Of a DNA stretch of 64,000 bases, positions 1 to 64,000 are shown piece by piece. This DNA is from Nemertoderma westbladi (taxonomy: Eukaryota; Animalia; Xenacoelomorpha): contig JAUCBJ010009041.1 in NCBI GenBank assembly GCA_032718475.1, positions 84,124 through 148,123 on the forward strand. Reading direction: 5' to 3'. The position numbers and the translations under genes were made by a program. The notes beneath the pieces are model-generated. The model did not search any database. It was not told where the DNA came from and was given only the letters and a program-made list of their open reading frames with translations. Each line of letters begins with the position of its first letter. The stretch's first letter is position 1.

Positions 1-37
1 GGGAATACCGGGGAAACTTCACATGCTGACATGGGCA

Positions 38-263
38 GAAACTCCAGTACTCATTTAGCTACACCATTTATAGCCACCGGTGGTGTTATAACCGGATTGA
101 ATTGAATTGAATTGAATTAAGGATGCAAGACAGCTATGTCTCGCTAAACCCTTCAAAGCATTCGTGCCGAAACGAAAACTACATTGGCCACCATGGCAGT
201 GTTGAACCCACAACCTCCGAGAGACTGAGAGATGTGTATTAAATATAACCACTACACCAAGGT
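38..263 (-). mobile_element. tRNA-derived SINE, degraded copy (same family as 43990-44272)
   Basis: Shares ctccagtactcatttagctac, ttaaggatgcaag, aaagcattcgtgccgaaa, gaacccac and aaccactacaccaag with 44107-44268. The minus strand has A-box TGGTGTAGTGG and B-box-like GGTTCAAC. Confidence 0.7.
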
Positions 264-290
264 GGGCTCTGAACCAAGGTGGACAAAGTG

Positions 291-413
291 TCAGATGCCG
301 TCAGATCAGATCAGCAGATAAGGACAGACGTTATTAGCCATCCTAATTACGGATTATGCTCTGATGCGAGGTAGAATAAAACGTCTGTCCTTATCTGATC
401 TGACGGCATCTGA
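291..413. repeat. Short inverted-repeat element (MITE-like, ~35-bp arms)
   Basis: tcagatgccgtcagatcaga(tcagcaga)taaggacagacgtt is the reverse complement of aacgtctgtccttatctgatctgacggcatctga. Confidence 0.75.
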
Positions 414-1387
414 TCCTATAACCAATCAGGAGAAAGAGATATAGTTAAATAGCCAATAGGGGATCAGGTTGCCATGTTACGTATCAGTATAATCATATGA
501 CATACTGTAGCAGTGCAGTAGGCATTCAGGCATACTGGTATGCAGCCAAGGCAGCAAAGGCATGTTAAAAATGCGATATAGGATGAAGGATGGCGGGTAT
601 GAAAGTTCTATGATTGCCCCAGCAAAGATGGATAGTTTCAGATGTAAACAACTTTCGCAGATTTAGTTGGTGTTGAAACATTAATAATTTATTAAAAACA
701 ATGCAGCCTTTCTGCCTTTGCTGCAATATTTTAGTAATCTTTCTTGTTAATAGATAATTATTGCTACCATGGGAACGCTGCTAAATGAAAACTGACATGT
801 TTTAGAAAAATAGCTACCATTCTAGAACAATACCATTATTTTAAAAACATATTGCTACATTTTATTGAATATTAGTTTTGGGAAATTTTGGTATACTGGG
901 AGCTAAACCTGTTTTGTTATAACGGTGATATATGGTTCCAAAGATATACCCATATTTGAAATATTTTTATTTTTCATCAATTTAATCTCATTCCACTCTG
1001 TTTCAAAATAATGACTTTATAACAAATATTTATGCCAATAAAAAACAACAATCAAGATGTGACTACAAATCACTTTAAAATGACAAGTGACATCTAAATG
1101 GCATTTCAGACAACACTTCTTCACAGGTTACCATGACTACCACTACAGATGCAATTGAAGATGACTCAGATATGACACAAACGAATGACTTGACACCTCC
1201 CACAAAAGAGAGGTTAGTTCTTTTAGTATATTCACTTTAATTTATATATTTATCATAATTGTTCTTAGATGATTTCTGCAAAGATGATTCCTTCGATAAT
1301 GACATTTTTGAATACTAAATCCTATTTATTTAATCCTACTTGGGCCGGGGGCATATTCCCAAACCTTACACTAGTAGGAAAAAATCA

Positions 1388-1557
1388 TGTAAGGAATGGA
1401 GATAGGGGTCGAACTAGTGTAAGAGTTTTATACTCAGTTTGCAGGTAGAAAGTATTCCAAACGCTGTAAGGAATGGAGAGAGGGGTCGAACTAGTATAAC
1501 GGTTTTTATATTCAGTTGATAGGTAGAAAGTGTTACAAACGCTGTAAGGAATGGAGA
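1388..1557. repeat. ~78-bp tandem repeat, about 2.2 copies
   Basis: tgtaaggaatggaga recurs at about 1388, 1465 and 1543; ggggtcgaactagt and aggtagaaagt occur in both full units. Confidence 0.75.
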
Positions 1558-1689
1558 AATTGGGTGAAAAATCATGCAAGGGTTATTATACCAACAGTAT
1601 TAGAAGAATAGACTTAGACTAACATGTGATATTATTCCAGGCAGTAGAACATTGGATTATGGTTTATACAGGGCTGCATGAGCTGCCCC

Positions 1690-1940
1690 CCACACATAAG
1701 GACAACACTGCGCACAATATTGTGCTTTGGCAGCCCCATAGAGAAAATAAGCATGATGGACAGCCCATGACTTTCTTAAGACGCCTCCTAAAGGACACTG
1801 GCCTTGAAGATGCAGCTAATCTCGCGAAAGTCATGGGGGGTAGGGAATTGTGGCGGTGCAACTTTGTTGATAACCGGCATAGCATTCTTAATGTACGCTG
1901 CATTTGGCTTGCCAATTGTGGATTGCATCATGACCTACTA
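1690..1940 (+). mobile_element. RTE-clade LINE 3' end fragment
   Basis: Translation [29 protein letters not shown]...MGGRELWR matches the RTE ORF C-terminus pattern (LWxP..GRP.T...LKxDTGL...M.DR..WR). Related DNA lies at 36050-36220, 36420-36555 (inverted) and 47352-47520. Confidence 0.65.
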
Positions 1941-2876
1941 TAACAGGTTATAACTGTTATAGTAGGTCATGATTGCATCCAACAGTTATCCAACGGTTAT
2001 CCAACAGAGCAAGCGCCATTTTCATGGCCATGTTAGTTTTCGTGCTGTGCTCCCTTTCGCGCACCCATCTCCAGTACTTTTGTACTAAGATTTTCAATAG
2101 TTTTCATAATTCACTACAATTAATTTATTTGCGATATATAGCGGTTTTTTGGATGCTGAATGCGATTATAGAACTGCAATATGTATAAAAATATATTCGT
2201 GAAATTTTTTCGTAATTTTTAAAGTGTCATCTGGGGTACAAATAAAACAAGTACTGCAAATATGTTAGTCAAAAATCACGTCAAGAGCTTCAGTTCATTC
2301 AAATTTTGCCTCCTTCCTGTTGGTACATGACTTGAATTTGCACAACTCAATGCAATGATGTTGATGTTTGTTTTGTAGGCAGATACAGAGTGAGTACAAA
2401 ACAAAGACTCAACACCCAATTATAAAGAAAAATTCTGGAAACCCAGGAGGAGTTGAGTGAAACTACAGTATATATCGTAGCTTAAGTGTCATAAGAGACG
2501 AGGCCCTAAGTAGATTTTTGTTGGATTTTACTTTTTTATACAATTCCACACTTTAACACATATGCTCTATCAGCTGGTGAAGTTTTGAAAATTGTCTAAT
2601 GTTTATTCTAACTGATAGACGTACTTTAGATACATTGGACAACAATAAATAATATATTTTTTTTACCAGAATATCGTTTTATGATATTGAAATGAAGATG
2701 TATGATATACTATATGACGACATACGATGACATACGATGACATGAGTAGTAGAAGAAACATAGTTCTGAACGAACTCCTCCCTAGCTTGGGCTACGGCTC
2801 GCATCTCGGAGGCAATTAAAAAATGCCAAATTTCTGCGCTAAATCGAGGTGTTTAATGACCATCTGTCACCATCAA

Positions 2877-3045
2877 TATTGATTCGCGTCGTTGCCTTCA
2901 ACCCATCGTTGCTTATCACCTACGCGTAGCCTAACCTCGCGATGCCTGCCTTACTCGACAACTGTTACCACCCGTGAGTATTGATTCGCGTCGTTGCATC
3001 AACCAACCATCGCATATTCATCTTCGCGTAACCTAACTTCTCAAC
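2877..3045. repeat. ~100-bp direct repeat pair, possible subterminal repeats of the element
   Basis: tattgattcgcgtcgttgc...caacc..atcg...cgcgta.cctaac occurs at about 2878 and 2979. Confidence 0.6.
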
Positions 3046-3477
3046 GCATGGCTAGCCCCCACTACGCTATTATATTATATCGAATCGATTGCCAACTCAC
3101 CACCACCGCTACTCCTCGACGGCTGTCGCCAAACCAATCCAGTCCAACGCTATTATGATACGTGTTGAAATTCCGCCACGTTCCACCTACACGTATACGA
3201 ACATTTCCATAGTAGTTACTCAAGCTAACCGATCCCGTAGCATCTGTGCCATATTGAAAGGCTTCCACAGCTAACATTATACTGTACGTTTTTTATTATA
3301 ATAATTATTGATTATTACACACACAACCCTATGATTCATATTCTTTCACGTATTTCCTATCCACGCAATCAACCAGCCAGCTATTCATCCACGTTGCTCC
3401 CCATCTCTTTTCTTATTCGTTGATGATTATGACACGTACCATCTCTTCTTCGTTGACTATGCCACATCGCAAATTTT

Positions 3478-3517
3478 TATATATATAAGTGAATGTTTTT
3501 AATAAAATTCATCACTT
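3478..3517 (+). promoter_or_regulatory. TATA box plus Inr-like element upstream of the PC4-like ORF
   Basis: TATATAAG at 3482 and TCACTT at 3512, 30 nt apart. Confidence 0.4.
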
Positions 3518-3532
3518 GTAATCTTCTTCATG

Positions 3533-3832
3533 GTAATATATTGATACCATATCTAATTTTTTTGTTCTCACTCTGACATTGTGTTTTTTTCCTTAATAAT
3601 TTATACATTATCTTACTCGTTGTATATTCGTTGGTCGGAAAACGACACCTCATAAAATGATACTGATTCCAGCATTGGGTATCGCCTCAAAAACGAAAAT
3701 CTGAGCTACGTGTCTCGCTCAATCTTTGTTTTTGAGTCGATACCTAATGTCGAACTCAGCATCATTTTTCTAAGGCGTCGTCTTCCGACCAAACACAATT
3801 TTAGAGTGAGAACTATGGTGTCAATTTATTAC
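3533..3832. repeat. Long imperfect palindrome (hairpin MITE-like)
   Basis: 3631-3706 is about 80% identical to the reverse complement of 3717-3792, with a 10-nt loop tacgtgtctc. Outer arms gtaatatattgataccata..gttctcactctgacattgtgt pair with acacaattttagagtgagaactatggtgtcaatttattac. Confidence 0.8.
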
Positions 3833-3892
3833 AGCGATACGGTTTAAAATTTATCACTTGTAATATTTTTCGTATTTATTATTATTATTATT

Positions 3893-4960
3893 ATGGCCTT
3901 AACGCAAAAAACCGGAGCAACAAATAGCTGGAAATTTACTTACAATAAATATACTTGTACCGTCGTTCACAGCAAGTATTTTATTGTGGAATCTCAGGAG
4001 GACAACGAATCAATTTGTTTTTCCCATCAAGATACCCGCTATTTGTTAGACATTCTAGAAACAACCAACAACAACAACCAACATCAATCCAGACCAGCAA
4101 TTATACCAGGTAGGATATATCCCACTCCTCGTTTTGCGCGGGGAAATTTGAATATTTCCATCAACCCCACATCGGGTGATGTTTACGTTCAGAAACAAGG
4201 CAAATGTAAAGTTCTCAACAAAGCTTTTACTGAAGTTCTAATTCAATACAGAGGGAAATTATTGCAATTTCTCTCTCCACCGCTAGAGATTATTAGCGAT
4301 CAATTCTACATTGAATTATCAAATCCAGAGTTTATTGGATTTGTAACAGCTTTTAAAGGAACCAACTATGTTGGCTTATGGAAAATCAGCCTCAGATACA
4401 CTGATAGTGTTGGTTTTAACTATTGTACGGGTTTCAATTTGTCAAAACAGGAACTAACTGTTTTGCTGCGAGAGTGGGACAACCAAGTCGCTGAAACAGA
4501 CAAGCATCTTTTTGATAAAAATATCATTCAATTATCAGACCGTCTCAAAATGATTAAAACCAATAATAAAAAAATTATTATCACCAACACCGATAATTCT
4601 ACGGAAGTAGGCGCCGGCGGAAATTCTATCGAGTTGCATTACTTGAATGATAAAGCCCATATTAGTTTTCTCAAAGAATCGCTGGATGGCGTTTCTCTTA
4701 CTGAAGCCCACGTTGACGGCTTTGTCCTTTTGGATAAACCTAAAGCGTTCGTAGAGATCCCATCACCTAATCCGGATGTTGAAGAGAGCTGCTCTCAACC
4801 GCAACAGGTCTTTCCCGAAATATTACCTCGGAAGCCAAGATCATCGAGTAAATTTACCAACACATCACCTGCAAAGAAACAGAAAGTTGTCAGTAACCCA
4901 GTTCTAGTAGAGCCTGTTACTAATTCTCCATGGAAACCAGATTATTATCCTAACATGTAA
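3893..4960 (+). CDS. Element ORF with a PC4/p15-like ssDNA-binding domain and a disordered, NLS-like C-terminus, 355 aa
   Basis: FVTAFKGTNYVGLWK...GFNLSKQELTVLL resembles PC4 (V..FKG..Y.DIR...GISL..EQW..L). PAKKQK lies near the C-terminus. Long intact ORF next to pPolB. Confidence 0.6.
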   Translation: MALTQKTGATNSWKFTYNKYTCTVVHSKYFIVESQEDNESICFSHQDTRYLLDILETTNNNNQHQSRPAIIPGRIYPTPRFARGNLNISINPTSGDVYVQKQGKCKVLNKAFTEVLIQYRGKLLQFLSPPLEIISDQFYIELSNPEFIGFVTAFKGTNYVGLWKISLRYTDSVGFNYCTGFNLSKQELTVLLREWDNQVAETDKHLFDKNIIQLSDRLKMIKTNNKKIIITNTDNSTEVGAGGNSIELHYLNDKAHISFLKESLDGVSLTEAHVDGFVLLDKPKAFVEIPSPNPDVEESCSQPQQVFPEILPRKPRSSSKFTNTSPAKKQKVVSNPVLVEPVTNSPWKPDYYPNM

Positions 4961-5044
4961 GCCTAATCATAAGTTAAACTCTTTGCGGTTTCCAATAGTC
5001 ATAAGCGATTGGTGATTGGTTTAAAATTATTTCCCTTGCTAGCA

Positions 5045-5080
5045 TATAAATGTTTAGATGTAGTCAATATCATATCATTT
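5045..5080 (+). promoter_or_regulatory. TATA box plus Inr-like element upstream of pPolB
   Basis: TATAAA at 5045 and TCATTT at 5075 (30 nt), preceded by CCAAT/ATTGG boxes at about 4992-5019. Confidence 0.45.
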
Positions 5081-5143
5081 CATTTTATTTTAATTTTTGG
5101 AGATATTTTATTATTATTATTATTTATCTAAACAAACTTCAAC

Positions 5144-8100
5144 ATGGATAAAATAACAATATGTTGTTCATTCTGTCATATGAATGTAACTAGACATAAT
5201 TATTTACGCCACCTACGGTCACATTTTGAAGGTTATTCTTGTTTAAAGTGTCATGTCGTGACTTCATGCAGCGAAATTTGTAAACGACATGAAACGACTA
5301 CTGGTTGTAAAGAAATGCAGTTCCGTACCTATCAATTAACTTGTTCTACCTGTAATAAAGAGTATACATATGACGATTATCTACGACACGACTGTCACTT
5401 GAAATGTTACTACACAAGAAAGCGTAAATTTTCGCAACATAAAAATATAATATCCAGAAAAAACTTAAGGGTGGCTCTTGGCACATGCGCAACAATTTTT
5501 ACGAGGGAACAAGAAGCTCACGATAATCGTCTTGAAATTTATGTCCACGACCTCCCAACTTCTAGAGATTATCCCGATGTAGAAACAGCAGTAACACAAA
5601 TTCGAGGTAATATTCTTCAGTTAATATTAGACAGATTGAAAGAAATGAATGTTCTTAGACTGTGGTTAGGTCTAAATGTATTAATGTACAGATCACATTT
5701 TTCACAAGGTGAGCAATTGGAAACCTTTTATTTTAATTCTTCTGGTGGTGCTATTAATACTGTAGATTTGCCGCAAAGTTTTGACACATGGTTTGAGTAT
5801 GTTCTGGAAAATATATTACAAAAAATAGCTATCTTTAACACACGTGGTTCGGGGTGGCGTATTAAATCTTTATTAAGGGTTGAAATTAAATTAGCTGAAT
5901 CTAAGTGTAGGTCGTTACTATATAAGGGGCATGGGTATATGGAATTACCTAAAGCTCTATCAGGTAAACGATGTGTTATAAATGTACAATCGGCTGATAA
6001 TAACTGTTTTAAATGGGCAATTATATCCGCAAAATTTAGTAGCAAAGTGAAAGATCACAAATATCGTACTTCATCGTACAAAAATTATATGAGTCATTTC
6101 ATTTTTGACAATGGGAAAAAAGATTATCCAACGCAGTGGCAGTTAGCTATTAAACTTTTTGAAAAACAAAATTCAAAATATATAATTAATTTATTATGTT
6201 GGAATAACGACAACAAACGCACCCCCGTATCTATATTAAGACAACCTCCGTTTAGTAAAATTACACCTGATAAACAGTTATTAAATATATTACTTGTAGT
6301 AAAAAATAACAATGTACCTAAACAGAATCATTATGTTTGCATAACTAACTTGAATCGATTGCTGAATACGAAAGCTCTTCATATCCAAAATAGGAAATAT
6401 TGCGAAAGGGGTTTGGCTCATTTTTTTCGAGCGGAAGTTCTTCATCAACACCGTCTTGCGTGCTACCAAGGAAGAAGACAGCGTGAGAAACTACCTAATA
6501 AAAAAAGAACACACATTAGTTTTACAAATTTAGATAGAACCTTATCCCCATTGTTTGTCACCTACTTTGATATAGAATGTATCTTACAACCGTCAGTTAA
6601 TAATCAAATTATACAGGAGCATATACCGTGTGCTGTGAGTTATTTAATTGTTCCCAATACTGAATTAATTGATGCTCCAAAATGTCATTTGAAAACATTT
6701 GTAAAGACAAATAATAATAATTGTATTCAAGATTTCTTAGATTCATTATATACTGATATAACTGAATTATGTTGTTGGACAGACATATACACTCATAAAA
6801 CCATGTCATTTACTAATATTGATTTTGTAAATTTTGAACAAGCAAAATTTTGTTTTTATTGTAATGTTACTTTAAATAATAATGTTGGGAAAAACAGACA
6901 CCATTCACATATTACAGGTAAATATATTGCGGCAACCTGTAATAGTTGTAACCGAAGTTTATAATTGAAGCGATACCTGTATGTACTTTGCGGACACAAT
7001 TCCAACAACTATGATATACATTGTATATTACAAAGCGGATTTAGAGATAAGAAATACACTGATTGGGATATAAAGGTTATACCGAGAAATACAGAACGAT
7101 ATATTTCACTGAGTGCCTTTATCCCAATTAAAAACACTTCTAAGAAAATTGAGTTACGTTTCTTAGACACATATCAATTTTTCAGCTTTTCTTTAAGTAA
7201 TTTAGTTGAGTGTTCAACAAAGGATGTAGCCAGTCATGATATAAGCTCAATTTTACCTATTACTCTACAAGAAATGAAATATTTTTATCCAAACTTGAAT
7301 AACTCAACGATTAAACGGAAAGGAGTATTTCCATACGAGTACTTGACAGATATAAATAAATTTAATGATACTGGTTTGCCGTCTATAAATAATTTTTTTA
7401 GTAACTTAAGTCAAAAAACATGCACAATTGAAGATTATAGGTTTGCGGGAATATCATGGGTAGAATTCGACTGTGTGAATCTCAAAGATTATCTTTTAGC
7501 CTATTTAAAACTCGATGTTTGTTTGCTTGCCGATATATTTGAGAATTTTAGGAATGTTTGTAAACAAAATTACGATTTAGAAGCGGTTTTTTACTGCAGT
7601 ATCGCGTCATTTACCTATGATTGCGCACTAAAATATAATAAATGTAAAATAGAATTAATAAAGGATTATCAGACATATAGAGATTTTGAAAAATCAATTA
7701 GGGGTGGTGTTTCATTTTGTCGAAAACATTATATAGAATCAAATATACCAGGTACAAGTACATATGATTCTACTAAGGAAGAATGCCATATTTTTAATAT
7801 TGATTTTAACTCTTTATATTCTGGGAATTTAAGTAAAAAACTACCCACCTCACAATTCAAAGAAGTAAGTATTAAACATTTAGAGAATGCAATACCAGAA
7901 AAACTAATCGAGTACTTGGTAGATTTAGACATTGAGGGATCTACTGGATATTTTTTAATATGTGATTTAAATTATCCCAAGGCTATTCACGATCAAACAT
8001 TACAATTACCGTTAGCCCCCGAGCATTTAAGTATAAATGAATCAATGCTTTCACCTTATATGCGGGAACAATTTAATAACTTGTCTATACAAAGAGATAC

Positions 8101-9202
8101 CTCCCGTAAATATAGAATGTCTATACCAAAACTCATGCTGACACAATTTGATAAAGAGTTTTATCATTTACATTTGAAACTATTAAAATTTTATATAAAA
8201 CATGGATTAATTGTTACTAAACTACATAAATTATATTCTTTTCAACAAGAATTTGTATTTAAAAATTACATCGATTTTAATATTAATCAAAGGCGACTGG
8301 CAAAAAGTTATATTGAAACAGCTGTCGCGAAATTGCTCAATAATTCGCTGTTTGGCAAATCAATAGAGAGGATACGTGACCGATGTAACTTTCGTATCGC
8401 AAATAGCAACGATAAATGCGATCAATTGGTAAATCGTATTAATCATGAACAATTTATAATATACAATAATACACTATCGGGACATTTATTAGTGAAAGAC
8501 TCTGTAACTCTCGATAAGCCTATATTTATTGGTAGCGCTGTGTTGGACTTGGCTAAATTGGATATGTATGATCTGTATTACAATAAATTGCTACCTATTG
8601 AGAAAGAATTAAACTGTCGTATTGAAATTGCTGCATCAGACACTGACTCATTGATAGGTTGTTACTATAATACATCGCAGAATAATTTTTTAAAAGCATT
8701 AATTAAAAATAATATTTTAGATACATCCAATTACCCTAAGGATCACCCGCTCTACAGCGATAAAAATAAATCCAGACTCTATTACTGTAAAGACGAACTA
8801 GCCTCACGTGAAATTAAACAAGCAGTATTTTTAAGACCAAAATTATATTCAATTTTGGAATGGAATAATAAAAATATTCGTAGAGCAAAAGGTATTACAA
8901 GAGCTGTTGTGGAAACGAATATTACACATGAAGAATATTTAAAAGCATATAACTCAAATGAAGAAATAAAAAAAAACATACACAGATTTCAAGCTAAATT
9001 ACATCGTATTTATACCTTAAAGCAAAATAAATTTGCACTCAGTAGCTTTGATGATAAACTTTATTGGCTTAATAAAAATCAATCGCTTCCTTGGGGGCAC
9101 TATAAAACAAACCTCAAAAAACCTATAAAAATATCAAATATACCAATTTATGAAGAACCAAAAGACGACAGTGTTGATGATGAATTATCAAATAGTAAAT
9201 AA
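5144..9202 (+). pseudogene. Protein-primed family B DNA polymerase (Polinton-type pPolB), interrupted by one in-frame TAA at 6962-6964
   Basis: ORFs 5144-6964 and 6965-9202 abut in the same frame. Motifs in order: N-terminal Cys/His zinc fingers, TRGSGW, vOTU-like NNCFKWAI/HYVCI, ExoI YFDIE, inserted EndoVII-like CFYC..RHHSHITGKY..CN, ExoII HNSNNYD, KGVFPYEY, ExoIII YLKLDV.LLADIFENFR, Pol A DFNSLY, Pol B KLLNNSLFGK, Pol C DTDS, LRPKLY, RAKGI. Confidence 0.93.
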
Positions 9203-9731
9203 AAATATAAGTTGTAAGCAGATTATTTATGGACTTAATTTGAAAGAATTAAAAAAGCAATTGAATGGTAAAATTGTACTCAAACCTAATCAGTTTATAT
9301 ATAAGGTATTTGGTGCAACCATATTAATGTTTAGAAACGGACGAATAACAATTCTCGGTAGAAAATATAATTTTAATAAAGTGAAAAAACATATATTAGA
9401 AAAAACAAACATTAATTTGATTTTTAAATCAATCAATTTGTGTACTTATATTTTTAGTATCGATACTGTAATTTATAGGTTACTTATAAATAATATCGGG
9501 TTTTATGTTATATTTGATAATGTTAAACTAGAAATTTCATACGACCCTGAAATATTCAATAACTGTAAAGTCAGAATAAATAATATTGTTGTTGTTTGCT
9601 GTTTCTACACTGGTAAATGTACATTAATGTGTTCCCCGTTTAAATTTCATATATATTATCCTATTTTCAACAAGCTGGTTAATAATTTATTATTGTTTGG
9701 TGTGGGGGTTTTTGATGTAAAATATAATTAG
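9150..9731 (+). CDS. TATA-box-binding-protein (TBP)-like protein; probable start 9177 or 9180; overlaps the pPolB stop
   Basis: Two TBP core repeats: QIVN..LNLKEL..KPNQF...ATILMFRNGRITILG and SINL...YDPEIF...VCCFYTGKCTLM (compare YEPELF...LLIFVSGKVVLTG). About 185 aa, the size of the TBP core. Confidence 0.8.
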   Translation: MKNQKTTVLMMNYQIVNKNISCKQIIYGLNLKELKKQLNGKIVLKPNQFIYKVFGATILMFRNGRITILGRKYNFNKVKKHILEKTNINLIFKSINLCTYIFSIDTVIYRLLINNIGFYVIFDNVKLEISYDPEIFNNCKVRINNIVVVCCFYTGKCTLMCSPFKFHIYYPIFNKLVNNLLLFGVGVFDVKYN

Positions 9732-10082
9732 TACCGGTACGAGTGAAATTTATTGTTGTTGTTGTTGCTGTTTGGTGGTGGTGGAGATTTTTACTGTAAA
9801 ATATATATATTAAATTGAAGGGAGAAGAAATTTATGAATATTTTTTTAAAATCAACAACTAGTTTGAGGAGGGAAATTAACTTCAGTAGTACGATTGTTT
9901 CTTGTAACACTCAAGTAGGCATAGTATACTCAGCAGCCGCGGCTAGCTAACTTGGCATTGTTGCTCACGAGTGAGCCACAATAGCGCATCTGTTACTTAT
10001 GAGTGTGCGTGTGTACAGCAGGCAACGCTAAGCTCGGTGAGAAAAGATTAGGGGTATGTGCTGATATTCATAGTCAAAGACG

Positions 10083-10844
10083 ATGCCATCCTATCTGTTA
10101 CTAGTCTGTATACCGGTACATATCATTAAAACATCCGCTATGCATCTCCCTACATTCAGAATAGAACAACGACCAGAGCATATATCGGTAATCCGCATGG
10201 GAAAGGTTTATGTTATGCATTTTGTTAACTATGAGAATTTTGTAATGTACACATCTGCGACCCTCTACAAAAATATATATAAACTCAATTTTTCTGACAG
10301 TGAACTATAATTTTGTTAAACAAAAGAAGAAAAAAATATCAGTAGGCCTACCTATTCAATTTAAAGATACTCTTTCCGGTGCCTAGTTACTACGACAACG
10401 ATAACTTACCTCAATACGAACATGACATTCGCCTTTTTCAATAACCGTGAGTTGACGAGTTGTATCAAAATCGAATTGCAATCAAGCGACGAAACATATC
10501 TCACAGCATCCAATATTGCTGAGATGGAGTTGCGATATATAAACAAAAAATTTGAGATCGGGTTTACTTCGATGGAATATGGAGTAGGTCAAGTAGGTGG
10601 TCTACATTTATCGCCTACAACGCTTGAAATTTCAAAAGATTTCTCGCTTGTTATAAAAATACAACCATCGCGAATATCGGGAAGCTCACCCTCTTGCGAA
10701 AATTGGGAGAATGATGTTGATGACTCGCTTCACTTCAATATACCAACACAAAGACCGGTAGAAGTTAGCCAGCCTATAAACAACCATTTACAGGTACCGG
10801 CAAGGGAGGAAACTCTACAGAGTGACCCGCATATAGGACTATAA
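10083..10844 (+). pseudogene. Degraded element ORF of unknown function (two same-frame pieces, 10083-10310 and 10422-10844)
   Basis: Both ORFs are in the same frame, separated by ~110 bp containing stops. No recognisable domain. Confidence 0.4.
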
Positions 10845-11015
10845 AAGGTATAGCCTAATACAGTAATAAATTTAGGGTTGTTGTTATTGTTATTGTTAGG
10901 CCTATCAGTTATTGTTGCTTATAAAACTTAGTAGACCGAATCTATTTTATATATAATTAAAAAAAAAAAAGCGAATACATAAATAAATTAACTATGTTTT
11001 ATATAGGCCTCCGTC

Positions 11016-11275
11016 AACATAGAGTGAATGTTAGTAACAGAGAATGTGGTGGATTTTATATAGGCTTAGTTAGGTATACTGCGGGCCACACCTATTGTAT
11101 CTGCGTGGAGCCATTATATGACTGGTTGAATGATGGGGTTCCTGACTAAAAGTTAACGGTATAGCATACAACATAAAGTGAATGTTGAAAGTTAGTAACA
11201 GAGAGTGTGAGGGGATTTTATAGGTCCAATAGCGCTACCGGTACCTAACTACACCTATTGTGTCTGTGAGGTAGT
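11016..11275. repeat. ~155-bp tandem duplication containing minus-strand TATA boxes
   Basis: aacata.agtgaatgtt..agtaacagaga.tgtg...ggattttata..gg...acacctattgt.tctg.g occurs at about 11016 and 11170. Confidence 0.6.
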
Positions 11276-11803
11276 CAGCTTTCAGTTGAGGAGTAGTCAT
11301 TAGGCCTATATGCCTAACTGAATGAAGGTGTACCTTACCTATCCGTAAACCATATTGAGTCAACATGCGAAAAAGGGCCCCGCATAAAGTTAACTATAGC
11401 TGTATAGGCTTACCTATGCAACAGTAGCACGCAGTAATGTAGATTAGACCAATTAAAGTTGTAAACAGAAAATTGGAAGCATTCAAGTGTAATAGCCTAA
11501 TCCTTAAATCAAAGAAACCAGCATGCTCTTGCACTATCCAAGTATACAGGTACAAGAGTGCTACCGTGCCGGTACCAGTAGGCCTATTGTTAGGTAGGCC
11601 TCCTCTAATGCTGTATTCACGAACCCACATGTCGACTTAATTTAATTTTATTATTAGTAAGTACAGTACCGGTAACGCTAAAGCTCTGTGGTTGCTGTCG
11701 GGGGCCATTCTGTCGTTCTACAGTTTAGCGTTGTTGGCATATGTAGTTAAACTCTGATACAACCGCCGGCTACCGGTAGGTGCAGGGTGTGTGTGAGGGT
11801 GTG

Positions 11804-11916
<113 letters not shown>

Positions 11917-12039
11917 CTTAAGTCCTACACCTTTAGTCAAACTGAGATATAAAAAATAGATTTTAATGTTTTTATTATTTTATTGACATTAAAACAATTA
12001 TATTATCCCATCACATTACATTACATGCTTAGAGTAAAC

Positions 12040-12636
12040 CTACAGTACATCTTCCACCGCAGTTATTTCTTTCTGTTTATCATCATCAGTCGCAGTTAAA
12101 CGCTTTCTCATGAAAAAGTGTAGAGCCTCATACCCGCCAACACGTTTTGCTGAGCAGTATCGCAGACAGTTATCCCTTATGTTTAAGTGGAACGCGCATT
12201 TACTTTCCATTGTAGTGAATCGGTCGTGAAATCGACAAGGTGTTAAATAATCGTGATATTGCTTATATATTCCCAATTTCTCCACCAAATTTGGCTCGAG
12301 AACATCGAGTTGGGAAACTAATATTGCCCGTTTCAGCAACCCAAATACATGAATATTTTTTTTATATTTTAAATGTCTCTTCATATATTTTTTAAAGTCA
12401 TCTTGAGAAATGTCCCCGTAGTCCCAGGGCAAGTGAGAAGTCATATCCCGTAAATTGTTTACGTGAGCTGCATCTAAAGCTGATAACTTAATATTAGACG
12501 GGCCTTTAATTAAAAACGTCTTTACATTAGTTTTGGTGTAATTAGAATCGTATATTGCAAATTCTTTAAATACTACCGTATACTCTTTATTGTCTATCTT
12601 ATAATATTGAAAATCAACAAAAATAATATTATCCAT
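12040..12636 (-). CDS. Maelstrom-like / DEDD (DnaQ)-fold nuclease-like protein of Polinton type, 198 aa
   Basis: IIFVDFQYY...VFKEFAI...SHLPWDYG...IHVFGLLK...CAFH...YCSAKRV has the E...CxxH...C (ECHC) layout and TH.LP-like motif of MAEL domains. It matches the VDxQGF..KELA..HGLxWxxG..YVKG pattern of Polinton accessory ORFs. Confidence 0.7.
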   Translation of the reverse strand: MDNIIFVDFQYYKIDNKEYTVVFKEFAIYDSNYTKTNVKTFLIKGPSNIKLSALDAAHVNNLRDMTSHLPWDYGDISQDDFKKYMKRHLKYKKNIHVFGLLKRAILVSQLDVLEPNLVEKLGIYKQYHDYLTPCRFHDRFTTMESKCAFHLNIRDNCLRYCSAKRVGGYEALHFFMRKRLTATDDDKQKEITAVEDVL

Positions 12637-12779
12637 TTTATCTGATAAACAAAAGTTAAATAATTAATTACAAAGTTTGTTGGTTTAATTTATAATAATT
12701 AACAAGCCATTTATATAATATAACTTCATTGATTTCTTTTTTTTAAATTTTTTTCAAATTTTTTATTTTTTTCGAATTC

Positions 12780-13860
12780 GCGGGTTGACTAATTAACCAA
12801 AAATAATTTATGCAATTATTTATTTAAATGCAAAGGCTTTTTAGAGGGATGGTCATCAAGTGCCAAAAATTTCATCATTTGTGCACAATGATATCGTGAA
12901 TGGATCCTATTACCAGAATTTTGATAGATGCCTCTGTTCAAAATTTATTTAAAAAAAAAACGATTTTTTGCCGGATTTTTGACAGATTTCGCCATTTTTG
13001 GCCAAAAATTGACACTTGACACATTTTGTTATATATTTCAGCTATAACAAAGAAAATAAAAACAGAGGTAATAGGGGGTCGCCAAATAATCATTCATGCC
13101 AAATCTCAAGAATTCGTTAATTTTTAGAAAAGCCTTTGCGTTTTGAAATTAAAATTTGCATTCTTCATAAAACGCATTTAAAGTTTATGCTTAGGGTAAT
13201 TCTGTCCAATGAAATGTTAGAATGCACACAACCGCACTGAAAATTTTATTGCAAGGGTTTTCCGGGTCGGTGATTTCATTTCTAAAGTCAGTTTACTCAT
13301 TTGACAGAGTCAAGGCTGTCTGTCATTGCTGTCTGTCTGTCCGTCGAAATATAACCGACAGCTGAACAGAGAAACAGACAATGTGAATGACATCAAACAC
13401 GAAAACTGACATCGGAAATGAAAATTTTTAGCTAGTTGGTATGCATTCCTATTACTTTGACAGACAGATCGCTGGACAGACAGAAAAACCGATAGACAGA
13501 CATAGTAGGTTTTGTTAATAGTGTAAATTGACATCGGAAATGAAATCAGCAACCAGGATTACCCCCATAACAAAACTTTTATCTAGTTGGAATGTTTTCC
13601 TTATATTTTGACAGACTGGCAGACGGACATACAGACAGACCGACAATAAGAGAGACAGACTGACAGACAGACATAGAGACAATAGTTTTAGTTAAAAGTG
13701 AAAACTGACGTTTGGAATGAAATCAGCGACCAGGTAAACCCCCATAGCATAACTTTTAACTAGAAATAATGTTTTTGTTATATTTTGACAGATAAACCGT
13801 CAGAAACACAATGCCAGACAGACAATTTTCACAGAAATTTACCCAGAGTAAATCAGAGCA
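12780..13860. mobile_element. Non-autonomous DNA element remnant with (GACA)n tracts (Helentron/HINE-like)
   Basis: Direct repeats of aaa.tgac.t.ggaa.tgaaa(tcagc.accagg) at about 13400, 13525 and 13700, an inverted copy at about 13260-13295, and gacagacaga tracts. Confidence 0.45.
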
Positions 13861-14510
13861 GAGCATCATCACTCATAACTTTTGAACTACATTAGCTATT
13901 AACAAACGGTTTGAAGTTTTGAAATCCTCATAAAAATCTGCACTAGAGGGGATTGTAATCAAACATTGATTTTCTGAATTAGTAAACCCCCCCCCCCCCC
14001 CCCCCCTAACACGTGCGATGAGCCATTTCAGTATAAATTTTGAAATCGAAACTGGAAACCGTTTTATTTCACTACGAGTACCATGATGCAACCTTTAACT
14101 CATTGTATTATGTTTTATGACAAGCTGATGTTACTGTATTGTATTATTTTGAAGTTTGACTTGAAAGGCGCTATATAAGTAAATTTATATTACTATTAAT
14201 ATTACTGATAATGAAAGGGGCGGTGGTAATTAAAAACACGATAACACCCTAATTTAAACATTAAATTGAGGTTGTTTAGGGTATATTTAAATCATTTTAC
14301 TGATATCTTAAACTTCGCACATGTTATTGAGACTTAGAGTTAAAATATAGTTCGATAAACAGTAATTTCTTAGAGTGAAAATATAACCTAATAGGTAATA
14401 TTGCATAATTCTTACTTACAGTTCTATAAAGATTTCATAAAGTGAAAATATTAGGTATATTGCATAAGTTCGAGAAAAGCTACAAAGTTCGAGTTTGTAA
14501 TACAAGTTAA

Positions 14511-16265
14511 TCAGTCGGTGGGTTCATCGAAGATAGATAGAACATTCAACCCGGAGTGGTCTAGGTTAATCCGGTCCAACACACCGCACCGATGGTCCTT
14601 AATATACAGGAAGAATAGAACGATAGCGTGGAATATCGCGTCCCTGCTGGGGCCTAGGTCGAAGGTGCGGCGTTCCAGAACCAGCTGGAACCTCGGCGGA
14701 AACGAGTGGCTCTGGTAGATAACCATCTGGTTCTCAGAGTCCCCGCAAGGCGGCTTCATAGGCGACTTGACAACGTAATTCTGGGAGAATGAGTTCTTGT
14801 GCTCTGGGTTGAATACCATTCGGGAGTCCATATAGCAGCAGAACATGTGAAGGACGATATCCGAGTCGGTGGGGAGACTGTCCTTAGAGTTGGAGGGGTA
14901 ATCCTCGTCGTTCGTGTTAAATTCAGCTAAACAGCCGCCCTTAGCTAGGAGAGAGATGCGTTTAACTAGGTAGTCTTGGTTCGGTGATAGTTCGAGGTAG
15001 GGGATGAGTTGGGATAACTTCGGGATGTGTCTAGTGGATAGAATCCGCAGCGATGCCAACGAGGCTAATCCCAGTCGGCCTTCTAGCATCCCCAGTCGCA
15101 GAAGGTGCTCGTTAACTTCGGAGAAAGCCGAGTCGATTCGGTGGAAGATTGTGGCGGCCAACCACATCCGGAGACGACCGGACCAGAGCGAGAGAAGTGA
15201 CGGGGTTGTCTGGAAGTAGGCGAGTAGAGCGGTGTTCGCGGAAAGTCGTCCCGGGGATCGGTTAGTGGTGGGAGCTGGGGTCGAAGGAGATGGTTGGTAA
15301 ATGGACCGGGAGAGGGAGGGCAGTAGGTCCCACCACGAACGGGCGCAGCTCCACAGGGAAGGACGGAAGGACTGGTCGGTGGGTCGGAAGGAAGGGGGAC
15401 GGTAGAGGGAGTCGTAGGGAGAATGGTCGGCGTAGCCGCTGGTGTAGAGGGGGGAGGGGGCGGGGAAAGAAGAGGGAGAACCGTGGAGGGGAGGGGAGCA
15501 GGTGTGGAACAGGTTGGGTGAGAGAATGGATGAAGAGATAGGAGTTTGTTGGGAGTAAGAGTGGTCCAGGGAGGTGTGTTTAATTAGGGAGTTAGCTAGG
15601 AACGTTCTAGAAGGGGAAATGGAGGGGCGGCGGGCTGGGGATGGAGTTCTTCGGTTCCCCGGATAAAATATAGAACCCGCAGATCCCGGACTGTAGTGGT
15701 TGAGAGTCGAGAAACTTTGGTTGAAGTAGGAAGATCGTTCGTGAATCAATCCGGTGAGGCCAGGGGTGCTGATGCTGTGGGAGAGATAGAAGTTGTCCCG
15801 TTGGTAGGGAGGCGGAGTTAGGTATGAGTTTGTGGAGGATCTGCGGGGCGGGGTGGACAGGGAGAACTCTACGGGTGGTTGCGGAGAGTCGGAACGGGAC
15901 GGCTGGCGCTTATTAGCAACCGTGTTCCCCGTAATTCCACGCAGAACGGCCCACATCTTGGCGAATCTAACGAACCACACGCTGCTGTTCAGGAGGAAGA
16001 CGACCGCTATTGCGCTCTCGAGAAGAGTCACAGCGTGCCAATAGCCGAAACCGAGAAAATTACACAGGGAGATCTCTAGGAGGAATACAATAGCTAGTAG
16101 AAGGTTGAGAGACCCCCAGCCCAACGCCCAAGCCTGATTGCGCCTCGCAAAGTGTTTCTCGAATATGTAAGAAATGTAGGGGCTGTGCAATGCCCCGGCA
16201 GATTTACGTTTCACGTTATCTCCGCTACCGGTAGACATATTATAGTCGAAGGACACATCCATCAT
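14511..16265 (-). CDS. TMEM209: Transmembrane protein 209 (nuclear envelope; CytochromB561_N family), single coding exon, 584 aa
   Basis: Two N-terminal TM helices, an S/P-rich linker, then LRMWLAATI, LIPYLELSPNQDYLVKRISLLAKGGCLAEF, LPTDSDIVLHMFCCYMDSRM and INLDHSGLNVLSIF, all matching TMEM209 blocks. Confidence 0.9.
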   Translation of the reverse strand: MMDVSFDYNMSTGSGDNVKRKSAGALHSPYISYIFEKHFARRNQAWALGWGSLNLLLAIVFLLEISLCNFLGFGYWHAVTLLESAIAVVFLLNSSVWFVRFAKMWAVLRGITGNTVANKRQPSRSDSPQPPVEFSLSTPPRRSSTNSYLTPPPYQRDNFYLSHSISTPGLTGLIHERSSYFNQSFSTLNHYSPGSAGSIFYPGNRRTPSPARRPSISPSRTFLANSLIKHTSLDHSYSQQTPISSSILSPNLFHTCSPPLHGSPSSFPAPSPLYTSGYADHSPYDSLYRPPSFRPTDQSFRPSLWSCARSWWDLLPSLSRSIYQPSPSTPAPTTNRSPGRLSANTALLAYFQTTPSLLSLWSGRLRMWLAATIFHRIDSAFSEVNEHLLRLGMLEGRLGLASLASLRILSTRHIPKLSQLIPYLELSPNQDYLVKRISLLAKGGCLAEFNTNDEDYPSNSKDSLPTDSDIVLHMFCCYMDSRMVFNPEHKNSFSQNYVVKSPMKPPCGDSENQMVIYQSHSFPPRFQLVLERRTFDLGPSRDAIFHAIVLFFLYIKDHRCGVLDRINLDHSGLNVLSIFDEPTD

Positions 16266-19200
16266 CAGGCAATAACGTCACACGTGTGTCGACTGCTAGT
16301 TAGTATCTGTCAGTCTGTTATATTTAATCTGTAATTATCGTCAGTACCAGAGTAGGCTACAGCAGTACCCTAACCAGCTAACCCTACCCACTACCTAGGT
16401 ACCGGTACCGGTATAGCAGGCGTTACGCTGTTACAGCCTACAGGCAACGAACAGACTGACATGTACATGATGTACAAAATAAATAAACAAAAATTAGTTC
16501 AGCTGTTCAGGTAAAACAATTTATTATATGAAATATACTTTTCATGCCCTATATTTTTTACTTCCTATCACCTATGCCCTAGGGCCTATATAATTACTTT
16601 AATGCCCTATATAATTTTATTACTTTTTAGTTTTTATGCCCTATATTTTTTACTAATTACTAGGTCTCATACTGAAGCTTTAGGTCCTCTAGCGTTACTA
16701 GAGTTAAGCGCTAGCTTTTAGGTCCTGGAGCGGCGTTAAGTCCTGTAGCATATATCTGACTGCAGGACTGGTTTTCTAATTCACTGATTTTACAATATTC
16801 CCCACTCTCGTTTATTGTTTAGGTTCCTTTCAACTCGCTTCTGTACTTGCTCCTTTATTAACCTGCCTGGTTTTGGGTGACAGGGGGGAAACTATGGACG
16901 CAAATCCCATCTTGGCGAATTAATATCCCGCCTCAATGTTTAAATTCTCAATTTGGTAAAGATCCTAAATTCGTCAACACCGGGGTCAATTTTTTTTAAT
17001 AGCTAATTAACATCTGAGTTTATTTTTTTACCAGCACATTATTGTATTTTATGGATTCAATAGTGATTAATTGATTATTGGTACCGTTTTTGAAAAATTT
17101 CCCAGTCTTGTGGATAATAATTTTAATTCAATATTATGTTACCTTAGTAGACTAGTACTGTAGGTTGTCCGTTGTGGTGTATACCGTTTGACACAATTTC
17201 GTCGTAGATGGTTTTAAATTAAAAAACAAAGTGTCATTTTCCGTCCCGTCACTATTTGGTTGACTATTATTAATGCTACATTTCTATGAAAGACTTAATT
17301 TGTATGAAACTGTACAAAGTTCTGAGACGTTACTATATTCAGCAAGTTAGAGCCTCAATGGTTAAGTAGTTTTGTACTGGACGCTGCATAACATGTTCGT
17401 GACTGGACGGAATTTTATATTAATTCCGTCCCGTCACGGGCGACGAGTTCCTGGAATTCCTATTTTACTTATATTACTGGTCAACAGAGCAACGATGTCT
17501 GTGAGCATTGAGAGAAGTTAACATAGGCCTACAGTTTTAGTACGGCAAATATTTACCTTGTCCATCTGTCCGTCTATATGTCTGTCTGTCCATATATGTC
17601 TGGATCAATTTTTGGTTCTATCACTTTTGCGTACCGATAGATGTTAGTGTATCATACTGCCATATACATGATTGCTTTGCTACTGACTTCTTACTACAAT
17701 CAGTATCGGTATTTTTTGGGGTATAGAGTGCGACTAGGGGTACCGGTACTGACTGTCTGACCATGTAACTACTGACTGTCTGACCATATGGTTTCCCTCA
17801 ATTGGTAAAGTGACCGCTTATTGTTTTGGTTATAAAAGCATGCCTCTGAAACCTGCTCCTTTCCCTCAATTGAGTGTTTCAGTGTTTCTGAAAACCAACC
17901 AACGGTGTTTTGGACACTTTTGAAAAAAAAATGTCCATCAGTACACTATTGCGACTTCCCCCAATTTTTGAATGTCAACATATCGCGGCAAAATCAATAG
18001 CTACAGTACTGTACAGTAGGTAGGCAAATTAAATTAAATTTGTAGGCCCATGTTTGTTTGTTAAAAACATTGTATCACATCGCAAGATATTTGCACTTTG
18101 TTGCTCTTGGTGGCTGGCTGAGCCATTGCTGCGAACTGAAACAATATTTTACTACTTTCAGTTTCAGTTCGAATAAAACTGTTTATTGGGTATTACAGTT
18201 CCAGTTTCCCAAAAAAATAGTTTCAGTTTCGGTTCTAGCTTTGCATTTCCATTTCAAAGTGTTTCCATGGCTTTTTGAAGTGTTTTCTTACACAGAATCT
18301 ACAGTTAGTAATTGAATATGATTGTATTTTGAGTCCTGGATTTCAAATTCCCTTCCTTATCACGTCATATTCTAACAATTTAATTATTAAAATTCTTTTG
18401 ACGATATCAATTTTATTAGAAATGGTGTGTTAATGTTGGATGTTCGAGGTCATCATATTAGGCAAGACCTTCGCACTTTCCGAGGTGCGTCTGAATTCTT
18501 ATCTTTCTTTGTTTAAAATAAATTGTTGAATTTATTTGTATATTATTGTTTCAAACCTTTAGATCCATAACTTAACAGTAGGCCTACAGTATATAACGAT
18601 AAATAATCTTTTTGACGGCGATATTCCACAATTACAGTAGAAGCTACTGTACTGGGTTGTACTCACAAGGCAATGACTTATTATTGTCTGTGTTACAGAT
18701 AATACTGTAGGTTATAGAAATCAGTTCCATTGGTGTGTCCATGGGGGCGCTGTGTCCATGGGGTCGCGCGGTAAATTAAGTTTAAATTTTGGTGATGCCA
18801 ACAATACTGTACTTATTATTTGGGGCTTAGGTTTGAATTGGCTTAGTTATGTAAAAGATTTTTATTCTGTCTGATAATAAATTCGTGTGAGGGTAGTCTC
18901 GGTGGTGTACGAGAAATTTTCTAGACAACTTCAAACTATAATTATTTTGTTGTAATCATGTAATGAAACATATAAGCTGTTGTGATTATAGAAGATAGAG
19001 AGCAGTTAGCGAAATTATTATTTTATTCTATCGGATAGAGTAGTCGGAGAGGAGTCGAGGTGTCAATTGATTAATAGTAATAAAAGCAGTTGTCATGAAT
19101 TCAATACAATCGCGCACAAGAAGTGATAAGACAAATTCTCTCTTATTTTTGAAAATAAAACAAGTTGAAATGTTTCAATTTAAACCGCGATTTAACAATA

Positions 19201-20250
19201 AATTTAATTAAATACAACATTTTTATATTATTATTTATTATAGCATAGGACATTTCAGTACACTTAGTAGGCCTACCCGATAGTCAACAGAAGTACAACT
19301 CTGTCTAACTAAAATTCATTCAGCTGGTGTGCCGGTGAGTAACCTTGTAAATATTCCCATATAATTCACTGGGAAGAGCTATCAGCTGGGTAACAGTTGA
19401 TGTAGATGTTTGCCTACTGTCTGGGATAGAGTGACTGAGTAAACACAACCTTTCAAAACTAAACTTGGCACAACATTATTTCTCTGCAGTTTGGGCCTAT
19501 TCAATAGCATTCATTTACTAGGCCCTCTCTATCATTTCTTTTTCATGAGCACACCAGCTGGTGTTTCTATCATTGAGTCTATGGCAATTTTCGTGCAATG
19601 GGGATATTTTTCGAAATAAAACAAGTTGAGATATTTCAATTGAAACATATGTTTCAATTTAAACCGCTATTTCACAAGTACCCATAGAAATCTATTTTCA
19701 TGTTTCATGCAAAATTTCATCAAAATCGTTAGAGCCGTTTTTGCTCTAAGTCAGTAGTCAGTTGTCAGTAGTCAGTAGTCAGTAGCTTTTTTTCTTACAG
19801 TAATCAAGTCTAACGAGTTGCTAACTAGAGAATCTTACTGCATGGTAGTGAGTCCATTGATAACGACCAGCTGGCTATGGTTGCCAGGCAATGTCGTTTA
19901 TAAACAGGTGAGGAGTCCATACCAGCTGACAAGTGACACCCTAACTGTACCTACCCTACAGTACCGTACTGTAGTTTAACAGCTGATGCTGTATGTTGAG
20001 ATTTGTACAGTGTACAATCTCAACACACAGTGTACAATGTACACTGTATCACTGTATGCAGGTATGCAACCCGTAAGTCAACATATATTTTTATAAGTCT
20101 TGAAATTAATACAGTATATTGATTATTAATCAACAATTTCTTACTTTTTAATTTAGATTCCGCTGGTTGTATTGTAGTATACTGTAGGCTAGTAATAATA
20201 AATTTAAAATATATTCATTTAAGCATTAATCAACTTTGATACCTTGTAAT

Positions 20251-21177
20251 ATGTTGTGTGAGGTAAACGAGTTATACGGGGGACGTTTCCTAGCGCTATG
20301 GGCAACCCTCACGGTGGGTGCGCTATCGATGCTATTGGTGATGTCCGGCACTCTATTCTGGAAGTATTACGTCAACGCATCCTACCAATCCTGGCGATAC
20401 AAATCCAACCCCAAGTACCCACCGGTGGAGAAAATCCGCGACGAGATAATTACAATGTGTAAAGGGTTAATGGCGGCGACGCTATGTCCCACCGCTGCTA
20501 TATATATGTGTAACCCGGGATATTCCAAAGCCTATTGCGGTGTAGATAAATACGGTTGGCCGTATCTCATAGGTACCTTCTTTTTCTGCTGGTGCCTTTC
20601 GGATTTCCTAGAGTTCTTCTACCATCGCCTCGGCCATATCTACGACAGCCTCTGGAACATCCACAAGTTCCACCACGTATTCTACAATCCTTCACCGTTC
20701 TCTGTTATTGCCGATGAATATTTAGATCAGTTGGTCCGAGCCTCTCCCATTCTCATATATCCTCTCATCTTCCCAGTTAACATCGACATGCTTTTCCTTC
20801 AGTTCGCGGCGTTTTTCTACGCGTACGGCGTTTACCTCCACTCGGGCCACGAGCTCGACTACCCCGACGCCCATCACCCGTGGATAAACACCGCCTTCCA
20901 ACACTACCTACATCACGCCAAGTCCATCAAGAATAAACCCTACCATACCGGCTTTATGATAAAGTTGTGGGATAATTTGTTCGGTTCGATCTATCAGGGA
21001 GATTGCTTCTGCAGTAAATGCTCCCGAGAGAGCGGCGCTCGCTCAGTGGAGGAGTGGGAGAAAGTTGAGAAACAGGATTACTCGCCGCTCTTGGATTTGG
21101 AGTTTTGGTGGACCGGCCAGACGAGAGAAACTCGTAAGCTCACTCAAGGGAAAACCATCAGTTTTGCGCCAATGTAA
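20251..21177 (+). CDS. Sterol desaturase / fatty-acid hydroxylase superfamily protein (ERG3/ERG25-like), about 308 aa
   Basis: Histidine boxes HRLGH, HKFHH and HSGH...HYLHH, the G....LWD.LFGS motif, and hydrophobic segments. First in-frame ATG is at 20251. Confidence 0.88.
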   Translation: MLCEVNELYGGRFLALWATLTVGALSMLLVMSGTLFWKYYVNASYQSWRYKSNPKYPPVEKIRDEIITMCKGLMAATLCPTAAIYMCNPGYSKAYCGVDKYGWPYLIGTFFFCWCLSDFLEFFYHRLGHIYDSLWNIHKFHHVFYNPSPFSVIADEYLDQLVRASPILIYPLIFPVNIDMLFLQFAAFFYAYGVYLHSGHELDYPDAHHPWINTAFQHYLHHAKSIKNKPYHTGFMIKLWDNLFGSIYQGDCFCSKCSRESGARSVEEWEKVEKQDYSPLLDLEFWWTGQTRETRKLTQGKTISFAPM

Positions 21178-21290
21178 TTAATAAGGCACAACTAATACTG
21201 CAAAGTATTTATTTATTAATTAAGTTGATTTGATTATTTATAGATACCATTATGGAGTAATATTCTATACAGTATAATCGTTTTAATGAT

Positions 21291-21400
21291 TAATATCCCG
21301 CCTCAATGTTAAATTCTCAATTTAGGGAAAGGAGCAGGTTACAGTGGCACGTTATTTTAACCAAAACAATAAACTAAACAAAATAGAACAGGTTACAGTT
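21291..21400. mobile_element. Dispersed MITE-like family fragment
   Basis: taatatcccgcctcaatgtt.aaattctcaattt also occurs at 16921. ggagcaggtt.cag.ggca..taaccaaaacaataa also occurs inverted at about 17815-17870 and 37905-37960, and partly at 61855-61895. Confidence 0.55.
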
Positions 21401-22774
21401 TTATTTTTAGGAGTAATCCTCTGTTATTTGCGTCGATTTTCCCCTGGAGAGGGATGAATTTTTATTACGTCGAAGTCCCCCCCCCCCCCCCCCCCATCCC
21501 CCTCCCAATCTGATATCTTCGGAGGGGCTCGATCCTGTTTGGTACAATTCAACCTAAGTATAAATGTTAAGTTTTCTCGGCCTCATTGGCCATGGAAATC
21601 GCACGAAATCTCTGATGACATTGTGAACCTTTATCACTCACTGTCAGTCCCTTTAGAGCATTCATGCTGAAATGACAGCTGAGTTGCGCTTCTTAATAAT
21701 ACTAGTTAATATTTGCACTAAATAAATAATGGGGTTTATAGGGCCTACTATATTAGTTAAGTTCAGATATAATAATATACCGTAACTCACATAAGAACCA
21801 TCCCAGACTTGTAACTACAGCAGGTAAGTTACTGGTTTTATTTCAACCGGCTTATAATGGATAATCCTTTAGTTTCCAGCTATCTTATAAATTTACTGTA
21901 ATATTAATAATATATAATATATTTTATTTTATATGTTAAACGTCTTGTAGGGTGTTTAGTAAAGTAATTAATACATTATTTTTACTTAGCAGTATAAGTA
22001 TTTGTGCTTATCATAAATTAATTTTGAATAATATTTATCTTCATGTGACCGACATACTGTACTGATGGATGTTAATGTTGTTATTAATTGAAACTATTAT
22101 TCCTCCTGATCAGCTACGGAGTTTGATAATGTATAACCTTGTATATGTATCCCTGAGTAAAATAACGAGTATATTTCATTACGCAAATTTATTTTCTTTC
22201 AAAATGAAGTTTTTTATTTGTTTTAACCTGTACGTTCGTCATTCAGTATTGATTATTTTTCTGCAATTTGAATAAATAATGTTATCGGTGACACCAGAGA
22301 TACTCAACATCTGAGCACAGCACTCATCTGAGCGGGACTAATACTGTAACAAACAAAATACGAATTGTATTTAAATAAATGAGATGCTATCGAAATGAGA
22401 CCTTAAGGATGTTACTGTAGATAAACAGGCCATTGCGCAAACAATTACGCTTAATCAATATCTGGTTGTCGCACGGCGTACAGGCCTTGTCATTAATGAG
22501 TCATCCACCTACAAACAATACGGCCTAAATAGTTCATCATTGTTTCTACCAACCATTAGAAGTACGATGAAGTGCTCTTGGAATATTCGCAGAAAGTTTA
22601 TGTGACAGAAACAACTGATTCTAAAGTATTTGCTCTAAAATTATGCAACACTAAATATTAGTAATAATACTACTAATAATAATAACAAAGAGTTGCCTAT
22701 ATATTATATGTTATTTTTTCACTGAATATATGTGATCTATTATTTAATAATTTATTTAACATCAGAAGATTGAG

Positions 22775-22928
22775 TAGGACTACAGTACTGTACAGTAGGC
22801 CTACTGTACAGTACTGTAGGCCTACTGTACAGTACTGTAGGCCTACTGTACAGTACTGTAGGACTACTGTACAGTACTGTAGGCCTACTGTACAGTAGGC
22901 CTATTGTACAGTACTGTAGGCCTACTGT
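22775..22928. repeat. 21-bp tandem repeat built from palindromes (ctactgtacagtactgtaggc)n
   Basis: About 7 units containing TGTACA, AGTACT and AGGCCT. Confidence 0.9.
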
Positions 22929-23401
22929 AAGGCATCATGACAACAACAATACAATCATTGAAATCGCTGTATCTATGGTAGCAATATTATAGTCAAATAA
23001 ATACTCAATATAATAATACTCAAATAAAAAATTTATTTTGTAACACTATATCGCTCTTTCTTTTATTAAAGAATTTAGCAACAATACATTACCAATTTTT
23101 TTTTATGATTTTCCACAGGAAATCGGTTTAATTTACCAATTATATACAATACCAATTACGCAGAACATTTTTTTAATTATTACCTCTACCAATTATTAAA
23201 CTCTTTGGCATTTGGTAAATTAAATAGAGAATAGTGAAAAAAGTTCTACTTTTTTCCCTAATAATTAATAATTTTTATTCCAAAATTGTAGCAATACTCA
23301 ACGCCGTTTGTATTAACAGCGAGTTGTTATTTAGCACTTTACAACTTTAGAGGACATTACAGCATTGTATTGGCCTGTACATTTAGTATTGTATTTGGTG
23401 T

Positions 23402-23492
23402 TATTGTTTACGTGGTAACCCATGACGGCGTTAAGTAATGTCCACTAAGGGGACATTACTTAACGCCGTCATTGGATACCACGTAAACAATA
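23402..23492. repeat. Near-perfect hairpin, 42-bp arms and 7-nt loop
   Basis: tattgtttacgtggtaacccatgacggcgttaagtaatgtcc pairs with ggacattacttaacgccgtcattggataccacgtaaacaata with 2 mismatches. Confidence 0.9.
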
Positions 23493-23756
23493 GGTGGAAA
23501 TTTGCCTGACAGCCAGATAGGCCTACTGCATTACCCTACCGGTTGGCAGGGTATTGCTTTTAATAACCAGTATGGCCTAGCTGTATTATTATAACATGAC
23601 TCCAAAAGCCACCATAAATATAAGCTAACTTATTTATAACATAATTTATGTCATTTTTACAATTATTTATACAGCAACTAATATAATTTGTGCAGTTTCT
23701 ATCACTTATAATGTATATGTTCAATCATTTCGTAATGTTAAAATTTTGGAATAAAA

Positions 23757-23905
23757 CTACACACATACTTGTTGCAAAGCACTTGACAGTGTTCTGATCC
23801 TCGTGGCTTTATTTTCACTCACCCACTAACGTTCGTTCGTGTAACAAAGCCACTCGGATCATCACACTGTAAAGTGATACTTTACACATAAGTATGTAAA
23901 TAGTT
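23757..23905. mobile_element. Palindromic MITE-like element
   Basis: acatactt..cactt.acagtgt..tgatcc..gtggcttt pairs with aaagccac..ggatca..acactgt.aagtg..aagtatgt around a ctaacgttcg core. Confidence 0.6.
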
Positions 23906-24009
23906 AATTATTATTCCATCTTTATACTAGCTAAAATTTGATAATATGATAGTGATTTGATATTGTATTATAAATAAATGACTATAATTGTTAACTATTT
24001 ACACAACGA

Positions 24010-24190
24010 CAGGTTCATTAATTGTACCCCTACGCTAAGGCTCACCTTACTTCGTGGCTCGCACCACAGGTTCATTAATGGTACCCCTGCACTAAGGCTC
24101 ACCTTATTTTGTGACTCGCCCCAAAGTCACTCCGATTGAGTTAGTGGTATCCGTATGCTAAACTCGCTTACTTTCGTGGCTCAAACCACA
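24010..24190. repeat. ~57-bp tandem repeat, about 3 copies
   Basis: caggttcattaat.gtacccct...ctaaggctcacctta.tt.gtg.ctcgc is repeated, with a more diverged third copy. Confidence 0.7.
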
Positions 24191-25197
24191 TAGGAGGTAA
24201 TGGTGCCAGACTAATAAGCCAGCTTGCTTATTGTTTATCTCGCAGAATGATTGGCTGAGTATTTAATCGTGATTCTTCTTAATAATTAGCTAAATAATTT
24301 CGTTGAGGTGTTGGTTGACATGAAAAAATTAATATTTCAGAATCAATACTATTGGCATAAAGTAGGTTTTAGTATTACTTACAATTAATGTCGCCTCCAC
24401 GCCTAAAATATATTTAATCTATTTAAATTAAAACACTAATTTCCTGTTAATACCTCTGCCTTGCATCAATCGTCTGCGCGCCTTTGGGATGCGGTTGTGC
24501 AGATTAAGAGGGCGGTTGAAGGGGGAACTTTCCCCTCTACTTTAATTATTGGCATCCCTAAATTTTAATCTGTATCACATAACTGAGCCTCGTGCTGCGC
24601 GAAGGCCCCATGAACATATTACGGTAGTATAATGATGCAAGTACTACACAATACTACAGGACTGGAATACTGCCTGATCCAACTGCGCTAGCGAAAACCA
24701 TTCAGTTCCCGGTTTGCGTTTAATTTTCGGTATTATAATAATAACTCTAGGGTGGGGAATATCGCGTCGGCAATCTTACAGTAATAAATAATGTCAAATT
24801 CATATATTCATATATATGTATACGAATATGTAATTAAATATTGTTTGGAATTAAACATTATTTATTAATGTTATTTTTTTCTTCTTATTTTAATATAAAC
24901 TCAAAACCAAATTTAATACATTCTGAACGTATATGGAGATAATAAAGATATAAAATATCGAATCAAAAGATGACAATAATTACCATAAAGTTTACGGTAC
25001 AAAGTTTATATATTTATTAATGTTGCTCATTATTATTGTTAATTGCTATATACTGTACTTATATTTTGAATTATTTATATAAACGCTGGATAGAAGACAA
25101 ACCTGTATTATTGTTCAAGGCAGAGACAATATTATTGTACATATTAATTCGGTATTTAGGTAGCCGGTAAACTTTTGTTAACAATTCCGGCGTGGCG

Positions 25198-26562
25198 ATG
25201 ATGAGCAGGAAAAATAACGAAAGTTTCCTCCGCTCTACTCGAGTCGGCAATATTGACAAAGTTATTGAATTTTTGAACAACGGAATTGACATAAATACAT
25301 GCAATGAGAATGGTCTGAGTGCCCTTCACATCGCCTCTATAAAGGGACATAACCACGTTGTAAACGAGTTGATTAATCGCAACGCGAGTATCAACTTGAC
25401 GACCAGGAAAGGCAACACAGCTCTTCATGTCTCCTCAATAGCAGGGCATCATTCAATAGTTAAAGCGCTGGTGAACGCGAATGCCAATGTGAATATTCAG
25501 ACGCTGAAAGGGTTCACCCCATTGTACATGGCGGCTCAGGAGAACCACAGTTCAGTGGTTCAGTTATTACTGCAGCACAACGCTAGTCAGACTATTGCAA
25601 CCACAGACGGGTTCACGCCTTTAGCAGTGGCGCTTCAGGAAGGACACCACAATATTGTGGCTGTTCTACTAGAGAATGACACACGGGGTAAACTAAAGTT
25701 GCCCGCATTACATGTGGCGGCTCGTAGAAATCACAGCAAGGCGGCGGAGTTGCTTCTTGTAAACGGACACGATCCAAACCTCACGTACAAGGGTGGCGTT
25801 ACTCCGCTTCACGTTGCAGCTCATTATGGTAACGCGAGCGTGGGTTTGTTGCTACAGCAACACGGCGCAAACGTAGATTGCATCGATCGCAATGGAATTA
25901 CACCGCTACACGTTGCCGGAAAGATGGGTCGTATAGCCATGGTAACACTCCTTCTAGATAAAGGCGCTTCTATAGAGTTGGCAACCAAGGATGGTCTGTC
26001 TCCCTTACATTGTGCCGCTCGGACTGGCCAAGATACTGTTGTAGATCTCCTATTGGATAGTCGGTGTAGAATAGCCCCGAAGACAAAGAACAGACTAACC
26101 CCATTACACATGGCAGCTCAAGGGGACCACGTTGTCTCAGCTAGACTTCTTCTGCACCACAAGGCGCCAGTAGATGACGTGACCGCCGAATATCTAACTC
26201 CTTTACACGTGTCGGCCTACTGCGGGAGCCTTAGGGTCGCCAAGTTACTCCTCGAACACGGAGCGACGCCTGATCCGCGTACGATGAACGGGTATACGCC
26301 ACTCCACATAGCCTGCGAGAAGAATAGCATTCAGGTTATTGAGTTGTTGCTACGATACGGTTCAAACATCATGCTATCCACGTCGTCTGGTTGGTCGGCG
26401 CTACACTTGGCTTGTTTTATGGGTCACGACGATGTGATTAAAGTTCTATTGGAGAACAAAGCGGATATCAAGCATATGAACGACCTCGGAGAGACACCGT
26501 TAGATCTGGCACGGCACGCAACCGCAGTGGAGTTATTGTTAGACAACGGAGCCAATCCTTAG
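25198..26562 (+). CDS. Intronless truncated canonical-ankyrin (ANK1/2/3-type) copy, about 14 ankyrin repeats only, about 454 aa
   Basis: [62 protein letters not shown] and [16 protein letters not shown] match the canonical ankyrin membrane-binding domain. Stop at 26560-26562 and AATAAA at about 26640. Confidence 0.88.
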
Positions 26563-27261
26563 ATGGAAGAATTTTAAAACTCGCGGGTCAATTTATTGTT
26601 CGATTTGCCCATACCGCGTTGTACTCAAATAGGTCTATAAATAAATAAGTGTAATTCTAGTTGCCAAAGCCCTCAATCCCATAACGAATAAAGTTCATAA
26701 TGATGTAAGGTTATTTCTATACCGGCAACCTCGGTAGACTAGGGGGACTACGGGTTACTACGGTAGTACACTACCAGGATACGGACCATGATACATCATG
26801 ATGATGGGGGGGGGGGGGGGGGGGGTCATATTTTTCTACAAATCTTTATCATATTGCTTGAAATTTGAAACACAATTAGTTCAACTCACCGTCGAGTACC
26901 CCATAAAGCCGTAATTTTCGACTTTGCCTTTACATTTTTATTAGCGTTTTATAAGTGTCTATTTTGTGAAATCGCACCGCACCCTCCGTATCGTGGCCGT
27001 TCTTCTTCACATTTGCATCGCTTTGTACTGTACATATCGTTGGTAAGCTTGCGTTACAATAAAAATTGAAATATTGTAACATGATGGGCAATAAACAGAG
27101 AAAATTCAGTTGAGTTAATTTGAGGCGTGAAAGGCAAGAGATGGGCACTGGGGGCAGCTGAGCGCGTGGTATCGGTCGCAAATTGAGTTACAGTATCGGC
27201 AGTACCATTCGGGGAGAGCGTGTGAAACGGGGTTGAGTTTTTGCAGACGAGGTGGTGGAAA

Positions 27262-27735
27262 CCGTGTGAGCTGCACCGTGTGGGTCGCACCGTGTGGGTC
27301 GTACCGTGTGGGTCGCACCGTGTCGGTCGCACCGTGTGGGTCGCACCGTGTCGGTCGCACCGTGTGGGTCGCACCGTGTGGGTCGCACCGTGTGGGTCGC
27401 ACCGTGTGAGTCGCACCGTGTGGGTCGCACCGTGTGGGTTGCACGTGTGGGTCGCACCGTGTGGGTCGCACCGTGTGGGTCGCACCGTGTGGGTCGCACC
27501 GTGTGGGTCACACCGTGTGGGTCGCACCGTGTGGGTGCACCGTGTGGGTCGCACCGTGTGGGTCGCACCGTGTGGGTCGCACCGTGTGGGTCGCACGTGT
27601 GGGTCGCACCGTGTGGGTCGCACCGTGTGGGTCGCACCGTGTGGGTCGCACGTGTGGGTCGCACCGTGTGGGTCGCACCGTGTGGGTCGCACCGTGTGGG
27701 TCGCACCGTGTGGGTCGCACCGTGTGGGTCGCACG
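27262..27735. repeat. 14-bp minisatellite (ccgtgtgggtcgca)n, about 33 copies
   Basis: Directly visible; explains the ORFs at 27054-27805. Confidence 0.97.
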
Positions 27736-28133
27736 CGTAATGTGGTGGCGGTTGCGTTGGCATTTAACTCACCATGGAAACATTTTTAAAGCGCTTATAA
27801 AATAATTTCAAGACAAAATCTAAAATTCCGACATTATTGTATTTTTTTCATTGTTATAAATTTTGTCATTTTTTATCTGGTCTATTGTTGTTCCACAAAT
27901 TTATTTATTTTCATATTAATACTTTACTTCTCGAATTCATGTAATTTTCAATTTGCAAATGTTAACTTATTTTTAACATTAATTGAAATTTATTATATTA
28001 ATATTATTATATTTTTGAGTTATTAATTCCTGCCTCACACACATCTTTATTATTCGTGATAGTTTTGGAAACTCATCAAATATAATATCACCTGTTTAGT
28101 TTTCTGGCTGATTAGTCACAATATTGATAGGAA

Positions 28134-29281
28134 CTGTGACTGTGTCTGTGTCTGTGACTGTGTCTGTGTCTGGGTGTGTGTGTGTGTGTGTGTGTGTGTG
28201 TCTGTGTCTGTGTGTGTGTACGTGTCTGTGTCTGTGTCTGTGACTGTGTCTGTGTCTGTGTCTGGGTACGTGTCTGTGTCTGTGACTGTGTCTGTGTCTG
28301 TGTCTGGGGGTGTGTGTGCGTGTGTGTGTGTGTCTGTGTCTGTGTCTGTGTCTGTGTCTGTGACTGTGTCTGTGTCTGTGTCTGTGTACGTGTCTGTGAC
28401 TGTGTCTGTGTCTGTGTCTGTGTCTGGGTACGTGTCTGTGTCTGTGACTGTGTCTGTGTACGTGTCTGTGTCTGTGACTGTGTCTGTGTCTGTGACTGTG
28501 TCTGTGTCTGTGTCTGGGTACGTGTCTGTGTCTGTGACTGTGTCTGTGTCTGGGGGTGTGTGTGTGTGTGTGTGTGTGTCTGTGTCTGTGTCTGTGTCTG
28601 TGTACGTGTCTGTGTCTGTGACTGTGTCTGTGTCTGTGACTGTGTCTGTGTCTGTGTCTGGGTACGTGTCTGTGTCTGTGACTGTGTCTGTGTCTGGGGG
28701 TGTGTGTGTGTGTGTGTGTGTGTCTGTGTCTGTGTCTGTGTCTGTGTCTGTGTACGTGTCTGTGTCTGTGACTGTGTCTGTGTCTGTGACTGTGTCTGTG
28801 TCTGTGTCTGGGTACGTGTCTGTGTCTGTGACTGTGTCTGTGTCTGTGTCTGGGGGTGTGTGTGTGTGTGTGTGTGTGTCTGTGTCTGTGTCTGTGTGTG
28901 TGACTGTGTCTGTGTCTGTGTCTGTGTACGTGTCTGTGACTGTGTCTGTGTCTGTGTCTGGGTACGTGTCTGTGTCTGTGACTGTGTCTGTGTCTGGGGG
29001 TGTGTGTGTGTGTGTGTGTGTGTCTGTGTCTGTGTCTGTGACTGTGTCTGTGTCTGTGTCTGTGTCTGTGTACGTGTCTGTGACTGTGTCTGTGTCTGGG
29101 GGTGTGTGTGTGTGTGTGTGTGTGTCTGTGTCTGTGTCTGTGTCTGTGTCTGTGTCTGTGTGTGTCTGTGTGTGTCTGTGTCTGTGTCTGTGTCTGTGTC
29201 TGTGACTGTGTCTGTGTCTGTGTCTGTGTCTGTGTCTGTGACTGTGTCTGTGTCTGTGTCTGTGTCTGTGACTGTGTCTGG
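28134..29281. repeat. Compound (GTGTCT)n/(GT)n microsatellite with higher-order blocks
   Basis: gtgtct hexamers interspersed with gtgact, gtacgt and ggggg(tg)n in recurring blocks of about 115-170 bp. Confidence 0.97.
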
Positions 29282-30301
29282 TAAACTTTGTTAGTATCAA
29301 TCCGGTCCTTCCCAACTTCCAAACGATCAGCTGATGTGATGATACATTTTTTATTTTACTTTAGAAATTGCCCCAAGAAATGGACATAAAAATGGGTAAG
29401 TTGACAGCACGCTATTCCTCTGAGGATTAATTTCGTTCCTGGGCCGGTAAAACAATAAAAACTCTAAGTGAACTACAAAATATGGGTTGCAAAAACTATG
29501 ACATAATTTAATTAAAGAAAGCGTTTAATTATACATTGTATAATAAGTAAGGTAGTGTCTACATTTTGAGTCAATAGAGTCGAAACAGAGACTTGTCCCG
29601 GATCTCTGGAATCTCCGTGCAATTTATTGGTCTCTAAACACCTACATACATTTTACCTAGAGATCAGTGATTTATTCCAATTTTTTAATAATATATTATC
29701 TTGTACAACATCATAATATTCAAAGTTAAATTTACTATATTAAATAATTTGCTAATTTTTAACTATTTATAATATTCTGCTTCAGCAAAATTCTTTACTT
29801 TTACATAATTACTGTATTATTAAAGCACCTTGTTGTCGGCTATATACTGTATTACGTTGACCAAATGAAGAGAACGAGCGTAACGAAGTTTCTAATGAGG
29901 GAGTGTACTACAACTGTGCATGACGTAAATGACCAACATTTATACATATAGGCCACTATAGGGTAATAGGGATGGATGGATCTACATGTGGTATTTTGTT
30001 CAATTGGGTAAGTTTGAATAGGTTGGAATTACATGTCCGTATGTAGGCCTACGTACCTATTTGTATTTATAATCAATTGTAATGGCAAAAACCAGCAAAG
30101 TCTCTGGTCTCTGGTATTTAAAAAAAAAATATTATCTAAATTAATTATTGAAAAATATGTCTCTGTTTCAATTCTAGTCACTACGTTACGATAAATAAGT
30201 TAGGGTTACTAATAATTAATATAAATCCAAACAAATATATATTAATGTTCAATAAAATATATAGTTTTGAAAGTTAAATTTTCTTTTGGTTTAAGTTCGT
30301 A

Positions 30302-32759
30302 CTAGTCAAAGTGCCTAGGAATATGACCGGCATCCAAATTAACTGCGTTCGACCATGCAGGATTCATACTGCCGTCTAATTCTCCAGTAGGTCTGTTACC
30401 ATCAGCCAATCGATAACTACTTCCACCAATTGTACTTTTGCAATCAGGACAAATCCCTTCTTGATTTGCTCCTCCACACTCACCAATAGCATAATAATGG
30501 CCGTTGGGGCATTTGAACCAATGACCTTTGGGCAAATTCATTGCCTTTACTATATCCTTCTTTTCATTCTCACTCAGAGAAGTTCCCGTTAAATAAGGGT
30601 ATTTCTTGAGAAGGATTTTAAGGTAATCTTGATGGGTCGCAAGTTGAGATTCTTCTATAGGTTGACGGGAAAGTAAAAGAACCTTTATATTTACTACTTT
30701 TGTCATTTCTTCGCTGGTCAATTTCGATTTTATATTATCCATAGACGATACCACGAGTAAGGTAATAAAATAGAGACGCAATCGAGCGATGCAGAGTTGA
30801 AAATCCGAGTAAAACTGAGGCGTTATTTTACACGATGAAGAAAGTAGAGAATTCGACAGCAAAATCATATCGGGAAGAAATCCAATCTTTATGATAGAAG
30901 TCGGGGTTAAATTGGAAACGGATCCATTAGAACTAAGAGTAGAAATCTCAAGTATTAGCTCTACTAGCTTGCCAATTAACTGGAAATAATGCAGTTGATA
31001 TGTCAAAGATAATATGTCTCTCCCATACACGAATGCTTTTGTGGCATCTTTGCATCTATAGGAAATTTTACTTAAAGAAGGTGTTAGACCACATTTTTCC
31101 AAGAAAATACTTTTAAGGGTTGATTGAATACCCTTTCTGCCACTGCCATCCTCCACAGGAAACAGCTTCTTGTTGGCATTCTTAATGCTGTTTGTAACAT
31201 CAACAATTTTTCCTTTAATTTCCAGCAACTCTTTCTCCGATCCAATAAGCTTACTCTTAATAGCATTCACATCTGACATCACCTGTTTGATTTTGTTCGA
31301 ATAACGAGGACATTTTTGTATCGGAGTTTTGCATGAAGGACATTCCTTAAACTTAATAGCCACCTTTCCTTCATCATCTTCCATTGATGTAGACATCCAC
31401 TGGTCTAAAGAATTTGTCTCTATTGGGTGACCACAATCCAGCAAAACAAATGTAGCACCCTCGTCATCTTCGGTTCCAAAAATAAACGGAAATTTATCCT
31501 TTGAACATTTGTAGCAGGGAGGGCACTGTAAGCCACACAACCCAACGCATTGGTGGTAACATGTTAACATTTTATCACAACGTTTTTGGCATTGTTCTCT
31601 GTCACACAATTCATGGCAAAGCTTTTCGCACTTGCCAATGTGCCGGCATTTCAATGGACATGGTTCACAACAAGGGATGCATGGATCCATACACAACTTT
31701 TTGCATTTACTATGCATGCATTGAGTCTTGCAAGGCATCTTACAAGGAGGGCACTCTGAAGCACAGTTATCTTTACAGCTGTGTCCACAAATAAGGATAC
31801 GACCACATTTTGATGTACAAAGCGCATGCAGCTTCCCCTGTATACATTTACTACATGTTCCACTACAAGAATGTCCACAGCTAAGAGACACACGACAGGG
31901 TTCTTGGCACTGAACTTGCCCGTTATCTTTGTGACATTCTATAGTATTAGTATGGCCACAGCTCAATGTGCCTGTAACATTTTCACAACATTTTGCTCTT
32001 CTACAGGGCTCAAAACAGGGTAGTTTACAGCTGTGCCCACACCCAAGTTTCTTTCCACAAACAGCTTGACATTGAACATTGCGAATATTCGCACCGCATT
32101 GAACTATAAGTGTGTGGTTACAATTTTGGCTCTTAACTTCTAAAAGCTCATCACAGTAACATTGCTGGAAGCACCTCCTTTTACATGGATGATTCCCACT
32201 GCATTTATTAGAACAAGGTTTCTTACATTCATATAACTCATGGTTTACATCAGTTGAATGACAAGCTTTGTCGCATCTGTGTCCGCAATCTAATCTGAAA
32301 TCACACGGCTTTGTACAGCCACCTTCTGGGCTATATTGCGCGAATTTATAACAATCACTGATTAGCTGAGATGTTGCTGGGTGATTGTGACATTGGATCG
32401 TGACACCGGGACCAATGCAATCCTTGTCACGAACATCAGCTATTATCTTTTTCCATAAATCACTTTGACTATAAAGTTTGAAATTCCCGATGCAAAAGAA
32501 TCCGTACTTAGCGCGACTTAAAGCAACACAAGTCCGGTTTGGTGACGCTATAAATCCCATTTTATTCTGAGGTGAGCTACGGACTAAGCTTAAAATGATG
32601 ATATCATTTTCTTCTCCTTGAAAGTTATCAACAGCTGTGCAACGAATACCACTAAATATCGGGTCATTCTTCAGAAACTTCTTGATTTCTAACAGTTGGC
32701 CAGTGTATGTCGTCAACAGAGTAATGTTGTTCGTCGTATAATTCTGCTTCAGTAAGTAT
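30302..32759 (-). CDS. ZNFX1: ZNFX1 exon 9 (helicase C-terminus, NFX1 fingers, RING-like region, RZ finger)
   Basis: Acceptor ttttcag|ATACTTACTG; contains the 804-aa ORF 30302-32716. Confidence 0.93.
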
Positions 32760-35700
32760 CTGAAAATAAATTACATTTCGAAAGTTACGTAACATAAAAT
32801 ATACAATGTAGCAGTTTGTGACAAAGGAAATTATAATTAAGAAATGATAATTAGAACTGTTTTAGAGCTCCGGCTATTGAAAACTAATAGTAGTAATATT
32901 AAATAATATTATTGCTCAATGTATGTGGGACGAGTTATAGAGTCGTTGTTCATATGGCCGTTGGGGTGGGGATGTGTGCGTGGGTTAGAAGCCATAATGT
33001 TTGTCATAATGTGCCTTCTGACTCAGATACAGACATGCGGCAATTTGCAGAGCGGGGGCGGCCCCTGTATGATTGTAGCTGTTCATTGGTGGATTGCAGT
33101 TCTGACCAGACTTCTTCAAAGCAAAGTGCAGTATAGTGGGAAAATTGAAGAGTTTTCAACAAAGAAAACAGAAAAACAGACATCTGGCTGTTATTATTAT
33201 TAATCATATTATAAGCAGCAGCATGGTCTAGTGGTGACATTCCTTGGTTACCAATTAGGAAGTCCTGGTTCGATCCCTATATGGGGCAACACTGTTTGGG
33301 CACAGTGCTTTAAATGCTGCAACCTAGCCCAACCCTGTCTGGCTTTCATCCTTCAGTGGTCGATAAATGGGGACCAAGGCAACTTGGGAAATTGAGTGGA
33401 AGGGTTTACTGTGGAAGATCACCCATGGTGGTGAACAGGTATTCCTTTAGGAAACAGAGTGGAAGGGTTTACTGTGGAAGATAACCCATGGTGGTGAACA
33501 GGCATTCCTTTGGGAAACAGAGTGGAAGGGTTTACTGTGGAAGATCACCCGTGGTGGTGAAAAGGCATTCCTTTAGGAAACAGAGTGGAAGGGTTTACTG
33601 TGGAAGATCAACCATGGTGGTGAACAGGCATTCCTTTAGGAAACAGAGTGGAAGGGTTTACTGTGGAAGATCGACCATGGTGGTGGAGAGGCATTCCTTT
33701 AGGAAACAGAGTGGAAGGGTTTACTGTGGAGGATCACCCATGGTGGTGAACAGGCATTCCTTTAGAAAACAGAGTGGAAGGGTTTACTGTGGAAGATCAC
33801 CCATGGTGGTGAACAGGCATTCCTTTAGGAAACAGAGTGGAAGGGTTTACTGTGTAAGATCACCCATGGTTGTAAACAGACATTCCTTTAGGAAACAGAG
33901 TGGAAGGGTTTACTGTGGAAGATCACCCATGGTGGTGAACAGGCATTCCTTTAGGAAACAGAGTGGAAGGGTTTACTGTGGAAGATCACCCATGGTGGTA
34001 AACAGACATTCCTTTAGGAAACAGAGTGGAAAGGTTTACTGTGGAAAATCACCCATGGTGGTGAACAGGCATTCCTTTAGGAAACAGAGTGGTAGGGTTT
34101 ACTGTGGAAGATCACCCATGGTGGTGAACAGGCATTCCTTTAGGAAACAGAGTGAAAGGGTTTACTGTGGAAGATCACCCATGGTGTCGAACAGGCATTC
34201 CTTTAGGAAACAGAGTTGAAGGGTTATTGTGGAAGATCACCCATGGTGGTGAACAGGCATTCCTTTAGGAAACAGAGTGGAAGGGTTTACTGTGGAAGAT
34301 CACCCATGGTGGTGAACAGGCATTCCTTTAGGAAACAGAGTGGAAGGGTTTACTGTGGAAGATCACCCATGGTGGTGAACAGGCATTCCTTTAGGAAACA
34401 GAGTGGAAGTGTTTACTGTGGAAGATCACCCATGGTGGTGAACAGGCATTCCTTTAGGAAACAGAGTGGAAGGGTTTACTGTGGAAGATCACCCATGGTG
34501 GTGAACAGGCATTAATTTAGGAAACAGAGTGGATTGGTTTACTGTGGAAGATCACCCATGGTGGTGAACAGGCATTCCATTAGGAAACAGAGTTGAAGGG
34601 TTTACTGTGGAAGATCACCCATGGTGGTGAACAGGCATTCCTTTAGGAAACAGAGTGGAAGGGTTTACTGTGGAAGATCACCCATGGTGGTGAACAGGCA
34701 TTCATTTAGGAAACAGAGTGGATTGGTTTACTGTGGAAGATCACCCATGGTGGTGAACAGGCATTCCTTTAGGAAACAAAGTTGAAGGGTTTACTGTGGA
34801 AGATCACCCATGGTGGTAAACAGACATTCCTTTAGGAAACAGAGTGGAATGGTTTACTGTGGAAGATCACCCATGGTGGTGAACAGGCATTCCTTTAGGA
34901 AACAGAGTGGAGGGGTTTACTGTGGAAGATCACCCATGGTGGTGAACAGGCATTCCTTTAGGAAACAGAGTGGAAGGGTTTACTGTGGAAGATCACCCAT
35001 GGTGGTGAACAGGCATTCCTTTAGGAAACAGAGTGGAATGGTTTACTGTGGAAGATCACCCATGGTGGTGAACAGGCATTCATTTAGGAAACAGAGTGGA
35101 TTGGTTTACTGTGGAAGATCACCCATGGTGGTGAACAGGTATTCCATTAGGAAACAGAGTTGAAGGGTTTACTGTGGAAGAAGACCCATGGTGGTGAACA
35201 GGCATTCCTTTAGGAAACAGAGTGGATTGGTTTACTGTGGAAGATCACCCATGGTGGTGAACAGGCATTCATTTAGGAAACAGAGTGGATTGGTTTACTG
35301 TGGAAGATCACCCAGTGGTGGTGAACAGGTCATTCCTTTAGGAAACAGAGTGGAAGGGTTTACTGTGGAAGATCACCCATGGTGGTGAACAGGCATTCCT
35401 TTAGGAAACAGAGTGGATGGGTTTACTGTGGAAGACCACCCATGGTGGTGAACAGGCATTCCTTTAGGAAACAGAGTTGAAGGGTTTACTGTGGAAGATC
35501 ACCCATGGTGGGTGGTGAACAGTCATTCCTTTAGGAAACAGAGTGGGAGGGTTTACTGTTGAAGATCACCCATGGTGGTGAACAGACATTCCTTTAGGAA
35601 ACAGAGTAGATGGGTTTACTGTGGAAGATCACCCATGGTGGTGAACAGGCATTCCTTTAGGAAACAGAGTTGAAGGGTTTACTGTGGACGATCACCCATG

Positions 35701-38700
35701 GTGGTAAACAGACATTCCTTTAGGAGACAGAGTGGAAGAGTTTACTGTGGAAGATCTCCCGTGGTGGTGAACGGGAATTCCTTTAGGAAACAGGGTGGAA
35801 GGGTTTACTGTGGAAGATCTCCCATGGTGATGAACAGGCATTCTCCTTTAGGAGACAGAGTGGAAGGGTTTTCTGTAGAAGATCTCCCATGGTGGTGAAC
35901 AGGCATTCCTTGGCTTAACGAGCCTAAAAGATTTTTCCATTCATTATTATTAATCTTCAGCATGTATGAAGCCAGCACAGCATTCTTAAAAATGCAGCTG
36001 CAATGCAGCATGCCGATCGTAGTAGTAGTAGTATGGTGGAGCTGTGGGCAGCCCATGACTTTCTTGAGACGCTTCTTATAGGACATCTACTTTGAAGAAG
36101 CGGATAATCTTGTGAATGTCATGGGTGATAGAGAGTTCTGGCGGAGCAATTTTGTTGTTAAACTTGAATAGCAATACATTAAACTCTTAATGTAGCTGCA
36201 AAGCAGCTTGGCGATTATCGTTACTTTAGACAGATAAATTCTCCCTAACATATTATTACCTATAATTTATTATTGGTGTTATGGGTGAAGGGTGAATGAG
36301 TGGTTTCATATTATTATAACTTTTTGTTGGGCACAGCTTTTGCAAAGTCGGCGATGACGTCCAGGTGGGATCAATTATAGGTAATAGTTAGAGTAAAATC
36401 TAACAGTAGCTATAATCGCTATGCTGCTTTGCAACTACATTAAGAATGCTACTAGAACTCTCTATCACCCATGATATTCACAAGATTATTCGCATCTTCA
36501 AAGTAGATGTCCTATAAGAAGCGTCTCAAGAAAGTCATGGGCTGCCCACAGCTCAACCATTCATACATGCTGAAGATTAATAATAATGAATGGGAGAATC
36601 TTTTAGGCTCGTTAAGCCAAGGAATGCCTGTTCACCACCATGGGAGATCTTTCACAGTAAACCCTTCCACTCTGTTTCCTAAAGGAATGCCTGTTCACCA
36701 CCATGGGTGATCTTCCACAGTATACCCTTCCACTCTGTTTCCTAAAGGAATGCCTGTTCACCACCATGGGTGAACTTCCACAATAAACCCTTCCACTCTG
36801 TTTCCTAAAGGAATGCCTGTTCACCACCATGGGAGAACTTCCACAGTAAACCCTTCCACTCTGTTTCCCAAGTGCAAGTTGCCTTGGTTCCCATTTTTCG
36901 ACCACTGAAGGATGAAACCAGCCAGGAGGGTTGGGCTAGTCTGCAGCATTTAAAGCACTGTGCCCAAACAGTGTTGCCCCATATAGGGATCGAACCAGAG
37001 CTTCCTAATAGGTAACCAAGGCATGTCAGCACAAGACCATGATGCTGCTTATTAAGATTAATAATAATAACAGCCAGATGTCTGTTTTCTTTGTTGAAAA
37101 AAGAAAAGTGATACTATTATTACCTGGCCAATTCAACCACGTAACGGGCCTCGAATGTATTCTTATGACTCCAGTTGTCCTGCAGTTCCTCTTCTGGCTG
37201 ACGATGATCAATAAAGTACAAACTCTTCGCCACGCCTCTGACTTTGGGAAGATTGAGAACCGATTCGTGGTTCTTTAGACTCGGGTAAATGTGGTTCATT
37301 AGAGTGGCGATTTCGGGACACATTCTATGTTGTAGTTCCAAAGATTCATTCTAAAATTAACAGATGAAAAATATAATCCTCAGCATTCAGCAACCCATTC
37401 AGCCCACGTTTCTCAGAATAACCCAAATGATAATAAAATAATTTAACAAAGTTCTTAGTAGGCATACCCTTACATAAATTAAAGTACCAGAAAATATTTT
37501 TGTTTGCATTTAAGAAAACTGGACCAACCTTAAATCCATTCTTAATGAGTCTCTCAAACAAACTAATATCAAGATTATATTCTCTCGACAACTCATATAC
37601 ATTAGTTGAAGGCCTCAACTGTTGATGATCCCCTATGAGTATTAGCTGTTCGCATCTTCGAGTTATAGCTGTTACTATGTGAGCTTCTAAAACCTCGGCA
37701 GCTTCTTCTACAACTATAATTCGTGGACCAATACTATGGAGAATATCGCGGTATCTAAATATACAATTCAATTCCAGTGAGTATTTCTGAATATTACAGT
37801 TCGAGGTGGGCATTTTTTAGATTCCTCAATTTTTGAGGTTCGAGGTGGCGCTTATGTTTTAGATTTGATCTGATCGAGCTTTTGACTTTTACAGTTCTAT
37901 TGACTTTAGTTTATTGTTTTGGTTAGAATAACGTGCCACTGAAACTGCTCCTCTCCCTAATTTATAATTTAGCATTAAGGAAAGATATTAATTAGAAGAG
38001 ATTGGTACCGGTAGGCCTACACCATGGACATTACAGTTTTTTTGATACATTTTGTTAACATTCGGGCAAACCATTTACATTTTAAAGCTCCATAAATAAT
38101 TCCAAAGAAAGATTATATTATCATTATTTTCGTCATGATACAACAATTGCACAATAAATCTGCAGGTAGGCCTACATGTTGTACATACAGTACTTTTTGC
38201 AAAGTTTAAGTTTTTATATAAGTTGCTTTTGTTTGCAAAGTAGACCAAGATTTTTTGCTGCAATTTCTGGCCATGGTTCAACATCGGCCGCCACAGGAGA
38301 CAAAGTGAGCTTGTTGGGGCTGAACGCCGGCCGCCACGGGAGATAAAGTGAGCTTGCCAGGGCTGAACGCCGGCCGCCGCGGAAGACAAAGTGAGCTGGC
38401 CAGGGCTGAACGCCGGCCGCCACGGGAGACAAAGTGAGCTGGCCAGAGCTGAACGCCGGCCGCAACGGGAGACAAAGTGAGATTGCCAGGGCTGAACGCC
38501 GGCCGCCACAGGAGACAAAATGAGCTGGCTGGGGCTGAACGCCGGCCGCCATGGGAGACAAAGTGAGCTGGCCAGCGTTGAACATGGCCGCCACCAGGAG
38601 ACAAAGTGAGCTGGCCAGAGCTGAACGCCGGCCGCCATGGGAAACAAAGAGATATTGCAAGGGTTGAACGCCAGCCGCCACAGGAGAATTGCAAGGGTTG

Positions 38701-41700
38701 AACGCCAGCCGCCACAGGAGACAAGTGAGCTAGCCATGGTTGAACGCCGGACGCCACGCGAGACAAAGTGAGATGACCAGAGCTGAACGCCGGCAGCCAC
38801 GGGAGATAAAGTGAGCTGGCCAGGGTTGAACGCCAGCTGCTACGGGAGAAAAGTGGGCTGGCCAGACCTGAACGCTGGCCGCCACGGGAGACAAAGTGAC
38901 ATTGCCAGGGCTGAACGCCAGCCACCACAGGAGACAAAGTGAGCTGGCCAGGGTTGAACGCCGGCCGCCACGGGAGACAAAGTGAGATGGCCAGAGCTGA
39001 ACGCCGGCCACCCCAGGAGACAAAGTGAGCTGGCCAGGGTTGAACGCCGGCAGCCACGGGAGATAAAGTGAGCTGGCCAGGGCTGAATGTCATTCGCCAC
39101 AGGAGACAAAGTGAGCTGGCCAGGGCTGAACGGCCGCCACAGCAGACAAAGTGAGCTGGCCAGGGCTGAACGGTCGCCACGGGAGACAAAGTGAGCTGGC
39201 CAGGGCTGAATGGCCGCAATGGGAGACAAAGTGAGATGGCTGGGGCTGAACGCCGGCCGCCATGGGAGACAAAGTGAGCTGGCCAGAGCTGAACGCCGGG
39301 CCACCACGGGAGACAAAGTGAGCTGGCCAGGGCTGAATGGCCGCCACGGGAGACAAAGTGAGCTGGCCAGGGTTGAACGCCGGCCGCCATGGGAGACAAA
39401 GTGAGCTGGCCAGGGCTGAACGCCGGGCCACCACGGGAGACAAAGTGAGCTGGCCAGAGCTGAACGCCGGCCACCACGGGAGACAAAGTGAGATTGCCAG
39501 GGCTGAACGCCGGCCGCCACCGGAGACAAAATGAGCTGGCTGGGGCTGAACGCCGGCCGCCATGGGAGACAAAGTGAGCTGGCCAGGGTTGAACATCGGC
39601 CGCCACAGGAGACAAAGTGAGCTGGCTAGAGCTGAACGCCGGCCGCCATGGGAAACAAAGAGATATTGCAAGGGTTGAACGCCAGCCGCCACAGGAGACA
39701 AGTGAGCTAGCCATGGTTGAACGCCGGACGCCACGCGAGACAAAGTGAGATGACCAGAGCTGAACGCCGGCAGCCACGGGAGATAAAGTGAGCTGGCCAG
39801 GGTTGAACGCCAGCTGCTACGGGAGACAAAGTGAGCTGGCCAGACCTGAACGCCGGCCGCCACGGGAGACAAAGTGAGATTGCCAGGGCTGAACGCCAGC
39901 CACCACAAGAGACAAAGTGAGCTGGCCAGGGTTGAACGCCGGCCGCCACGGGAGACAAAGTGAGATGGCCAGAGCTGAACGCCGGCCACCCCAGGAGACA
40001 AAGTGAGCTGGCCAGGGTTGAACGCCGGCAGCCACGGGAGATAAAGTGAGCTGGCCAGGGCTGAATGTCATTCGCCACAGGAGACAAAGTGAGCTGGCCA
40101 GGGCTGAACGGCCGCCACAGCAGACAAAGTGAGCTGGCCAGGGCTGAACGGTCGCCACGGGAGACAAAGTGAGCTGGCCAGGGCTGAATGGCCGCAATGG
40201 GAGACAAAGTGAGATGGCTGGGGCTGAACGCCGGCCGCCATGGGAGACAAAGTGAGCTGGCCAGAGCTGAATGCCGGGCCACCACGGGAGACAAAGTGAG
40301 CTGGCCAGGGCTGAATGGCCGCCACGGGAGACAAAGTGAGCTGGCCAGGGTTGAACGCCGGCCGCCATGGGAGACAAAGTGAGCTGGCCAGAGCTGAACG
40401 CCGGGCCACCACGGGAGACAAAGTGAGCTGGCCAGAGCTGAACGCCGGCCACCACGGGAGACAAAGTGAGATTGCCAGGGCTGAACGCCGGCCGCCACAG
40501 GAGACAAAATGAGCTGGCTGGGGCTGAACGCCGGCCGCCATGGGAGACAAAGAGAGCTGGCCAGGGTTGAACATCGGCCGCCACAGGAGACAAGTGAGCT
40601 AGCCATGGTTGAACGCCGGACGCCACGCGAGACAAAGTGAGATGACCAGAGCTGAACGCCGGACGCCACGGGAGACAAAGTGACCTGGCCAGAGCTGAAC
40701 AGCCGCCACAGGATATAAAGTGAGCTGGCCAGGGCTGAACGGCCGCCATGGGAGACAAAGTGAGCTGGCCAGGGCTGAGCGGCCGCCATGGGAGACAAAG
40801 TGAGCTGGCCATGGCTGAACGGCCGCCACGGGAGACAAAGAGAGCTGGCCAGGGCTGAACGGCCGCCACGGGAGACAAAGAGAGCAGACCAGGGCTGAAC
40901 GGTCGACACAGGAGACAAAGTGAGATGGCCAGGGCTGAATGGCCGCCACAGGAGACAAAGTGAGCTGGCCAGGGTTGAACGGCCGCCACGGGAGACAAAG
41001 TGAGCTGGAGAGGGCTGAACGCCGGCCACCTCGGGAGACAAAATGAGCTGGTCAGGCCTGAACGGTTGCAACGGGAGGCAAAGTGACCTGGCCAGGGCTG
41101 AACGGCCGCCACAGGAAACAAAGTGAGCTGGCCAGGGCTGAACGGCCGCCACGGGAGATGGCCAGTGCTGAACGGCCACCACGGGAGACAAAGTGAGCTG
41201 GCCAGGGTTGTCATTCAAGATTGACTCAAAACATAGACCTGGCAAGGAGGTGCGTACCCTGGAGACGACCCCCCGCCCACGCACACCCCAGATAACATTT
41301 AAAAATAGAAACATTTTGTAAAATAGCTAAACTAACGAATACTCTTCGATATTTCTACAATACTGATCAATACTATTGTGGCATTATCATTGCAGTGAAG
41401 AAAATAAAGTGAAAAAGAAAATATAGAGAAAATATTGTAACTTATTAAAGATCTTATTTACATATTAAATATTAATTAACATTTAATAATTATTCTAGTT
41501 ATTAGAAGACTCACCGAGCTGCACCAGTGGTTGTCATGGCAATTATAGAAGCATTTGCCATAATTTCCTTATGTTCCTGCATTTGGACTTCTGCTTTTTG
41601 TTTCGCGAGGTTGTTATATTCGGTTTCAAGGTCTTCGAGTTTCTCAAGTTCTGGAGTTCGCAACTTTCCCAACCAATACCTACAGATTATATTAACTAAA

Positions 41701-44700
41701 TTTATGTGTATTACTTATTAAAAAGCAGAAGCATTAAAAGCATGTCCAATAATAAAGCGAGTGGATTAGATGAAATCCCAGCGGAGGTATGGATAACCGG
41801 AGTGCTAAACAGACCATTATTGAATGTTTGCAACCGGATGTTAAAAGGGGAAAAGCCACCACCAATTTGGACTAAAGGTCAACTAAAGCCTCTCCCCAAG
41901 AAAGGAGACCTAGGCATACCAACAAACTATCGTGGGATCTGTCTGCTTGTGGTAGCTGCCAAAATATACAATAAAATGATTCTATATAGGATTAGGCCTC
42001 ACATAGAGAAACTACTGCGTAAGAGCCAAAACGGATTTCGACCAAATAGATCAACAATAGCTCAGATACTTGCACTACGGAGACTGATTGAAGGAATTAA
42101 GTCAAAGAATCTCCCTGCAGTCATGACTTTTGTGGACTTCAAGAAAGCATTCGACTCCATCCATAGAGGTAAAATGCTTGAAATCCTAAGAGCTTATGGA
42201 ATACCAGAAGTAATTGTTGCTGGCATTGGATTGTTATATTGTGACACAGAAGCTCAGGTACTCTCACCAGATAGTGAAACTGAGTTTTTCTCAATCCTGG
42301 CTGGCGTACTGCAAGGTGACACATTAGCACCATTACTATTTGTAATTGTGCTGGATTATGCAATGAGGACGGCCACAAAGGGTGAAGATCTGGGATTCAC
42401 ACTTCAAGAACGCAGAAGTAGTAGATATCCGGCAACTACAGTCACAGACACCGACTTTGCGGATGACATCGCCCTGTTCTCTAATACGCTTCTAGCAGAT
42501 GCACAGCTTCTACTGAATAAAGTGGAGAGGGATAAAGTGGAGTTTGAATGCATATAAATGCTACCAAGACCGAATTCATGACCTTTAATGTTGATGGAAA
42601 CTTGACAACCATTGATAATAATCAACTAAGGAAGGTCGACGACTTTCAGTACCTTGGATCATGGATAGAGAGTAGCAAAAAGGACATAGAAGTTAGGAAT
42701 GCAAAGGCTTGAGTAGCACTATCAAAAATGGATACCATCTGGAAATCAGATCTCTCAAGGCACATGAAGACTAAGTTCTTTCGAGCCACAGTGGAAGGTG
42801 TACTTTTATGCGGGGGTGAGACTTGGACACTGACGAAATCACTTGAACACAGAATTGATGGTTGCTACACAAGACTACTAAGGGCAGCCCTAAACATCAG
42901 AGCTGGAGACAACACATAAAAACGCCGAGTTCTATGTTACAATATCACCTGTATCAACCACCCTCCGTGAACGCAGATTAAGATTCAGACGGCACTGCTG
43001 GAGAAGTAAAGAGGAGGTCATACCAGATCTACTTTTCTGTCAACCAACACATATGTGTCTGTCCGAATTCGCTCGACCTATTAGTAGTTATTGCTGCAAT
43101 TAATTATGAAAGGGAGATAATTCCGACAAAATATATTAAAATACAATAAAAATTTGCGTATATGCGTATATTAATTAACTAATTAACAATATAATTTCCT
43201 TGGTTGAGCTAAATGCCCCTACCTGTACAGTCGTTTTCTATCCTGCACCGTTAGATTCCAAACAGATACAACTCGTTTCGCCTCTTCTTCCTCCATTGCT
43301 CGTCCTCGCCTCCCTAACGTGTCCTTCAACTTCTGATTTAACTTTTTCTTATCAATTACAATTTGCCAACCATCGTCATCGGGTTGTACTTTTACTGATT
43401 TGTAATCGAATGATACATCACATTGGGTATTGTAGTGTATAAACCCGGGTTTGATTAGTTCCATAATCTCTGGGGCTCTTTCATTGGCTGCAAGCACTGC
43501 GTCTGACTCAATATAAAAGTCTGGCAAACTGTCATTGCCTGTATCTCCACTTCCATTTACTACCTGAAAATCGTAACATAAAGTACTGATACACTATTAT
43601 TGTTAATATTCAATAATGCAAGCAAAGGAGAACCGAACCATACATGAATCAAATATGCATTTTTATTCTAAAATTATGAAACGACTGCTGATGACAACTA
43701 TTGTTGAAAAATGATTCTTTGATTTTTGGTACGATGGAACGGTGGACTTACTGTAATAAAAATATCTAAATTTCGTTGAGAAATAAAGATATAAATTCAA
43801 ATTTGTAATCCAATCATTCCAAAACAAACTGAAATGTTTTTTATTAACTGTCTATAATTCCATGGTAAACTGAAGATCAGAACGATCAAGTACGTATTGC
43901 ACTTATGATAAGTTAATGCATTGCATTTATTGAGAGCACAGGATACAATACAATGCGTTTTTCCGACCGGCAAACAGCAAAGGGTGATGGTAAAGTAAAG
44001 TAAAGTAAAAGTAAATTTTCTTCGGCCGCTAGGCCTGGGATTACGCACAACGTCTGACGACTTATTTCCAGCGCGGTCCACCCAGAACTTTACTCCCCAG
44101 AGGAATCTCCAGTACTCATTTAGCTACCACTTAAGGATGCAAGGCAGAGATGCAACCTGGCTGGTCCCTTTAAAGCATTCGTGCCGAAAAGAAAAATGCC
44201 CTGGCCCATGTGAGGAACGAACCCACGACCTACAGGAGATGTGAATTCAATGCAACCACTACACCAAGCTGGAACCTTAATGGAGTAATTATTGCATCTA
44301 TATTTGCTTCAAATAGCGTGGAAAGATAATTTGGATAGCTGAATTTCAATGCCACATATAAGTCACTCAGGATGCGATTCTCATTGTCAATAATTAAAAT
44401 ATAATATATAATAATATATATTTAATAAATATATATATAATATATAATTTCATCACACAACAAAACGATATTTCGCCCAACGTGGGGATCGAACCCACAA
44501 CCTTGGGATTAAGAGTCCCACGCTCTACCGATTGAGCTAGCCAGGCTGAAATAACACCGTTACGATGAAATGCGGCCGTGTTACGATTCACCGACGATCT
44601 TTCTACATTATAACCTGATACATTCAGGCCGTCAAAGGATCTCCCGCCCCTCCCGAAAAGATCCAAAAGATTTGTTGCAACAATACAAGAATTACAAGTA

Positions 44701-47700
44701 ACACAATCTGACACACTGCCTGCGGACGCAGCAATATTGCGCCCAGAACTCAGGGTCAGCCACACACAGTGCCGGAGGACTCAGCAAAATAGCGCCCCCA
44801 GATCTCGCGGTGAGCCACATACAGTACCGGCGGACCCAGTAACATAGCGCCCCCAGATCTCGCGGTGAGCCACACACAGTGCCGCGCCGAAGGTCCCAGT
44901 AAAATAGCGCCTCCAGATCTCGCGGTCAGCCACAAACAGTGCCGACGGACCCAGTAACATAGCGCCCCCAGATCTCGCGGTGAGCCACACACAGTGCCGC
45001 GCCGAAGGTCCCAGCAAAATAGCGCCTCCAGATCTCGCGGTCAGCCATAAACAGTGCCGACGGACCCAGCAACATAGCGCCCCCAGATCTCGCGGTGAGC
45101 CACACACAGTGCCGCGCCGAAGGTCCCAGTAAAATAGCGCCTCCAGATCTCGCGGTCAGCCACAAACAGTGCCGACGGACCCAGTAACATAGCGCCCCCA
45201 GATCTCGCGGTGAGCCACACACAGTGCCGCGCTGAAGGTCCCAGCAAAATAGCGCCTCCAGATCTCGCGGTCAGCCACAAACAGTGCCGACGGACCCAGT
45301 AACATAGCGCCCCCAGATCTCGCGGTGAGCCACACACAGTGCCGCGCCGAAGGTCCCAGCAAAATAGCGCCTCCAGATCTCGCGGTCAGCCACAAACAGT
45401 GCCGCCGGACCCGGCAACATAGCGCCCCCAGATCTCGCGGTGAGCCACAAACAGTGCCGTTGGTCCCATCAACATAGCGCCCCCAGATCTCGCGGTCAGC
45501 GATACACAGTGCCTGCGGACCCAGCAACATAGCGCCCCCAGAACTCACGGTCAGCCATATAGTTTCCCAGTTTATCCCTATTCTGAAGTCCAGTGCACTT
45601 GAGTAGGCGTTTGAGGAAGGTAATTAGCTGTCCACCACTTCTATTCTCACCAGCAGGCTGTCATACCACAAGGTTGTGTAGAGATTGATCCTGCCGGCGA
45701 AAACTGTGTCCAAATAGCTAAAGGCGGCGTATCTGCAGGGTGATGCTGGGTCTTGATAATGAGATGTTGCCACAGTTTTACGCCGCTCAGCAGTTAGAGT
45801 CCAAGATGGTCAGCCATAGAGCTTTGCTATAGTGATCAAGCCATAGAGAAGCACAGGCTCTGGTGCTGAAGGAAAGGGCCTATTGTACCTTCAAAGTTCG
45901 TGAGATATCACAGTTCTTCCAGATCCTGGATAGCTTGTAGATGGCAGACCAGGCTTTCCCTGTCTATGTTTGCTGTCAGAATTTTGGTCTATGTGCTATT
46001 CATCCATTAGTCCATTACTGAATGCCTCCTCGAAGCTAGATAACAGATTTTGCGCGATCATTTAGATGTTGTGCTGGGGACCCACGACTACGGCTACTGT
46101 AAGTTGGAGATATTTCCATCCCATCAGAGCGATGAATATCGAGGGATGTCCACAACACTTGACTTGGTCCACTACAAAAATGAAGAGAAATGGGGATAAC
46201 CCTTGAAGGACATCCTATATAGCATTGAATGGGTCATTGGGAATCTCAAATGCCTGATGAATTTGGAACTTGCTGGGCGTGATACAGAATCAAAGGCCTT
46301 GAAGAAATCCACAAATGACAACCAAAAGTCTGTCTATTTTTCAATAATCCTTGTACCTGGTGTAGATTGGTGCCTGATCGTCACAGATATAAGATGCCTT
46401 CCCTGAGGATCATGGGATGTCTAAACATTAATTGTTTAACCATAACATTATGATTTTACATTCAATTGGGGATGTGACACGTGATAATGATAGAGCCATA
46501 GATTGTGGCGGGAAATTCAAATGGAGTTTTGCTAGGCTTAGTGTAGTGTTTGTTGGATTCGTGCACTTTAAGTTGGTCTTGAGTTAAAATCCTGAAGTGT
46601 AAAGTTGTTTCTTATTTTTGTGACAGCTTCAGAGTATGAAGCTGTTACATCATTATATATCATACACACTTAGTAAGTACGAATTACATAACTCAAACGG
46701 TTGTACATAAACATACTTAGTAAGTTACTTACCTCCAAATATTCTTTTGGAGATTGATTCTCAACTTCGGGAGAAGGAATTGTAACATGTTCAAATACCC
46801 GGTCGTCGTCAAAACCATAAAGCCAGAATTCCAAAGATGAAAGTCCAAAGTACCACGGATCTATGGAAGATTAATAATAACTATATACAAAGTCCAAAGT
46901 ACCACGGATCTATATGGAAGATTAATAATAACTATATACAAAGTCCAAAGTACCACGGATCTATATAGATGGAAGATGAGGGAGGATACGAATGGTTTAT
47001 TACTCAAACGGACGTATTGAGTGAGTGAAAATAAGGATAATAAATTGGGAGTGAGCTGCTGATGCAACGAAAAATTACGCAGATGGTGATTTACATTAAA
47101 TAATGATTAGATCTCGAGAAATTGCAGAAAGATCTATTGAACAGCCTGTAGGGTCTAGGGGATTTTTGGGTCGGAATAAATCTTTTTTGTTTAATAACTT
47201 AAAAAATATAATTAACTGTTCCACACCTGTTTTAGATGAACAAATATTGTTGAACTATATTATATAGGAGGTCTTACGTTTTCTTACCTTTGACTTATAG
47301 TTAGTCAATAACAGAAATTTCAACATGTTTGCAAATTTGCAAATTTGACTTTCATGACTTTCTTGAGACGCATCTTAAAGGACACTGGCCTTGAAGATGT
47401 GGATGATCTAGCAAATGTCATGGGTGATAGAGAGTTGTGGCGACGCAATTTTGTTGACAAGCCGGCACAGCATTCTTAAAAATGCAGCTGCAATGCAGCA
47501 TGCCGATCCTAGTAGTAGTAGGGCAAATTTCCTCATTTATTTGCAATTGTTTGGAGCATGGGCATGAGTAAAAAAAATCGGTTTGTTTTCACCAATTTTG
47601 AGTTTTTAGTCCATTCAGTGGAATCTACTGACCTAGTAAGCCTAACTCTTCATAATGTTTAAAACACAACATTACTCTTTTAATATTATACAATTACATT

Positions 47701-50700
47701 AATAAGTAATTTATAATGTCAATAAACGTTGATGTCAAAGAGGTTAGATTATAATATTATTGATCCTGGCGAGGTTGAAACTGAACGATATGAATGAAAC
47801 TATAGAAAACACGGAGAGTGGGATACGGACCAAGGGATGTTTTTCACAAAAACCGAGGGTTTCCTTTTCCATTGAGCATAAGCAATCCCAGCTCCTTAGA
47901 ATATAGTCCAATACGTCCATGCAATCCCAGCTCCTTAGAATATAGTCCAATAAGTCCATGCAATCCCAGCTCCTTAAAATATAGTCCAATAAGTCAATGC
48001 AATCCCAGCTCCTTAGCATATAGTCCAAAAAGTCCATGCAATCTCAGCTCCTTAGAATATAGTCAAATAAGTCCATGCAATCCCAGCTCCTTAGAATATA
48101 GTCCAATAAGTCCATGCAATCCCAGCTCCTTAGAATATAGTCCAATAAGCCCATGCAATACCAGCTCCTTAGAATATAGTCCAATAAGTCCATGCAATCC
48201 CAGCTCCTTAGAATATAGTCCAATAAGCCCATGCAATACCAGCTCCTTAGAATATAGTACAATAAGTCCATGCAACCCCAGCTCCTTAGAATATAGTACA
48301 ATAAGTCCATGCAACCCCAGCTCCTTAAAAAATAGTCCAATAAGTCCATGCAATCCCAGCTCCTTAGAATATAGTCCAATAAGTCCATGCATTCCCAGCT
48401 CCTTAGAATATATTCTAATAAGTCCATGCAATCCCAGCTCCTTAGAATATAGTCCAATAAGTCCATGCAATCCCAGCTCCTTAGAATATAGTCCAATAAG
48501 TCCATGCAATCCAAGCTCCTTAGAATATAGTACAATAAGTCCATGCAACCCCAGCTCCTTAGAATATAGTACAATAAGTCCATGCAACCCCAGCTCCTTA
48601 GAATATAGTCCAATAAGTCCATGCAATCACAGCTCCTTAGAATATAGTCCAATAAGTCCATGCAACCCCAGCTCCTTAGAATATAGTCCAATAAGTCCAT
48701 GCAACCCCAGCTCCTTAGACTGTAGTCCAATAAGTCCATGCAATACCAGCTCCTTAGAATCTAGTCCAATAAGTCCATGAAATCCCAGCTCCTTAAAAAA
48801 TAGTCCAATAAGTCCATGCAATCCCAGCTCATTAGAATATAGTTCAATAAATCCATGCAATCCCAGCTCCTTAGAATATAGTCCAATAAGTCCATGCAAT
48901 CCCAGCTCCTTAAAAAATAGTCCAATAAGTCCATGCAATCCCAGCTCATTAGAAAATAGTCCAATAAGTCCATGCAACCCCAGCTCCTTAGAATATAGTA
49001 CAATAAGTCCATGCAACCCCAGCTCCTTAGAATATAGTCCAATAAGTCCATGCAATCCAAGCTCCTTAGAATATAGTACAATAAGTCCATGCAACCCCAG
49101 CTCCTTAGAATATAGTAAAATAAGTCCATGCAACCCCAGCTCCTTAGAATATAGTACAATAAGTCCATGCAACCCCAGCTCCTTAGAATATAGTCCAATA
49201 AGTCCATGAAATCCCAGCTCCTTAGACTGTAGTCCAATAAGTCCATGCAATACCAGCTCCTTAGAATCTAGTCCAATAAGTCCATGAAATCCCAGCTCCT
49301 TAGACTGTAGTCCAATAAGTCCATGCAACCCCAGCTCCTTAGACTGTAGTCCAATAAGTCCATGCAATACCAGCTCCTTAGAATCTAGTCCAATAAGTCC
49401 ATGAAATCCCAGCTCCTTAAAAAATAGTCCAATAAGTCCATGCAACCCCAGCTCCTTAGAATATAGTCCAATAAGTCCATGCTACCCCAGCTCCTTAGAC
49501 TGTAGTCCAATAAGTCCATGCAATACCAGCTCCTTAGAATCTAGTCCAATAAGTCCATGAAATCCCAGCTCCTTAAAAAATAGTCCAATAAGTCCATGCA
49601 ATCCCAGCTCATTAGAAAATAGTCCAATAAGTCCATGCAACCCCAGCTCCTTAGAATATAGTACAATAAGTCCATGCAACCCCAGCTCCTTAGAATATAG
49701 TACAATAAGTCCATGCAACCCCAGCTCCTTAGAATATAGTACAATAAGTCCATGCAACCCCAGCTCCTTAGAAAATAGTCCAATAAGTCCATGCAATCAC
49801 AGCTCCTTAGACTGTAGTCCAATAAGTCCATGCAATACCAGCTCCTTAGAATCTAGTCCAATAAGTCCATGCAACCCCAGCTCCTTAGACTGTAGTCCAA
49901 TAAGTCCATGCAATACCAGCTCCTTAGAATCTAGTCCAATAAGTCCATGAAATCCCAGCTCCTTAAAAAATAGTCCAATAAGTCCATGCAACCCCAGCTC
50001 CTTAGAATATAGTCCAATAAGTCCATGCAACCCCAGCTCCTTAGACTGTAGTCCAATAAGTCCATGCAATACCAGCTCCTTAGAATCTAGTCCAATAAGT
50101 CCATGAAATCCCAGCTCCTTAAAAAATAGTCCAATAAGTCCATGCAATCCCAGCTCATTAGAAAATAGTCCAATAAGTCCATGCAATCCCAGCTCCTTAG
50201 AATATAGTACAATAAGTCCATGCAACCCCAGCTCCTTAGAATATAGTCCAATAAGTCCATGCAATCCAAGCTCCTTAGAATATAGTACAATAAGTCCATG
50301 CAACCCCAGCTCCTTAGAATATAGTACAATAAGTCCATGCAACCCCAGCTCCTTAGAATATAGTCCAATAAGTCCATGCAATCCAAGCTCCTTAGAATAT
50401 AGTACAATAAGTCCATGCAACCCCAGCTCCTTAGAATATAGTACAATAAGTCCATGCAACCCCAGCTCCTTAGAATATAGTCCAATAAGTCCATGCAATC
50501 CAAGCTCCTTAGAATATAGTACAATAAGTCCATGCAACCCCAGCTCCTTAGAATATAGTACAATAAGTCCATGCAACCCCAGCTCCTTAGAATATAGTCC
50601 AATAAGTCCATGCAATCACAGCTCCTTAGAATATAGTCCAATAAGTCCATGCAACCCCAGCTCCTTGGAATATAGTCCAATAAGTCCATGCAATCACAGC

Positions 50701-53700
50701 TCCTTAGAATATAGTACAATAAGTCCATGCAATCCCAGCTCCTTAGAATATAGTCCAATAAGTCCATGCAATCACAGCTCCTTAGAATATAGTCCAATAA
50801 GTCCATGCAACCCCAGCTCCTTGGAATATAGTCCAATAAGTCCATGCAATCACAGCTCCTTAGACCCCAGAATATAGTACAATAAGTCCATGCAATCCCA
50901 GCTCCTTAGAATATAGTCCAATAAGTCCATGCAATCACAGCTCCTTAGAATATAGTCCAATAAGTCCATGCAACCCCAGCTCCTTAGAATATAGTACAAT
51001 AAGTCCATGCAACCCCAGCTCCTTAGAATATAGTACAATAAGTCCATGCAACCCCAGCTCCTTAGAATATAGTACAATAAGTCCATGCAACCCCAGCTCC
51101 TTAGAATATAGTCCAATAAGTCCATGCAATCCAAGCTCCTTAGAATATAGTACAATAAGTCCATGCAACCCCAGCTCCTTAGAATATAGTACAATAAGTC
51201 CATGCAACCCCAGCTCCTTAGAATATAGTCCAATAAGTCCATGCAATCACAGCTCCTTAGAATATAGTCCAATAAGTCCATGCAACCCCAGCTCCTTGGA
51301 ATATAGTCCAATAAGTCCATGCAACCCCAGCTCCTTAGACTGTAGTCCAATAAGTCCATGCAATACCAGCTCCTTAGAATCTAGTCCAATAAGTCCATGA
51401 AATCCCAGCTCCTTAAAAAATAGTCCAATAAGTCCATGCAATCCCAGCTCCTTAGAATATAGTCCAATAAGTCCATGCATTCCCAGCTCCTTAGAATATA
51501 TTCTAATAAGTCCATGCAATCCCAGCTCCTTAGAATATAGTCCAATAAGTCCATGCAATCCCAGCTCCTTAGAATATAGTCCAATAAGTCCATGCAATCC
51601 CAGCTCCTTAGAATATAGTCCAATAAGTCCATGCAATCCCAGCTCCTTAGAATATAGTCCAATAAGTCCATGCAATCCCAGCTCCTTAGAATATAGTCCA
51701 ATAAGTCAATGCAATCCCAGCTCCTTAGAATATAATCCAATAAGTCCATGCAATCCCAGCTCCTTAAAAAATAGTCCAATAAGTCCATGCAAACCCAGCT
51801 CCTTAGAAAATAGTCCAATAAGTCCATGCAATCCCAGCTCCTTAGAATATAGTTCAATAAATCCATGCAATCCCAGCTCCTTAGAATATAGTCCAATAAG
51901 TCCATGCAATCCCAGCTCCTTAAAAAATAGTCCAATAAGTCCATGCAATCCCAGCTCCTTAGAATATAGTCCAATAAGTCCATGCAATCCCAGCTCCTTA
52001 GGAAATAGTCCAATAAGTCCATGCAATCCCAGCTCCTTAGGAAATAGTCCAATAAGTCCATGCAATCCCAGCTCCTTAGAATATAGTCCAATAAGTCCAT
52101 GCAATCCCAGCTCCTTAGAATATAGTCCAATAAGTCCATGCAATCCCAGCTCCTTAGAAAATAGTCCAATAAGTCAATGCAATCCCAGCTCTTTAGAATA
52201 TAGTCCAATAAGTCAATGCAATCCCAGCTCTTTAGAATATAGTCCAATAAGTCCATGCATTCCCAGCTCCTTAGAATATAGTCTAATAAGTCCATGCAAT
52301 CCCAGCTCCTTAGAATATAGTCCAATAAGTCCATGCAATCCCAGCTCCTTAGAAAATAGTCCAATAAGTCAATGCAATCGCAGCTCTTTAGAATATAGTC
52401 CAATAAGTCCATGCAATCCCAGCTCCTTAGAATATAGTCCAATAAGTCCATGCAATCCCAGCTCCTTAGAAAATAGTCCAATAAGTCCATGCAATCCCAG
52501 CTCCTTAGAATATAGTCCAATAAGTCCATGCAATCCCAGCTCCTTAGAATATAGTCCAATAAGTCCATGCAATTCCAGCTCCTTAGAAAATAGTCCAATA
52601 AGTCAATGCAATCCCAGCTATAGTCCAATAAGTTCATGTCCAGGAATATAGTCCAGTAAGTCCATGTCCAGGAATATAGTCCAATAAGTCCATGTCCAGG
52701 AATATAGTCCAACAAGTCCATGTCCAGGAATATAGTCCAATAAGTCCATGTCCAGGAATATAGTCCAATAAGTCCATGTCCAGGAATATAGTCCAATAAG
52801 TCCATGTCCAGGAATATAGTCCAATAAGTCCATGTCCAGGAATATAGTCCAATAAATCCAAATCCAGGAATATAGTCCAATAAGTCCATGTACAGGAATA
52901 TAGTCCAATAAGTCCTTGTCAAGGAATATAGTCCAATAAGTCCATGTGCAAGAATATAGTCCAATAAGTTCATGTACAGGAATATAGTCAAATAAGTTCA
53001 TGTACAGGAATATAGTCCAATAAGTCCATGTCCAGGAATATAGTCCAATAAGTCCATGTCCAGGAATATAGTCCAATAAGTTCATGTCCAGGAATATAGT
53101 CCAATAAGTCCATGTCCAGGAATATAGTCCAATAAGTCCATGTCCAGGAATCTAGTCCAATAAGTCCATGTCCAGGAATATAGTCCAATAAGTCCATGTC
53201 CAGGAATATAGTCCAATAAGTCCATGTCCAGGAACATAACCCAATAAGTCCATGTCCAGGAATATAGTCCAATAAGTCCATGCAATCCCAGCTCCTTAGA
53301 ATATAGTCCAATAAGTCCATGTCCAGGAATATAGTCCAATAAGTCCATGTCCAGGAATATAGTCCAATAAGTCCATGTCCAGGAATATAGTCCAATAAGT
53401 CCATGTCCAGGAATATAATCCAATAAGTCCATGCAATCCCAGCTCCTTAGAACATAGTCCAATAAGTCCATGTCCAGGAATATAGTCCAATAAGTCCATG
53501 TCCAGGAATATAGTCCAATAAGTCAATGTCCAGGAATATAGTCCAATAAGTCCATGTCCAGGAATATAGTCCAATAAGTCCATGTCCAGGAATATAGTCC
53601 AATAAGTCCATGTCCAGGAATATAGTCCAAAAAGTCAATGTCCAGGAATATAGTCCAATAAGTCAATGTCCAGGAATATAGTCCAATAAGTCCATGTCCA

Positions 53701-56700
53701 GGAATATAGTCCAAAAAGTCAATGTCCAGGAATATAGTCCAATAAGTCCATGTCCAGGAATATAGTCCAATAAGTCCATGTCCAGGAACATAGTCCAATA
53801 AGTCCATGTCCAGGAATATAGTCCAATAAGTCCATGCAATCCCAGCTCCTTAGAATATAGTCCAATAGGTCCATGTCCAGGAATATAGTCCAATAAGTCC
53901 ATGTCCAGGAATATAGTCCAATAAGTCCATGTCCAGGAATATAGTCCAATAAGTCCATGTCCAGGAATATAGTCCAATAAGTCCATGTCCAGGAATATAG
54001 TCCAATAAGTCCATGTCCAGGAATATAGTCCAATAAGTCCATGCAATCCCAGCTCCTTAGAACATAGTTCAATAAGTCCATGTCCAGGAATATAGTCCAA
54101 TAAGTCCATGTCCAGGAATATAGTCCAATAAGTCCATGTCCAGGAATATAGTCCAAAACGTCAATGTCCAGGAATATAGTCCAATAAGTCCATGTCCAGG
54201 AATATAGTCCAATAAGTCCATGTCCAGGAATATAGTCCAATAAGTCCATGCAATCCCAGCTCCTTAGAACATAGTCCAATAAGTCCATGTCCAGGAATAT
54301 AGTCCAATAAGTCCATGTCCAGGAATATAGTCCAATAAGTCCATGTCCAGGAATATAGTCCAAAAAGTCAATGTCCAGGAATATAGTCCAATAAGTCCAT
54401 GTCCAGGAATATAGTCCAATAAGTCCCAAGTCCAGGAATATAGTCCAATAAGTCAATGTCCAGGAATATAGTCCAATAAGTCAATGTCCAGGAATATAGT
54501 CCAATAAGTCCATGTCCAGGAATATAGTCCAATATGTCCATGTCCAGGAATATAGTCCAATAAGTCCATGTCCAGGAATATAGTCCAATAAGTCCATGTC
54601 CAGGAATATAGTCCAATAAGTCCATGCAATCCCAGCTCCTTAGAAAATAGTCCAATAAGTCCATACAATCCCAGTTCCTTAGACTATAGTCCAATAAGTC
54701 CATGCAATCCCAGCTCCTTAAAAAATAGTCCAATAAAATCATGCAATCCCAGCTCCTTAGAATATAGTCCAATAAGTCCATGCAATACCAGCTACTTAGA
54801 ATATTAGTCCAATAAGTCCATGCAATCCCAGCTCCTTAAAAAATAGTCCAATAAGTTCATGCAATCCCAGCTCCTTAGAATATAGTCCAATAAGTCAATG
54901 CAATCCCAGCTCCTTAGAATATAGTCCAATAAGCCCATGCAATACCAGCTCCTTAGAATATAGTCCAATAAGTCCATGCAATCCCAGCTCCTTAAAAAAT
55001 AGTCCAATAAGTTCATGCAATCCCAGTTCCTTAGAATATAGTCCAATAAGTCCATGCAATCCCAGCTCTTTAGAATATAGTCCAATAAGTCCATGCAATC
55101 CCAGCTCCTTAGAAAATAGTCCAATAAGTCAATGCAATCCCAGCTCCTTAAAAAATAGTCCAATAAGTTCATGCAATCCCAGCTCCTTAGAATATAGTCC
55201 AATAAGTCAATGCAATCCCAGCTCCTTAGACTGTAGTCCAATAAGTCCATGCAATACCAGCTCCTTAGAATATAGTCCAATAAGTCAATGCAATCCCAGC
55301 TCCTTAGAATATAGTCCAATAAGCCCATGCAATACCAGCTCCTTAGAATATAGTCCAATAAGTCCATGCAATCCCAGCTCCTTAAAAAATAGTCCAATAA
55401 GTTCATGCAATCCCAGCTCCTTAGAATATAGTCCAATAAGTCCATGCAATCCCAGCTCCTTAGAATATAGTCCAATAAGTCCATGCAATACCAGCTCCTT
55501 AGAATATTAGTCCAATAAGTCCATGCAATCCCAGCTCCTTAAAAAATAGTCCAATAAGTCCATGCAATCCCAGCTCCTTAGAATATAGTCCAATAAGTTC
55601 ATGCAATCCAGCTCCTTAGAATATAGTCCAATAAGTCCATGCAATCCCAGCTCCTTAGAATATAGTCCAATAAGTCCATGCATTCCCAGTTCCTTAGAAT
55701 ATAGTGTAATAATTCCATGTCCAGGGAAACCTTTACTTGACCTTATTCCTTCACTCAGTGGGTCGCGTTGGGGGGGGGGGGGGGGGGGGGGGGGCGATTC
55801 GCCCGGGCGCAGACCAAATGAGCCGGAGCCAAGCTTTTAACACTGTACTGTACTGTATGTTTACGATATATAGGTCATTTATGTTTTGAAACACCCTTTT
55901 GTTGACCGCATGGAAAAGGGTTATCAACTCAATATTGTCACCGATTCATTGCCTTCTGTTACTGGATTATTTCGTTCTCTTTCAACATAATAAACTCTAT
56001 ATAAACCTATATAAGTCGCCCCTTTCGTGATGGCCAGTAAATCAACTAGGGCTGGAACCACAATAATATTATCTACCGTTATTTATATCTAACCCATGTC
56101 TTAAAATATTAATTCCAGAACATATTTAACATGGGGTGAACCAGTCAGCTCATAGTGGTAGAAATATGTAGAGACACAGTAAAGTGAACGTGAGTTGATT
56201 CTATTGGTTGTCTGTGAACTGGAGTAGACGTCTGGCGATTGGTGAAGCCCCATGTGTGGGCAGGGCTTCCATCCAATGAATGCTAACATGTATTGTAACT
56301 GTACAATGTTAAGAATGCCATAGTGACACATAATAGGAGAGCCCTTAGTAGTCAACGGGAGGGGCAGCCAATATCGTAAATATTCATTCCAGAACATTTA
56401 TTTAACATTGGGTGTATCCAGTTCATAAGTGGCACAGACTTGCAGACACATTGGCTCTTATAATTTCTAAATATCCGTATATAAAAAAAGTTAAAAAAGT
56501 GTAAGTAAAAATTACTTTGTATTTCGGGAGGGGGGGGGGGACGAATTCTTTAGACAGTGCACCGGGCGAACATTAGCCACATGACGCCACTGCTGCTTCA
56601 CTTTGTATTTCCTGCGATTTGCAGCGACCAAATGCAGGTTTTTAACCAAAATATAATTAAAGCGGGGATATTATGATGTTATTGATGAAACTGACACCCA

Positions 56701-59700
56701 CTGCCTTCAGAAGATGTTCAAATAGAACGATACGGATTGGATATCAACCAGTAGAATGATAAACGTTAGGAGAGGTTCATATAGATGGTTCTATTCTACA
56801 TGCATATTCATATTACATATACTGTATACAGGTTCTATTCTGTATACAAGTGGATGGGGATGGGGGGGGGGGGGGGGGGGGGGTTGGGGACTTCAATATC
56901 ACAGCTTTAGAACATTATCTTTATTGATGAATAACCTGCAGTTCACAGCTAATCGCAAGGAAATGCAATCCTATTATTATTTAAACTTTCCCATGATGAT
57001 GGACTTGTTCAATTATTTGTTAACCTTTAAAACATTTGCTCTGGAGCTGGGGTAGAGCTACCACAAGGTTTGTGTGAGGTCCCAGGTTCAAATATTGGAA
57101 ACAGCGCTAATTTTTAAAGAACTGGTTTCTGCTGCATTGTATAATACGTGTACAACATGTATATTTTATTGGTTAACTATGGTAGTTGTAACTCACGTTT
57201 CAGTTCTTCATAGTGAATTGTATCCATAACGCTACTGATATCAACGACACGAAGAATACGTTGCCCAAACCCTCTTAGTTTCTCGTGTATAGTAGTTATT
57301 TTACTCTCTATGCACTTGAGGGTACTATTGATTTCGTAATAATTTCTTGCAATTACGCGACTAAAAGTCTTTTTTAATATATATTCTTGCTTCAAGTTTG
57401 ACAGTAGAAACTTTGCAAGAAGGGGATTTTGACATCTCGAACCGGCCCGAACAATGCCATCAATATGCTTGACAATAAGTAACTCCTCTAGAAACTGATC
57501 CAAGGCATGGTTCGTGTAGCAAATGAGAAGAATTGGAGATTTTTGAAACAATTCTCGATTAGCCAATAATGCATGAACTATTTTTACTCCAACATATGTT
57601 TTCCCACATCCAGGAGGTCCTTGAATTACTGATAATTCTGATGTGAGTGCAGCTTGCATCGCTCTCATTTGAGAATCGTCTAGACCTAACATAGTATTTT
57701 CTGGCCACTGATCTTTGTTCAGGATAGTAACCTGCTTCAGATTATCTCTCCCTGTGTCAACTATGTCTGCGACAATATCAAGTGATTCCAGTTCCTGTGC
57801 TAGTTTTAATTCATTACGTTCTTTGTCAATAGCACCCATCTCTTTTCGAATCTCCACACGCCTCGTCAAACTTATACCACCAACACGCCTCTCTTCTTCC
57901 AATTTTTTTATACGCATCTCCACAATTATCAGTTTTTGTAGTGCATTAAATCGATGAGAATTATTATCATTCATATTTCTCGCCACTGACAGATCAAACC
58001 TTGTATCGTGAGTTATATAGCCAGGGGGGTTGACTTCTGGGTTGCAGTCAACAATAAACTTAGACATTGATAAAGGTTCAGTTATTTGTTGGAGACGTTT
58101 CAATACATGTACATAAGCTTCATACAAAGCACTGGATTCCACCATAACAAACTCACTACCGGTATCATTACCAATCTGAGATGCTGCATATCTTCCTTCC
58201 ATTAGCTTCACTGCTATTTCGCCATCATTTTTCAAAGACTCCACATTCCTATCAGAAACAGTGGCCAAAAATATAGTTCTGAAATTGTCCTTCGAAAGGC
58301 AAAGCAAGGAGCCATACAGTAGGCGTTTGGAATGTGCCCAAACAACATTTTTTAAAGGAGTTTTATCAAATTTGAGAACATAATTGATCCCATCCCGAGC
58401 GCAGTAGTTTCGAACGAGAGTAACCCTGGTATACAACTGTATCCCTTGTATCTTATGATGGAGTTTTTTCCCTTGAATATGTTTCAGTATGTAATATCCA
58501 ACACCATCTCTCAGTGGACCAATAAAATCTTCTCTAATTAGTCTAAACTGAACATCTAAGTAGTGGGTTAGGTCGTCATATCTACCATAGACTATATTTG
58601 GTCGTAGAAAAGGTTTATCACCAGTTAATAGTTCATCTCCTGTTGGTGTTAATGATATATTCCTGAAGTTATCTGGAACATCATTGGTGATATTAGTGGT
58701 ATTTCTAAGAGCAAGATGGCGATTTCCATTTACAGGGTGGCTTTCAATCTTCTTACCCATACGTTTAGCTTCAACTAAGTCATCAATAGTAGCATCTATA
58801 TCGGTAAACATGTCCTTTAATTCATCGTCAACTAAGAAAATCGGAATTTGTTGTGGAATTGCTTTTCAGTATTACTACTCACAGCACATAACATTATTAC
58901 TATTTACTGTGTATTCCTACTTACACCATATCAGCATGAGTCATTACTGTGCTGTATGTTTTGGAAACATGTTTTGGAATAATTTATTGGCGAATGTTTG
59001 TTCTTTTTAAAAATGTAATATGACAGAAATGGAAAAAATTAGGAAGTAGATCATCAGCGCTATGCATGATTCGGCCTATCAGGCCTCATCAGTAGCGCTA
59101 ACCAGTTCAGCCACTTGCCCCTGACACTTGCTCTCCCATCTTATCCACTTCTATTGAACAGGCAGTCTTAAGTTGCATATCGTATTTTTTAGTTTTTTTA
59201 TGTTAGTCTTTGTGCATCAACATCAAAAAATTACTAAATATGACAACCCAATTTTAGATTACTTTTCCCTTGTTAATAAGAATTAGGGTGTCTTACCAAT
59301 CTGCTACTGGGCCTCATACTTCACTGAAAACGTAAACTTATTCAGAAAATATATTTAACTTTCATAATAACTTGATTTGTTAAGAAGTTGGCTTGCAAAT
59401 TCTAATTAAGTGCAATATACATAATAAATAAGTTGTTTTTGTGACAACTGGTGTAGTTAACATACATAAGTGATGAGCGGAAAAGGTCATTTCTAAAGTA
59501 ATAGAAATAAATATGAATTTTCAATGAAAAGCAAAACCACAATAAACTGACCGATATGCAGATAGTGAAGTTTCGGCACAGCCTTGAATAACGCTCCTTG
59601 CAAGATTGTCAGCTTTCCACACTCAGAAGGCATTATAGAAATAATATCACTAACAACTGTGATAACATCTTTTAGTAACTTGGAGAAGTTGGCCTGTTTA

Positions 59701-62431
59701 TAATGAGATTTCTCTGCGGGCATCGAACTAATTAGCAACGTCAATGTCATACCAATAAATTTAGAATTAACAATGGCAACCAACAGCTGAATATATGATT
59801 GTCTCATCGAAACTTCTTCATGTCGGCAGTGAATCACGAGTTGGAGAATCAGCTGACATTTTTCAAATAATTTAGGTGAGCTAACCAAGAAGTGTTCATG
59901 GTCTACAAACGATTTGAAGTTGTTATTTGTAACCAGATCTAACAATGCGGTAGATGAATCTTGTTGGAGGAGAGCTCTAAACTCCTCATCCCAACACCGA
60001 CGCTGGGGATGGTTGTAATCTCCCAATCCACGATCGACTGATTGTGGTCGCGGATTACCTCGGCCACGGTAGGTTGCACCTCTACCTCGGCCTCCAATGG
60101 GAAGATTGCCCCTGTAAAGGTAAAAATAAATAAAAAAAAACTAAATACGACCGGACCATGTACTATTAATATATTTAGAATAGTGTTTAGCCCCAAAGAA
60201 TACTGTACAGTAGATAATCTATCTTGCTACAGATAATTCGACCTACACAGACAAACACACCCATACATGAATAATTGCGGGAGCAAGGGTCTAAGCCTCG
60301 ATACCAAAAATGTAAATAACATTAAAATACACCCACACATAGTATACTGTGACGAAATTGATCACTGTAAGAAATATATGGTTACAATTTGCTGCTCTAG
60401 TTTACTGATGCAGCCAGCCACTTGAGTTCCACATCAATATAATTTGAACTAGCAGAAAATTCCTAAGTCAGTCATATACGTAGTACTGTAGAAGTTTGGT
60501 GTGCAGAGAAATTGTTAGATAGATAGATTTATTTATACATTATGTAAAAAACAATAACAAATACACCAAACAATGTACCGGTATAAAGGTATTGTCAAAC
60601 ATAACATATAGGATTACCCCTAAAGCTTTGCAGCTTATTTCCAAGGGGGTCCTTTATGTTACTTGGTTACAAATACAATATTACACTACGCTAACCTAAA
60701 ACCAATATAAAACGTAATTACACTATGTACATGTACAACTTTACCGAGAGCGTGACAATGTCAGACTCAACAATAAAGATGTAATGTACAGAACAATTTA
60801 TTATAAAACGTAATTACAGTATAAATAGTAAATAATTAATAAACTAATAACTTACTGTAGGACTATTGTACCTATTTTTACATTGTACACGGAGGTGAGA
60901 TTTAACTGCAGATTTAAAAGAATGTTGATTATCTAGGTTTTTAATTTTAATTTCATTCATTTAATCTTATAGTTTGGATAGAAACAATAATCTGAATTCA
61001 AATAAGCTAGTTTTGATTAGATTGAACGATGAGCCAAGGTAGCAATTAAATCATTGACCTACTTCATAGTTCCAGGGCAGCTTTACATTTTGCACTCCCA
61101 CAGGCACAGTGTACCTGCTATCTGAGAGTGGGCGGCAAGAGTAGGCTAAAAGGCTATCATTCTTGTCTATACATAACATCGGTAATGACTAACGAGCAGT
61201 CCAGTCGAAAGTACGAAAGCTGCTTTAATAAAAACCACCACATTTAACATAAAATATTTAATGTGCTTTTGAATGACCTACAGTCGCTGATGATCCAAAT
61301 TCAAGTAAAAGATATATTATGCCCAACATATTGGCCTATAGGCCCATGTGAAGAATACCAGTCTTTCTGCCGTTATATTTCACTTTGCAGTTACCCCCAT
61401 GTGAAGAATACCAGACTTTCTGCCGTTATATTTCACTTTGCAGTTACCCCCATGTGAAGAATACCAGACGTTCTGACGTTATATTTAACTTTGCAGTTAC
61501 CCCCATGTGAAGAATACCAGACTTTCTGCCGTTATATTTCACTTTGCAGTTACCCCCATGTGAAGAATACCAGACTTTCTGCCGTTATATTTCACTTTGC
61601 AGTTACCCCCATGTGAAAAATACCAGACTTTCTGCCGTTATAATTCACTTTGCAGTTACCCCCATGTGAAGAATACCAGACTTTCTGCCGTTATATTTCA
61701 CTTTGCAGTTACCCCCATGTGAAGAATACCAGACTTTCTGCCGTTATATTTCACTTTGCAGTTACCCCCATGTGAAGAATACCAGACTTTCTGCCGTTAT
61801 ATTTCACTTTGCAGTTACCCCCATGTGAACAATACCAGGTTTTCACCAAAAACACAGGTTACAGAGGGGCTGAATCTAACCAAAACAATAAACGAATTAG
61901 TATATGTACAGGTTATAAGACAGAAATAAGCGCTATAAAACACTTAATAAAGATAAATTAAAAAAAAAAAAAATCTTCATAATAATATAAAATTCCAATA
62001 GAAAGTCGACCGAAGAGTGAAATCCGGGTATTCTCTTCACATTGGCGGGCCTATAAGTGTAGTGTAATTAAAAATGTACATACTGTACATATTGATTAAG
62101 CGCGGAACGGCCTATACCCATACAATGCTCATAAATTATCACCTTAAGTAAGTACCCCAGCTCATAGGCTGATAAAGAGGCGTTATAGTATTAATATTAC
62201 TCACCCATTCGATATGATTCTAGTATTGGAGGTTTCGTCTCTGGTATTCATTTGATTGCGCCGTGATGGCTGTTCCATCGACTCCCGAACTCCCGAGTTG
62301 CGGGTTGCGCTCCGACGGCCACGACTTCCCGATGATGTTTGCCTCGACCGATTTGCGGTAGATTTCGGTCGAGCACCGCCTTCCTCCCAATTCCTCGGAC
62401 CATTCCAACAGCCTCTGCCTCTACCAGCCAT
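30302..62431 (-). CDS. ZNFX1: NFX1-type zinc finger-containing protein 1 (UPF1-like SF1 RNA helicase, NFX1 fingers, RZ finger); 9 coding exons, 1988 aa
   Basis: Exons 62431-62205, 60111-59552, 58831-57197, 46860-46733, 43563-43223, 41679-41515, 37754-37529, 37350-37124 and 32759-30302; all GT-AG and in phase, total 5967 nt. Motifs: [103 protein letters not shown], Cys-rich fingers, [18 protein letters not shown]. Confidence 0.93.
33218..35955 (+). mobile_element. tRNA-derived SINE with an internally amplified 63-bp unit
   Basis: A-box TGGTCTAGTGG, B-box GGTTCGATCC, central ctttcatccttcagtggtcgataaatgggg domain, (ATT)n tail, and ttattattaatc on both sides (TSD-like). Confidence 0.8.
33387..35910. 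repeat. 63-bp satellite, about 40 copies
   Basis: Unit ggaaacagagtggaagggtttactgtggaagatcacccatggtggtgaacaggcattccttta; gives the 21-aa repeat ORFs. Confidence 0.97.
36575..37050 (-). mobile_element. Inverted copy of the same SINE with only about 4 of the 63-bp units
   Basis: Reverse complement of the head (gggatcgaacc, gaccatgatgctgc) at 36986-37048; units at 36621-36870. Confidence 0.8.
37124..37350 (-). CDS. ZNFX1: ZNFX1 exon 8
   Basis: [15 protein letters not shown]...[13 protein letters not shown]; ttttag acceptor, gtaata donor. Confidence 0.9.
37529..37754 (-). CDS. ZNFX1: ZNFX1 exon 7
   Basis: YRDIL...[11 protein letters not shown]...IGDHQQLRP...[12 protein letters not shown]; tttag acceptor, gttggt donor. 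Confidence 0.9.
38268..41210. repeat. GC-rich 40-43-bp minisatellite, about 70 copies, with a ~978-bp higher-order duplication
   Basis: Unit gggagacaaagtgagctggccagggctgaacgccggccgccac. The same variant runs recur 978 bp apart (e.g. 39210 and 40188). Confidence 0.96.
41515..41679 (-). CDS. ZNFX1: ZNFX1 exon 6
   Basis: YWLGKLR...[13 protein letters not shown]; tgtag acceptor, gtgagt donor. Confidence 0.9.
41715..43052 (+). mobile_element. RTE-clade LINE reverse-transcriptase fragment, frameshifted, antisense in ZNFX1 intron 5
   Basis: [60 protein letters not shown], then out-of-frame FQYLGS and ETWTLT. Confidence 0.92.
43223..43563 (-). CDS. ZNFX1: ZNFX1 exon 5
   Basis: DDDGWQIV...[25 protein letters not shown]; ttttcag acceptor, gtaggg donor. 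Confidence 0.88.
43990..44272 (-). mobile_element. Apparently full-length tRNA-derived SINE with (TTTAC)n tail
   Basis: A-box TGGTGTAGTGG, B-box GGTTCGTTCC, central gccttgcatccttaagtggtagctaaatgagtac and tail tttactttactttactttacc; second copy at 38-263. Confidence 0.8.
44474..44546 (-). tRNA. tRNA-Lys-CTT: tRNA-Lys(CTT)
   Basis: GCCTGGCTAGCTCAATCGGTAGAGCGTGGGACTCTTAATCCCAAGGTTGTGGGTTCGATCCCCACGTTGGGCG: 73 nt, full cloverleaf, anticodon CTT, TTTT terminator about 9 nt downstream. Confidence 0.93.
44712..45558. repeat. 115-bp dimeric tandem repeat (two related ~57-bp subunits), about 7 copies
   Basis: acagtgcc...cccag.aa.atagcgcc.ccagatctcgcggt.agccac alternates in two variants; ORF starts step by 115 bp. 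Confidence 0.95.
45570..46410 (-). mobile_element. Highly degraded RTE-like LINE RT remnant
   Basis: Minus strand encodes [19 protein letters not shown] (~46272-46328), PVLLYG (~45841-45857) and SWTL (~45796-45807). Confidence 0.65.
46733..46860 (-). CDS. ZNFX1: ZNFX1 exon 4
   Basis: 128 nt, (H)[15 protein letters not shown]...KEYLE; ccatag acceptor, gtaagt donor; bridges phase 1 to phase 0. Confidence 0.82.
47352..47520 (+). mobile_element. RTE LINE 3' end fragment with (TAG)n tail
   Basis: catgactttcttgagacgc...ggacactggccttgaagatg...gatcctagtagtagta; homologous to 1766-1890. Confidence 0.7.
47882..55706. repeat. 7.8-kb composite satellite: 39-bp unit with an internal ~2-kb block of a related 28-bp unit
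   Basis: 39-mer gcaatcccagctccttagaatatagtccaataagtccat; the 28-mer gtccaggaatatagtccaataagtccat dominates about 52620-54625. Confidence 0.97.
57197..58831 (-). CDS. ZNFX1: ZNFX1 exon 3 (helicase N-terminal part, Walker A)
   Basis: Contains the 544-aa ORF with [21 protein letters not shown] and YTNHALDQF; tcttag acceptor, gtgagt donor. Confidence 0.93.
59055..59100 (-). ncRNA. Degenerate minimal type I hammerhead ribozyme motif (Penelope/retrozyme style)
   Basis: TAGCGCTA-CTGATGA-GGCCT(GAT)AGGCC-GAAT-CATG-CA-TAGCGCTG: 8-bp stem I, intact CUGAUGA, 5-bp stem II, palindromic CATG loop III. The core has GAAT instead of GAAA and CA instead of UH. Confidence 0.6.
59552..60111 (-). CDS. ZNFX1: ZNFX1 exon 2
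   Basis: tttacag acceptor; [18 protein letters not shown] continues in frame into ORF 59493-60026; gtcagt donor. Confidence 0.82.
60512..61240 (-). mobile_element. CR1/L2-group LINE 3' remnant
   Basis: Minus strand has an FKSAVKSHL-type ORF end (~60892-60918), a ggaccccc...gggg stem in the 3' UTR and an aataaa(tcta)n tail. Confidence 0.45.
61341..62051. mobile_element. MITE with imperfect TIRs, flanked by TATA, with its left end tandemly amplified
   Basis: tata|ggcccatgtgaagaatacc ... ggtattctcttcacattggcgggcc|tata. Confidence 0.7.
61343..61838. repeat. 53-bp tandem repeat, about 9.3 copies
   Basis: Unit cccatgtgaagaataccagactttctgccgttatatttcactttgcagttacc. Confidence 0.96.
62205..62431 (-). 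CDS. ZNFX1: ZNFX1 exon 1 (putative; RG-rich disordered N-terminus)
   Basis: ATG MAGRGRG...IISNG ends at a consensus gtgagt donor in phase 2, which matches exon 2. Confidence 0.72.
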
Positions 62432-64000
62432 TAAATGTTATTCATATAGCGGTAATTACTTACCACGCGGTACACTAGACCGTGGCACAGTAAAAAATAA
62501 TTGTAAAGGTTACCGGCAACCGGTAATAAATAAAGAGAGTTTTCCGGCTCACCGGAAATCACCGGAACCGGACACTTTGCCGTGACATTTGCGATGGCTG
62601 CGCTGTGAAAACGCTATATGGTTGCAGGTTGTCAACGACAGCGCAGCGTTTTGGAAAAGTATGTACAGGTTACGACTTGGAATTATAAGGTACCGGTAGA
62701 AGTAATAATAAAATGGGGTTAAGGCTAGTGTACTACAGTTAGACAGAACGTACACTAAATAATAACTACATTAACATAACAGTAAATTTAAAGTTAAGTA
62801 AAATTTACATTTTATTTAATTTAAACCACAATAATGTAGACTAATACTGGAGAAATACGACTGTATCACTACCAATTATACCACCTACATGGAAGTTATA
62901 TCGAAACTGAAAAATGAAATCTTATTGATGACGTCAATACTCCGAACCCTCCCTCCCTCCCACCCTCCCTCCCTCCCTCTTACAAAAACCAAACTGTAAA
63001 TAGCCATCCATTTAATAAGAAATGAGAGAATAATAGTTAATAAGAAACAATAACGCAGGCACTGTATTTGGTTGGCATGCAAACAGCATTCTTTGATAAA
63101 GCCATCTAATCCTATTTCCATTTATGTCCAGCAATTTATTGCATAATATTCAATCGTCGTTTAAAAGTAGTACCGACGTGTTTGTTCGTGGGAGGGGGGA
63201 GGGTTTAGGTAGATTATTTAGGGGGGTGGGGGGGGGGGGGGGGGGGGGGGGTACACAATTCTATTAGATTAACTGATGGTGCTATAACTATTTTTCCTGT
63301 ACTTGTGTTTTGGGCCAAATTGAACCGGGATACCCCATCATACTGTAATAACCACACAGGCAGCACAGAAGTGCAAAAGAGGGAGAGTGTTGATATACTG
63401 TATTGGTCAACTTTCTTGATGTTTTCGGCTATATTTGGTTGTTAGCTTGTATTATAGGGCCTATACATTGACGCAAATCACAAAATCTTGTCAAAAATTA
63501 AAGACAATAGCATTGCTTTCAGTTTCATTTTGTAAGCACAGTAAAAGCAAAGCAAATTCTGCAGAAGATTCTCCAGTTATTTATATATTTATATATTTTT
63601 TATTTAGTTTTTGTATTTTTATTTTTATGTTTTATGATGCCGAAACGCAAGTCAATCATTTCTATCGGTAGGCCTACCAACAACGCCAAGTATCTATGCC
63701 CATAAAACATGTCTGCCCGCACCTCGGAAAATGTATACTGCAAATGAGATAAGATTATCACACCGGACAAACATTACGATTTGGTGGAATATAATACTGA
63801 AGTTTGAGTTGAACAGAACGGGGGTCGTAGCCTTCTTAAGGGAAAATAAATAAGTGGAATTCTAATGAAACAAAAGGCAAAGTTTTCCCATGGGTTTGAT
63901 TGACTGGGAGGTGAATAACACAATGTTTGTTTGAATTTTATAGTTGTACACTTTCTATAATATAGGATATAGGCCTACTTTTATAGTAGTGAAGTAGTGT

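Follow-up and report, generated by a model that had tools for sequence, protein, structure and literature searches.

A TATA-binding protein homologue carried by Polinton-type elements lacks one of the four DNA-intercalating phenylalanines and keeps the acidic stirrup

An open reading frame at positions 9150..9731 (+) of a 64,000-nt stretch of Nemertoderma westbladi DNA, referred to below as the window, raises the question of whether mobile elements encode a TATA-binding protein (TBP), and what use such a protein might be to them. The frame spans 193 aa counted from the first ATG, and further in-frame ATGs are found at 9177 and 9180, immediately 5' of the core. No pyrimidine-rich splice acceptor was found 5' of the core, nor any joint in the aligned contigs. 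The first-pass annotation described an element-encoded TBP retaining all four DNA-intercalating phenylalanines; the ORF and each of the motifs quoted (KPNQF, LMFRNG, YDPEIF, CFYTGK, IVN and INL) are found where they had been placed.

Homology to TBP is confirmed by Pfam and by structure. The ORF matches PF00352 in two stretches (E 4.8e-6, 26.7 bits, curated cut-off 22.9 bits); its N and C halves match the family separately as well, both below the cut-off (E 0.0038 and 0.013). A model based on a 20-row alignment (pLDDT 73, pTM 0.61; 85-94 in the N-lobe core, 63-72 in the C-lobe) shows the saddle fold for which the annotation had suggested to look, and TBPs rank first in two fold searches. All Foldseek matches listed with E<=0.001 are TBPs, as are the best 38 found by VIA (top Z 11.4, rmsd 4.5, 162 aligned residues), the first non-TBP scoring Z 7.5. 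TM values range from 0.48 to 0.61, and giant-virus TBPs are among the viral structural neighbours (BFVD, E down to 4e-7). A match of 0.94 to TBP clusters of the Atlas is weak, its recognition value being low, and the model built from the single sequence is poor and uninformative (pLDDT 33.6). The sequence by itself retrieves little: as a single query it found no homologue among PDB sequences, 0 of 135 candidates in a word-index search, 0 matches in 1.84 billion representatives, and none in viral contigs or in prokaryote genomes with a relative. The ORF genuinely encodes a TBP homologue with two lobes. It shares the saddle with the cellular proteins (PF00352; yeast 1ytb/1tbp, human 1cdw/7egb_P, archaeal 2z8u/1ais), from which element TBPs differ in being 15-20% identical, encoded by mobile elements and devoid of an N-terminal tail.

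Yeast TBP kinks TATA DNA by means of F99, F116, F190 and F207, N69 and N159 lying at the centre. Phe or Asn had been assigned by eye to all six positions. Yeast numbers were taken here from the alignment of a family profile to PDB sequences, and residues were counted in 20 element TBPs. Four assignments hold: N17 corresponds to N69 (Asn in 20/20), F61 to F116 (Phe in 18/20), F136 to F190 and F152 to F207 (Phe in 20/20 each). The claim that all four phenylalanines are kept does not, as three are kept and F99 is missing in 20/20 element TBPs. F49 of KPNQF, taken for F99, lies 12 residues from F61, vs. 17 between F99 and F116. Of the five alignments listed between the N-lobe profile and solved TBPs, two place its column at V102 and three, all with a single Pyrococcus protein, at I103, and none places it at F99; in a MAFFT alignment with three archaeal TBPs F49 lies at the I103 position, the archaeal Phe facing a gap. 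The column is made up of F 2, L 11, V 6 and I 1 (n=20), and the F99 site is occupied by an invariant Pro or by the preceding Lys/Arg. Strand boundaries of the model alone do not fix the register of the hairpin; the hydrophobic residues at 49 and 51, followed by Lys/Arg at 52 in 15/20 proteins, favour the equivalence of F49 with V102, which would point into the core, and K52 is likely R105. The N-lobe stirrup and hairpin (K45-F61, 9282..9332, +) are shortened relative to cellular TBP, F49 falling at V102/I103, and hold no F99 equivalent. The four-phenylalanine motif is an artefact of alignment by eye, KPNQF resembling archaeal PEQF.

The Asn pair is a mixed case. N17 stands, whereas the assignment of N96 (INL) to N159 is unsupported: MAFFT puts T99 at that site, HMMER aligns the stretch differently and with low confidence, and the final model shares the MAFFT alignment, hence is no independent check of the register. 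The column found by MAFFT at the N159 site is T 10, N 6, S 4 (n=20), mostly T/S in place of the cellular Asn.

The C-lobe stirrup, from YDPEIF to F152, G155 and K156 (9540..9617, +), is well preserved in its acidic pair, D132/E134 corresponding by sequence comparison to E186/E188. E188 is kept in 20/20 element TBPs and the E186 site is acidic in 18/20. Acidic positions of this type are described as TFIIB contacts in part of PMC7221094, and YDPEIF, the presumptive TFIIB-binding stirrup, is the best-conserved surface patch of the family by residue counts. N69, F116, F190, F207 and the acidic stirrup are features held in common by cellular and element TBPs. Within the family, the window protein has diverged most (end branch 3.66, best identity 24%), and has lost P191 and G216.

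The family was assembled from 82 loci with related protein-primed family B DNA polymerase (pPolB) genes, 1755 ORFs of which were searched with the window TBP. Seven matched at E<0.001 in the first round, and repeated rounds settled at 14 ORFs, one in each of 14/82 loci, all above the PF00352 cut-off; one more candidate, in L034, failed the cut-off. The profile of the family matches 35 solved sequences, all TBPs by name or TBP-containing constructs (best E 3e-28), and seven further database proteins, five of which were added to the set (P0122 duplicates L064, P0128 is partial). All eight long TBP loci carry an rve+chromo integrase, and several also carry ATPase, PLA2-like and protein-X-like genes, as do alpha adintoviruses and animal Polintons-Mavericks, with which a PF03175-type pPolB is shared as well. 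Because of these genes, the element TBP is regarded as cargo of Polinton-type elements. Further genes of the TBP loci are presumably capsid, protease and nuclease genes, labels for which Pfam support is weak. No TFIIB was matched by Pfam in 118 ORFs of the eight long loci, a scan which omits pPolB ORFs and six ORFs with ambiguous letters, and by which a divergent TFIIB would be missed.

Some peculiarities of these loci may be mentioned. In L028, L030, L032, L035 and L043 the upstream gene overlaps the TBP gene by ~100-145 codons in another frame. A GTAAG splice-donor-like end lies over the stop codon of the window ORF starting at 3893 (4957) and of the small genes 5' of TBP in L028 (3631), L030 (7454) and L032 (2458); in the last three loci a strong acceptor is found 5' of TBP, out of phase with the GTAAG donor of the upstream gene. 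A 'PC4-like' label, considered for the ORF at 3893 and for the family found upstream of group A TBPs, has no support in Pfam and profile searches. KilA-N genes reside in group B elements (L010:11783-12640, L064:6804-7889). L070, L074 and L075 represent a Polinton lineage without TBP, in which pPolB is followed by an ORF judged by eye to be kinase-like, and by other genes.

Element TBPs are under purifying selection. dN/dS is 0.09-0.27 in 9/9 pairs of related TBPs, though some dS values are near saturation. Among the host copies, one divergent contig differs at 54 positions in 289 gap-free nt; third codon positions take 19 of the 29 differences listed (p 4e-4), 13/24 touched codons are synonymous vs. 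a fraction of 0.19 expected, and none of the 29 creates a stop. The description of the ORF as an element-encoded TBP is supported, the protein having the TBP fold, evolving under selection and having relatives in integrase-bearing Polintons. That the protein is a decaying passenger or a retrocopy of host TBP with no role for the element is scarcely credible: a stop in the window pPolB, the absence of virion genes from this copy and a very long TBP branch would fit, but selection acts among relatives and host copies alike, the nearest sequences are Polinton TBPs, a single-sequence search gave no cellular TBP, and for the family as a whole this reading is already largely refuted.

The TBP gene has been inherited together with pPolB. 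In a FastTree phylogeny of pPolB, from which 3/82 loci aligned over <280 residues were excluded, one clade (66/80 rows, SH 100) unites the window with all 14 TBP loci; within it the window pPolB splits off deepest, on a long branch. Two TBP groups, A and B, match two pPolB subclades, their own supports being modest (89/88 and 82/86). The TBP tree, which includes three haloarchaeal rows and no eukaryotic one, cannot name a donor. Where at least 6 kb 3' of pPolB are available, TBP is present in 8/8 loci within the clade and in 0/4 outside, the latter representing two lineages; no TBP was found in six in-clade loci with 2-6 kb of such sequence. In the window the TBP ORF overlaps the end of pPolB (9202) by 53 nt, as noted at first pass. 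The coupled expression deduced from this does not extend to the family: 0/14 related TBP genes touch pPolB, gaps ranging from 640 to 8967 nt. The overlap is a local arrangement, as TBP and pPolB lie no less than 640 nt apart in every relative.

The TBP frame of the window lies in a repeated, incomplete element (2745..12700, limits approximate). Contig depth rises at 2730-2847 and stays high to 11700, with a dip at 10531-10920; the repeated stretch, which starts near 2.8 kb and reaches at least 11.7 kb, was seen in three sequencing runs of one organism, and covered at low depth in one run of a second. Summed contig depth in one run is 150,000-360,000 across the greater part of the element vs. 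2,400-8,800 in quiet flank bins, figures which are not copy numbers, and many variant contigs cover the stretch. A AGTAGTAG motif at 2745, close to the depth rise, is taken by us to be a Polinton-like terminus; an inverted counterpart to the left end was not found within the 64-kb window. The pPolB gene (5144..9202, +) is a single frame interrupted once, by a stop codon at 6962-6964. A direct Pfam search of its product gave no match; its best homologues are 33-41% identical, many being annotated PF03175, and it groups with integrase-bearing elements. A 355-aa ORF (3893..4960, +) without match in Pfam and profile searches and a 140-aa orphan (10422..10844, +), within the high-depth stretch, belong to the element too. 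A 198-aa ORF (12040..12636, -), one of 549 window ORFs compared, is kin to a small gene, presumably DEDD-nuclease-like, found in TBP-bearing Polintons (E 3e-5). Unlike its Polinton relatives, the window copy lacks integrase and virion genes: no integrase, ATPase, protease or capsid remnants were detected by tblastn of the window or by family profiles over 1-25 kb. It is a fragment or reduced derivative of a Polinton in which the TBP frame is intact.

Sequences upstream of the genes of the family were screened for all 6-mers at -100..-15 (85 nt) from start codons. TTAAGC ranks first in group A (23/63 windows, vs. 1/45 in group B), ATAAAC in group B (23/45, vs. 1/63 in group A). The maxima obtained by dinucleotide shuffling are 6 and 8, and the counts on the opposite strand 1 and 2, respectively. 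Sites lie mostly 35-60 nt, overall 22-97 nt, 5' of the ATG, and precede non-virion genes as well as virion genes. The words were spotted by eye first and counted afterwards, and kinship inflates the counts, as L028, L030 and L032, which are closely related, contribute 20/23 TTAAGC windows; neither word occurs in the 17 windows of the group A loci L035 and L052. In 30 windows of TBP-less loci no 6-mer survives correction, ATAAAC being present in 4/30 (shuffle maximum 4). The type of word co-varies with the type of TBP, as it does with everything else that is co-inherited. The five window ORFs feature no clear common word, ATAAAC preceding one of them, at 96 nt.

Taken with the residue map, these words slightly favour the view that the element TBP is a promoter-selecting factor, which would read a lineage-specific TATA-like word and recruit host TFIIB and RNA polymerase II. 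F116 and the C-lobe, with its F190/F207 pair and E186/E188 stirrup, would grip the minor groove and dock host TFIIB, wedge pair and stirrup taking the 5' half of the word; the remodelled N-lobe, devoid of F99, would tolerate a G/C-ending 3' half such as that of TTAAGC or ATAAAC, words to which host TBP would bind poorly. The N-lobe is assigned to the G/C end because in TBP-TATA structures this lobe reads the 3' end of the box. Promoter selection by the element TBP would in turn activate the integrase gene and those for packaging and the virion. In the window copy such a pathway probably does not operate, since pPolB has a stop and no target genes lie nearby. That the entire Polinton clade uses a private promoter code is conceivable, at somewhat less than even chances: a TBP with a rebuilt N-lobe lacking F99 would have co-evolved with a short word other than TATA, TTAAGC in one branch and ATAAAC in another, would have retained the stirrup for host TFIIB, and would act as a one-protein orthogonal switch of RNA polymerase II initiation, the missing late-gene activator of these elements.

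Viral systems offer partial parallels. According to sections of PMC12529657, KSHV ORF24, the late TBP mimic of beta/gamma-herpesviruses, aims host RNA polymerase II at a variant TATT box by means of a TBP fold, and serves here as a working analogy. The same sections indicate differences: ORF24 has all four Phe and both Asn, whereas element TBPs lack F99; it is a 752-aa multi-domain protein acting in a viral complex, whereas the element TBP is a bare core; and its model is incompatible with the binding of TFIIB, the stirrup for which is kept in element TBPs. Nucleocytoviricota also encode TBP-fold proteins, several being structural neighbours of the window TBP. Portions of PMC7221094 describe them as paired with a viral TFIIB and lacking the host-adapter signature, and indicate that the host-TFIIB signature has been lost from other viral TBPs. 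In the eight long TBP-bearing Polinton loci, by contrast, neither a TFIIB nor any polymerase subunit was detected.

The first-pass annotation left two options, a functional TATA-binding factor and a dominant-negative mimic of host TBP. A functional promoter-binding factor appears more likely than a mimic, its probable targets being variant words and not the canonical TATA box. A decoy would bind host TFIIB through the kept stirrup and DNA weakly, damping host transcription; the TFIIB stirrup is indeed the best-kept patch, F99 is lost and N159 often lost. Yet a pure decoy has no need of N69, F116, F190 and F207 on the DNA face, kept in 18-20/20 proteins, nor of upstream words specific to the TBP subfamily, and we consider it rather unlikely.

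It is unlikely, too, that the protein is, as the first-pass annotation chiefly read it, a spare canonical TBP acting on ordinary TATA boxes, the words being read by another factor. Three Phe and N69 are kept, ATAAAC is frequently found within TATAAAC, TATAAA-type hexamers lie 5' of several window ORFs, and in the I103 register, should it be correct, F49 might point towards DNA. The loss of F99 in 20/20 proteins argues against this, as does the lack of enrichment of TATAAA in the window element (17 on the + strand vs. 16 on the - strand in 10.3 kb). Two TATAAAA hexamer matches at 9101 and 9124 (9101..9130, +), inside the end of pPolB, form a candidate promoter of the TBP gene, though not above chance in DNA this AT-rich.

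The promoter-selecting factor favoured above would work with host TFIIB. Its partner might instead be an unrecognised TFIIB-like protein of the element, or the words might be read by the machinery of a helper virus. TTAAG contains TAAG, the late motif of baculoviruses, and many ORFs of the TBP loci have no function label; co-evolution of viral TBP-TFIIB pairs is reported in part of PMC7221094. With 0 TFIIB matches in 118 ORFs and a host-type E186/E188 pair, however, such arrangements look improbable.

A replication or packaging helper for pPolB, bending or binding DNA at element ends or in single-stranded intermediates, is a very doubtful alternative. TBP is always co-inherited with pPolB, which it overlaps in the window, and a portion of PMC12209930 reports that Giardia TBP, without three Phe, prefers single-stranded DNA; but the overlap is missing in 14/14 relatives, and neither the kept acidic TFIIB pair nor strand-specific words 22-97 nt 5' of start codons are explained.

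To our knowledge, Polintons have no RNA polymerase. The activation of their virion genes becomes testable, a single TBP of 170-190 aa and the matching promoter word being available in two natural subfamilies. If promoter selection holds true, a TBP devoid of F99 is still able to choose promoters, and the elements are a source of small orthogonal TBP-promoter pairs. The correction of the four-phenylalanine claim matters in its own right.

Viral TBPs are already known from giant viruses and herpesviruses, as parts of PMC7221094 and PMC12529657 indicate. In the literature searched, the only trace of a TBP in a Polinton-like element is a label in a figure legend of Starrett et al. 2021 (PMC8502044; preprint 10.1101/697771), in the parts of these sources covered; figures, supplements and Repbase may annotate the gene. 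Neither TBP nor TATA is mentioned in the main text of PMC11131425, PMC10748475, 10.64898/2026.06.19.733378 and 10.1101/2022.05.25.493380, or in one supplement of PMC8502044. New here are the loss of F99 across the family with the TFIIB stirrup kept, and the occurrence of two subfamilies with two words.

Other features of the window deserve mention. Near its left end the element features a 76-nt direct repeat (2877-2951 and 2979-3053). An imperfect palindrome of 250 nt (3564-3813; DNA fold -58 kcal/mol, z -12) lies just 5' of the ORF at 3893, is flanked by a 27-nt direct repeat (3503-3529 and 3845-3871), and may be an insertion, an origin or a control element. Long uninterrupted ORFs of host type are found at 14511-16265 (-; PF09786), 20251-21177 (+; fatty acid hydroxylase family) and 25171-26562 (+; ankyrin repeats). 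A ZNFX1-like helicase gene spans 30302-60140 (-), its introns being full of long minisatellite arrays; a reverse transcriptase fragment resides at 41700-42557 (+), and a tRNA-Lys gene at 44474-44546 (-).
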